DNA of 64,000 nucleotides, from the NCBI GenBank assembly GCA_017499595.2, contig CM039003.1, positions 2,480,001-2,544,000 of the forward strand. The letters are read 5' to 3'. Positions within the stretch are counted from its first letter, which is position 1. The number at the start of each line of letters is the position of its first letter. Shown one piece after another: positions 1-64,000 of the stretch. Both the position numbers and the translations under genes were made by a program. The DNA comes from Psilocybe cubensis. Its lineage: Eukaryota. Under the pieces are notes generated by a model. That model was not told where the DNA came from and ran no database searches. It saw only the letters and a list, made by a program, of their open reading frames with translations.

Positions 1-3000
1 TCATACCAGCATTCACCTTCTGTATCTTCATCTCAACTTTCAACCACCACACCGCCTCCCCAACCACAAAGTAATAGTTCATATCATCGTCGACGGCAGG
101 TCTCGGCGCCAACATCGCCTAACCAGTCCCGCGTTTCTGGGGCGGGTTCGTCAGAATCATCGGCGTCAACATCAAATATCATGGAAAGTCCTTCCAACCG
201 CCGCCGTAATCGCCTGTCCGTAGCCAGTGTTTCTCAGCTCCAATTGGCGGACTTCACGGAAGAGGATGACGATGAACATGATCTTGGTCCTAAGACTGCG
301 ACCGGCACAGCGAAGGATCGCACGCGTGAACGTACACTAAACGAAAGAGATCTCATCATCCAGAGCGCCCTTGCAGCCGCTGCTACCTCCAGGAGCAGTC
401 CTTTGGGGAACCGGAGGCGTTCCGCTCTGCCCAAGGAGTTTAGATCGGATCTGGCGGATGAAAATTCAAGTTCGAAGCACGCCAGCGGTCGACATAGCGC
501 TGCCGGAAGATACGAAATAGACGACAAGCGTGAGAGTTGGAAAGTGAGCGCATATACGCACCATATTGCTACTTATGTTGATTTCTCTTTTATCAGAACA
601 AAGAACCTGTAACGCCCTTTCGTCCTACCGCCAATGTCGGTCGATCTTCGACATTACGTGACACTCGCCATAGCGGTGGCTCCAATGGTCGATGGTCGAG
701 CGATGATTTTAGATCATCCGCAACAGTGCGAGATCGTGCTAACAACTCTTCGTTGTTGAACGAAGACTCGCGGCGTGAAAGAAGACAAAGCTTGAGGGGA
801 GGGAGCGCTGAGAGCATTCTGGGATGGAGTCCAGGAGGAAGGAGTCTACTGGGAGAAGGCTTACGAGCTGCGGGACTGAGCAGGAGGAAAGACGATGAAT
901 CGAGAGGGCCTCCTAGTGCTTCTACTGTTGGGAGTGACGTCTTCAGGGAAAGAGAGTTGTATACAGATAGGGATAGGAGAGTTGATTGGAGTCCCCAGGA
1001 CATCTTGCAAGAAGGAAGAAGGAAAGTATTTTCTGAAAGGGAAAGGGATAAGCAACCTGCTCGCGCCTCGACCTCCATGGCCCATTATCAATATCGTGAT
1101 CAAGAAGACGATACAGCAGAAGAATCTCGTGAACGCGAAGGAGGACGAGAACTTGTCAAGAATCGGCATAGAAGCGATTATGGTTTGTCTTCTCGGGAAC
1201 ATGATAGTAGGCGGGAGCCATCTATAAGCCGGCGCGAACGCACCTCACTACCTGCTGATCGCGCCGAATCTGCGTTAGGTCGATACCATAATCCACCGGT
1301 ACCACAGTCGCCGGCATTGCTCGCTGCCCATCTTCAGGACCGACGCTCGACTTCCAGCCCCTTTGGAAGCCGAAGATATAGCGTCAGCCACTCAAACCTT
1401 ACTTCATCGCAATCACAGCTGGAGCCTGCAAAATTACTTCTCGAAAGCTTGTCCATGTTCGAATCCCAGTTGAACAAACTTCCACTTTCTGTGTCAACGA
1501 GTAGCACCGGGACGGGCTCTTCCCAAGTCGAGTTATCAAGGAATGCCCAAGGAGTCGTGTTTTCTGCCGAACGTCTGTCTGCATTGATGAAACATGGTAG
1601 CACGAAGGCTTTGGAAGCACAGGTGGCGACCGAGGTTGATTCCACCTCAAACGATGCCAGTCTCAAGGAAATCGCGGACATTTGGGGCAAGGTCGCATCT
1701 GATTATCGAGACGGTTCGAGAGTGGCTGATGAACTTGTTCGTGGCCTCACTGCTCTTCTTCTTGGGATGGGACGCGTGGTTCGAGATTTCAGTACCACGT
1801 CTAGTGAGTATGGTTCACCTCTGGTGCATGGGCGCCACGCCAGCCTCGATGAAGATCGTCCAGATGCTAGCAGCTCAACGTCGGGTGTTGTGGACGGCAG
1901 CAACAGTGCTGAGAGTGGGCGGCACAGTTCTGCTTCAAGGAGGAGCTGGGAACCATTACCGCGAGATAAAGAGAAGGATAGAGAGGAGGCACTGAGAAGG
2001 CTTGCTGGCGGTGGCACAAGGCCGGAGAGTGTACTAGCAAGAGCATCGCCCGCAACATTCCAAAAGCTGAAAGATAGGGCGAAAGGGTTGGAAGGGTCAG
2101 GGCAGTCGTCTGAAAATAGGGATTCTGTGCCACTGCCCAGATCATCTGGATCGATAAGGAGGTTGTTTACTCCAAGAGAGCAACGCGAAAAAATGTTGGA
2201 CGCCAGGGCTGCAAGTGTCAATGCAGTTCTGAGAGGAGGAGCTAATTTGGCCACTCTCGATTCCCAAGAAACAGTGAAGGAACAACCAAATTTTGAATCC
2301 CCCACTCCTGCCTCGAAAACGCGACCCAGTCCTCCTCAGCGACAGAAAACTCTGACCCCTCTCTCCATTCCTAAGCCATTGCCTGTTCTTCCTTCTGAAA
2401 CGCAAGTTCGTCGTTCTTCGGCAAGCTTGGCTGTCTCCGCGAACAGTGATAAATCGACTTCATCACGTGATAGAGAGCGAAGGAGATCAACCCTGAGAGG
2501 AGCTGAACGCCCCTCTTTCCCTTCCATCACCACTCCTAGTAACGCTACTACTGCTGTCACTCCTCATACTGTGAGCAATAGTCCCGGAATCACTTCACCA
2601 CCTCTGCCACGCACGAACTCAGAGCAATCGACGCGCTCTCAGGTCACCTTTTCTCGTCCCATAGCTTCTTCAGTATCAGCAACACTGTCAGACATTCATC
2701 AACAACATGAAAGAAATAGAACCCTCTCTGCCTCGAGTTCCAGTGCCGAAGCGGGAAACAGTGTCATTCCGGACTCCAAGATGCCCAATCTATCAGCTTC
2801 GGAAAGTGAGCGCGACGTGAAACCAAAGACTCTTGGGTCGCGGACTCTCAGAGCGTCGTTGGATGGACAACCAGCGAAGGAAGAACGAAGTCCGGTTATA
2901 ATTCCTCGCAATGTCAATGTGCATGCTGCTGATAGAAGTGCCGCCACCACCATTCTGCAGCAATCTGCAGGATCCAGTCGCGATCGGCGAAGAACTGTTA

Positions 3001-3023
3001 CAGACATTTGGCCTCGCGAGTGA
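1..3023 (+). CDS. Large Ser/Arg-rich, mostly low-complexity hypothetical protein; 5' end probably outside the window
   Basis: Frame 1 is open from base 1 to 543. A GT-AG intron at 544-596 joins it in frame to the long ORF ending TGA at 3023. A central helical-looking segment (LLLESLSMFESQL...LVRGLTALLLGMGRVVR) is present, but no family was recognised. Confidence 0.8.
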
Positions 3024-3589
3024 TTTCTTGATTTTTTATGTCAGTTTTCAAAGATTATTTATTCCACATGTATTCCGTTGACAAATTTTTTGAACAGTTC
3101 TTTTTCTTGATTTTTCCCATGGCTTGTTCCTCTACATCCAGTGTTTGTCACTTTTACACACGCGAATTAATTTCGACTTCGTTCTCGTCCTTTGGACCTT
3201 GCACGCACGCAATAATGTTGTTTTTTCCCCTCACGCATAAATTGAACCTATTTATTAATTTCACCCTTCCTACCTGATCCGTTGTCTTCCTTTTTCCTTC
3301 CTTTCTCTTTTGCGTTCCCTCTTGGCTCCTTCTCAGTTGTTTCACCCTACCACACTTCTCTGCCCCTCTTGGTTTCCTCATGTCCCACGCTTGATGCACG
3401 AAAACGGCGAGCAATAGGCTCGTTACCATGAATCTTTTTCGCAAAAGCATTGTATTTCTGTCCTCCACGATGACTGGTATAGTTATATGTAGTACCTTAA
3501 TAACGACACGATTCCCTAACATATCATACACCAGTTACATATAGTGAGCAAATTCAGTGAAGCGTAGTAAGAGGTCATGGGTATATGTC

Positions 3590-5391
3590 TTAGTCATCAA
3601 CATCCCTAGGGTCATGGGTTTGCCAGTATTTCTCGTAGTCCTCGTCGCTCTGTGTTTTGAATTCTGTTGGTCTAGTAATAGGTGTGAACGGTGTATTCCT
3701 CTCTTCAAATTCCTTCAATCTCGCAGCCGTATCTGGTTTACTCTTGTTGACAGAATAGACCTTGACCCGATGGCAGGAGCTGGTGACGTGCAATCCCCAA
3801 TTCCAGGCACTCCTAACGAACGTTGGTTGAGTGTTGAGAGAGTTGTCCCAGCAGCGAACAGTTAGCTCTATCCATCCCTCCGCGTCGACAGGAAGATCAA
3901 TGTGCCATGTGCGCCATGCAAATTTGTGCTTCTTGGAAAGGTTCTCCGGTGGCACTTCATACCATATGTTGCCGCCATCGCCAGAAACTTCGACTCGTTC
4001 GGGCCAGCGTCCTCCACCAGAATAGGCCCAACCTTTGACTCGAAGGTAACCGCCATGAACAACGACCTGTTTGTTCCAAGGTTCCATAATGGCAGAGGAA
4101 ACGGGCATTTCTTGGATTTGAATACCACGCGTGTAAGCCTGGTTGTGCTTTCCAACTTGTTGGTTGAAATAGAGATATTCCCGGGATTGGACAGGAGCTC
4201 TGGAGGGCTCACTGATAGCTTTAATGCGGTACAACCACTTACAGGAACGAGCCCCGATGTACCCGAAAACGACAGCGCGAAGAGGGAAGCCGTGGATTTT
4301 GGGTAGCGGTTCCCCGTTCATCGACCAAGCAAGAATAACTTCGTTGGATTTAACCTTTGACCACGGGACACTGACGACATAATTCATAAGTTGACCCTAA
4401 TGGGTTGTCAGAGTTGTTTTCACAATGGCAAAAACAATGACTGACTTGTTTGAAGTAACTGTCTGCGCCATAAAATTCCAAGTGTTTGCCTCCTTCAGCA
4501 AGGCCTCCGCAATATTTGATTACTTTCTTCAAACTGACCCCTTCCCAGACTGCAGTCCCAATAGCACCCTCGGCCCAAGGTGCATTAATCATTTCATCAC
4601 CTTCTCCTGCATACTCACTGATCTGTTCGATGCGCCGTGTCCCACTGCACTGGATAGTAACAGTCTTCACAACACGAGGGAACAATTCTTCATTTTGAAG
4701 CTCGGCTAGAGATATTTTCTTTGGGTTATTGACCAGACCATCGAGCTCGAGGAAAAATGCATCAGCGGAAATGTTGGGAATGCCTCCGTGGTTGCGCACG
4801 AAGTGAAGGGGGTTCGGAGTGATGGGTTTTGCAGTCACCAGGCGCTGTAAATTATCGACCATAAGCATAATCGATGCCCATCATCAATGTAACGAACCTT
4901 GGGTGGCTCTCCATTGTACGGAAATTGAAGTAGATGGAGCATGTCCTTGTGTTTCTCCTGGATGACTCGTAGCCAGCTCTCTTCAGGGACACTCCATAAA
5001 TCTCCACCGATAGCCTTGTGCCACATTTTCCATCTGACACCTTCAAGAACAGGGTTGGTGTCTGGAATAGGGCCCAACTGGAACTCTGGAGGTGGTGGAA
5101 ACACATATTTCGCAAGAATACCAGCCGCGAGTTCTTTCTTCTCTGGGTATTTCTCCCACTCGATGTAACCCTGCCATCCTGGGCGTTCATCTTTGAAGGG
5201 TGATTCTTTCTGAGATTCTTCTGTTTCTGGGTTAGCTTCCGGTTTGGTATCGTCAAGCAGGCGCAATTGGGCCCCTGCCATTCCTTGTTCTAATTTCCAT
5301 TCGTCAGGGGGCTAGCAAACACAGTTAGCATATAATGTATGCTAGAGAGAAACTGACTCGCCTGAACTATTTCTTGAGGTTGTTTATCCAT
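3590..5391 (-). CDS. Sulfite oxidase-family molybdopterin oxidoreductase (Moco and dimerisation domains, no cytochrome b5 domain seen); 4 exons
   Basis: Exons 5391-5362, 5311-4898, 4844-4446, 4396-3590. Motifs PYNGEP, FVRNHG, Moco-ligand Cys in IQCSGTRR, MNGEPLPKIHGFPLR, GYIGARSCKWL, GWAYSGGGR, WNWG. Confidence 0.93.
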
Positions 5392-6530
5392 CACCGCTTT
5401 TTGATAGAAGTTGCAGGAGAATCACCTAACAGTTTTCGAGTGCAAACTGGCCGATAGGGAGTTTACGCGGGAAGGTTTGGAAGGCCCAAGATTAAATATC
5501 TGTAGCAGTCTTCTCATTCTGTCAAGTGATACACCTAATAACGGGGAGCTACGGGGTTCTTTCCCGAATTTCGCCATTAGAAGCTCGGTGCATATGTACG
5601 ACGACGCTCTGCGAAGGCTGATATGCAAGTGCATAATAGGCGTACAAACCATATCGTGAATTGAATGAAAAGCCGGAAAACTGGAAATGCTCGTGAATAT
5701 TACCAATAGTCTCTGGGGGTGAAAACTCGCAAGCGAGTCATGGATCCCTAGGTAGAATGAGTGATGATCGGTTTACATGCTTTTCAAGGTGGCACGCAGA
5801 CATTAAGGTCCCATTCATATATTCATGGGTATTTGATGCCTATTTAATACCGTCTATTTTAATTACTATCGAAATGGAAAACAGATATCCTGGCTGCACT
5901 CACACTGTATCAAGCAGTCTCAGCCTATTACTGGTGCCGGAGGCTTCCCAAAGATGATTCTCACATGTGCTTTGGAAGCAGCGAAGGTATCTAAACATGG
6001 TCAGATTCATGACATTCGGTAACACACTTGAGAATAACAATAAACCATAGGCAGCACTGTGTCTACGGAGGTTATAATCCGGAAAGATGTCCCAAGGCCA
6101 ATATTTAACAAGCACAGCTGTGGTATGGTGCAATCGGTCTTTGACTGTGGTGGATATGTCGCAGGTAGAATAGACATATACAAGCACATAACGAGTGTCG
6201 AAGCGGCGATTCTGAGCATTTATCTGGAAAAATAGTATAATTTTGAGTTATAAAATACAAAGGGAGCCTGGTTGCTCCGTAATATGCAGAGGGATTTTCT
6301 ACATTCAGCCAGATTATAGTTGGCCATGCATCGAAGAGGATATCTTGGATATGTTGAGATAGTCAGTTTGATGTCCAATAGAAGAAGGCCTGACGAGAGT
6401 AGCCAGCGTATCGAAATCAATAATTGGCTGTGGACGGTGGGTGGTACTGTATCAGCACATCGCTTAGCTCTGTAAACCGCACGTTTAGGAAATATTTGTG
6501 GGCTTACATATATCCTTCTAGTATAAAATT

Positions 6531-7242
6531 CTATCGTTTTGCCAAGTTACCCCTGCAGAAAATATGTTATAGCATTGCTCTCGGAAAATAGTCAATATAC
6601 GCACCTATTAGTCAATGCCTCTTCATGTATCCTCTTCTTTTGCATATTGGCCCAAACCTTTGGCTCTCCTGGGGTATCCTGAAGTACTGCAATGATTTCT
6701 CTGGCCAGTCTGTCCGCAATATCCTTGCCCGGTCTTCCTTTCTTATTTGCTCCTTCCATGATCCAATACACACCCCAGCTCGCTCTCTGCCTCTCATTGA
6801 GGGGTTTTGGTTTGACAATAGTCTTTCCTCCACCCTTCTTCATTCTACTAACCCATACTGCAGGAGATGCGCGTTCAACAGCGGCCTCTACAATAGGAAG
6901 TGGTTGGCTCTGCGTCATAATATGGATACGGAGCAGCATGTCAGAGATTCGCTTCGCGGCAGTAGCGCGTTTGCCGTCCTTCATGATCCAGCTAATGAAT
7001 AATTGAAGGATAGGGGATTGTGCTGGTGGGATGTGATGGTGCATGACGTCGAGGTCGGCGCGTTGTTGAACAACAGTCTGCATAGGTTGCTCTTCGGGTG
7101 CGGCAGGAGCTTGAATTTCGTCGAGGACCTTGATGGCTTCATCTTCTTGCGCTTTCTGTATTGATATCATACTCACGCGGCATATTTGCGCAGGAGCGAG
7201 ACGAGGTACGAGGCTCACTCTTTGCCGCAGCGCCGAGAGCAT
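6531..7242 (-). CDS. RSM7: Mitochondrial ribosomal protein S7 (uS7m)
   Basis: Arg-rich presequence-like start MLSALRQRVSLVPR and S7 motifs FISWIMKDGKRATA, PKPLNERQR, LAREII, IHEEALTNR. Intron 6553-6604, last exon GNLAKR-stop. Confidence 0.88.
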
Positions 7243-7967
7243 AGTGATGTTAGCAAAAAACTGGCGCGTATTCAAGAAGCCTGACAAGGCAAGTGCGCTG
7301 TTTGGCTATGTATACCAGAATCCTTTGATTTTAGTTGATCATGTGACTGTCCATGCTAAAGGATCCGTCATCCTCATTGGGCCTCGTGTTCAGCACCCAT
7401 CCATGACGACTTACTCGGACCTACTAGAAGGCCAACAAACATTCTCCTCAAAATGGCCCTATTTGATGGAACTCTAATAACCTCTATCCCATTTGATTGT
7501 CTTCCATTACTTTCCAGAATTGCCTTAGAGAACCAGTCTTAAGAACAACAACCCGAAGTGTACATCGGACAGGAATACAATTGAGTCTTTTGTGATTCCT
7601 CATGGATTTATATGTCTCGGTAGGACAGGTAACCTAAAATATGTGTCTACAGTTTACTGATGCAAATTGATAAGCTCAGGGATGGTTTTCCGGCGCAAGG
7701 CATCTTTTAGTCCTTGTGTGACTTCGCACACTTGTTGCAAGGGCCAGCGCAGATATGGGCCATAATCCTGCTGTCTAATGTTGCCTCGGCAATCTGACCT
7801 ATTGTCTGTTTGTATAAAGCCATCATCATCTGCGTAAGTTCTTGTTCTGCTGGGTCCATCATATATGAATCCGTAAATTCTTTTGGCTCTGAAGTGCCTC
7901 GTTGTCTTTATTCCCCCGTTTCCTTGATCTCTCATTGCCTCGTTGCACTGACATCGTTTTGACAACG

Positions 7968-9190
7968 ATGGTCTTGGAGCACCACCGGCTTCGATACAAA
8001 CCACCAAGGAGCTCACCCAATTGCGACTCGACGACTTTTTCCATGCACACATTACCTCGCAGACCTTCCCCTGCTGCGAAGGATGATGTTGTTAAAGATG
8101 AGAAACAATTGGCGGTGGTGGGAACTAGTAAACCGAAGCTGCGCTTCGTACGTGTAGAGGATTCTCTGTTCAAGGTGAGTACTCGATTGATCGATCGTTC
8201 TTATTTGCTTGTTCACCACATACATGTATCAGGTCCCTGAATCTTTCTTTCAGAACATGCCACAAGAAATTCAGGATCACACAAAATATACCACTGGCGT
8301 AGGAAAGACACCAGAGAAACCAATCTTACTGGTGGGACATACGAATCATCAGTTCAGACAATTTCTCGAGGCATACAATTCCTAGTAAGTGTGCGATAAG
8401 AATTTTCATCCAGATATTTATCTTATTTGTGCCATTTTCCCCATCTAGCCCTTCACTAAACCCTCGATCCATGGATGTGGACACCATCTTTACTATTGGA
8501 GAACTTGCCTATATGTATCAGCAACGCCATCTCGCACTTTGGTTCATGCCAATTTTCAAGGACGTCGTGATCTCGGCAGAATCCCCACTGCACCACGCTT
8601 CGAATAACATTTTTGTTCGCGCAATGAAACTCGGGATCGCTTATGGCAGCAGGGAGCTGTGTCATCGCGTATCTACAAGATGGATAGCGCGCATGCACCG
8701 TCGCGAGCTGGATCCGCTATCGGCTTTGCTCTTTGCGGATACGTACAACTTGCGCGATTTACTGAGCCACGCGTACTATATCTATCTGATGCTAGTCTTC
8801 CGGCGCATCCAGCAGTCCCACGACATTGACCCGAGGGGACTGCTTACTCCTGGACAGAGAACACATGTTATGTCTGGCTATCATTCCTTATCTGCCTATT
8901 GGAACCATCTGCGGCTCAACCCACCTGAATTTGAAGCGGCTCCCTCTTGCACCTCGCACTTGCAATGCCTTGGAGCTTGGAGGCTCCAGTGGATAGCCGC
9001 TGCGGAGAAGGACTATCCTCTCCCTGAGCTTGACATTCTTGGGCGTTTGACGTACATTGAAAAATGTCTTCGAGAGGAAATGGTTCTCGACGTTGTCCTC
9101 AATCGTGTGTGTAAGGCATCGGCCTTGAAGGCGGTGTCTGTGAAGAGAGAAATGGTGGCGAGGCAGTTGCACCACCATTTCGATTTGTGA
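7968..9190 (+). CDS. BTB/POZ-like domain protein, paralog 1; 3 exons
   Basis: Exons 7968-8174, 8233-8384, 8449-9190. FVRVEDSLFK|V and G.T.EKPI.L....QFRQFL resemble agaricomycete BTB proteins. C-terminal CTSHLQCLGAW...DILGRL...C...HHFDL. Confidence 0.8.
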
Positions 9191-10029
9191 ATTTTTTAAA
9201 TCTGGTTTATACCTGATATTGCTCTTTTTTAAACTGTCGCATTGCTTTCTGCGTTTATAACTATGTAGGATTTTTGCATCATGTAGATGACAATATTTGT
9301 ATGTTCATGCAGTCTCGGATCCTACAATTATTGTACTAGCACACCTACTTATTCAACTAATGGTAGTTAATTATAATAGTCTGTTGTAGTCAGTATCCCA
9401 ATCAAAATTCCCTTGCGAGGTGGGATGCTTCCAAACCAAAAGAACGCAAAACACTTTTGGTATTGCTATTGGTGCTTTTTCAAGGAGCGATCAAATCTAA
9501 GAAGCTATAGTATGGCAAATTGCGTCAATGAGATCAACCTTGAGGAAGTCCAATCGGCCGGTAATTTATTGGGTGAACAAAATCCTCCAAGGCATTTCTA
9601 ACAGCAATGGGTCATACTACTGTGATCGATCACATTCTGCTCTGATTTATCTAGCTCTAATGAAATGAAATGCATTAGTATGATTCATAAATTCATATCA
9701 TGAATAAATTTTGCAGCCAAAACCTTCAGCCCGGAGGCTATGTATTAACATTAGAAAGGCGCCCATAACCTGCACCAAAAGGAAAAAAAACAACAGTCAT
9801 ACGCCCTTCGCAGTAGGACAGCGAGTCGATCAAGCACTTTTATCTAGGCAACGAAGCCGACCATATATTAAACATGCCTTAACAGAAAATGTAACACTGA
9901 GGGTTTGTCTGAAGGTTATATCGTCGTTGTAACTTTGCTTTGAGAGCCTCCCACCGTGATTGGGAAATCAAGGCCACAAGTTCTGAGCTGCCCTGACAGA
10001 ACTTTGCATTGGGGAGAGAATTAGGAAAA

Positions 10030-10626
10030 GAAGAAATACCTCTGCATGTCATTCGTATGTTGGTGATGTTGACTTTGAAGTGACATGGGTAAGGCTCGAG
10101 GCATCGCATGATGTGATGGTTCAATTTCATTGAAGTCTTCAAGTCAGGCATATCAAAGAACTCGTTCTGGGGACCTTCTAGTGTGGGAAAGAACTTCATC
10201 ATCTTCGCACTCTGCGGCTAATGCCGACGCGAGAGCTGCTCAGAGTCTCAGACACTCTTCGTCTTCTTTTACTTCGTCTAAGTACCTGCTTTCGACTCGC
10301 CCAATTCTGTCATCGACATGCACGGCGACAATGCGTCGGTTGATGGATTAGGCCTTATCATACCGTCTGAAACTCTTTCATCTGACAGTAATCTCCCGAC
10401 GCGTCCGTACGATGCCGACTACAGACATAGGGTTGAATACGCATTTGGTCTTTTGCGAGCGGATGATATGTTTTCCTTGTCACTTCCTACCTATTCGGAT
10501 ATTGAAAGTCATAGTGTTACCCTTTGCTCTGACATAGCCTGGTTTCGCTCTTTGGATCTATCTTCTGACGATCCACGGACTTCTTGTCTGGGTCGCTCCG
10601 AGCCTCCTGAGTCCTCGTGTTCTTCC
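10030..10626 (-). pseudogene. Possible decayed gene fragment with in-frame TGA/TAG stops and a frameshift
   Basis: Protein-like charged frames on the minus strand (EEHEDSGGSERPRQEV...; YLDEVKEDEECLRL*AALASALAAECEDDE...ERVL*YA*LEDFNEIE). Stops at 10509, 10491, 10419, 10240, 10153 and 10144. Confidence 0.35.
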
Positions 10627-10700
10627 TAAGCTGTGTATACCCAAATCTATTTTTAACTATGGAGCCACGAAACGGTGAAGCCAATCCGACTAATAATTCG

Positions 10701-10707
10701 TATAAAA
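10701..10707 (+). promoter_or_regulatory. TATA box of secreted-protein gene A
   Basis: TATAAAA starting 65 bp before the ATG at 10766. Equivalent TATAAA boxes lie at 12087 and 13379 before paralogs B and C. Confidence 0.6.
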
Positions 10708-10765
10708 GGCAAGAGTGGAATGAGGCCATTTCACCAACGGATCTAGTCTTCTTACCTAGCCAGCC

Positions 10766-11308
10766 ATGAAATTCGCCACCATTCTCTCTACCATTGCTTT
10801 GTGCACTGTTTCTGCCTACGCTCAGGGTGCTGTTCTCAGCTACCCTCGGGACGGAGACAAGTTCCATGCTGGTTCCAAGTTCACCGTAGAGGTTGATAGA
10901 CCAGTATGTTCCCATTACCTAACAATTATCTTACGGTGTCATTGACTTTGTGTTCATAGAACTCCCTATCCGGCTCAACAGAAGTTGGAGTCGTCATTGC
11001 CGTCAACTCATGTAACAACGGCCCCTGCGCTCCACCTACAGCGATCCTTGGCCAGATACTGTACAATGGTCCATTCAACCCTCAATATCAAGCCAGCGCG
11101 GTTGGATACCAAACGCCCGGCCAGAACTTCTCAGTTACCCTCCCATCAGATATTTCTAAAGGACCAGCCTCGCTCAACGTCTTCCATGTCGCACTGATTG
11201 GCGTAAGTGAAGTCTTCTCTTTGAAGAAACCAAAGCTCACATGATTTTCAGGCTGGTCGTGCTATTCCTCTTACACAAACGCTGAACACAACTATCATAG
11301 TTCAGTGA
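10766..11308 (+). CDS. Small secreted protein A (145 aa), NIS1-like; 3 exons
   Basis: Exons 10766-10903, 10960-11202, 11252-11308. Signal peptide MKFATILSTIALCTVSAYA; core NSLSGSTEVGVVI..SC....C.PP...LG.ILYNGPFNP...QNFSVTLP...G...L.V....LIGAG. Not recovered by the ORF track. Confidence 0.9.
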
Positions 11309-12153
11309 TGAACATTCCTTTTTCTATCGGACACGGACAACGGACACGATTAGATTAAAATCACGAACTTTTGTAGTGTTAATCCTCGCCTACTACTACC
11401 CCTACTACTAGTTGTACATTGACGTCAGTATACGTACCTATACATGAAACCTATATACTCCATGAGATCCACGTCCAAATCTATATCAACTTTGACTATT
11501 GAACGAAGCCTCTCCGATTATCGGATTCTTATGGTGGCTATAAATAAACACCGGTCATTACATCGAGTGTTCTGGGAAGTTCTTCGAAAAAATCTTGAAG
11601 GAGACTCGGCCTGGACTCCACAAAATGATACAAATGAAGATTTACAATAACAGTATCTTCACAACGCTCACCTGGCCACAGTCATGAGAACCCAGCTTCC
11701 GGGCAGACTCCAGAGCATCATCAATCATGGAGCAAGCAGGTTGTAGATGCTTGTTGTCAGATGCTTGGATTTTCTCTCATACGGCTCAAACTTGCCCTCG
11801 GTGTGCTCACCCAATGAGTTTGTTTGGTATTTTTATTCTAACTTGTGAACCCTGGGCCTTCATCACTTAAAATATTGTCGACGACTTAATCAAACGGTTT
11901 ATTTATAAACTCAAAGTCTAGACACACCGACAATCAAGCATCCAGTACCATCCACGACTAATGATAACTTGGAAATCGCCAAGTACAAAACCTAGACCGC
12001 TATGCCCAGACTTTCTTAAAGATAGGCGCCCGTGGACATAACAATTTGCACTGTTAACTACCGGACAAAAGTAAATATTGTGCATCTATAAATTAGGCTG
12101 CAGAGTCGACGAGGAATGAATAACAACGTCCATTCATAAACGCCATTGCAACT

Positions 12154-12712
12154 ATGAAAATTTTAACCTCTCTCATAGCATGCGCCTGCACCATAAGCGC
12201 TGTTGCACAGCAAAGCATTCTCTCCATCCCGGCTCCGGGATCTGTCATCCACGCAGGAAAAGAATTCACCGTCCAATTAATTCGTCCAGTAAGCCGTATC
12301 AAATATGCCATATCCTGGTGTAGAAGCCTAACCTATATCCCCGACGCGGGGAAGTAGAATAGCATAGAGGGCTCTACCGAAGTCGGGCTCGTCATTTCCC
12401 TGATTTCATGTGCAGGTAGCAGCGCAGGATGTGCGCCTCCCACTGCACGTCTCGGCACCATCTTGTTCAACGGAGATTTCAAACCTGCTCTTCATGAGAT
12501 ACCAGGGGAACCGTACCAGAATTTCACGCTCACAGTACCGACTGGTTTCTCATCTGGTCTTGCCCAGTTATCAACAGCTCGCTTTCATTTAATCGGGGTG
12601 AGTAGTAATCAATATCAAAATACTTTCGAGTTCGCCTTCTGGAGCACTCCGATGCTAGGCTGGACCGGCGCCTATACTCGAGTTCAACAACATCACTTTA
12701 AATGCCGTGTAA
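12154..12712 (+). CDS. Small secreted protein B (142 aa), paralog of A and C; 3 exons
   Basis: Exons 12154-12288, 12358-12597, 12659-12712. Signal peptide MKILTSLIACACTISAVA; same two phase-0 intron positions as A and C. Confidence 0.92.
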
Positions 12713-13445
12713 ATCCAAAGGAATCACTGCTCGGTGCCAGTTCCGCGATCAGTTGAATAAAAATGCTTGGTTGATTCTCCAGAATAATCAATAGATTAGT
12801 ATCCTCAGCACGTCGTATAAATACATCGCCTCCTCACTTACATATATGAAACCAAATGACTTGCTTATGGACCTCCTAACCGTCAATTTCGTCACTATAT
12901 AGTATAAATACGAGCTCTCCGGCGTTCCTGGTTAATTTTATCGTGAATTGATAATTATCACTACAGTATGACGATCGTTTGGAATGAAACCAAACCGTGA
13001 AGCTTGACAATCATCACTGCACGCAGCAAGGCGCGCCGAGTCAGAGGTGTAGACTTGAACCCGAACTGAACTCCGAAATGTTTGAATTATTGTCTCAAAG
13101 CATTCTGAGGGTGCATATAACTGCATTTTCTGAGATCGAAGTGTAAGCACTAGAGAATGCGTTATACGATGTATCATTGAATGGAATGAGCAAAGATATG
13201 GCACTGTACGCTCCTATGGTTTTGAAGTAACTATAATTAGTGGTACTCCATTTCAGATGGATTTTGGCAGACGTACTGGCAACTACTAGCAATCTTGATT
13301 ATTAACATGCAATACAGCGACAGTGACAAGAGTCTGTCGTCTGAGATGCCGTATTTCATTCAATAACGTTGTAGCACCTATAAATTGAGGGCACGAATTC
13401 CAGAGAATGCCTCAGAATAAGCCAATCTCCCAAGCACTATTCATC

Positions 13446-14026
13446 ATGAGGTTCATTTCTTCACTTGTAGCATGCGCCTGTATTGTCGGAGCAGCCGCTC
13501 AGCGGAGCTTCCTCGGCGGTCCCCCTGAAGGAACAACTATCCATCCCGGAAAGCACTTTACCGTTCAGCTCATCCGCCCAGTAAGTGAGGCGCATATAAT
13601 CTGTTGGTTCCATAGTGACCATTTGGTATTTTCCGTATCACTACTGCCGGTTGGCAGAACAGCATTGAAGGCTCGACAGAGGTTGGTCTGGTCATCGGAC
13701 TCCTCTCGTGCGCTGCGCATCCGGCGGGATGTCCTACCCCAGATACACAGCTCGGCTCAATTTTGTTCAATGGTGACTTCAAGCCTACGATTCATGAGAT
13801 AGCAGGGCAGCCGTACGAGAACTTCACTGTTACCGTACCGAGCGGATTTCCTTCTGGCATTGCTCAACTTTCGACGGCTCGCTTTCATTTGATTGGAGTA
13901 AGTGGTTGAAAGCATTTGAAAACCAGGCATTTAACTCATCGATTTGACTCATCCACGTTGTGATACCAATAGGCCGGCCCGTCTCCCATTCTTGAGTTCA
14001 ACAACGTAACCCTCAATGTCGTCTGA
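13446..14026 (+). CDS. Small secreted protein C (142 aa), paralog of A and B; 3 exons
   Basis: Exons 13446-13580, 13658-13897, 13973-14026. Signal peptide MRFISSLVACACIVGAAA; exon lengths identical to B (135/240/54); shares AQLSTARFHLIGAGP.PILEFNN.TLN with B. Confidence 0.92.
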
Positions 14027-15022
14027 TAATTTGAGTGGATTGGACAGTTGAAGTAATGTTTGACGTGCGAAACATGTTTTTGTGTTTCATCATTAAAATA
14101 AGAAAAAATATCTGTGAAGGATGAAAACTTGAAGAGAAGAACTCCTGAGACACTGTCATGAAAGTTCGGCTTTGTTGACCTTTCGCCGTTGTTGTTGTAC
14201 TTTGGTACGTGCCAAAGATCTTGGCGGAAGTAATTTGGAGCGTCGCAAAGTCATTGGCAATTTTTGAGGAAACAGCGTTATGATAGCTGTAAGATTTTAG
14301 GCAGTGGCCACGCCAATGGAGGGGGCCACAAGGTGATGGTGACGGTCGAACGGAATACCCAAAATTAAAAGTCACGCTACACGCGTTGCTTGGCAAATCA
14401 CGCCAAACCAAACAACCATTCTATTTTCGGTTAGCCGAAATTCATGGACCGTGAATCTTGGGTTGAGCTTGAGCACAGTCTCTCATTCCAATCGTCACAC
14501 CGAGAATCTCCCTCCGTATAATTGTACAACCAGTCTTTTTTTAAGATATGCGCAATGTTAATATTTCTTTTTTTTTTCTTTCATGCGCTTATCAAAGAAC
14601 AAACAGAACATAGCACGCCGCAGAAAACAGGCGCTGATGCTTTGTTAAAATCCAGTCATGCAAGAGGAGAAACAATCAAGTAGTCCGTTGAAAAGAACAA
14701 TGACATCCTCCTAATTATCGACTATCTACAAAGGAAGATCATGTTTATCCATCAGACATACATGATGGCGCTCGATATAATCCTAATCGGCCACGCCGCA
14801 AGCACTCACAACACCAGCCTCCAGATCCACGTGTGTGCTTCATGTTCTTTCACCCACATACATACGCACATCCTGAATGAATCCTTACACTCCTTAGGTT
14901 ACCCCAACTTTCTTTCATCACCTTTCATCGCTGGATACAAGAAGCCAGCACCTGACGAGGGCATCGTTGCTTGACGCGCTATTCGACCTCGTCACATCCA
15001 CCTTTCGTTCATTTTGACCTCG

Positions 15023-16383
15023 ATGGTTCACCTTTACGTCCTCAACCCCACTCAAAAGCTTCGTTTTGTTTCCAGGCTGATCCTGAAGGGATCAAAACGT
15101 ATATTGAAACAGGTCAATAAGCAAGACACAAGTAGCCGAGCTTCATCATCGTCATCGTCATCGGTTACAGATGTAGAGGCTAAACGCAGGCAGAAAATTA
15201 GTATCTATGATCTCATCAAAGACGATTTGCCATCGGTCCCGGAGGGAGGCCTTACTCGCAATGCCAAATACTACATGGACGAATCAGAGGGTGGATTCTG
15301 CGTGTTTCGCGTAGAGAACACGCTGTTCAAGGTGACTATTTTAAACATAGTTTTGTGGAAATATTGCTGAATTTAGGAATTATTCCAGGTCCACAAGTGT
15401 TACCTTCTCAGGGAGCCGTCAGCATTTGGCGATATGTTCAGTCTTCCAAATATTCCTGGTATTCGGGAGGGCACCTCAGATGAAGTAGCTATCCCGCTTT
15501 GGGATACCGCCCAGCAATTTGAAGATTTATTATGGGTCTTGTATGCAATGTACGCGCATATTGTGTCGCTCAAAAGAAGTTGCTAACATCGGTAACCTTC
15601 AGACCCAGCCAACTATTTTCCTGCAACGAGGCAGACGAGCCTTCGCTCGAACGGTTACTTAACATAGCCGAAATGACCAACAAATACTGCATCGCCTCAT
15701 ATGAATCTTGGTCCCTTCAAAAACTCTATATGCTTGCGCAGAACCCCGCAGGATTCCTCCGCACTTCTCCTGCATCAGCATGTGCTCGCGCACTCGATAT
15801 CGCTGCCCTATGTAATGACCAGAAACTTCTCGACATGATTTGTCACCGCCTCATCCCTCGTATTCTATGGTCGGACGTGGAGCGCGAACCTTTCCTCAAA
15901 GTGGCCGAAACTCGCGGGCTTCGAAAGCTGCAAGGCGTGTTGTACTACAAGGAGTTGATCGAGATGGACAGGGCCTCAGCCAGTAGCAATAAACAAACAT
16001 CACCCAACCGCCTTATCTTTCCTCCTGATATGAACGTTCGGAAGCGCATGTGCTTTTTTTCTGCCCACTATTCACTCTGCGGTCTGTGGGAGTGCGTTGC
16101 GATGGACGCCCCGACATTTATCGATCATGGATGCCCCTCACACGCCGAGTGTCTCTCGGCCTGGTCAGCAATGTGGACGGAGGCTGCTTGTGCGCACCAG
16201 ACGATGCGTCATAGTTCCGTTGATGTCCTTGGAAGGCTGAAAGCCATGATGCTCATATTGAAAAAGACCGTCAGAGAGTCCGAGTCCATGACTTTGGGCT
16301 GTACACTCGCTGCGCTAGAGTCCATCACGCTGACAAGAGATGATATCATTGCTGGATTGATGGATCATTTCCAAGATTTCTGA
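15023..16383 (+). CDS. BTB/POZ-like domain protein, paralog 2; 3 exons
   Basis: Exons 15023-15331, 15389-15549, 15603-16383. VFRVENTLFK|VHKCYL.R.PSAFGDMFSLP...EGTSDE..IPL.DTA.QFEDLLWVLY is a typical agaricomycete BTB signature. Confidence 0.88.
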
Positions 16384-16675
16384 ATGCATACCGTACGCGT
16401 TTTACTTGTTCATTAAGTTATCTATTTTATAGAATTGTCTGTATATATCTTCAATCATTCACTGCATGTCGCTTTGCTGTACTTTTTGCTGTAATTGTAT
16501 GTAATATAAACTCGTTGAAACTGTTCTTAAAACACTCTCCTCGCCGTTGTCAAGTGATTTACAATGAAATTGGAAAACTGCGTGTGTATATAATACAACT
16601 TGTTTAATCGTAGCGTCATAAATTTATAGTACATCGTAAATACATCAAGATTTTCATGTCGTCATGAATGCCAGC

Positions 16676-18948
16676 TCAAACTGGATTGGCCAAAGTGACC
16701 TCAGTGAGGTAGCTCATCGCCTCAGCGCGGTAGTCGTCTGTGTCTGTTACGATGGGGTTCAGACCATCGACGTAAGTCGCAATTTTGCGAGTTGCAAGTG
16801 TGTATTTTGGCCACTGGTAGCCAAAAACAGGGTTGGGGTCGAGTTTGTTGACGAAACGGATCAGATGACCCGCCATGTCGCCTCCACCGTAGACGTTGAG
16901 AATGTCAGAGAAATGGAACTGTGTCACATTATGGTCAGGAGGATGTTATAGTGGGCATTGATTTTCGAAAAACTTACAGCTCCGAGACCAGGGATACCTT
17001 TGAGTCTCTTGCTCACTATCGATAAAAAAAGGATCAGCCACATTTTGGTCTTACAATATAGAGGTAAGAAGGCCGTACCAAATACCCAGACATTTTGCTT
17101 GCTCGCAGTATGCTGCAGCATCCAGCGACGAGGCGCTTGGAATACACCATCTCCTTGGAATGCAGCCAGCCGCTTGAACTGGGGCGTCACTGCGTTAAAG
17201 ATGCCAGTATTAAAAGGAGATCCTGCAGTTATATCATTGGGGTACAGTTTTGCGATCTTGTCAATCTGTGCGTTGCTCGTGCCAGGCAAGAATGTATTTT
17301 TGAGGTAAGATTTAAACTGGGCGTCGGTACTGTACAACAAAGGAGTAAGTTCCAGAAGTGGTGTTTCTGGGGGGTCGTTAAAATGACTGACGTGACATTG
17401 AGGTTGGCAAGGGAAAAAAGAGTGCCTTCATCATCACAATTGCCAGTGACGTAAGGAATCTTTGCAACCTTTCCCTGCTGAACAAGATTCTGGGGATTGT
17501 CCGTCAAAAAAACGCCGTCTGTGCGGGGTAGCCACGCAAGGTTGAGAGACTGGAGAAAATAAATTCAACAAAATGTCCAGCGTTGATCTTCACTGACACA
17601 CATACCTGGTAAGCAAAAATGCCAGGAGATTTGTTGATGGCAGCCTTCAATTTAGCATATGGGATAGTTCTCAAGCAATCGAGAGTATCTGATGCGCCAG
17701 TGCAACCAGTTTCTTTAACCACGGCATCGTAATACTTCTGGCCATTTGTGATGTCACCAACTGGAATGGTGGCTCCTGATTGCATGAACCCGCCTCTGAA
17801 AAGACCCTCTGTGTTGCCAGCATTCGCCACCATCTGCAGAGCAACAGATATAGCGCCAGCGGATTCACCCCAACTGGAAAAATATCGTAAATGAGTCGTG
17901 CGAGATATAACAGGAATAACGAATTCAAACCTACATGGTCACTTTGGTGGGATCACCGCCAAATTGAGTGATATACTTTTGGATCCACCGCAGAGCCTCA
18001 CGTTCTGTATACATTGCGTTAACAAAAATCGGTAGTAACATAATCAAACGTACGATCTTGAAGACCAAGGTTGCCGACACCAGCTTCTTTCACCTCTTTA
18101 CTTGCAAGGAAGCCGAACCCAGTTAACCTAATCGCAAGGTATTAAAACATGAACGTGTTTATGACAGAGAAAGTGTTATAAGCACCTATAATTCATGCTG
18201 ACGTAGATGACAGGTTGTCCAAGATCTTGGGACTTTTTGACGATTAATGCTCCATCATACATAGAAGTACTTCCGAGTTCGAAACCACCTGTCGCAGGAG
18301 GGTCAAAATTATACGGTAGAGGTGTTGATGACTTGGCTTACCGCCAAATATCCACTAAAATGTCTGGGTCAGCAATAAATTGTAGTACATGTCGAAAAGA
18401 TACTTACCACAACGACAGGGAGCTTGGAACCAGGAGTAGCAGTAGCGGGTTTCACGACGTTGACAGTGAGGCCTGGAAATGTTGAGCATAAGGCAAAGAT
18501 TCGATGGTGTGTCAGCACGACTCACAATCTTCATCGTCAGGGAAGATTTGACCAAAAATTGAATTGATCACATAGTTCGCTGCTTCCGCTGTCAGGCCGG
18601 AGAGGAGAGGCAATCCGACAGATTGTTGACCACATGAGGGTCCGTATTTCTTTGCGTCGTAGGAACCATTCGTGTATGTGATAGGCTGGGGTAAGCGATA
18701 CCTAAGGTTTCCGACCCTTAGAACCAAAAAAAAAAACAGTCAATGGAAGAGTCTAATTGGAATATTGAAAACATTTACGGAGGTTGGGCGAATGGGATGC
18801 CTAAGAACCTCTGTACCGTCCCAGAGGTCTCTCCAACGAACGTCGCGCTTCCGAGAGTGACTGATGGACTAACGAGCGCGGTGGGAGCAGCGGAGACGTA
18901 AACCGAGTGAAGCACGATGCTCAGCAGGAAGTGGCGGAGCATGACCAT
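16676..18948 (-). CDS. Secreted type-B carboxylesterase/lipase (alpha/beta hydrolase); many short introns including a 13-nt exon at 18342-18354
   Basis: Signal peptide, FLGIPFAQPP, EDCL, WIFGGGF, GNLGLQD, FGGDPTKVT, nucleophile WGESAG, acid GNCDDEG, His in FHFSD. Confidence 0.95.
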
Positions 18949-19015
18949 CGTCGACGTGAAGGGACTGGCACAGAGACACCTTCAAGGGGAAACTACCAAT
19001 GTTTCGCAAGGCACA

Positions 19016-19022
19016 TTTTATA
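19016..19022 (-). promoter_or_regulatory. TATA box of the carboxylesterase gene
   Basis: TATAAAA on the minus strand about 70 bp upstream of the ATG at 18948. Confidence 0.55.
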
Positions 19023-20254
19023 CTAGAGGCTGAGAGGAGGATGTGCTCCCGACAAGGACCTGGGAATCTCTAAATGAGGCGTTCAATGGCGCCTCATCAC
19101 GGGTCGGACACAACACGCGGACAAATTCATAGGCGCGGCGCAGGACTGAAAGTCGACACAGGACAGAGGTATGATCGTTTAAAAAAATTAACCAAATTGC
19201 CCCAGCGTAATAAACAAAACCACGATATCGTCGCCAACGACTACCCGATATATTTATTTCAAAGACAATATTGCGTCGCTTGTCTACTGTTGTCTACCTG
19301 CGACTGTCGAGAAAAAAAATGAATAAGCAGTAGGACAAAATAAAATAAAAAAGTAGATTAGCCCGAGTAGGGCTCACCTGTGCTACATTAAAGCCAGACA
19401 CAGGGACCGTAAACCCGAAAATACTGAAAAGAGACGCTTTAGCGGATCATATACCAGTCAGCAGTCATCGATTCATACGACCAGTTTGCGTCACTTGCGT
19501 TGGAAGCGCGCGTGGTGAAGCCAGCTCCGAGTACAAAAAACTCTATTCATCGGACACGGACACCCGGACATAACCAACCAGAGAACAGCAGGACAACCAT
19601 AAACGCGTAAAAAAGCTCGTCCAATTGCTTCCTTTCTCCAGGGTCCCCGCAGTTCCAATTGGCCCACACCCAGCCAGCGCACACCATCGGAGGTGAACGC
19701 AAAAGCAGCTAAACGCTTGCCCTTCAGCGCCTTGGCGGAGGACGCGTATGTGTGTGTTGGCACAGCATGACCCTTGGAATCAAAGCCCAGTCCATTGGAT
19801 CGTCGAGCATCGCGGAGAAATAATCGTCTAACAGGCAGGTCTTGTGACGGTGCAGAGGAGAGGAACGTAAGCCTGGCACAATAACAACGCCAAACCGATG
19901 TTAGGCGCGCCAAGGCACGGGTGCATGTGAATCCTTTGCTTCAGACCCTCCTCAAACAGCCTCAAACCAGCTCAACTCATTTCGCCGCGTCTTCTTCCCC
20001 ACAAAACTGACGCCCGCGACACGGATCTCTTAATGAAACAAAAGCAAAAAGTTGGGGTAAAATTTGCAATAAATTGAAAATTTTTGATTGGGTATGCAAA
20101 ATAGCAACATAGAAAACACAACAACATCGTCCGTTGGCATGACGGAATCCAATTTCGTCCGTCACCGAGTCGAGTCCGTCATCAGCAAATCCATACATAC
20201 AAGTTTCCAACAACTTGGACGTTCAGCTACAGAAAGTCAAAAAAAAAAATAAGG

Positions 20255-23200
20255 TTACAACAACATGCGCATAGCGATGGCGCCCAGTACGAGATACAAA
20301 GTTACAAGCTCCTTGCTTGCACCGCGCAGCGACACAGCTGCCGATTTTCCATTCGAGCCGCCGCCGGGCAAGGTGCCATGGGCCTCGGGCGAATCCAACA
20401 AGTTAGGGCACTGAGGCGCCTCAATCACACCTCCATAATTGCTCGCCACCCAAAGCAGCACTCCATTCGTCCATCCGAACCCAGCCTAAACCAGAAAGAA
20501 AAAGAAAACGTCAGTGCCATTCGTTGAATTTTTTAAATCACGTTCGTCCAGTCCATTCATGACATTCATGAGGACAAAAAATGAAAGACAGATGAACGAT
20601 GATCAAAAGTACATCATGCAAGGTTCCTCTTACCTGAACAGTATACTCTCCACCGCGTCCGGCAGAGTCAATGTCCACATTGGAAAACTTTTCAAACATC
20701 TGATTTTCGCATTATGACTCGTCAGTAAAAGTTCCAACCCAGAAAGCCCTCGACCAGACTTACATTGCCCGTATTACCGATGCTCAAAGTCACATTGAGC
20801 TCCTGGTCAGACAGCCTAGGAAGAATCCCAGGGATTTCTCCTCCCGTCGCATGCCTATCACATCAACCAATATCAATCAACAACTATCCCAACCACCCAG
20901 CCACCCAAACCAAAAAAAAAAAAAAAAAAAAAGACCCACTCACCAACTACAAAGCGTACTCGCAAAGTACCTATTCGCCAACTGCCTCTGGAGAGCCTGC
21001 GACCACCCCTCTCCATCCGTCGCATTCCCACCATTAAAGACCGTCCCATTGCCCTTATTCAAATCCGCAGAAGGACCCGTCGTCGTAGAATTCACGATCG
21101 TCGTTCCACCGTGGACAGGCTGGCCAGGGAGCTGCGCCTCGTCGAGCCCGAGCTGGCCAGCTGGGATCAAGTCGAACGTCGACTGGCCGGATGACGGTGT
21201 GGGCAGAGCTCCCTTTGACACGTTCGCGGGTATCGAGCGGAGTGCTTGGATGATGATGTATTGGTGTGGCGGCCATGCGTTGGGTGCATCCCTAAAATTA
21301 TTGTCAGCCCTCGGCCTCATCCGTTAACCTAGCCATCAACCCTTCACTGACCATTGGAGTCCGGTGTCAACAAATGTCGTCGGGAACGTTCCATTATACC
21401 GATTCAGAACCATATTGACCGACGAAAACACCGAAAACGCAGTCTGCTCGCTCTTCGCGACTTCCGGTGGAACAATGCCAGCCCAGAACGGATAGAACGC
21501 AGCGGCGCTGAACACAGTGCTCCTGCTATTGGTGTTTCGAATGAAATCATAGAAGGCGACCTGTGCAAGAGTCGAACACAGTCAATACATATGATGGGTT
21601 CAGGGGCAGAATGTATGCATGCGCTGCGCACCTTGTCAGAGTCCCAGAAGAGATCGAGGATTGCTGTCTTCAAAGACGCAGCTGCGGCGGTATGCCTGCT
21701 AGCCGCTGTCTGGTTAGAAGATCCATACAAGCCAGCAAGAAGTACATGGTTCCTATCTATTCAACAACACATCAGCCACCACGGGAATCCACGCCGAATG
21801 TTGCAGAGCAGAGATTGAAAACACTCACAGAGGATACTGTTCAAGTCGACTCCAATTGTATTCCTGACGTTCAAGCTCCTCAGGCCGTTCGTGGCGTTGG
21901 GCGTGGAATACCATCGCATGGTATAATCCCATCCAGTCTCCGCACCACTCGCAAGTTCGGCGTACAGCGCGGCCTTTTCCGTGTCGTTGAGGGCAGGGGT
22001 GACACTTGGGTCATTGGCAGTCGTGTAATCTGGATCGGCCAGATTATTTTAGAAAAAAAAGGCATTAAATTATCGAATGGAAAAAGGGGGGAAAGATGAA
22101 GAGATTATTATCTTGTCAATCAGCGATTTGGAAAAAAAAAGAAAAGCAAGGCAGAATTTCACGCACCCGTCAGATAAGATTCAGGACGCGGAGCACTGTT
22201 GTTCACAGCGTAGTGGTAGACCGTGTGAGTCTGATTTGTGAATGGGCTAGTGATTTGGAGCGAGCGGTTGTCGCTCCACCATTTCAACTCTTTCTGCAGG
22301 GGGTGAGGGGTTCGCGTCAGTCAACTAAACAGGCACATATTTTTCGCACACACTTACCTCTGCCAAAGGAAGTGCACGCTTCAGGATATTTCTGTCTCCG
22401 CTGGTTTGGACATAACGCGCCAACATCTAATTTTAAAGTAGGTTTTCTTTTTTAGCCACTGCCAGTTGGGGTAGAGTTATGAATACCCCTACCTGGATGA
22501 ACAGAGGAGGCTGCGATCTGTTCAGGTCTAGTGATGCAATCTATATCATCGACCGGGCAAAAGCAACTGGTACGATAACTTACAATAGATGCGTCCTCCA
22601 TTCGGGATGAAGCCGAAGGTATCAAGCTGGTCCATAAAGTTTTGCAGGGTATCATTGACGATGCTGAACAGCTGCGACTCGATCAATCCCTCAACAATCC
22701 AGAAACTATCCCAGTAATAAATCTCCCTGAACCGACCACCTGAACCGACCAACCAATCAGCACAGCAACACCCGGTGCATCAAACGCCCACATACCAGGA
22801 ACCACAAACGTATGGTTGAGCGGGATCAACGTGCTCTCGCACTTCCCACTCGACCCACAGAGCGTCGACTCGTTCGTGCCGCGCACGAGCTGCGTCCAGA
22901 ATCCATGCACGGTCTGCGCGAACGCCTTGGGGAGCGACGCGGTGACGTTGGCGAGGAACGGCGGGTCCGGGGTGAAGCCCGGCAGCGCGAGCGCCTCGAG
23001 CTCGAGCCCCTCGCCCGTAAAGTCCGCATCGACAAAGTCGACAATCTGCTGGAACGTAGTCCCATTCGCGATATTTTCAAAGTCGGCAAGCACCGCCTGG
23101 GCGTCTTTGCTCGTGGGCTGTATAAGAAAAATTGTCGGGGGTTATATTTAGTCAACACGAATATGGAATGGAATGTGCATCGTCATGCGGTGCGTGTGGG

Positions 23201-23596
23201 GGGAGGGGAGGGGAGTGGGGAGTGGGGGGTGCTTACTTTGTCGACAAAAGTCTTGTCATCAGGGAATAAGTGGGCGACATTGACCGTTTGCAGCAACTGA
23301 TTAGATGTCAGCGCCAGATATACATCATCATATCATCATCATCAAAAGTCGAAAATACGCACCGGCCCAGCACAGAAGATATCAGAAGGGCACCAAGCTT
23401 GCTTGGGGGGCAAGGCCACCTGGGATGGGAGCGGGGAGCTGAGGGGCGCAGTTGGGCTGGGTACCGCGGTGGAGAGCGTGATAGTAGGCACCGCGGTGCT
23501 CACGACGCCTCCAGGAGCCGTCGCGGAGCTCACGGACGACTGTGCTCGTGCGACGCCGTGGAAGAGCAGCGTGAGCGCGGCAGATGCGGTCAACAT
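20255..23596 (-). CDS. Secreted GH37 trehalase with a hydrophobic C-terminal tail (possible GPI signal); multi-exon
   Basis: Signal peptide and Ser/Thr/Pro-rich linker. GH37 motifs DKTFVD, PGGRFREIYYWDS, IPNGGRIYYLNRSQPP, YAELASGAESGWDY, PVDLN, QWDAPNAWPP, MFEKF, GGEYTVQAGFGWTNG. Ends ELVTLYLVLGAIAMRMLL. Confidence 0.95.
20912..20932. repeat. A21 homopolymer in a trehalase intron
   Basis: 21 consecutive A. Confidence 0.9.
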
Positions 23597-23671
23597 GTTG
23601 ACGCGTTTTCGTGTGTGCAGTCAGAGATGGATGCGAGGTCCTCTTCGGAGCACAGACACAGTGTGGGCTGC

Positions 23672-23678
23672 TTTTATA
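23672..23678 (-). promoter_or_regulatory. TATA box of the trehalase gene
   Basis: TATAAAA on the minus strand about 76 bp upstream of the ATG. Confidence 0.55.
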
Positions 23679-25170
23679 CGGGACGAGCCGTTTGAGATCC
23701 GACTGAGGGTGGGACGCGCTTGATGCCTATCGCCGTGCGTTCACACTTTATGAGGGCGCCGCCTTTATATAGGTGCGAGAGGCGAGCCAATACATAAAGC
23801 ACAAGTGCACAGTTGCGATCAAAAAGACAAAACGCGCGAATGAAGAGTTATGACATCGGCCATGGTAGCCCAATCCCATTCCATCAGAGGGCAGTCGGCA
23901 AAATTGTAATTGTGGGGATGGAGCGCGAGATTTAGAAGCGTGCACCAGGTGATCATTGATCCAACGGAAATAGACTCCCATCTTAGCTGTGACTCTCTCC
24001 CCTCCCATCGGATCCATGCGCTGAAGTCATTTCGAGGTCCAGCAGCGACGCAGTGCATAGCAGTTAAGGGCGCCTATGTGCATACAGCACGATGGGATAA
24101 AGGTCGTAGATGTGTACCAGGTTCCATTTCGTCGAGGCTCTGGTGGCAGACAGACGCGACACTGGACAGAGAAGATCCTTGTTTGCCGGTGAGTCTGCCT
24201 TGTTTGGCGCTAGGCATCCCAAACCCAAAAGCATACATACGTCATCCAAAGCCTGAGCTCAGGTTCTGGGCACAGGCAAAAACTCAGGGTTGCGAAATGC
24301 CCCACATGCCTCTGGAAATAACTCTACATGTTTACTCCAATGTAAAACCATCCTCATCGCACCGCGAATACGTATATAGTACAACAAAATTGTTTTTATC
24401 AACGAAAAACCTAATGGAGCTGTGGTGGCTAAATAGTTAATAGTAAATGGTAACAACCCTATACAATCACTTTTTTCTCTCATGTTCGAGCTCAAAGCTT
24501 AGAACTGACCTGACTACCAGCTGAATCTCCACTTTTGCTCAACAACTCAACAAACGTTACAACGGTTCAACTGCGAATCCCAGGGCCTCATTGAACACAA
24601 AATAGGCCTCTCGCCGCCCCTGCGATGGTCAATCAACGTGTTCTTTATCCAAGTGAGCATAGAGGTGGACTCAACGAAAGAGCAAAATATTTTTTTTCTT
24701 TTCTTTTTTCACAAAGCGGCCCAAGCAAAACCGCTTTCCAATCCCACTCGAATAACGATCACGATCACGTATAACAAAGAGAGAAAAAAAAGAGCAATAT
24801 CATTTACATCTTGTGAGGTGAATCGAAAGGTTGAACTCACGTCACACATCTACATCTCCTCTTTCCCCCACTTCTCATGGTTCATGGCTGTCACACACCG
24901 CAACTAAATCGAAAAACGCGCGACAGCCAGACCAAACAACAAACCAATAACGAACACTAAAAAACGTTAAAAAAACCCGACCCGACCCCGACAACCCCCG
25001 CCGACAAAAAGTGACAGACAGTGAACGTGAACAGTGATAATCATAATCCCATTCTCAGCAGAACATACCACACAACGCACCTGCGTTCCCGACTTCCATA
25101 CGCCCGTCCCCCAAGAAAGAATTAACTGAAAAAACAATACACCGTGCCATGCCGTGCCTAACAAACCCTC

Positions 25171-25206
<36 letters not shown>

Positions 25207-25300
25207 CTTCTCTCTGCTCTCTCCACACACAACCCACACACCCCTCGCCCGCAGGTGTCTTGTCTGATCTGATCTGGTCTGATATGATATGATATGATCT
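25171..25300. repeat. Compound microsatellite (CT)11(GT)7 followed by TCTGA/TATGA pentamer repeats
   Basis: (CT)11 at 25171-25192, (GT)7 at 25193-25206, pentamers at about 25263-25300; immediately 3' of the SNU71-like stop. Confidence 0.9.
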
Positions 25301-25311
25301 GCTTTGTTTAT

Positions 25312-27714
25312 TCAAGGGTCGACGAGCATTTTGTCGGTTAACAGGCCTTCGTTATACGACATACTCTCAAAGATGATCTGCCGCCACACTTGCACAACAA
25401 GTTCAACAGCCTCTTCTTCCAAAACCTATATTATATCATAGAAAAAAAGGGGGTAATTAGGATTATAATTTATCAAAAAAAAAAGAAAAAAAAACTTGAG
25501 AAGAGACGCACCGGCTCGAGGCCCTCGACGAGTTTTTGTGGAGATTTGTGGTCTTTTAGATGTTCGAGGACGAACATGATGAGATCTTCCTCTTCCATCT
25601 CGCCAAGATATTTCACCATCAGACGCTTCACCAAAGGCTCCAACTTTCTATCAATCACCAGCTGTAAAACAAAGTATAAGCCAACAAAACAGAAGCAAGA
25701 AAAAAAAGTTTGACATACATCCGTAAGCCCATCCCACCGAACTTTAGCTTTAAACAAACTCTCCTTATCATGCGGCACAGACTGTCGTATCCTCTCAAGC
25801 CTCTCCCTCGTCTGCTCACTCGACTCCGCCACACTAAAATCAAGCTTCACAAGCGGCGCACGGCGCTTCTTCACCCCATCCTCATCCTCCTCCTCATCCT
25901 GCGCAAACACCGTCGCAGCCTTGGCCTTCTCCTTCGCCGGCTGCTCTCCAGCTTTAGCTTTATCCTTCTCCTTACCGCCGCCAGCGATCGACACGTTCAG
26001 CCGCACAGGCGCGCCGTCGTCCAAGAGCAGCCCCGCCTTCCGCTGCTCCTCCGCCAGCGCCTGCATCTCGTCCATCTGCCTTGCGAGGAAGTCTTCCGAT
26101 TCGCGCCGGAGGTTCTCGGCTTCTTGTTCTTCGAACCGGCGCGACTTTTCGTCGGCGGCTTCTTCGGCTTCGAGACGGCGCTGGCGCGTGTGCCGCCATC
26201 GTACTCTACAAAATCATAACGGTAAGATAAAGAATGTCTGGCTTTGAGAGGGAGAAAGAGGACGTACCGGTCGTTGTAGAACATCTCGTCGCTCTCGTCG
26301 TCGTCCCATGCGTCTAGACTGGCTCTCATCTCGATTCTATTACGTCTCTCCGCCTCAGCCTGCGCACGCTCACGCGCAATCGCACGTTCCAGCGCCGAAA
26401 TGCGCGCTCGTTCTCTAGGCTCATACCGCCGTTCACGCTGCGCACCATCACATCAGCCAAAACAGCACAAAAGTGGACAAAAACAACAGCATACACACAT
26501 CTTTATAGGACAATTCTTCCTCCTGCCTGCGCTGCTCCTTTCTATCCGCCTCGAGCTCCTCGTCCGTCTTCTTAGGTCTCTCATCGTCATATGACAAATG
26601 ATCTTTGCCAGCTTTCCCATCCTCCGCTTTGACGAACCCAACAGGCTTACTGTACCCCTGCGCACCCTTCCCAAACCCCTGCTGCTTCGGCGCAGCCGCA
26701 TCCTGTCCCTGTCCCTGTCCCTGCGGCTTCCCCCACTCACGGACCTTAGGCCCACTCGGCGCCCCCGCCAACGCAGCCATATTCGGTATACTCTCCCTCA
26801 CATCCCGCATCTTCTCCCTCTCCCTCTTCGCCGCGCGCTCGCGGAACTGCGCGATCTCCGAGATAACCAGCCCGCGCTGCGTCTCTGGCAGATCGGCTTC
26901 TTGCAGATCGTGCAGGTGTGGTGGGATGATGTATTTTTCTTTGTCGATTAGGCCGTTGTTGGCGGCGTCTTGTGAGATGCGGTTGATGTCTGCGACGTAT
27001 TCGTCGATTTTGGCTTTGGCTTCTTTTTTGAGGGCTTCTTCGGCCTGTTTGGTTGGTTGGTTAGTTAGTTAGTTTGTGTGTGTGGATGTTGTACGAATGA
27101 ATGGACTTGCATCTGTGTTCATCTGCTGCGAACTGAACGCGTCGAGAAACGCACGAGTTTTTTCATCTGCTTTAACCTATACATATGCAAAAAGTGGGAA
27201 AGGGAAGTGGGGAAAGTAAAAAGAAAAAAAAAAGAAATATGACGTAGGCGCGCAAGTTAAATTTGAGCATGAAGGGAGATGAGACGCACGAGGAGCTTTT
27301 TGTTCGCACAGCCGTCTTCGAGCGCGGGGAGCTCGACGTTGTTGAGCAGTGCGATGGCGCGGAGTGCGCCGGCGGGGTCTTCGAACTCGGCGAAGCCGAA
27401 GCCTTGTGGCTTGTTTGCAGGGGTGATGAGGCGCTTGAAAGACTTGATAGGACCGCATGCCTGGAGTGAGGGTGAGGATGAGTGGGGCCAGATGAGGGGG
27501 AAGAAGAGAAGAAACGCACGGTCAGTAGCTGGTTGAGAAAGGCATCTGTGATGCCACCCGATATGGAGCCGACGAAGAGGGTTGTCTGTTTCTGGATAGG
27601 CGGGGGCTGCATGAACTGCATTTGGTGCTGCTGTGCGAGAGCCGACATTGAGGGGCCTTGGCCGTACGACGGCAAAGGTGGACGCAGACCAAGTCCCAAC
27701 CGATTAGGTTGCAT
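25312..27714 (-). CDS. SNU71: RBM25/Snu71-like U1 snRNP splicing factor (N-terminal RRM, Arg/Glu-rich middle, C-terminal PWI); multi-exon
   Basis: RRM TLFVGSISGGITD...KPQGFGFAEF. PWI-like VPHDKESLF..KVRWD...KLEPLVKRLMVKYLGEMEEEDLI.FVLEHL...VLEEEAVELVVQVWRQIIFE. Last exon ends TGA at 25312. Probable 5'UTR intron at 27725-27792. Confidence 0.88.
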
Positions 27715-27907
27715 TGTATTACTACTAGTCAATGTAAAAGATCGCTTTGGCTATGTAAGTAAAGGGAAAGACATGTTAGCTGACAAGCCTACCTGTGTTG
27801 TATCCTCTCTGGGAGTGAAAAGATGAAGGAGGCAAGAGAGTGGTATGCAAGCTAGTCACAGATCGACAACCTTCCAAAGTTCCTTGGGGCGAGCTTGCTG
27901 AGAATGA

Positions 27908-27915
27908 TTATATAA
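27908..27915. promoter_or_regulatory. Palindromic TATA element TTATATAA in the divergent SNU71/CCDC25 promoter
   Basis: Self-complementary 8-mer reads TATATAA on both strands, between start codons 280 bp apart. Confidence 0.55.
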
Positions 27916-27993
27916 ACAACATCATGTGACCCTCTAATTGGCTGGGACTCGTAATTGGCTTTCTTTCCTTCGTCTCTCAGTGCAGCACATACC

Positions 27994-29151
27994 ATGGTTC
28001 TCTTCTTCAAATCTACAGGTATACCATCCCCTACCCAGTTTCCACAACAAACTCAGCCTTATTTCAGCCGTCAACCCACCAGCGCTCATCTACATGGGCA
28101 AGGACAAGGTGGAAAGTGAGGGGCGCTAGCGTAATCCTACCATCCATCCACACCACTTAAGCACATCCGTCTCGCAGACGAGGAGCTCATCAAGTACGCG
28201 TGGCCCCAGGACATCTGGTTCCACGTCGACAAGCTCTCCTCCGCCCACGTCTACATCCGCATGTCCGAGGGCATGACTTGGGACACCATCCCCCAGGATC
28301 TCCTCACCGATTGCGCCCAGCTCGTAAAAGCAAACTCCATCGAAGGTGTGTGTGTGCTCAGTAAAGAACAATGTGAATGTTTTGATGACCCCTTTGGGAT
28401 GGGATAGGAAATAAGAAGGATAATATCACTGTCATTTTCACACCGGCGGATAACCTCAAGGTTCTTTTTCTCGTCATTTGAAATCATCTATGCGCATTCA
28501 AGCAGGACATGTAGAAAACAGGCGACATGGCCGTCGGCCAAGTCTCATTCCACAACGACAAAAAAGCACGTCAATCCTCTCTACACACTAATCTACATCT
28601 AACACCGTCGAATCCAGGTTAAACGAGGTAATACCCCAAAGCAAACTATCACGATCAAATCCTAAAGACGCATCCCAGTACACGTCGCAACGCGCGAAAA
28701 CGCCATCGTCAACCGCCTGAACAAGACCAAAACCGAGCGGCAAGTCGACCACGAACAGGAGCGCATCGACCGCATCAAAAAGGAAAACGCGATAAAGCGC
28801 GCAGCCGCAGCTGAAAAGGTGCGTTGCGTTCACATTCGCGCCGATTAATCCATTCTATTCTATTCTATCCTACTCTTCCACCCCCTACCCACCCACATAC
28901 TACATACCACATATTCTGCACCCCATATATCACATTCTACATTTAACACTTCACACACAACGCAATCACACAAAACTAACGATACATATACACAAAAATA
29001 CACATAGAAAAAGCAAGACGCAGAGCTCGCCAAAGCGCGCGAAGCAGAAAAACAAGCAAGGTCATACGACTCGCTTTTCAACGTCGAAGAAGACGAGTAC
29101 GAGACGGGGCCAAGGAAGACGGGGAGAGAGCTTGAGGAGGATTTTATGTGA
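27994..29151 (+). CDS. CCDC25: CCDC25/Jlp2-like NFACT-R (DUF814) protein; 8 exons including a 10-nt microexon
   Basis: Spliced product MVLFFKS...[35 protein letters not shown]...[18 protein letters not shown]...[16 protein letters not shown]...[13 protein letters not shown]...LEEDFM-stop. Absent from the ORF track. Confidence 0.93.
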
Positions 29152-29169
29152 TGGTTTGTTTCCATTTTC

Positions 29170-30960
29170 TTCCGTGCTGCGGCTGGCTGCATTGCGTTGC
29201 GTTGGATCGGATTGGAGGGAAGGAGAGGAGAGGAGGAGAGGAGAGGCGGGGTGCAGTGCAGTGGTACAGGTACGCGTTTTATCGTGGTACAGCTTACACA
29301 CGATTTCGTGCGGTACAAATACTGCAAAGTGCAAAGTGCAAAACTGAGAAGTGGAGGATTATTGATCTTATTAGGACGAGGACGAATCTATCTGTTGAAT
29401 TCGGGATGTCAACACTATCAATATCTCAATATCAATGTCAAGGTGTATCAACATTACCATTTGTGTGTGGGGAGCTGAGGAGGTATCCTCTTGTCCTTGT
29501 TCTTGTCTTCTCCTTGGTCCTTGTCTTCTCCTTGGTCATAGTTCTCTTCTATTCGCAGCGCAGGAGCAGGACCAGGATACGAGCCGTGCCATGACTGAGG
29601 AAATCACGACGACACTTGCAGACATGCATCCGGACCCGGACCCGGATCCGCCCATCCATTTCTGAACTTCATCTTGCGCAGACTTATTGCTCTCGGTCCT
29701 CGAGAAGCGCCATGTCCTTGTTTATCAGTATCATCGACCTTGACGGTTGTTCGTGTTCGTGTTCGTGTTCGGGTGGGTTTTGTACATGTGGGCTTTATGG
29801 GGGTTCGGGTTGTAGATTTCGATGTCGATGTTGATGTCGATGTTGATGCTGGATGTGGATGTATGTCAGCGACACAGCAAGGCACTGCACTGCACTGCAA
29901 GGAAAGGCGCAAGGCAAAGAAAAGCAAAGGAAAGGCAAAGAAAAGGAAAGGCAGGCTACGTACGTGGGGTGTGTAACATCGCGTGGATGTATTGTTTTAC
30001 GAATGATGGTCTTGAGGTTGGGTTGGGGTTGGGGTTGGAGGTTGGGGCTGGGCTAGTTGGGTTGGGAATGGTGCTTGTTGGGTTGGGATTGGAGGTTTTG
30101 TGTGTTGAACTTGTTGAGCTGGATGGAGTGGATGGAGAGGGTGAAGTGGGTAGAGTGCTGCTGCTGCTGGTGCTGGTGCTGCTGGTGCTGGTGATGCTGT
30201 TGCTGCTGCTTCCACGCGATTTGACCATACTGCGTATCCTCGGGACTATATGTACCAACAAATGGCAAGGGAAAGGGAGAATGTGACAGCGATAGCGATA
30301 TACAAGCTCAAGACTTGGTCAGACTTCGTCTGTCTCGTTTGCTTTCGCTTGAATCGGGCGTACAACGACGACGACCCTCACTCAGTGCAGTGTGCGCTGA
30401 TATTAAATATATAGTACTGAGTGATACTGGGTATACGTAAACGGCATGCTTCATAATTCATGAATCGTGCATCGTGCATCGTGAGTTATACTTGGGTGCA
30501 CCGCCTTCCGCTTCACGTCGCTTTCGCGCTCAGAGCCTCAGACTGTCATATTCGCGATTCGCGAATCGTGAAGCGGGGATTGTTGATGTCGATGTGAGCC
30601 TGAGCCTGAGCGGGGTTTGACTGCGGTGATCATGGTTCATGCGCCGCAGGCGCAGGCGCAAGCGCTGCGCGTCTCTCTCGGGGTACTTATGGGTATAGTA
30701 TGGATGGATATGTGTGGGTGGCGGAAGCAGTATTGAATAATTGCCGCCGACCCGACTGCGGGCGCTTGTGAGGCTTGTGCTGAAAGCTGTGGTTAGGACG
30801 GGTTTGTATGTAATTGTGAGGTAAGAAGTTCAAATAGCTGTGTTACATTGGGATTTGGGGCATAATGCATAATGACTCGGTCTTTTTCAACTTTGTAGGT
30901 GCTGGTTATTTCCTTTTATAATTTTTTCCCGTTACCACCACCACCACCACGCACCACCAA
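29170..30960. repeat. Dense mosaic of short tandem repeats in intergenic DNA
   Basis: GGAGA, GCAAAGT, CTTGTCTTCTCCTTGGTC x2, CCGGAC, GTTCGT, GATGTY, GCACT, GGGGTT, GCT/GCTGGT, ATCGTGC, TGAGCC, GCGCAG and ACC repeats in succession. Confidence 0.85.
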
Positions 30961-30990
30961 CGACAAAATCCACAAACCCACAAAACAAAA

Positions 30991-31357
30991 TCACTTGAAA
31001 CACTCCCCATTCTCAAAGTTGCCCCTGACGAGCGCGCGACCGCTCACACAAATCTCACCGCACAAATACGCCTTTCCTCCCCTGTTAGCGCAATTATGCG
31101 AGCTGTACCGGCCGATGGATCGGTTGTGGACACAGCTGTAAGGTATAATTATGAAAGTGAAGGGTAATTAATTAGTTTGTGCTCGAGGTTGTATTAAATG
31201 GTATTGGTAAAAGGCTTTTATACCCTTGTTTCATGTGTGTTTTGTTGTTGGTAGCAAGGGTGCCGTTGTTGGCGCAGTTGACGGAGGGGATGGAGGTTGT
31301 GGCTAAGACGACGTTGAGGAATGCCGCGACGAGCGAGAGTGTTGAGAAGAGATGCAT
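30991..31357 (-). CDS. Small secreted six-cysteine protein D (92 aa); 2 exons
   Basis: Exons 31357-31224 and 31135-30991: MHLFSTLSLVAAFLNVVLA-TTSIPSVNCANNGTLATNNKTHMKQG|CVHNRSIGRYSSHNCANRGGKAYLCGEICVSGRALVRGNFENGECFK. Confidence 0.88.
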
Positions 31358-31788
31358 CAAGAGTCGGAGTTAAGTGCAGTGGGGTGGCTGGGAGGTGGTA
31401 ATCAATTAAAGCAGATTATATACCGGCTGTGTAAGATGTCTCCCTACTCACCCGTTCTCTAGTTGATCAAATAAGAGCGGAAGAAGCACTTTTAGATTCA
31501 GTGTACCCTGTCGTCGGTCGCTGAACTTGAACTTTAGAAGCGAATAGTTAAATGCTATCTGACACCCCCGGCGCTTAAATGACTCGAGGTTGAGAAGTAA
31601 TTCATCCATTGAGCGGGCAGCGTCAGAATTGGTCAGGAAGGTATGAAAAAGAGACAGGTGTGTATCAATTTATCGCAGGTAGTAACTAGTAGACATTCAT
31701 GTCAATATATCATGCCAATCCAAAGTTCTCCTCTCCACTGGCTCAGAATACAACAATTTCATTCGAATTTCAATCCATCCGCGAGCGT

Positions 31789-32183
31789 TTAATTGAAACA
31801 TTCCCCGTTCTCGAGACCAACTTGCTTGAGAGTTGATCCGGAGATACACGTCGTGGTATCGCCCTGGACACAGAGATACGCCTTCCCGCCCTTGTTGACG
31901 CAGTTGTGCGAGCTCATCCAGCCTTTCGATTTGCTGCTGACGCATCTGCAAAGTTACAAGCATTAACATTATATCAATACATATCGCTCGCACGGCCTTA
32001 TTAGTATATGTTTTTTTTGGGTTTTGGGTTTTGTAGTACGCACCCTTCTTTCGCGTAGTTTTGGTTTTTGTCACCCATGAGAGCGGCGTTAGAGCAGCTG
32101 CCTACGAACGCAGCCTCGTCAGATGCCACGACGGCGCTGACGAATGCCATTGAAAAGAGAGAAAAGGTAGCGAGGAATTGCAT
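31789..32183 (-). CDS. Small secreted six-cysteine protein E (98 aa); 2 exons
   Basis: Exons 32183-32044 and 31945-31789: MQFLATFSLFSMAFVSAVVA-SDEAAFVGSCSNAALMGDKNQNYAKEG|CVSSKSKGWMSSHNCVNKGGKAYLCVQGDTTTCISGSTLKQVGLENGECFN. Confidence 0.92.
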
Positions 32184-33025
32184 TGTAAATTGAGTACAGG
32201 TGATTGAGGAACTTCGGGCGAAGCTCGTGCACGTTATATATCATGCACAGACTCCCGCCTTTTTAGTTTAGCTCAGCAGACTACCATGAGCCTCCTAGGA
32301 TGCCGCTAAAACTTGCTGACTCGTCCGGTTTTACCGTTGCTTCAACGACATGTTAAAGTCTGCGAAAGGGTTTTACCTGGGGTCTTGTTAATGTAGCTAG
32401 CTTGGATATAATTGGGACAGTAGAACGGCACTTTCAGCCAAAAGAGTGGATTGTATAACGGTATTGCCGTATGTCGTATACCCTTTTTGGAATGAAGGTC
32501 GGCGTTTGCCTTTGGAGGTGTTAAAAGTTTAGATTACTCTCGTGTGGTATGAGAGTGTCAATAGTATATCACTTTGTTAGTAGCTTATGTACTGAAGCTT
32601 GATTCTTTTAACCCTGTTAAGCTTGTGCATAATATAGTCAAGTGTTGGCTGAATTTTTGTGAGAGCTTAATAGGCATCACGATTTAGGCCTGATCGTAAA
32701 GCAATCCCTGAGATATATGCATGAATGTAATTTGACGAGGGAATTTAATATCGTAGTCGACTTACAATAATAGAAACAGGCTGCAAGTTAGAATATAAAA
32801 GGGTGGATCGTTTTTTTATTGGGTTTGCGTACTATTCGTAACTTTACTACACCCTTGCGACGATACTATATATAATTTTCATATTATTTGAAATCCAGAT
32901 TTCAGTCTTTTCAAATTGGTATTAGACTATAACGCAACCGTAAGGGTTAACAGGAATCAAACTAGAGACTAGAGAATGACTTACTGATAGTTCATCACTT
33001 TATCGATTGAAGGCGACCAACTAGC

Positions 33026-33388
33026 CTAAATGAAGCATTCTCCGTTTTCGAGACCAGCGGCAATAAGGTTAGACTTGCCGCTGATACAAGTCGTGGTTGA
33101 GCCCTGGACACAGAGGTAGGCCGACCCACCCTTGTTGGCGCAGTTGTGGGAACTGGCCCAACCTCGAGATCGGCTTTTGACACAGCTAGAAATTTAGGAG
33201 CATAAATGAACATAGTTCATATAGTAATAACATATTGGAAGGTCTTTTCCGCACCCTTGTTTTGCGTAGTTTTGGTTTTTGTCACCGATGAGAGCAACGT
33301 TGGAGCAGCTACCAGCGAAGGGCGCCTCTTCTGAGGCCAGGGCAACGCCGATGAATGCAATGAGCGAGAAAGTTGCGAGGAACTGCAT
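33026..33388 (-). CDS. Small secreted six-cysteine protein F (97 aa); 2 exons
   Basis: Exons 33388-33255 and 33185-33026: MQFLATFSLIAFIGVALA-SEEAPFAGSCSNVALIGDKNQNYAKQG|CVKSRSRGWASSHNCANKGGSAYLCVQGSTTTCISGKSNLIAAGLENGECFI. Confidence 0.92.
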
Positions 33389-34211
33389 TGTGGAATGGGT
33401 ACAAGCGATCAATGGGCTTCGTTTTCAGTCTTTAGTTGGGATGAAGGAAAGATGAAGCTTCAGCATATTATATATCATGCACAGGACCCGCTTTTTTAAC
33501 CCAAGTGGAACCCTTGCTATACTAAACTTGATGGTGAAATGCGGCGGCGCTTTTTAGTCCCAACAGACTCCCCTCGGGGGCATGCTAGAAGAAAGGAACC
33601 GTTTTGAACGTCGCTCCAACAACATCTTTGTCATCTCGATGACCGTGTGTACTTCATCAGTCGAGTGTCGAAAGTTGAAAAGGTGGTTGAGGTGCTTCAA
33701 GTTGGAAATGAGACTACGGATACATTGGCACCTGGACCTGTTTGCTGATGGGACTTGTGATCACTGGCTCTAAATCAGACTGTAGCATTTTAGAGTGTCG
33801 CTGGATTTGGTTCATGTTGTGGGGGCCGAAGATCAAAAGCAAGACCGGCGCCTAGACCAAGTCTGACAAAGTTAAAAGAAGAACCGTGGCACCTTCAATG
33901 AGCCTAATATGCGGAGAATGACGGAGTCTGAATCTCATTTGGAAGGTTGGGTACGAAGGAGAGGCAGAACGTTGTTCATCAAGTTGTACCGCCTGCGCAT
34001 GCAGAGGCATCGTTGTAGCTGGATAGTGGTCAAGTGTTGTACCGCTTGAGCACAGCCTTACGAGGGACTGGGCGCTTGAATTTTGAAACGTGACTTCTAG
34101 CATATTCCAGTTAAGTCCTTATCGGGGATAAGCAAGTGACAACACAGGAAGATACCGGCCATAAGACTTCCACAATGGACTTGCTCTTTCTACCACAACC
34201 ACCTTCAAAGG

Positions 34212-37200
34212 ATGGACCCTCACAATTTATCCAATACAATTTCAGATCCCACCGACATCCCAGGTGCTCAGAGCACCGAACTACACCAGAATGGGGGCGT
34301 AACCAACCCCACCGCTACCGCATTGGAGGGTCTCCATCCCCAGACTTCGGCTGACTCAGAAGCTCAACAGTCATTCGCAAACGACGACGACGTGCAAATG
34401 GACTACGACGACTTGCCCCCACTTCAAGAAGTCTCAGACTCATCAGACTCCGAATCTGAATCAGAATCGGATAGAGATGCCAATGAGGTCGAAATGCAGG
34501 CAGTTGACCAGAATGATGAAGACGCATGGATCGACGTCGATACTCCACCCAATGCTCCTTCTTCATCATCCACACCCAGGCCCTCGCTATACTCCACCAC
34601 ATCACGCCCAACTGGTAACAGGCGTGCACGGGTAGAGGATGACCAGGACGAGGAGCGTGATCGAAGGCACCCCTCACAGCGAGTAAGCAGTAGCACCAGA
34701 AACAATTCTTCTGCAACCTTCTCCTCTTCCCAGACAGGTGCTAATTTACCGCAGGTCCAAACACCCGCAACTAACCCCACCATTCCTCATATCCACCGTC
34801 ACATCATCCGCGCCAGTTTCAATGTTGCCGGAAACCTCGACATAAACAATAATGCCAATGCCCTCCGTTTATTCCAACACTTAATCTCACCACCTGTTAA
34901 CACCAACAATAATGCTACCTCGAATCAGAATAATAACAATAATCCTCCTAATACCGAGAACCCTGAGGGCGGGGTAGCGCCACCACCGCCGCAGCAACCA
35001 GAGCTTCCGCAGCAACCAGGAAACAATGGGCCACCTATCGAAGGAATGGCACTTTCCTTTGAGATTGGTCCAGGATTTACTTTTCCCATCGGTGTTGATC
35101 CCCAAGCAAATCCGCCAACAGCAAATCCAGGAGCGCACGATGCTCACACTCATCAACACCCCCCGCGCGCCGGTGGACCTTTGGCGGATATCCTTGGTCT
35201 TCTAGGTCGATTGGGTGGTGGCCTTGATGGCGAAACTTTCATCAATTTCGGCAACATGGGCTTTGGCCTAGGCATGCATCAAGAGAAGGATGATCCTGAG
35301 AGAGCGAAGAGGCTTGTTGATGGTCTCGAGGTCGTGCCTGTTGGTCTGGTCCGCAGACTGGAACGTGTCGGTGGTGCGGGTAGTGCTTCGGGCGAAGAAC
35401 CTGCCAACGGCGGTGACGCAGGCTGTGCTATCTGCTGGGACAAACTGTTAGACGGAGACGGTGAAGGTTTCGGCAAGGAGAAGAAAGAGGGATCTGCCGA
35501 GGAAGGATCATCATCGTCAGCTTCGGAGACCGTTCAGCCCAAGATCGTTTCCCTCCCCTGTGCTCATGTTTTCCATGCCGATTGTCTCCTTCCATGGTTT
35601 GCTCGGCCCAGACATACCACTTGCCCGACTTGCAGATTCAATATTGATCCCGAAAATCTGACTCATGCGTCAATGCGCAGAAGGGAAAGGAGAGAGCGAG
35701 CTGCTGCGCGTCAGGCAGAAGAGGGCGAGAATGCAGTTGATGGGGAAGCCCCTCTCGAGCATGGACCAGAGAACATCGCCGATGAGTTGGAAGAAAATAT
35801 TCAGCCTATTCCGGCGTTCGTCGATATCTTGGGTCCTGGAACATTAGCGACGCCGGAGGAAGTGAGCGAGGAGCGACGTCAAATGATGGAATTCATTCGC
35901 CTCAGAAACAACGGTGTTGCTCATCCCCCCCAAACCTCTGGCCCATCTGGACGCACGCCAACAGTCCGAGCCCATTCTGCACCTCCAGAATCTGTTGCTA
36001 CCAATGCCCCTGCCGCCGATGCTGCAACTCATACTGCATCTGATGCAAGCACGTCCAATATTGCTCATCCCATTCCTTCTGTCCCTATAGCGGCCAGTAC
36101 TCTTCCTCGGACACCAACTGTTCTTCGAGCACCGCGAGCGAATATTGGAATTTTGCCTATTCCTGTCGTAATTCCTATCCAGATCCCAGCTCCAGCTAAC
36201 GCTGCAGCGGGCAATCCAACCGGTAATAGACGAATGTTTATTGTAAGACGACCTAGACGTACTGACCATGTCATCTCTTCAGCTGCACCCCATACTCCTC
36301 AGCAAAACACGTTCTTTGCCCAGCCGCGACAGGAAGGTGATTTTGGTAATTTCCTGTCTCACATGCTTGGGGACATTCGACAACCGGTACCTTTTAATTC
36401 CCTTTTCTCGGGCTTCACTCTTAATCTTCAACAGCCACCCACACCTCAATCCGCTCAAGCGACACCCCAACCTGCTACGTCCGGGAATGCCCCCACTGGA
36501 GGATCAATGGCAGGTAATTACTTTAGATATCACCATTCGCCTGGTGTGATTGCTTACCGACCTCGAACACCCATTCCTCTATTGCGATCCCATTTTGCAG
36601 GTCCTCAACTTGCTGGTACTCCAGGGACGACAGCACAGTCTCAAACCCCACAACCTAATGCAACCAACTCGGCTCCAGGAAACCAGGCCATGCCCCAGGC
36701 CGCTAATGGAATCCCTCCCAATATGCCGAGAAATGTGATGGAAATACGGGTTGACATGATCTTCGGTCCTGGTGGGGCTTTCTCCGTCCCCGTTGGCAAC
36801 CAACCAGGTGGAGCTGTACAAGTAGGAGGCCAGGTCCCTAATCAAGACGGTCACAATGCCCATGCACCGCCGAACGGAAATACCAATGATGCACTGCGTC
36901 GCGAAATAGAGGCACGTCTTTTCGATCTCATGGCGAACAGAAGGCCTGGTGCCGGTCAGCGAGTACCAGGACAACAACAAGAGGGTCAACCCATTGCCAC
37001 GCCACCTACCCCCCAACAGCCCGGTCAACAGCAGCAAGCACAACCAATTCCTTTCGGTGATGCGAACCCTCCTGGTGCCAATCCGGGAATGAACATGCAC
37101 TTTACTGGAGCTGGTCGGTCGATATCTGAGGCATTCTCTCAGATGCTCAATGGTTTGAGAACTCAACAACCTCGGGGCGCTCCTGCTGCACAGCCTCAGC

Positions 37201-37745
37201 CAGAGGATGGTCAACAGCAGGCCCAACCGAATGCAGATGCCGCTCCTCAGGCTGAGCCGCAGCAACAGGCTCCTCCTCTTCTGCATAGATTGGGTCCTAT
37301 GGGTATGGCACAAGACTTCACTGACTTATTTGGTGGTGGATTCCCGGAACATCGTGCTCCTCGTCCTAGAAAGGATTGGACACTCCCCCCTGCACCTGGA
37401 CCTACGCTTCGACAACGAATTGAGCGTCGCGAGCGAGAGGCTGGGTTGAGGTGCCATGATGTTAGCTGCGGTATCGGACCATCTGACGAAGACCCCTATG
37501 GTACCGAAATTGCAGGAGCTGCAGCTGGTATGAAGCAGCTCTCTATCATGTCGAAGGAGGATAAGAGCGAACTCTGCTCGCATACTTTCCATGGCCCTTG
37601 TCTTGTTACGGCAGAGAGGGTTGCACTACGAGGTGCGGATGCCATCATCGAAGATGGTAATGTGGAAGTCTCATGTCCCGTATGCCGGGGCACTGGATGC
37701 GTCTCGAAGGCGGACTGGGACGAAGGTGTTGTAGCGCTGCTGTAA
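34212..37745 (+). CDS. Double RING-finger protein (probable E3 ubiquitin ligase) with long Pro/Gln/Asn-rich linkers
   Basis: RING-H2 CAIC...LPCAHVFHADCLLPWF...CPTCR and C-terminal RING-like CHDVSC...CSHTFHGPC...CPVCR. Probable in-frame introns at 36223-36282 and 36514-36600. Confidence 0.88.
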   Translation: MDPHNLSNTISDPTDIPGAQSTELHQNGGVTNPTATALEGLHPQTSADSEAQQSFANDDDVQMDYDDLPPLQEVSDSSDSESESESDRDANEVEMQAVDQNDEDAWIDVDTPPNAPSSSSTPRPSLYSTTSRPTGNRRARVEDDQDEERDRRHPSQRVSSSTRNNSSATFSSSQTGANLPQVQTPATNPTIPHIHRHIIRASFNVAGNLDINNNANALRLFQHLISPPVNTNNNATSNQNNNNNPPNTENPEGGVAPPPPQQPELPQQPGNNGPPIEGMALSFEIGPGFTFPIGVDPQANPPTANPGAHDAHTHQHPPRAGGPLADILGLLGRLGGGLDGETFINFGNMGFGLGMHQEKDDPERAKRLVDGLEVVPVGLVRRLERVGGAGSASGEEPANGGDAGCAICWDKLLDGDGEGFGKEKKEGSAEEGSSSSASETVQPKIVSLPCAHVFHADCLLPWFARPRHTTCPTCRFNIDPENLTHASMRRRERRERAAARQAEEGENAVDGEAPLEHGPENIADELEENIQPIPAFVDILGPGTLATPEEVSEERRQMMEFIRLRNNGVAHPPQTSGPSGRTPTVRAHSAPPESVATNAPAADAATHTASDASTSNIAHPIPSVPIAASTLPRTPTVLRAPRANIGILPIPVVIPIQIPAPANAAAGNPTGNRRMFIVRRPRRTDHVISSAAPHTPQQNTFFAQPRQEGDFGNFLSHMLGDIRQPVPFNSLFSGFTLNLQQPPTPQSAQATPQPATSGNAPTGGSMAGNYFRYHHSPGVIAYRPRTPIPLLRSHFAGPQLAGTPGTTAQSQTPQPNATNSAPGNQAMPQAANGIPPNMPRNVMEIRVDMIFGPGGAFSVPVGNQPGGAVQVGGQVPNQDGHNAHAPPNGNTNDALRREIEARLFDLMANRRPGAGQRVPGQQQEGQPIATPPTPQQPGQQQQAQPIPFGDANPPGANPGMNMHFTGAGRSISEAFSQMLNGLRTQQPRGAPAAQPQPEDGQQQAQPNADAAPQAEPQQQAPPLLHRLGPMGMAQDFTDLFGGGFPEHRAPRPRKDWTLPPAPGPTLRQRIERREREAGLRCHDVSCGIGPSDEDPYGTEIAGAAAGMKQLSIMSKEDKSELCSHTFHGPCLVTAERVALRGADAIIEDGNVEVSCPVCRGTGCVSKADWDEGVVALL

Positions 37746-40706
37746 GCGCAACACCTCTTCTGATCGTTCCTGTGTATTCGTGTCGCCTTTTTCTTTTCCG
37801 TCGTCTTTTCTTTCTTTTCTCTATTGCATCGCCATTTCTCTCTCTCTCTCTCCACATCATGTCTACATTCGCATACTCTCTTCTCGGCTCATTCCATCGC
37901 ACATTGAACACTTCATTACCATCCTATTTCTTTCACCGACATTTGCATGATCATACTATCTGTATTTTCCAGTATTTTGTGAGTAGACGTCTCTGCATGT
38001 CAGTCTCAGACTCATGCTGACATACTCAATATCTTCAATCCTAGAGACCAAAAAACACTGCGATATACGCACACATTTCCATCTTATCACCATCATGCAT
38101 CTAATAATAATGATAGTAGACACCCTAGTAGAGATAGATGGATGACATTGTCTGTCTTATTTTTGCTCGCTCGTTTGCATCATTTGTTTTGCTTTCTCCT
38201 CTAGAATGACGTCTGTGATCATCGCACTATCATGTAGTTGTACTCTTTGTATCCATCGTTTCTTAATTTTTGCCCTGACTTTTCTTCATTACGACCTTTG
38301 AAGGCGACCGGAAACCTTATCTAAACTTGGTCCATGGATACATTCTCTTAGTTATGTAGTTTCAATTCCATGAACTAATTAAATTAAAACCATGCCTGTT
38401 ACACGTAAGATACGCTACATCTGCAACGCAGCATTCTAAACCCTCCCTAAAACCTTCTGCTTGCAGGGCAAAGTGTGTGAAAATGAAGGGGCGCAATCAA
38501 ACGGATCAATTTTAGACGCGTCTTTTGCATCACGTGATATTGTTTATTATAAACTCTTACCCAATTTGGAGTACCCTTGGTCTTTCCGTCAGGGCTCATA
38601 CACTTGTGGCACAGTGCGCTGCACTGCAGTCAGAATGACTCATTATCGATTTATCTCCCGCAGGCTACTGACGGATCTCCAAAGCTGACCTGTACGGTCA
38701 CTTTCCTTCTTTCTTACCCTCCACAACACACTCTTTCATTTTATACACTCTCCTCAATACTTTACTCGTTCTTCTCATCTTGACGCCCACAACTTCGGAT
38801 ACTTCCCGATGTCCTCAGTGATGTCGTGGTGGTACACCCGTCTTTGCCGTAAATCGGCTAGACAATGTCGCTGTTTTTCTGGTTTGTTATACCCATCGAA
38901 TGCTGTCGCTTCCGCCTCATAGGACAGGGATTACTGTCATTTCTGTGTTATTTGTGCCCCATCCGTCAATCAAGCGAGGAGCCTACTATGTCGGGACGCC
39001 AACAAAAGCCACATTATGATATCTGGAATCTGGGAAAGATATCCTTCGTAGGGCTTAGGTGGGCCATTCTGCACGCTGTCTTGGCTAATATCGGGCATAG
39101 CATCTTTTTTTTCCTTGTGCTCCTAAAGCGCAAAGTATCTCCCACATTACAGGTTTCCGTAACGCTCGCTGTGGCGCCTCGGTCGCTGGCACCTGCACCG
39201 AAATGATGTACTCTGCGCCCTGCAAAGGCTTCCCTAATAGAACCGCGTCGCCAGGCTATTCCGACGCAGGGTCTGGCAGGCCACGACTCCAACGCGAGGC
39301 GTGTTTGATCGGAAAACAGTCCACAAACTTATCGCTTTCCCAATCTGCCAGGACCTCTGGATGATTTTTCATACTCTTCCCGATTTGTACTTGATATCTC
39401 GTGGCTATGATGTCTATTTTTCGCGCAAAGGCACACGTCGCCTAGGCTCATGATAGAACGATACTACGCCTGCCTGGAAAAACGGCTGTTGATGATACGC
39501 GCACCCCGAACACCTTATCTCTTCCAAATTTTCTCGAAGGCGTCATCCCATTGGTGTACGACATCGGCGGCACACGGTATGACGACTACCGGAGAAAACG
39601 ACTACGCACGTATTCCGGTCAAGGAGGCACAGCATCGCAATGGCCAAGACGTTCCGTTCTCCCACTCATCGTCTGCCAAAACGTGTGTACGCGTATAGAA
39701 CTGCCGAAACGGGCTATTTTTTTCTCTGGTCGGGGGCAATACGACTCGCATCCGCACAACTACGCCCGTATTTTTGGTCGGAACGTGGCCCAATGTCGAC
39801 AACTCTACATTACTCATCCCTGACAATCCATTTCGCCTGCCCTGTCGTGGCCGCTCCTACCTTCTGTTTTTTAATGGCATATCAGCAATGACCGAGATTC
39901 TGCCGCTCCTAGATCGTTTTGGGTCTTTTACGCTATGCTGGTTCCTTCACGGACCGATAGTTGGAGCCCCTTTGACCGATAGACCCAGTGCTATTGCCTC
40001 TTTCCCCACGAGAACCTTCTAGGTTGTTCCCAACTCAAGAACAAACCAATTGCTAAGCCCTTCTATTTTCATCTACGGGGATCCTGGACTGTGTACACTG
40101 ACAGAAAGTTTTGGGTGTTCTCTCGCCTTCCAGCGGATTCCCTGAATAGACCTGCCCAGCAAGTCTATCATCGCGATTCTTCTACGTCAGTCACACGTTC
40201 GTCAATCGTCATCTTAACAGATATCTTAACGATAATTTTTGTCTGGAGATATTTTCTAATCTGATTTAAAAATTAACATATAGGTTAATTATGCGTAACG
40301 ATTTCGTAACGACAGAGGGACTGGAAGACTACACTATAGCTCAAGCCATGGGCGAGCAATACGGAGGCTAAGCTCCTAAGTAAAATGCGGTGGAAAATAG
40401 AAGTGGAGACGAATGCGTGGGGATGTTACAAGATGTGCAGAGTGGTATACGAATAAAGTCCATCAAGGTGAGCAGACGATAAATCTAAGGAATGTGGGTG
40501 TCGTTAAAAAGCTCACAAAGCATATGAATAACAGTAAATCATGAATAAACAATCGTGAAAATGGGCGTCGCGCGGCGTTAAAAACAAGGATTGATGGTGA
40601 AAATTGGAAATGAACAAACGACCAAAGGAATAGGAACATAGCGGGCACGAAGGATGGGGAATGCTTGGATGTTGCAAAGAGTACCGAGGATGCAAGGACA
40701 GTCGAA

Positions 40707-43244
40707 TCAACGGCCGTCGTCGAACAGGATTTCGAAGGTGTTGGGTTTGTTGGGAATGGGAACAAGGCCTTTGAAGACCCTGCGGCCCTTCAGCAAATCA
40801 ATCCGCAAGAATCCCTTTCGTTCCTCGGCATGCGCAAACTCAGGTATATCCATACACCTTTGCTTGAACGCGGGGAAGCATTCTTTAATGACGTCCTCTC
40901 CTAGACTTTCGTACTCCTGGCGCGTCAACGGCTGAGAGAAGGTGTCGTAGATTGCTCGGAAGACGTCAATCACCCGGATATGGTACTTGAAATGCATGTC
41001 AATCTTCCAGTTGCTCAAAGTCCTGTTGACAAGACTGATTTTGTATACTGCAGCATCGTATGAGATCTCCATGGTCTCCTCTTCACGAGTCATAGGCGAC
41101 ATATATAGTCCCCTGTCTACTCTGGGAGCATACTTTGGAATGCGAGGGTTGAAACCGGCATCGAAGTAGATTCTGGGTGTAGCGGGTGTTCTCCACATTC
41201 GAATGGAATAGTCGACTAGCGGCCATTCCAATTGCGGGTGTGTTGGTGTACCCTTTCCAAACTTCTCGACCCGGTCCCAGACTAGCGCGTTTGTCAGATG
41301 ATCGTCTGAAGATGTTGGCAAAATACAGTACTTACAGTCCTTCTTATCCTGCCTAGCCTGCTGCTCCACTCGCTCCCTGATGTATGCGGGAAGATAGTTC
41401 CTACTATTGAAGATCGCCGGTTCGGATGATTGACTCGCTCGCCGCCTGCGGTGATAATCATGCCCCACTGGTTACATTGTATATGGTGAGTACATGGTCT
41501 TGCCTTATAGTTGAAAAACTCACTTTCTGTCGGGGAAGGGGTTGTGCTATTACTTGACGGGAAAGCATTTGGGCCTTGTAGAGGAAATCACGAATTAACA
41601 AATGAAAATTTCAAGCTGAAAATCGCCGATGTAACTTACCATAGACTGCAGGATGGTCGACCACCACTGGTGGTGGCACTCGGGATGTTGATGAGCGTCG
41701 AGCTCTCTCCTCATCTGATTTAAGTTGAGTAAATCGTTCACTTTAGGAGAGTATACCGCTTACCTTGACGTTTCTCATGCTGCACTTCCAGCCAAGCTTT
41801 TGAAGGTGTGACTAAGTTAATATAGGTTGGAAATTTACGACCTAAATGTCGAACGGAAAAAGGGAAGCTCACTGCGGTACTTCAATCGATCTGTTGGCCT
41901 CATTAAAAATGTGCATATATGCGGTGCATACAAGGCAGTACGTACCGTCCTTGCGTCGAGAATACTCGTCTTCTGAATAGTACGATTTTCCAGTATCTGG
42001 GATGATGGACGATCAGCTCGGTGATAATAAAATGATAAATGGGCGCTAATCACCGTAGCTGCTCTCCTTCTTCATCGCAGACTTGATCGGGGCAGTGGTG
42101 GGCTTAATTGGGGGAGTGGTAGCTGTCGATTTTTTTAAAGCGGATTTCAGAGGTCCTAACGATCTTGATGGTAAGCCTAAAGAACAGCTTATCGCGTTAT
42201 CAGCAACTCACCCTTTCCATTATTTTCCGGGAACGGTATTACTGGGGTTGCTGCACAGATCAGGTAAGTATCAGATCGTGAACTTGTAATCAGATAAGAA
42301 AACAGACTTGACACAGGAACGCCCTTCCAATTCTCAAAATCGACGGGCACCTTGCTCCTCTTCGATGATTCTGCCGAAGATCAACCACGTCGGTGACTTG
42401 TTGTTTATGGACTCGATCGAAGGGCTTACCATTCTTTAACGCCGGTGTTGATGAGTTTTTCTGGTTTTTTGGGTCAGGATAGGTCTTAAGCAAATCTATT
42501 CGGGCGATCGCTTTCAGAATTATGAACGATGACGACGAGAAACGCTTGACGTACCTCGATTGACGACGTCACCATTCCTCTTTGCAATCTCCTTCAGTCG
42601 CTTCTCCTCTGGATAGTCGACATCAGCGTTGACTAGATATGCTTAAATTAGCGGTGCGAAAAATAAATTTGATCTAGAGTACGCACGGAGCTGACGTGTA
42701 TTGTGTGCGACGGCGGGGGTAGGAGGAAGGTTTCGAATCTGCGCCTCAAGATACTGGGCTGAAGGAACTGATATTGTATGAGTTTCAATTCGTGCGACAA
42801 GGGGGGGGCTTGAGGCCGCACCTGAGATCGGCTTCCGTGTAGGATCGATGACATCTCTGTCGCGATGGTCCAGTATGGGGAGGTAGGCTCCCTGGGAAGG
42901 GTGTGGTCGAATGGGCCGTGGTGCTTAGAGAGAGGTAAGATATAATCAACAATGTATGCGGACCACGATTCACCTTCGACATGTCCAGACGATGATACTC
43001 GCGCCCTGCTAGTGTCTACAGGTGTGCGCCGTGATCTCGAAACCGAGACGTCCGGTCGTCTGTCAGGTGAGAAATGTCGAAACAGAAGGTTGCTGATTGG
43101 CTTTTCTGTTGATTCTTGAAAATCGATGGGTGTATATCGTCCGTCGGGAAGAGAGACGCTGGTTAACTTGGGCGTCTTGGGCTCGTATCGGGACGACGCT
43201 ATGGAAGTTTTGCTGTCGCGCTTGGATTTACCCCACTTGAACAT
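40707..43244 (-). CDS. Multi-exon protein with disordered N-terminus and a C-terminal DUF6699-like domain
   Basis: Last exon (41467-40707) carries IRVIDVFRAIY...PLT..EY...AF..RC...E...G..RIDLL....VFKGL. A chain of small GT-AG exons is traceable upstream towards MFKWGKSK (ATG at 43244); the 5' exon structure is less certain. Confidence 0.7.
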
Positions 43245-46200
43245 TTTGTGAAGGAACGAGAAAAGAGAAAAGCAATTCGCCAGGATAAGGATGGATGTTA
43301 AAAAGGCCTCTGAGGGGACACGAGGTCGGAGGGATCTGACTGCTGTTATAGAGGGGTTCCAAGATGAGTGTCCAGCCTTCAGGGATAGAGGCGTCAAAAG
43401 ATACCTGAATCTGAAAGGAAGCCAACAGTTAACGACGTCCTGGTCTTTAATGAGCAACCCTCGGGGGTCCGGTAGGAATGGCCCAACGGCCTTTATGTGC
43501 TTGCCAGAGTGCCGCACCTGCACGACACGAGGCGATGGTCGAGTGCTATCCAAAGATACCACTCGTTAGGGTCTACTTTTTGATAAAGGGCGTTCCCATC
43601 ACATGACTAAACTAGACTTCTTGTATTTTCTGACTTGACAACTGACTTGACATTCTCCTCCAGAATACAACAAATACATGCTAAGCTCCTTTTCTAGATC
43701 CAGGAGGTATCTAGCAAGATGTCTACTTTGACTATGCTCGGTGGACTACTGTTTTACAGGGTGATTTTTGCTTAATGTCAAACCACTCTTGGCGGATGGG
43801 AAAAAATCAGACATCGGGCTTCTTAACTCCACGCTAAGTGCTCTTCCGTCACTGTCATTTCCTTTATGCGTCCCAGACGTCTCTAGCTGATGCGCACCCG
43901 ATAGACATCCCATGAACTTCGTCCGAAGCATCCCAAAACGAACGTTTTCTGTTCGTCGATTTTCGCGTATTGCCATGGCTATCCTTGAGCGCCAAATGTC
44001 GCTCACTGGCAGTGGGCCCCGGCTGCATGTGCCCCTGTGCGTTGGACTCGGACCCTTCTTTCCATCCAAATCAAGACATACGATTCCACGAAGGAAGGCT
44101 TACTGAGCAGCTTACACGTGTGGCTTATCGTCGCGTTTTCTCTCAGATCCCTCTCAAATCGAGGTATATCTGTTTCAACATCATGTTGTGTAACTATGTA
44201 CCTCTTTTCCTAATAAATATTTGTTGACCAACTTGGGCATGTAATTAAGTCACGGCTAATTTGTTTCTCGTTCATCTTATTCCTTTCAACCTAATGTCGG
44301 TGGTATGCTAATGAGGTGGCGCAGCTTGTGTTATGATCAGATTAGGACTTGAAATATCGAACGGCAGAGTTAAAACGCAGAAGGCAAGCCGCATGTCTTT
44401 CATGACTGATTAGCCTTTCAAGTATACGAAGGCAGGGATTGCGTTAAACTGGCTCCTGTTCACACATCAGCTACTGGGTTCCAGATATCACCCTAAACGT
44501 CTCTGAACTGTAATGATGACGAGAATGACTAAACATAGCGAAAAGCGAAAGGCGATACAACAATGCTGTTTACGCAATTTAAAAACGTGTTCTATATTAA
44601 GAGGAGACACATTTGTGTCCGATAGACCTCAGATAACGCGCACTAGTCGTAAAAGATCAAAACAACACTTGGGAATTGTGCTGATCCCATAGCATCGTGT
44701 ATTTCATGAATGTTTGTTTTCCCTCCACTAAGCCTTACAAAGAAGATACAGGAATAACAACGTGGAGTGAACCAACCTCGGGTCCTTTTATCAAGCCGTT
44801 TTCCGGCGTTTTCCTTCCTGGACGCAGTAAATGAGCGCTATGATAAGAGGGAGACATTCACGATCGGAGTTCAAATAGGCCTCGAGGACTTCGTCACTCC
44901 CCACGGCTATATTATGACCATGTTCTCCAGGGCCGCTCTTGATCAACTGGCGGGGTGAGGAGCACCATCCGGGGATTGACCTAGAAATACAGCCAAATCA
45001 CATCCATGTTAGCTGATGAGCGTACACGAGGCGTCCCTTTTGAGCGAGAAAAGTTCGACAGATTGTCCATGTTAAGCAACACATGATCGGCTAATTTAAC
45101 TACACCAACGAGAACGCAGCGATCTCAATCGATCGACCTGCTGTCTCTTTCCCCTCGTCTATGGAGCTGCGTCTTCCAGAGTAGTAAGAATATATGTCTA
45201 TACATATCATTTACATCTGTGTCTCTAGCGTGACGGCGTTGAACGGAGTGTACGTATTCCGCTGTGAGAAACCTCACCGCTACGTCCTCATCTATGCTTG
45301 GCCAAAGGAGTTACTTACGCTTCTACCCTTGCTGAAGTTTCTCGATGCTCAAATACTCCAATGAACAGACTCGGCCATTCGGACCGCCAATTGAAGTATG
45401 TATTAGCTATGAAGCGATTGAACTACCTTTCGACTTAGTGAAAGGGGTTTTATGAAAAGATGGCTGTCAAAACATATGAAGAAATTGAAGGGCAAGAAGG
45501 ATTGAGTCAATTCTCTCAGCTTAATCGAGTGCTCGGCTGAAAGATTTAGGAGATCGACGTAGCTGGGCGAGGTCACAGGTTTGGTATTGAGAACCAGAAC
45601 CCAAGGTGATCGAAGCTCCCAGAAATAACAGGCGCCACAGTCTGAATGCCGATGCCGGTTGAACTTAACCTTTGAGCGGAGACTGCTCTCTATACATGAA
45701 GAATGGGGAATGCGACGGAGTTATAAGTGCTGGCGCTGAGCTTCGGAATACATTTATTGCCACTTGGTCAAGTATACTCGGTTGTTAGTGAAGATTGGTT
45801 TCTTCTGCACCACAAGGCAAAGAAGAAATAATATACCCAAGGAGATTTGAGTATCTTATCTGCTCTCTATACGCATGAAGGTCCCATTTGCCAGTTTTTG
45901 TAAATACGTGATGTTTATGTACTGCATAAAATAGACCTGTCAGGAAACCTCAAAGGAAAATTCTTTCTGTAGAAGAAAAAATGGGAGCAATGTATGCGAT
46001 CCAACTGTATCTACTCAGCGAAATAATCCGCTCATATTGTATTTCGTGGATTCTGCGTTGTATATGAGTTATGGACGGCTCAATGTCTCGTTATGGACCG
46101 AGAGTTGCCATATACGGCTGCTATGCCCCTATCTCCCTCGGCAAGATGCCGTACAATGATGGGATTGTTCAAGTCTGGCCGCATGTACTTTCTCTGCCCG

Positions 46201-47421
46201 TGCCTCTTCATGCATTTCCGATATCTTCTTTGATGCAACCGTACTGATGACACTAAGTTTGTACCGAGATGATGCACCGCCTCTCCTATGAATCATGAAT
46301 GAATGATGCTCTAACAACGTACTCTCAGGCAATCCGAGGAGAACGAAGGGTCATACTCATCCCTTCTAGCCTTTTCTCGCGTAGACCCTTTTTCCTCAAA
46401 AATTATTTTTAGAGGCCGAGTATCTATACACGCAAATAGATACCAAGCAGAGAAATGTAACTTCTTACACTGCGCATAAGCATTAGAAATCGAACTGGCA
46501 AAAATAACCTACACGTTGGACCCCCGAAAACACGTCTTGACCCTTAACAGGCACTGTGAGTGATATCATGTCATCAACTGCGTTTCCATCTCCCACACAG
46601 TCTACATCCAATGCATTGTTCCAAGCAGATGGATTTTCTACATTAAAGTTCTTAAAGACAATACCTCTTGACGGACCGAAACTCTGGATAATCTTCCCAT
46701 GTCTCTCAAAGCAATTTCGGAATGACTTTGAGTCTGCAAATTAAAGTTCTGAGCCTCATGACATAACTATCTCATACTCTCCCTGAAACGTAGCCGTTAT
46801 CAGTATTGATCAGGTAGAGCAAAAGATTATCCACGCACAGAAAGCCTTAGAGAAGCATGCGAATCTTGTAGCTGCGCTGCCTTGTCGTAAGCCTGAGAGA
46901 ACTCAGTACTGCAGACTTACTTACCACGAACCATGCCGCGTCCTCAACGATTTCAACAAGGTACTGGATGCTTCGCACATGTTAAGGGACGCTTAGGACC
47001 CTTCGCGTTATCTCTGACTCCGTGTGTAGATCTTCACAGTTTCATTCCGACTTTCCAGGATGTCTTCTGGAAGAATGCAATTTGCATGTTGTTGACTCCG
47101 AGTCGGAGGATGTTCACCGCTCACCTTAGATGCTATTGCAATCGGTTTTCTACACATGAAACGGTGCCCGAGGCTCCAAAATTAGTCTTGGTAAAGCCAG
47201 AGTTCAGATATAACCAAGGATAAGAGTAGACTGGAACCACATTTTGGCCGATATGGTCCACGACGCGTGTGGGCTAAACAAAGTTCAGTTCGGTGTCACG
47301 CTAGGGCCAATGTTGTCCATAGTCACAGAAGTGTCACTCCTATCCGTGTTTGGCAAGTCTAGCGGGCTTTGAAAAAAAGTTTCCTCCTCATCGTCCTCAA
47401 CAACGACAAGGGTTATCAAAG

Positions 47422-49252
47422 ATGACCGTCACTCATGTTCTCTTCGAGTCGGCCTCTGGATATGCCATATTCGAGTCCAAGTTTGGAGAGGAGATTGGCT
47501 CCAAGAGCAAGTCAGTCCAGGAGTCGTTCCAGGACCTGGCTAAATTCGGGAAAATGGTTTCGTTGGTGAGCTTTGTGCCGTTCAAGAGCGCTGCAGAAGC
47601 TTTGGAGAATGCAAATGATGTTTCTGAAGGTGCGAGGACTAGTTCATTTATATTACGTGAAGATTGTTGAAAGCTCTATAAACTAATAGGCATTTTGAAC
47701 GACGTACTTAAAAATGTCCTTGAACTCAGCTTGTCCAAAGCGTCAAAAAAATCGAATGTCACACTGGCTGTGTCCGATCCCCTCCTTGGAAAAAGCATCA
47801 AGGATGCTTTGGGCTTCCAAATCGACGTTTCGGAGAACTCACAAACAGTCATTCGCGGTATCCGCCAACATGCCTCCAAACTACTCAAGGGTCTCCAGAC
47901 CGATGACCTTAGAAAGGCGCAGCTCGGCTTGGGACACTCTTATTCACGGTCCAAGCTAAAGTTCAACGTCAACAGAGTGGATAACATGATTATTCAAGCT
48001 ATTGCCCTCCTTGATCAGCTAGACAAGGATGTCAATCTGTTCTCGATGCGCATTAGAGAGTGGTATGGCTACCACTTCCCAGAGCTCATCCGTCTCGTCC
48101 CCGACAACCACCAATACGCTCGCGTCGCCAAATTCATCGGCGACAAGGACACCCTCACAGAAGACAAACTGCCCGACCTCGCGGAAATCCTTGACAACGA
48201 CAGCACTCTCGCGCAAAACATCCTCGATGCCGCCCGTGGTTCTATGGGATCCGGCCTCTCCGAAATTGACATGCTCAACATTTCCTCCTTCGCCACACGC
48301 GTGGTGTCCATCTCCGATTATCGCAAATCATTGGTCAACTACCTCTCCGAAAAAATGAACACCGTCGCGCCTAGTCTTACTGCCCTTCTCGGCGAGCGTG
48401 TTGGTGCCCGCTTGATCAGCCATGCTGGAAGCTTGACGAACTTGAGCAAATACCCCGCCAGCACTGTCCAAATTCTTGGTGCCGAGAAGGCTCTTTTCCG
48501 TGCCTTGAAGACCAAGGGCAACACACCCAAAGTACGTCTTTCTATTTTCAGTCGCTTTTGTGGTTATCATTAACATTTCTCCTTCAGTATGGTCTTTTGT
48601 ATCACTCCACCTTCATTGGCCGCGCTAGTCCCAAGCACAAAGGTCGCATTTCCCGCTTCCTTGCTAACAAGTGCTCGATAGCATCGCGCATTGACTGCTA
48701 CTCCGGTATGTCTTTGAGCTCATCTACGATACAATCTCGTGTTGTTAACCAATATCTCAGAAAACCCCACATCTAAATTTGGCGAAGCCCTCCGCGCTCA
48801 AGTTGAAGAACGCTTAAACTTCTTCGACAACGGTACTCCACCGTCCAAGAATGCCGATGCTATTCGCAAGGTTTTGGACCAACTGGCCCTTGATGAAAAT
48901 GACGACGATGATGGCATGGATATCGATGACGGGCCCGCCCTGACAACACTGGAGGCGGAACCCAAGAAGGAGAAGAAAAAGAAGAGGAAGAGCTCCGCGA
49001 TGGACGTCGATGAAGAGGAAGAACCTTCAACGAAGAAGGTCAAACTTTCAAAGGAGGAGAAAAAGGCTCTGAAGAAGGCCAAGAAGGAGCAGGCCAAGGC
49101 TGAAGCCGCCGCCGATGACGAGGTGAGTAATTATATTTCAATTTCGTTCTGGAGGTATACACAACTGACTCCTTCACTAGCCGTCGAAAAAGGAGAAGAA
49201 GGAAAAGAAAGAGAAGAAAGAGAAGAAGGAGAAAAAGAAGAGCAAGGAGTGA
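47422..49252 (+). CDS. NOP56: Nucleolar protein 56, box C/D snoRNP core; 5 exons
   Basis: Exons 47422-47629, 47690-48531, 48588-48705, 48761-49122, 49181-49252. Motifs [71 protein letters not shown], and a KKE tail. Confidence 0.96.
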
Positions 49253-49402
49253 TTTAACCAACCCGTTCTCGCTTCTTTTCTCGCTCTTTTCCTGCCTATG
49301 TGTATATATTCTTCGCTTTCCTTATTTCATTTATTCTATCTCTTTTCTTTTCAAGGGTTTGTTTTGTTTGTGAAACGATTATTAACTAGACGCAACTGCT
49401 CG

Positions 49403-50272
49403 TCACGATCGATTTTTTCGATTCAACGTTTCTTGACCCGGATTCCTGAAACGATCGATTGCCATCTGGGACGCTATGCGACAGAGAAACATACAAGATA
49501 TTATACGCATGATGTTACCACAGAGCATGGAACACGTACCATTACAAGCTATTCTTATCTTGGACAAACCGGATAGTTGCCCCACAGAAGCCTTTTGCAC
49601 AACCTCCTGGTCTTCTTTTGCTCTTTTCTCCAGCAGGTTCTGATGTAATTTTCAAAGATTGGTCAGCCCTTTAATAATCTATGTGAACATGTGCTAACTA
49701 TCAAGTTCTCTTCTTCCTTTTGAATGTATGACCATAGCTTTCGAATTTTGTCTTCTTTGGCAGCATAATCGAGTAAAAATTTCGAATACAATTCTTCTCT
49801 TGTAGCGCTTGCTTGTCAACTAATGTGCATATATGCGCAGTATTTGAACACTTACAGCTCATTCATGGCATCTTGAACTATCTTTGCTGTTTCGGCGGTC
49901 TATTTGGTATGTCTGCGTTATGAAATTGGGTGTTATGTATACAAGTTACTGACCTCTTTATTTAACTCTTTCTCAGCGCGGTCTAAAAAAGCTTTCTCCC
50001 TTCGGGCTCTTTTCTTTTCGAGGTCGGCTATTGATTGTTCAGTTGGTGTCAGGGACGGGATTAAAAGGGCAACGGTGAACCCGTATACTGCTTTTGAACA
50101 GCCTCTAACAATCTGAACGAGTTGCTTTCAAGAAATTGTTCAGCCTCATGGATACTGCAGCTTACGCCGATGTCCGTTGCTCCTCCGACTCCTGGGACAA
50201 AGCAAAATCAAAGTCCTCTTCTGCCTTATCATCCACCAGAATCTTCTTTGGGCGTCCACGACGGTTAGCCAT
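49403..50272 (-). CDS. Small coiled-coil protein (about 175 aa); 7 exons; not recovered by the ORF track
   Basis: Six GT-AG introns of about 50-65 bp splice to MANRRGRPKK...SA|LLEAVQKQYT|ADLEKKRARREKAFLDRAEKELNKE|TAETAKIVQDAMNEL|EELYSKFLLDYAAKEDKIRKLW...LI|NLLEKRAKED...IACN|ASQMAIDRF...RS-stop. Confidence 0.75.
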
Positions 50273-51485
50273 ATCAATGAATACAAATATAAATTCGGAG
50301 TGATGGGGTGAGAGTATGGGGCAACAAGGTGGAGTGAACGCGTTTGTTGATATATTTGGGTTTGTGTGGCTCCAGTCAGTGATGCTAATTCCTTTTGGGT
50401 CCAAACTTTGCATCTTTGGCATCTACCCCTTTGGCAAACTCTGATTCAACTGCGCTGTGGTATGTAAATTGTGCCAGTCGCATGAGTTCCGTTTAAACAA
50501 TGCCTCCATCACACTGACGAAGCAACCCAAAGTCTACACACCGCGCATCAAAGCGCGCAGCACCCCAAGAATGCTGGATGCACCTATGAGTCCATGCACG
50601 TTCGTGTGCTACGAGGTTACAGAATTCTTTCCCACTTGGACCCTTCCTAACCCTTCCTAGTACATACCCAAGTATATTCAAAGACGTTCTCATGTCATGT
50701 TAGACAAGAATGTCCAACGCAATGCAGATTTCTGATGTTGAGCCTTCCATTCATTTTCAACCATATGATTCTAACATTTAGGCTCACCGTATAATGACTC
50801 AATATCGTCTTTCTAGAGTCTTTTGTGCCTTAAACTCCGGCGTTCATTTGCAGCCGACCTCTACGCTCGCTACTATCTTTACCATGGTCCGAATTTTTTT
50901 CACTTGGATGTCCTTCACATTGTTATGGTTTTGTGATACCATGTGAGGGTGCTTTGAAGGTCTCCTAACTACGTAAGTGGCGATATACGGAGTCCTTCTT
51001 ATTCCGATGACGTACGATTCTACTTTTGTTATCTTCAGCTGTGCTCGTCGACTACAAGCACATTTGAGTTGGCCAAATGTGTCCCCCAGTCTCGGGCTCA
51101 CTGATGGCATAATCTCACAGCGTCTGAAATGGAAGCCTTATCGCGCAGTATCAAATTCTTTTTTGTCAGAGCAACGCCCGACCTGTGTTTGTACGCATGC
51201 TTGTGTTCTACTGACATTCATTCCTTTCTTATCTTCCTATTTTTTCATCTAGCGCAAGCACTTAGTGCGACTGAAAATAACCCACCTAATTTTAGCAACG
51301 CTGTGCAAGCTATCTATCACTCGCACAATAATAGCATCCTTCTTCGGTGCCATGACGCTCGATATATCCACTTGTCGGTTTTCTACTTTGGCAGCAGATA
51401 AGTATCCTATAAAATGGGGCCAAAAATCATACATTGCTCTACCACAATTCTATAGTTCCAAACCTTCCAGTAGCTGCAACAAATC

Positions 51486-53335
51486 ATGTCCCACGTCATC
51501 ATCAAATCTATTCCCTTCACCACCCAGATCAAGCAGGGTGCAAGGCATATCCTCGCTCACGACAAGGCTCGAGCACAGAAGCTTGTACAAGGCTTGCACC
51601 CACACGGCCCTCTAGGACACAAGGCAACAGCCGCAGGGCGTCACCGCCACCACCACCATCACAAGCATCATCCTGTTCCTGAACCAACTCCTAACGATCC
51701 TCCTGAGCCCGCCCCCGCCCCTCCATCAGGGGACCCAGACGCCGCTAAGGATTCTATTGACGTTACTGATGCTGGTATACATTACCGCCTTCTGTTTCTG
51801 TTACCCGCATGTAAGCTCACTATCGTTGATAGGTGTTACCTACACCATGTCAGTTGGAGTCGGAAGCCCGGCTACCCAATATACTCTACTGATCGATACA
51901 GGTAAGAAACAATTGTTATTGTGTTACAACATGGTTAAATTTCTCACTTGTGCAGGAAGCTCCAACACGTACGTATTGTTTACATATATGCCTCGATGAC
52001 ACCCAAGTCTATGTTTTGATTATTGGATTAGGTGGGTTGGAGCCGGTAAAGCATACAAACAGACCTCCACAAGTAAGAGTACCCGTAACAGTGTGGTGAG
52101 TTGGATTTGACTAGTCAAACAATCAGGATTTCAAACTAACCACCGACTTAGAATGTAACCTACGGCTCGGGTTCCTTCTCCGGCACCGAATGTATGTAAT
52201 GCGCCACAGTTGCCTTTCGTGATAATGGCCAAGACAATTTTTGACAATTTTGGCAGTCACCGATGAAGTAACTCTTGGTTCACTCGTGATAAAGAATCAG
52301 TCCATTGGCGTGGCATCGAAAGCTAATGGTTTCCAAGATGTAGACGGCATTTTGGGGTAAGGAAGTTACTTGATTTGAATTTAAACCATCATAAACTAAT
52401 TTTCGTTGCAGTATCGGCCCCGTTGATTTGACCGAAGGTAACACATACACAGCTCAAGCATCGAATGACCTTAACAACGAAAATATGACACTTTTTAGGG
52501 ACCGTTTCTAATACCCCCAATGTCCCTACGGTAACCCAGAATATGTTTACACAGAAACTCATTCCTACTGAATCCATCGGAATCTCTTACGAACCCACAA
52601 CATCTGATGGCGCTTTGAACGGCGAACTTACGTTCGGCTCCGTAGACACTTCCAAGACTACCAGTGATGTTACTTTCGTGCCTATTACTAGCACATCTCC
52701 AGCAAGCAACTATTGGGGAATCGACCAGACAATCTCCTATGGACAAGATTCTTCGCCACTTTTGACTTCGTCGGGTATTGTCGACACTGGGACCACTTTG
52801 CTCCTCATTGCTACAGATGCTTTCAACGCATATCAGAAGGCCACTGGGGCTACTCTTGACCAGTAAGTAAAACGATATTCTGTTTAATGTGACACTCAAT
52901 AATCTCATAACAACTACAGGACGACGGGTCTCTTGACAGTCACCGAGGAACAATTTTCGAACATGCAGAGCTTGTTTTTCAATATTGGAGGAGTATGTCC
53001 CTTGAATGATTTCGAATGCGCTCTGATATCTGATTATTCTTAGACAACCTTCGAGTTCACGCCCAATGCCCAAATCTGGCCTCGTTCCCAGAACAGCCAA
53101 CTTGGAGGAGAAGAAGGAAAAATATACCTCATCACATCCGACCTCGGCAACAACAGCGGCACTGGACTAGATTTTATCAGTACGTCTTAAAGATACTTCG
53201 GGCACATGAATTTATTCCAATCCTGTTGTACTAGATGGATTTGCTTTCTTGCAGAGATTCTACAGTGTCTACGATACTACCAACGCCCAAGTTGGACTTG
53301 CTACTACTCCGTTTACTAATGCCGAAACTAATTAG
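51486..53335 (+). CDS. Family A1 aspartic protease (polyporopepsin-like) with no apparent signal peptide and a His/Pro-rich pro-region; many exons including a 13-nt exon at 51956-51968
   Basis: Two catalytic motifs LLIDTG|SS and GIVDTGT, flap YGSG, DGILGIG, G..FLQRFYSVYD. TATAAAA at 51408. Confidence 0.93.
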
Positions 53336-53727
53336 ATAAATGTAAGATATTGTATTCGAAATGCAGTTTTGCATAGGTAGCTTTCGCTGTTTGGGTTTCG
53401 AAATTTCTTGGTGATTGCCTTGGGTTCTGAATTTCGGACTAGCTTGTGTATTGCACCATTTAACGAACAGTGTAGTGTAATACATATTTTCGATAACGCT
53501 CTTATGATCAAGTCTCGCTGGGTTATTAAAAGCTTTAAGCAAAAATTAACAGTCTTTTGAGTTGTCCAATCATGATGATAGGATCTGCTTCCTAGCAATA
53601 ACCGGGGATAGTCACACGTGTATTTCAAATCCGCGTTCAGCTCCTGTCACTGGCTTGTTCATTTCCCCTTGGTTCGCCTTGCACTTCATGCATTTCATCC
53701 TCTAATCTTTGCTCGCATCTCTATACA

Positions 53728-55286
53728 ATGGATCAGCCACTTACCACCAAGCTATCACAGGAACTCATCGATGAAATAGTCGACCATATGTCTGATTCCA
53801 AACGCGACCTTGATGCGTGCTCCAAAAGCCACAGAGCCTTCCTTCATCGATGCCAAAAACACCTTTTTTCAGTGCTTTATTTCTCATCTGATCGAAACAG
53901 AATACTACCGGGGTTTGAAGGAAACTGTTACCAAAATAGTCCTCGAAAGGATAGAACGACCAGACTTTTGGAGATCTTTCAACAGTCACCCCACATCGCT
54001 CGATATGTCTACGGTCTGCATCTCGATATATCTTCGTCTGATAACGATTGGGTGGCAGAAGATTCGGATTTCAATCTTATAATGCAAATCATCACACAGT
54101 CCGGGAGCAAGATTAGCTACCTCAAGTTGCGAGGGTATGAATTTCCAGAAAAGCTGTCTAACGCACGAAGCCTTGAAAGGAACTTCTTGGTACCATTTAT
54201 CTCGGAAACCCTTACTACTTTGGATGTGTCGCGTATCTTGGACTTGCCTATGAGCTTAATAGCCAATTCAGCAAACCTGAAGCATTTGCACCTACATTAT
54301 ACCGCACCTGAGTTGTATCATGACGGCGTCGATGAGGACCTCCTCAAGGCTTTCCCAAACATACAGACACTTGAAATTCGGCCACCCGATGCTATGATCG
54401 GCTTGTTGCTTGGCCATGACGGCTTTCCAGAAACGCGGTCTGCAACCGTTTATGCAGTGATGACCTTCTGCGGCGTCGATTCTCCTGCTGTAGCGGACAT
54501 CACATCGTTAAAGTCATTCCGAACATTCAACACCCCCTATTATCTGACTTTGGCTCAAGCCATCATCGATAAAGCAAAGGTGTCTTTGGAAGAATTTTAC
54601 CTGTGCGGAGAATCTGACGAAGGTCAGGGAATGGCCTGCAATTTACTTGTTTCTTGGATAAATACTAAAAATAATCATGAATAGAATTTTGCCAGCTCGT
54701 CAACTCGATCAACCTTTGCGAGCTGTCTAGACTTCAGCGACTGTATATGGATATCGTTCTGCCCATCGATGTCGACGCCATTCGTGATCTATCCTCAGTC
54801 TTGTTGACGGTCCCAGATAACAATTCACTCCAGCACATCAGTCTACAGGTATTCAATGGGCAATATAATCGTAGAAGCGTCCCGGAATCCATAAATTCTC
54901 CAAGCTGGAGTTTACTTGACAGTCAGGTGGCTATAATTGCCCAGGAAAGGCCATTTACATTTCATCTCCACATATGCCACCAACCAGCGGAATTCAGTGA
55001 TTCCGAGTCTGATTCGGACGGCTTTGAAAGATGCACAGTAACTAGAACTCCTTCGTCGCGGAATGATGAACCAGAGAGCATCATCCGCCTTCGAGCATGT
55101 CGCAGTGAAAGGGAGCACGAAGCTCTTCTTCACAAAATGTGCAAGTCTGTTTACCGGACACTTCTTTTGGAGAACATGCCCAAAATAATGCAGTCTCCAA
55201 ATATCACTGTAGTCTCAACGTATAGTATACGCACGCCTTACCACTATTGGGCCCCCAGAGAGAGGCATGTAAAGAATATACTTTAA
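53728..55286 (+). CDS. F-box-like/LRR-like protein; 2 exons
   Basis: N-terminal LSQELIDEIVDHM...DL.ACS...RAF...CQKHLF followed by LxxLxL repeats. Intron 54623-54684 joins the two ORFs in frame. Confidence 0.8.
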
Positions 55287-55459
55287 TTTCTTATCCTGCT
55301 TGCATCACGAACCTTCAAGAAGAATATCCAAAGCATCAGGATGCGAACTGAACCGGGTCGGTTGCGCGAGTCACGAGGATCGACGCGAGCTCCCGTTCCC
55401 CTTTCTGACTCCTTCCACTTTGTTCTGCTCCTCATTGGCAGCAATACATTCAAAGGGTA

Positions 55460-56837
55460 TCATACAGAAAGTATCCTATCGACAAAAATCGCCCACTCCA
55501 TCACCGTGATGCCCAATCTCAGTGCGTCCTCTTTGACCTCTCTATCGCGCGTGCTCGGCGTCAAGCGCGCCACTGCCCGCATGTGCTCGACCCGGCGGAT
55601 CCCCAGGCTCCTCAAAATAGGAGCAGTATGCAGCAAAGACGGTTCGCAGCTTTCGAGAATGGATTCAAACTCGACTGTGCCCTCCGACTTGATGCTACTG
55701 ATTGTGGATCCCGACTCGGTAGGGTGGAACGGGCACTGAGGGAGCTCCTTCTCTTTGTAGCGGTCTCGATGCGGCCGCGTGTTGGAGCGGGTGCTTTGGT
55801 TCATCGTCATATTCCCATTCGCTTTTGGTGTTGATGATCCTGGCATGCCGCGGTCAGCGAAAGCTCTTCCATTTTGTTGTATACCTCTCGCAGGCTGTTG
55901 CGATGTCTTTAGGTCCTTTTCACTTGCGCTAGGAGAAATCGTGCCTTCTCTCGACACCGACAAAGGGGACGTGACCTCGGAACGGTAACGTCGGGAATGT
56001 GATTTCCCCTCTTCTTGTTTTCGAATCTGTATGGTGTATAAGCTGCTGCTATCGACAAACTATCGCGGCTGATGTAATTACCTTGGTGGTTCCATTTCTT
56101 CGATTCGACGGAGTCATTGAAATCTCCTGAACGTCTTCCGCTCTCCATTCCACTTGCGGGCTAGCTTCACTGGCAAATTCACCCTCCACCGGATATTCAT
56201 CAGCACTGATGTAATAAATGCTCATCTTATCATCTTCATCTTTCGGTTTGGGCACCTTGGGGGTATCAGGTTCCCGACGCCACGTTGATATCTCGACTGT
56301 TCTGTCGGGGTTATTCTCGATGATGCGTCTATTGACAATCTCGTACGTCTGGCCTGCCTTGGGACCGCGATCGCGAGGTTCTCGAGCTAGTCGGCCCTTG
56401 TTCTTGAATAAATCTCGTACTCCCCCTCCCATGGTTTGACGAGTATTGGCGGATATGTTACGGCTTGCCTCGCCATTTCCCTGTTTGCTGCGATGACTCG
56501 AGTAGTACCCCACGGAACGGTGTATTTCCGATCCCGACTTTCCTTTCATCCACTCTCTGATTTCCCGCGCCTTGGCTGCGACCTTACTCTCTCTCAACTC
56601 ATCCACCGGTTCGAAATCCGCTCTTTCTTTGCCTTTCCATCTCTTATTTTCACTGGTATTTCCGGGATCATCGTTTTCTAATAACCTACTCCGGAAACTA
56701 TTTCTGAAAGCTTTGACTGGATCGAATCTGGGCTTGGGCGTCGTCTGCCGAATAGTGGACGAGTCGTTGTGTTCAGTCAGCGGCATAGTGGTTCGAATCG
56801 CAAGCTTAGGGCGTTTGTCATCGGCACCTGAAGCCAT
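55460..56837 (-). CDS. Hypothetical protein with a small C-terminal helical (possibly SAM-like) domain; 2 exons
   Basis: Intron 56027-56081 joins the two ORFs in frame. C-terminus FESILESCEPSLLH..PILRSLGI..VEHMRAV...LGITVMEWAIF. Start codon uncertain. Confidence 0.7.
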
Positions 56838-58692
56838 CTGAGTATGTGAGCTCGTCAATGTAGCACCCACAAATGTGGTGTCGTTGTTGGTTGGAAGGGG
56901 AGAGGTGGGAAGGCCTTGTCTGCGAGCGGCGGTCTTCCCGATGCCATTTTTGTTGGGGGCGAGAAAGAACGAGCTTGAACCTGAAGCTTAAGGGAATGAT
57001 GGGTTGGGATATGGGAAAAAGGCGAGGCAAATAAACGTGGATGAGGTTAGCCGAGGTACAAGGTACGAGCAAAACTTAGATGGAGTGCGCGCGCGAAGAT
57101 TCTCACCAGCATGTGTCTCCCCTTGTGTATGGCTTATAGTGAAGCTTGAACCTCTGCGGTGCATCGTGTTGGTGATCGCAGCGGAAGGAAAGCGAACTGT
57201 GGGCTTTGAAACCGTGTCAGGGTTGCGTTGGCGATAATTTTTAGTGGTTAGATGGTGGAAGGCGAAAGGGAAAGTGGAGACGCAGCTGGGCATGTGTTGA
57301 GGCCCGAGGGGTATATAGGGCGTTCGATTGCAATGAGGTATAGAAGTGGCAATCAGTTCCGCCACAAAACACGAGGCTTCATCGTGTTAATTTGATACAC
57401 GTGCCCACCAATCGGTCATAATGAGCATGTTGAGGCGCCGGTGGACACGGTGATCCTGATGACCCTGTTTAGGACCGTGTAACTGATGCTCCTAGCTGTG
57501 GCAAGTTTTGTTTTTTTCTCCAGCAGAGGTCATTCATATGTGGAAGGGTAGAACATAACCGGGCTTGGCGTTTGGTTGCCACCTCAACAAGGACTGCTGG
57601 TGCTTATTTGGGTTTGTAGGTGGCTTCGGCTTGATCGGAATTTAACTCAGGCGTTACGTTTCTTTTGCACAAAGCAAAAAAAAGCACAGAAAAGGACCTG
57701 GAAACCAACTCATCTTATTCTGGGAGGTCATCTCGTCTAATACTGAGAGAAAGGTGCGCGGACTGACTAGCGTAACACCAAGATGAGGTTAGGACCTTCA
57801 TCACCGTAGGTTAGCATCCCTTTTTGGTTGCTGACTGTTTTATTTTCTTGCTCACATTCTTTGAATAGAAATAAGGGCAACATCTTATTAACCCATTTGT
57901 AATTCAACCACTAGAAAAAATTTGATAATAAAATAAACAACAGTCCATCTGTTCAAGGAGGAATGAGTTTTTTGTATATAAAATTTGAGGTGGTCCTGTA
58001 AGCTATACATGATATCTTACTGCCAAACAGCTGACTATTTGGCGTCGGAAGATTTTCGGACGGAAAAAAATGTGTTGAGAACAAGCTACCTTGATACCGT
58101 GCAGACTGAACAACATGGACTGTGTTGTCCGCCGGACTGTCCACCAGACAGTCCGGGAAACATAAACGAGATGTTTCGGCCAGCTCAGGTGGGACTTTCA
58201 TGAGTATGAAAGAGGTACTGTTGCGGGAACAGTAGGGTTGTTGGGAGTCGGTTCATCTGGGTGGTGGAGGGATAGCTTTGATGATAACCGTGTGAGACAT
58301 CGAATCCTGACCAAAATGTCGCTTTAAGATAGGCGGCATTCCGGCATCACTCATTTACGAGGTGCGGCACTTCGGCATGCATCAAAGGTGATCTAAAAAT
58401 AGTCAGCGGAAGAATCACTCTTCTGCGTTCATTTGGTTTAAATTAGTCCGTAAACGCCTAAATGATCGAGTGGTCGTATTAAAAATCACAGTTAGCCTCC
58501 TCCTTCTCATTTCCCCATATTAGAGCGCCTGGTGCATTCTTGGAAAGAGCATCTTGTTGTGCTATTTTTTAATTTCCTGTCTTTCTACTGCTTTCCCCTC
58601 CTCTCCTCGATTTCATTATCGCTGGATCAGAGATCGTTGCAAGTTATCTATACTCATCCAGTTCTCCTAATCAAACACTCCGAAAATCGTCC

Positions 58693-59521
58693 ATGCATCT
58701 GCATACCCTAACCAGCCGCGACGAATTCGCGCCTTCCGGCGCAGAGTTGTACGACTCGGAGAAAAACTGCTCCAATAGCTTTTCATGGTTCAGACTCTGC
58801 CCAATTGACTTTGCTTTGTGGGGTGCGTGACCACGATACGAAACCTGCCATGGAAAATTTTCAGAAAGCTAATCAGATTCTCTTGTACTCTAGCTTTGAT
58901 CACCCTGCTTATCTGTCTTGTATTCTGGAGAATATACGCGCGAAGTAGGAGGGTGTCAGAAACGCCGTTGACGGGACAAATGCCTACGCGATCGAGACAT
59001 AAAGGGTACAAACGCCTGACACTTCCATACCCTTCCAGAAATCAGTTCCCATCAGACCCTTCACCCGCCTACGACGACGACTATGGCTATGAATACAAGA
59101 GTAAATTCGACCTTGAAAATAGTAAGTCGACTATCAACCTTCCTCTTCTTAAAGGTTAGTGATGTCAATTTTTTTTCGTCACGGGCAGCCCACACACCTA
59201 TGGACCCATACCACGTCGTCAACAGTCTCGACAACTCTCTGATATCCAAGGATGCCAATTTTATGGGCGCCTCTATCCCCGTGGCCGCTAAAGAGCAGAA
59301 AAAGTCTGGAAAATTTGGCCTCGGTCTAGGAATCACAATGGCTGAACGCAAATCGCCTATTCCTGAACATGCCGAGCACCTCGCTGAGGATAATGAAAGT
59401 CATTCGTGTGCGTTATATACGAGTTTTGATTTTTCTTTCTGCGCGCTAATGATTTTGTTTGGATTTAGTAACGCCTCCTCCACCACCTGCCTACCTCCGC
59501 AACCCGCGTTGGGACATGTAG
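58693..59521 (+). CDS. Small single-pass membrane protein with a C-terminal PPAY motif; 4 exons
   Basis: Introns at about 58823-58893, 59121-59188 and 59408-59468. TM segment FALWALITLLICLVFW followed by RIYARSRR; ends LTPPPPPAYLRNPRWDM-stop. Confidence 0.7.
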
Positions 59522-59923
59522 CTCCCATCCACCCCAAACCCCATCTAAAACACAGTCGTTCTTGAACTCACATGTTGCACGTTGCCCAATTTTTATTCCT
59601 ATATATACTTTCCTTCAGCTCTCAACGATATATGCAAAGTTTTGTCAAGATGCACCACGGCCAATTGCATGTCCACACTGCCAATTTATCGAGCTTTACA
59701 TGAGGATAACCGCCTCATAACATCGATAGATTACAAATTATCCTATATACTCATACAACTAATATGCACTTCCTGCCCAAATATAAATCAGCATCCATCC
59801 ATGAACCAGTCAAAGACAGAAGGGTATCAATAGGTGTAACAACGAAACGAAAGAAAGAAAGAAAAAATAAAAAGCTAGATAGATAGAGAAGCAATAAATT
59901 AGATCAAAAGGCGCACTTCCAAC

Positions 59924-62756
59924 TCATCGCCCACTCTCGAACATCCGTCTCCTCTCGCCTACGCTAAGCCTCGGTTCTTCCTCATCCTGAGGTTGCTCCA
60001 CTTTCACTGTCGGTACAGGTGTAGACGTGGTATTATCCTGAACAAGCGTTGTCGTTGTCGAAGTGCTGATAGAACCAGGTCGAGGCGGAACAGGGGGCGC
60101 CCCCGCAGGGGGCGTGAAGAATCCCTCTGCAATGACTCCATGGGCTTCCACTGCTGCACCTGACCCCTTCCTCGTCGTTCCCCGTCCAACCGAGATAGAG
60201 CCCTTGCGCAGAGTCCCAGTACCCAAGGCACCCTCTCCGATCTCGCCAACGCTCACGACAGACCTCGCCTTGCTATTATGTCCTCCGCGAACGGTCCCTG
60301 ACCAGCCAGCAGAAGGCGAAGATGACGAAGGTCCATCACCACTCGCATTCCCGTTAAATAGCGACTGCGTAGCGATGACCCTGCTCCCACCACCGCCGTT
60401 TGACTGCCGACTTCTCTTCCTCCTGGACGCGCCGTTCTGAGAATTAGGAGGCACGTATGTCGTCGATTGGTGTGTCCATGGCCCGCGACCAACAGGCTGT
60501 TGCTGTGACGCAGCGTTGTTCTCATCGTCATAGCTATAATCGTCCTCGTCCGCATCACCAAGAACGTACATCGGCTCGCGCGGGCTTCCCGATCCTTCGC
60601 TGTTGCCCTCGTATATCTGAGAGGTGCGTAATGTACGCCATGGAGCGACTGCCTCGCTTCGGTCAATGACCTCGTCAAAGATCTCATAGTAGCGTCGTAT
60701 GCATAGGTCGATAACGGCGCCGAGTGTGCACTTCCCATCAGCCAGGTCTGGGCTTGGATCGGCATTCATGAGTTGGACGTTGACACTGCTGGTAGATCCC
60801 CCGCGTCCTGGGGTGGGAACGTTGCACATCAACACGTCACGCATGGGGTTGGAGCTCTTGACGAGGTTGGGTGTTATCACGATAGCGAGATTGGAGGATC
60901 CCATTTTGTTGTATTCGCTCCTCAGAGAAACGTCGTGAAGAATGTCTATATGTAATTGTCAGAGGTGAAACAACGCAGAGAAAATATGAAGAAACCTACG
61001 CATCACTTGTGAAAACAGGATATATGCGCATGGAACTAGCTCTGGTAACACCGACTCCCGGACATATCTCACAGCGGCCATTTCTGCAGCGTCGTATTCG
61101 GATGATCCGGAGGGCAGAGGACACCGTCTGACTACCCCATAGGTACTTTCAGGGAATATCGGCTCAGGAAGATCCCTAAGATATTTCTTCAACAAAACCG
61201 CGGCGAGATGCGGGTCAGCGAATGCCTCTAAAGAAACGACATTTCCACGATCATAAGCGTCCTGCGCCGCTCGAAGAAGTGAAGAAGATGGCGAACGCCG
61301 AAACAGGCCTTCCTCTTGCATGCCTATTATTATGAACACAGGAAGGTTACGTTATGTCATTTGGAGATAACATTAATTAACAGTAAGCGTACCTGATTGA
61401 CGCAAATAATGGATTGCGTCTTTGACGACTCTAGGTATACCACCCTTTTCACCATCATAACCCATGAGATCTTCAAGGGGTACCCCAAAGACATTTGATC
61501 GACTTGGTACAGGCATCGTTATTTTACGTTCATATTTGAGGTTCTCTCTGAAGAAGTGTCAAGTGTGTGTAAGATAGAGTACTCTATAAAGGTGGAGTGA
61601 TCTATGACGTACTGGTATACAGCTGGTGGGATATCGATTTGGGTGAGAGGTACATGGCGAGCGAGCTCAGAAAGTGTAGAGGTATATATCAGTTTTCTGA
61701 AGAACTTGGGACTAAAATCATCATCAGGATTTCGATTCACGAGTCAACAAGAAGACCAAACTTCATACCTGATAATTGCCCCCGCAAGGGAGAATAGCAC
61801 TATAAAGAAAACTGTGAATACAAAATTAGTAGACAGTACTAAAGACATGTACTTTTGGAGAAGAAAGATGAGTGCACGATGTACTAAGAAGAGGAGGTAA
61901 ATAATCATGGATGGCAAAATAAGCGCATAATCAAAGTACCAGTTGCTTAAGGTTCTTCCTGTACTTTCGGCTCAAACTGCGATACGCTTTCCAAACCCAG
62001 TTCCAACTTGGGGCATGCTTTGACCCGGCGGCAAAGAATACGACTGTGTAATCAGCTTCCACTTGATTTCATGGATGATCGATGGTGATTGAGAGCAGGA
62101 AAGTAGAAAAGAAGAACAGTTCAGTCAGACTTATATCACGAACAATTGAACAAATCTTACCGTATAAGTCTAGATAGGACAATATGCGCCTAAAGAGGTG
62201 AATACAATTAGAGGTTAGAGTGGGCCTTATCAAGCGAGGCTGAATGCGTACGAAAGGAGTAGGTCGTATGACACAACTTGTGGATCTGGCAAAGCTGAGG
62301 CGTTGAGGACAACCCTATAAGATATCCTCAGGTTCAGCACTGTGCTCGTCGTTTGTTGATTTGGAATAGACTGCTCCTACATTGGTCTTGTCCTGGCAAA
62401 AATGTCTCAGCACCGTGAATCCCACCGATATCGCTTAAAAGGGACTGGACGCACTCGAAATCGACCCCTGCTTGGAATATCATCTTCGCCAACACTTCCT
62501 GGACCATTCTCTTTTCCTCATCACCGTGAGAGTATCCTTCACGATACGTCGGTGTACCCCCCTGAGACTTCTTCATCCAGTTCGGAGTGACGTTGTTAAT
62601 GAACATCTTCCGTTTCGTGTTTGGACTTGTGGGTGAACGCAAGTAGTCAAAAGCATCTCCATTCTTCGACTGATTAAAACCGGGAGACGATGGGGAAGAT
62701 GGAGCAAGCGAAAGTGCCGCGAGACGTTGTTTCAGATTGAAGGAAGCAGGAGGCAT
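59924..62756 (-). CDS. Sec14/BCH (CRAL-TRIO-like) domain RhoGAP of the Ecm25/ARHGAP1 type; multi-exon with a 12-nt microexon at 62381-62392
   Basis: IFQAGVDFE|TRPM|VVLNA..LPDP..VSYD.LL, W.W..KAY..LSRKYRKNLK.L, SPKFFRKL. GAP motifs VFGVPL, IPRVV, EEGLFRRSP (arginine finger), LLKKYLRDLPEP, NKMGSSNLAIV..PNL. Confidence 0.92.
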
Positions 62757-63443
62757 TATCGAGTGTTAGTATAGCCTACAGGAGGCGTCGGAGTCGTCTG
62801 GCAGTTTTGTGGTTATTGTTGCGGGACAGCTTATTCGCAAGCCCACCGTCGTATGTTGGCTTTGCTGGCCGTCTGAGCGTGTGGTTTTCCAAGGTCGTAA
62901 ATATCTTTCAATTCTGTGTGTCGCCGGGTATCCACATGGCTTGGGGCTTTTGCGGTGGATTTACAGATCACGTGTAGTAGTTCAAGAAATGAAAGTCGTG
63001 AACTCGACAGTCCGATTCTTGTTTCCGTACCACATCAGCGATGCAACCAATAATCTACGTTGTGAGGAGAGAGAACAAGGGGTTGCCATACGCAACAGCT
63101 CACCTACGGTCTTATTGCATAACGTGCAGCTTGCAAGCTGCCGCTCGTCGCGGGCAGCGATCAGGAACCAACCTGACGTTCCTGTCAAAAAACTCAAAAG
63201 CCTCTTTAAACGGCTTAGCTCGGTTCGTGAACAGGAACTTGGCAACAATACTCTGATTCTTTAAGCTCGCAGCTGTATAGGATATACAAGAATTTTACTC
63301 TGTGTGAGTCCTTGCTTACTTGCTGATATATCCATACCTCAACATATGCTTCAATAAATCAGGGTTGCCTACACTTTCTGAAAATGGATATTTATTCAAA
63401 TCTCTACGTCAATAGGTGGTGCTGTCCGTTGATTCTTTGCTGT

Positions 63444-64000
63444 CTACGATGCATCCGATATCATCGTAGACTCTGGTGAATTTGCGACTGCAAATTGAAG
63501 TGGGATGTCGCGATTTATCACGTCCTCCGCATTCTGCACCCTAAACTCTAGCGTTGGATTATGGTGCACTCTCCCATGAGAGATTCTAAACAGAATCAAA
63601 AACGGGGAAATGGTCTAGGCAGCAACATATTCACTTAGACGAGTTCCCTTTTATCAATCAAAAAGATTTTGCTCACGTATATCTGGGCCATCATCTGCAG
63701 GAGGATGAGGGCGGCATTCTCTTGAGCTTTGACCAGTACCAGCACAATCAAAACCAAATTGAATCCAACCACCAGCGCAGCGGATTCAATGCACATGGTT
63801 ATGATGCGCATATATCTCGATCCATGCTCTCGTCCCAATGCATCTTGGATGAACTGTCGATGATAGAGGAGGCGGCCCACAATTAGGCCAGTGATCGCAA
63901 CGTTAATGGCAAGTGTAATGCAGGCAAACATTGTCAAGGAGAGATCCGTTCTAGTAAATGGGAAAGTGTAGACTAGTCCAACAGCTGTGGTTCAAATTAT
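63444..64000 (-). CDS. 3' end of a multi-pass membrane protein (agaricomycete 7TM-like family); 5' part outside the window
   Basis: Hydrophobic helices LAINVAITGLIVGRL, MCIESAAL, QIY|TISPFLILFRISHG; intron 63615-63676; stop at 63444. Confidence 0.75.

What the first reader, a model, noticed from the sequence alone, without database searches (positions are those of the whole stretch)
30991..33388. Tandem trio of secreted six-cysteine mini-proteins with an unassigned Cys pattern; candidate defence-peptide or effector family
Seen: three same-strand two-exon genes (92, 98, 97 aa), each with a signal peptide and a phase-2 intron in the same Gly codon. They share the spacing C-X17-C-X13-C-X9-C-X3/7-C-X15/16-C and invariant SSHNC-x-N-[KR]-GG-x-AYLC and ENGECF motifs. 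The ORF track shows only first exons. Established: this spacing does not fit hydrophobins (8 Cys with CC pairs), cerato-platanins (4 Cys) or CS-alpha-beta defensins (CxxxC/CxC). Inference: a disulfide-stabilised secreted family of unknown function; local expansion suggests antimicrobial, antagonist or host-interaction roles.
Basis: partly seen in the sequence, partly recalled or inferred. Interest (0 to 1): 0.8.

Follow-up and report, generated by a model that had tools for sequence, protein, structure and literature searches.

The report
Undescribed secreted six-cysteine fungal miniprotein family
Three neighbouring, spliced mushroom genes encode small exported proteins of an unnamed fungal family whose predicted shape matched no solved structure here and whose precursors are built like those of antimicrobial peptides, a function nobody has tested yet.

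The parts
31224..31357 (-). g1 coding exon 1 (signal peptide about 19 aa, Cys1, loop; ends in GG of the split Gly codon)
   Evidence: covered by an X1 contig
31136..31223 (-). g1 intron, 88 nt, GTATAA..ACAG, phase 2
   Evidence: X1 contig skips 90 with 2 letters between, net 88
30991..31135 (-). g1 coding exon 2 (Cys2-Cys6, SSHNC, AYLC, ENGECF, stop)
   Evidence: family profile E 1e-16 in the window scan
31416..31422 (-). TATATAA box 65 nt before the g1 ATG
   Evidence: 10 such words in the whole window, both strands; 3 lie before these three ATGs
32044..32183 (-). g2 coding exon 1 (signal peptide about 20 aa, short acidic stub, Cys1)
   Evidence: g2 = P0001, JR316_0007293
31946..32043 (-). 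g2 intron, 98 nt, GTGCGT..GCAG, phase 2
   Evidence: skipped exactly by an X1 contig
31789..31945 (-). g2 coding exon 2 (Cys2-Cys6, stop)
32220..32265 (-). g2 upstream stretch with TATATAA (32234-32240), 80% alike to the g3 upstream stretch 33454-33498
33255..33388 (-). g3 coding exon 1 (signal peptide about 18 aa, short acidic stub, Cys1)
   Evidence: g3 = P0002, JR316_0007294
33186..33254 (-). g3 intron 1, 69 nt, GTGCGG..CTAG, phase 2
   Evidence: skipped by contigs of X1, X2, X3
33026..33185 (-). g3 coding exon 2 (Cys2-Cys6, stop)
   Evidence: no other letters in the X1, X2, X3 contigs over 32986-33185 (table 8)
32927..32984 (-). g3 intron 2 in the 3' UTR, 58 nt, GTAAGT..ATAG
   Evidence: contigs of X1, X2, X3 skip 64 with 6 letters between, net 58
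33454..33498 (-). g3 upstream stretch with TATATAA (33468-33474)
   Evidence: X1 and X3 contigs begin at 33429

Best explanation
The three genes are old tandem paralogues of an unnamed fungal family of secreted, three-disulfide miniproteins (about 65-75 aa mature) that most likely act outside the hypha against microbial competitors. Shown: gene structure, splicing, family membership and distribution. Predicted: one compact alpha/beta fold (strand, short helix, hairpin, helix, C-terminal strand). Inferred: the signal peptide routes the protein through the ER, where six cysteines pair; in most relatives an acidic pro-region neutralises the cationic mature domain until a Kex2-type cut (LxxR or KR), protecting the producer; the released domain is drawn to anionic cell surfaces and binds a defined ligand (a cell-wall glycan or precursor) through near-invariant polar residues (Asn30, Ser56, His58, Asn59, Tyr68, Glu91, Glu94 in g3), rather than lysing membranes by charge alone. 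The Psilocybe copies are a pro-less form: g2 and g3 have low charge (0 and +2 after the signal peptide) and would rely on the conserved site; g1 (+6) has diverged.
For: Hydrophobic leader in 49 of 58 family rows (7 mis-spliced, fused or duplicate rows of 65 dropped). Mature domain net charge median +5, at least +3 in 56 of 65, never negative. Pro-region net negative in 34 of 41 rows with a pro-region of 10 aa or more; pro charge against mature charge rho -0.51, p 6e-4; independent contrasts r -0.50 and -0.57, -0.49 to -0.67 over 200 bootstrap topologies, 0 of 1000 shuffles as low, stable under 9 boundary choices, rho -0.40 without the CxxC subfamily. The same relation is described for alpha-defensins and cathelicidins (PMC4571063, passages). 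LxxR or KR/RR within 14 aa before Cys1 in 24 of 41, against 0.33 of control windows; these are the Kex2 motifs used in PMC8528282 (passages). [quoted passage not shown] Scattered presence with small tandem sets: two cores in Gymnopilus P0065, adjacent identifiers in Calocera and Agrocybe. Weak lead only: the fourth row of the feature search was an 'Antifungal protein' cluster at 0.78, a level that shuffled proteins often reach.
Against: No activity, target or induction is shown. The three copies here have no Kex2 site and no long pro-region, and g2 and g3 are barely cationic, so the best argument applies to relatives more than to them. No dextromeric gamma-core in 0 of 65 rows having it, none of three forms in the trio. 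The duplicates are under purifying selection, with no sign of diversifying selection. The Kex2-motif excess (0.59 against 0.33) is modest and the control windows overlap. I had no background set of unrelated secreted pre-pro-proteins, so charge balance may reflect folding or trafficking of any cationic cargo; PMC8528282 lists chaperone and storage roles for pro-domains and calls their role in fungal effectors unknown. A secreted cysteine-rich fungal protein can lack antimicrobial activity (Sca, which is anionic; PMC7711571).
Confidence: 0.5

Rival explanations
1. A glycan-binding or surface protein that serves the fungus itself: it binds its own wall or matrix polysaccharide (shielding, adhesion, development) and harms nothing.
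For: Near-invariant Asn, Ser, His, Tyr and two Glu beyond the Cys and Gly suit a conserved ligand site; purifying selection; low charge of g2 and g3. Automatic database names say 'Cyanovirin-N domain' or 'Carbohydrate-binding module' for a few members, but these names have no domain hit behind them.
Against: No Pfam lectin or carbohydrate-binding hit in 64 proteins. A self-structural role does not call for pro-to-mature charge balance, and presence looks scattered.
Confidence: 0.2
2. A secreted inhibitor of an extracellular enzyme (protease or glycosidase) of competitors or grazers, or a small metal-binding protein using His58, Glu91 and Glu94.
For: Disulfide scaffold with a long variable loop between Cys1 and Cys2 (10-20 aa) beside a conserved polar set. 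Six-cysteine fungal inhibitor prepropeptides exist according to an earlier scan note (e1-7350933; unchecked).
Against: No inhibitor family hit in Pfam; no PDB sequence hit. The variable loop is mainly lysine-rich (median +3), not centred on one conserved reactive residue.
Confidence: 0.15
3. An effector for plant or animal hosts, or a toxin against grazers.
For: Same size, cysteine content and Kex2-type pro-domain as many plant-pathogen effectors (PMC8528282); carriers include ectomycorrhizal genera, lichen fungi and one grass-root pathogen.
Against: Most named carriers, Psilocybe included, are decomposers with no living host (own knowledge). Known fungal anti-nematode proteins are mostly cytoplasmic and lack disulfides (PMC6272156).
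Confidence: 0.1
4. A secreted signal between hyphae or for fruiting, read by a fungal receptor.
For: Processed precursor and a conserved surface.
Against: No receptor-like family among 16 neighbouring frames scanned; strong cationic drift in many relatives is not needed for a hormone.
Confidence: 0.05

Closest known systems
Antifungal proteins of Eurotiales (PAF, AFP, NFAP, NFAP2; Pfam PF11402) and the bubble-protein clade (BP, PAFC)
   Same: Small, secreted, cysteine-rich pre-pro-proteins with a cationic mature part and three disulfides' worth of cysteines (PMC7711571; PMC11423270); the family studied here also occurs in four Aspergillus species.
   Different: No PF11402 hit; no GXC-X3-9-C gamma-core (0 of 65); the models have four strands and two helices, where PAF-type proteins have a five-stranded barrel; mature part longer (63-75 aa); many members are basidiomycete.
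Fungal CS-alpha-beta defensins (plectasin, eurocin, micasin, copsin)
   Same: Secreted disulfide-stabilised fungal peptides; copsin comes from a dung mushroom and binds lipid II (PMC6272156), the kind of defined-ligand action proposed here.
   Different: No CxxxC plus CxC pair: CxC in 0 of 3 genes and 2 of 65 family rows; other order of secondary structure.
Vertebrate alpha-defensins and cathelicidins (charge-balance design)
   Same: Negative relation between propiece and mature charge: r -0.74 and -0.38 in PMC4571063, -0.5 to -0.57 here.
   Different: No sequence or fold relation; an analogy of precursor design only.
Kex2-processed pro-domain (K2PP) effectors of plant-pathogenic fungi
   Same: Signal peptide, low-complexity pro-region, LxxR or KR before a cysteine-rich domain in 24 of 41 relatives.
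   Different: The three Psilocybe genes have no such site; carriers are mostly not plant pathogens; K2PP is an architecture, not a homology group.
Cyanovirin-N homologues (automatic UniRef name of P0003, P0004, P0065)
   Same: Only a short F-x-x-S-C-x-N likeness at the start of g2 and g3 (my recollection of the CVNH start, from no call).
   Different: No Pfam hit of that family, no PDB sequence hit; the mature domain is far shorter than a CVNH domain (about 100 aa, recalled) and partly helical.

Membership tests
PAF/AFP/NFAP2 antifungal proteins | small, secreted, cysteine-rich pre-pro-protein | tested here: met
   Leader in 49 of 58 rows, pro-region of 10 aa or more in 41 of those 49; the trio has a leader but only a stub. 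SignalP not run.
PAF/AFP/NFAP2 antifungal proteins | cationic mature protein | tested here: inconclusive
   Family: at least +3 in 56 of 65. Trio after the signal peptide: +6, 0, +2.
PAF/AFP/NFAP2 antifungal proteins | dextromeric gamma-core GXC-X3-9-C (PMC11423270) | tested here: not met
   0 of 3 genes, 0 of 65 family cores.
PAF/AFP/NFAP2 antifungal proteins | Pfam PF11402 profile match | tested here: not met
   No hit in P0001-P0003 at E up to 10 or in 61 relatives at E up to 0.1.
PAF/AFP/NFAP2 antifungal proteins | five-stranded beta-barrel fold | tested here: inconclusive
   Models show four strands and two helices; the family was not listed in fold searches, which does not exclude it.
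PAF/AFP/NFAP2 antifungal proteins | antifungal activity at micromolar level | not testable with these tools
   Needs a bench assay.
Bubble protein / PAFC clade | eight cysteines and two levomeric gamma-cores C-X3-9-CXG (PMC11423270) | tested here: not met
   Six cysteines and no such motif in 3 of 3 genes; motif present in 5 of 65 cores.
CS-alpha-beta defensins | CxxxC in the helix with CxC in the last strand (motif recalled; fold in PMC6272156) | tested here: not met
   CxC absent in 3 of 3; CxxxC only in g1, at the place of the hairpin; 2 of 65 cores each.
Hydrophobins | eight cysteines with two CC pairs (recalled) | tested here: not met
   Six cysteines, no CC in 3 of 3; CC in 1 of 65 cores; no Pfam hit.
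Cerato-platanins | about 12 kDa domain with four cysteines (size from a search listing; cysteine count recalled) and its Pfam profile | tested here: not met
   Mature part 73-79 aa with six cysteines; no Pfam hit.
Cyanovirin-N homologues (CVNH) | Pfam profile match | tested here: not met
   No hit for P0003 or P0004, both of which carry the automatic name.
Cyanovirin-N homologues (CVNH) | fold match | tested here: inconclusive
   Not listed; absence from such a list excludes nothing.
K2PP architecture | pro-region ending in KR, RR or LxxR (PMC8528282) | tested here: inconclusive
   24 of 41 relatives with a pro-region, control 0.33; absent from the three genes of the window. Cleavage itself not testable.

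The most novel reading that the evidence does not exclude
A new class of fungal antimicrobial miniprotein with a fold not yet solved, shared by mushrooms, moulds and lichens, which binds a specific cell-surface target through a conserved Ser-His-Asn/Tyr/Glu site and is held inactive by a charge-matched pro-region; in one subfamily the pro-region is also tethered by its own disulfide (extra Cys three residues after Cys1 with a Cys-Asp-Pro motif in the pro-region in 10 of 12 rows, against 0 of 33 rows without the extra Cys).
Probability: 0.3. Interest if true: 0.75.

Novelty: new variant of a known kind. Interest (0 to 1): 0.52.

Why it matters
Few antimicrobial protein classes are known from mushroom-forming fungi, and a 2020 paper expects further unidentified classes (PMC7711571). 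This family is small, well defined, easy to express and untested. If active, it adds a new scaffold, probably a new fold, and a natural series from neutral pro-less to strongly cationic pro-masked members in which the role of pro-peptide charge balance can be tested directly. If inactive, it is still an unannotated family with a conserved site, and the automatic 'Cyanovirin-N' names on some members should be dropped. Unnamed small secreted families are common in fungal genomes, which limits the surprise.

Full report
Observation. The window is fungal DNA from a 46.6-Mb assembly in 21 contigs. Between 30991 and 33388 lie three minus-strand genes. Enumerating all GT/GC..AG introns of 40-140 nt gave, for each gene, a splice with a GT donor that keeps six cysteines and the terminal ENGECF: g1 92 aa (intron 31223-31136), g2 98 aa (32043-31946), g3 97 aa (33254-33186), each phase 2 after GG. 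Spacings are 17-13-9-3-15, 17-13-9-7-15 and 17-13-9-7-16. g2 and g3 are identical to Psilocybe cubensis hypothetical proteins JR316_0007293 and JR316_0007294; g1 matched none of the 91 proteins fetched and may be unannotated.

Splicing. Four of six listed runs were laid. Contigs of X1 skip 98 nt at g2 and 69 nt at g3 with CT..AC ends on the plus strand, and 90 nt with two letters between at g1 (net 88). X2 (another study) and X3 skip the g3 intron. X4, which has depth in 30 of 30 bins, shows no joint at these introns. All three transcript-like runs also skip a net 58 nt in the g3 3' UTR, where the window has GTAAGT..ATAG at 32984-32927. The tool only guesses that X1-X3 are RNA, but precise intron loss is hard to explain otherwise. 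Each ATG has a TATATAA 57-86 nt upstream, 3 of only 10 in the window.

Age of the cluster. g2 and g3 are 72% identical. dS is 1.01 (exon 2) and 0.86 (exon 1), dN 0.21 and 0.13; g1 exon 2 is near or at saturation against both. Four own-genome searches found only these three cores (counts are lower bounds). g2, g3, the P. cyanescens protein and both cores of a 210-aa Gymnopilus model form one clade (100/96, 98/89); the second Gymnopilus core has its own Met and hydrophobic leader, so I infer two adjacent genes fused by annotation. The place of g1 is unresolved. Of 18 strain differences in coding sequence taken from the 40 rows shown (65 more were not shown), 10 change a residue: 4 of 5 in g1, 4 of 9 in g2 (all in the signal peptide), 2 of 4 in g3 (both in the acidic stub); none touches a cysteine or a conserved motif residue. 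Neighbours are ordinary: a 1177-aa RING-finger gene starts 824 nt upstream of g3 on the other strand; 15 further frames scanned gave housekeeping-type families or nothing.

Family. A profile of the three second exons found 62 representatives at E 0.001 or better among 1.84 billion proteins; a 48-row alignment found 48 clusters among 7446 candidates. Named carriers are Psilocybe, Gymnopilus, Agrocybe (five clusters), Crucibulum, Pleurotus, Mycena, Guyanagaster, Laetiporus, Daedalea, Rhodonia, Steccherinum, Auriscalpium, Stereum, Rhizopogon, Pisolithus and Calocera, and among ascomycetes four Aspergillus species, Halenospora, Cudoniella, Magnaporthiopsis and two lichen fungi; 20 unnamed or truncated hits were looked up by cluster, the rest were not. 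All names are 'hypothetical', 'uncharacterized' or automatic. Adjacent identifiers suggest tandem pairs in Calocera and Agrocybe. A metagenome locus, L013, has one copy in 5.4 kb with a 58-nt intron in the same Gly codon, phase 2 (read; the slice was one base off). No credible prokaryotic or viral relative appeared.

Conserved core and fold. In 49 cores, columns at 90% or more are six Cys, two Gly and Asn, Ser, His, Asn, Tyr, Glu, Glu, Phe. AlphaFold2 gave pLDDT 86.8, pTM 0.70 for g3 with 48 rows (blocks from residue 41 on score 95-98) and 92.3, 0.78 for the leaderless relative P0045 with 68 rows. Both show strand, short helix, beta-hairpin, helix, C-terminal strand after a long N-terminal loop. 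No Pfam family reached its cut-off and no PDB sequence matched. Fold searches gave no clear match (details under Tried and rejected). A new fold is possible, not shown.

Precursor design. Of 90 proteins then held, 65 had a full core. After dropping 7 mis-spliced, fused or duplicate rows, 49 of 58 have a hydrophobic leader, and 41 of these a pro-region of 10 aa or more, 34 of them net acidic. Mature domains are net positive (median +5, range 0 to +13). Pro and mature charge are negatively related: rho -0.51 (n 41). On 49 rows (16 of 65 dropped as mis-spliced, duplicate or lacking a clean start), independent contrasts give r -0.50 on a FastTree tree, with 25 contrasts of opposite and 15 of same sign, and -0.57 on an IQ-TREE tree, robust to boundaries, topology and removal of the CxxC subfamily. 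The relation comes from the Cys1-Cys2 loop and the C-terminal half, not from the Cys2-Cys3 segment. PMC4571063 (passages) reports the same relation for alpha-defensins and cathelicidins and the proposal that it prevents self-toxicity. LxxR or KR/RR precedes Cys1 in 24 of 41 (control 0.33). In a subfamily that includes the Aspergillus and lichen proteins, an extra Cys three residues after Cys1 goes with a Cys-Asp-Pro motif in the pro-region in 10 of 12 rows, against 0 of 33; these rows are kin, so this is one or a few events, but it suggests a pro-to-mature disulfide.

How it most likely works. I put 0.5 on a secreted antimicrobial: exported, disulfide-locked, masked by an acidic pro-region where it is strongly cationic, and acting through a conserved polar site on a defined surface ligand. 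The conserved His, Tyr, Glu and Asn residues and the lack of a gamma-core argue against plain membrane lysis. PMC6272156 (passages) proposes that fungal proteins against microbes are secreted and those against predators cytoplasmic, which fits an antimicrobial better than an anti-grazer role. The weak points are real: the Psilocybe copies have no Kex2 site, g2 and g3 carry 0 and +2 after the signal peptide, g1 carries +6 with no acidic pro-region, selection is purifying, and I had no control set to show that charge balance is special to antimicrobials. Rivals are a self-serving glycan binder (0.2), an enzyme inhibitor or metal binder (0.15), a host effector or grazer toxin (0.1) and a signal (0.05).

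Comparison and novelty. It is built like the antifungal proteins of Eurotiales (PMC7711571 section 3; PMC11423270 passages; PMC6352176 one passage) but is not a member: no gamma-core, no PF11402 hit, other predicted secondary structure. I found no description of the family (the last covers the first 300,000 of 469,902 characters of bioRxiv 10.1101/2021.12.09.471732); the library lacks most subscription journals. Of the lichen antimicrobial preprint (10.64898/2026.09.03.749242) I saw only abstract and outline; of PMC13127573 the sheet list, the first part of table S1 and a motif search of the tables. Earlier scan notes held no look-alike by sequence or nearby, and neither motif word occurred in any note. 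Verdict: a real, undescribed family within a known kind of protein, with an unmatched predicted fold and a testable defence hypothesis; interest 0.52.

Noticed in passing
window 32927-32984 (-): 58-nt intron in the 3' UTR of g3, skipped in contigs of three runs from two studies.
   Followed up: yes
window 30991-31357 (-): g1 carries three N-glycosylation sequons in the mature part, g2 and g3 none; it has the shortened Cys4-X3-Cys5 hairpin also seen in two Pleurotus proteins, and it matched no fetched protein record, so annotation may have missed it.
   Followed up: partly
window 31015: Runs X1 and X4 carry an in-frame three-base insertion in g1 exon 2 relative to the window, so g1 length varies between strains.
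   Followed up: no
window 32597-32769: A contig of the DNA-like run X4 skips 171 nt between g2 and g3: a strain deletion in the spacer.
   Followed up: no
P0065 (Gymnopilus dilepis CVT26_014857): 210-aa model holds two family cores, the second with its own Met and leader; probably two tandem genes fused by annotation.
   Followed up: partly
P0020, P0023, P0046, P0049, P0053, P0064, P0069, P0071, P0076, P0079: Subfamily with an extra Cys three residues after Cys1 and a Cys-Asp-Pro motif in the pro-region that echoes the Cys2 motif of the mature domain; possible pro-to-mature disulfide.
   Followed up: partly
P0017, P0073, P0078, P0081; P0032, P0039, P0042, P0050, P0056, P0057, P0060: Many database models read through an intron just before Cys2 or just after Cys5, which suggests a conserved first intron site and a second site in part of the family.
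   Followed up: no
window 34212-37745 (+): Uninterrupted 1177-aa frame with a RING domain (PF13639), unusually long without an in-frame stop for an intron-rich genome; some introns may be read through.
   Followed up: no
window 8303-9190 and 15523-16383 (+): Two long frames that look like paralogous C-terminal parts of a mushroom BTB-type family (my impression; no Pfam hit).
   Followed up: no
window 29800-30230 and 30930-30960: Short simple repeats (GTTGGG-, GCTGGT- and ACC-type units) in the spacer downstream of g1.
   Followed up: no
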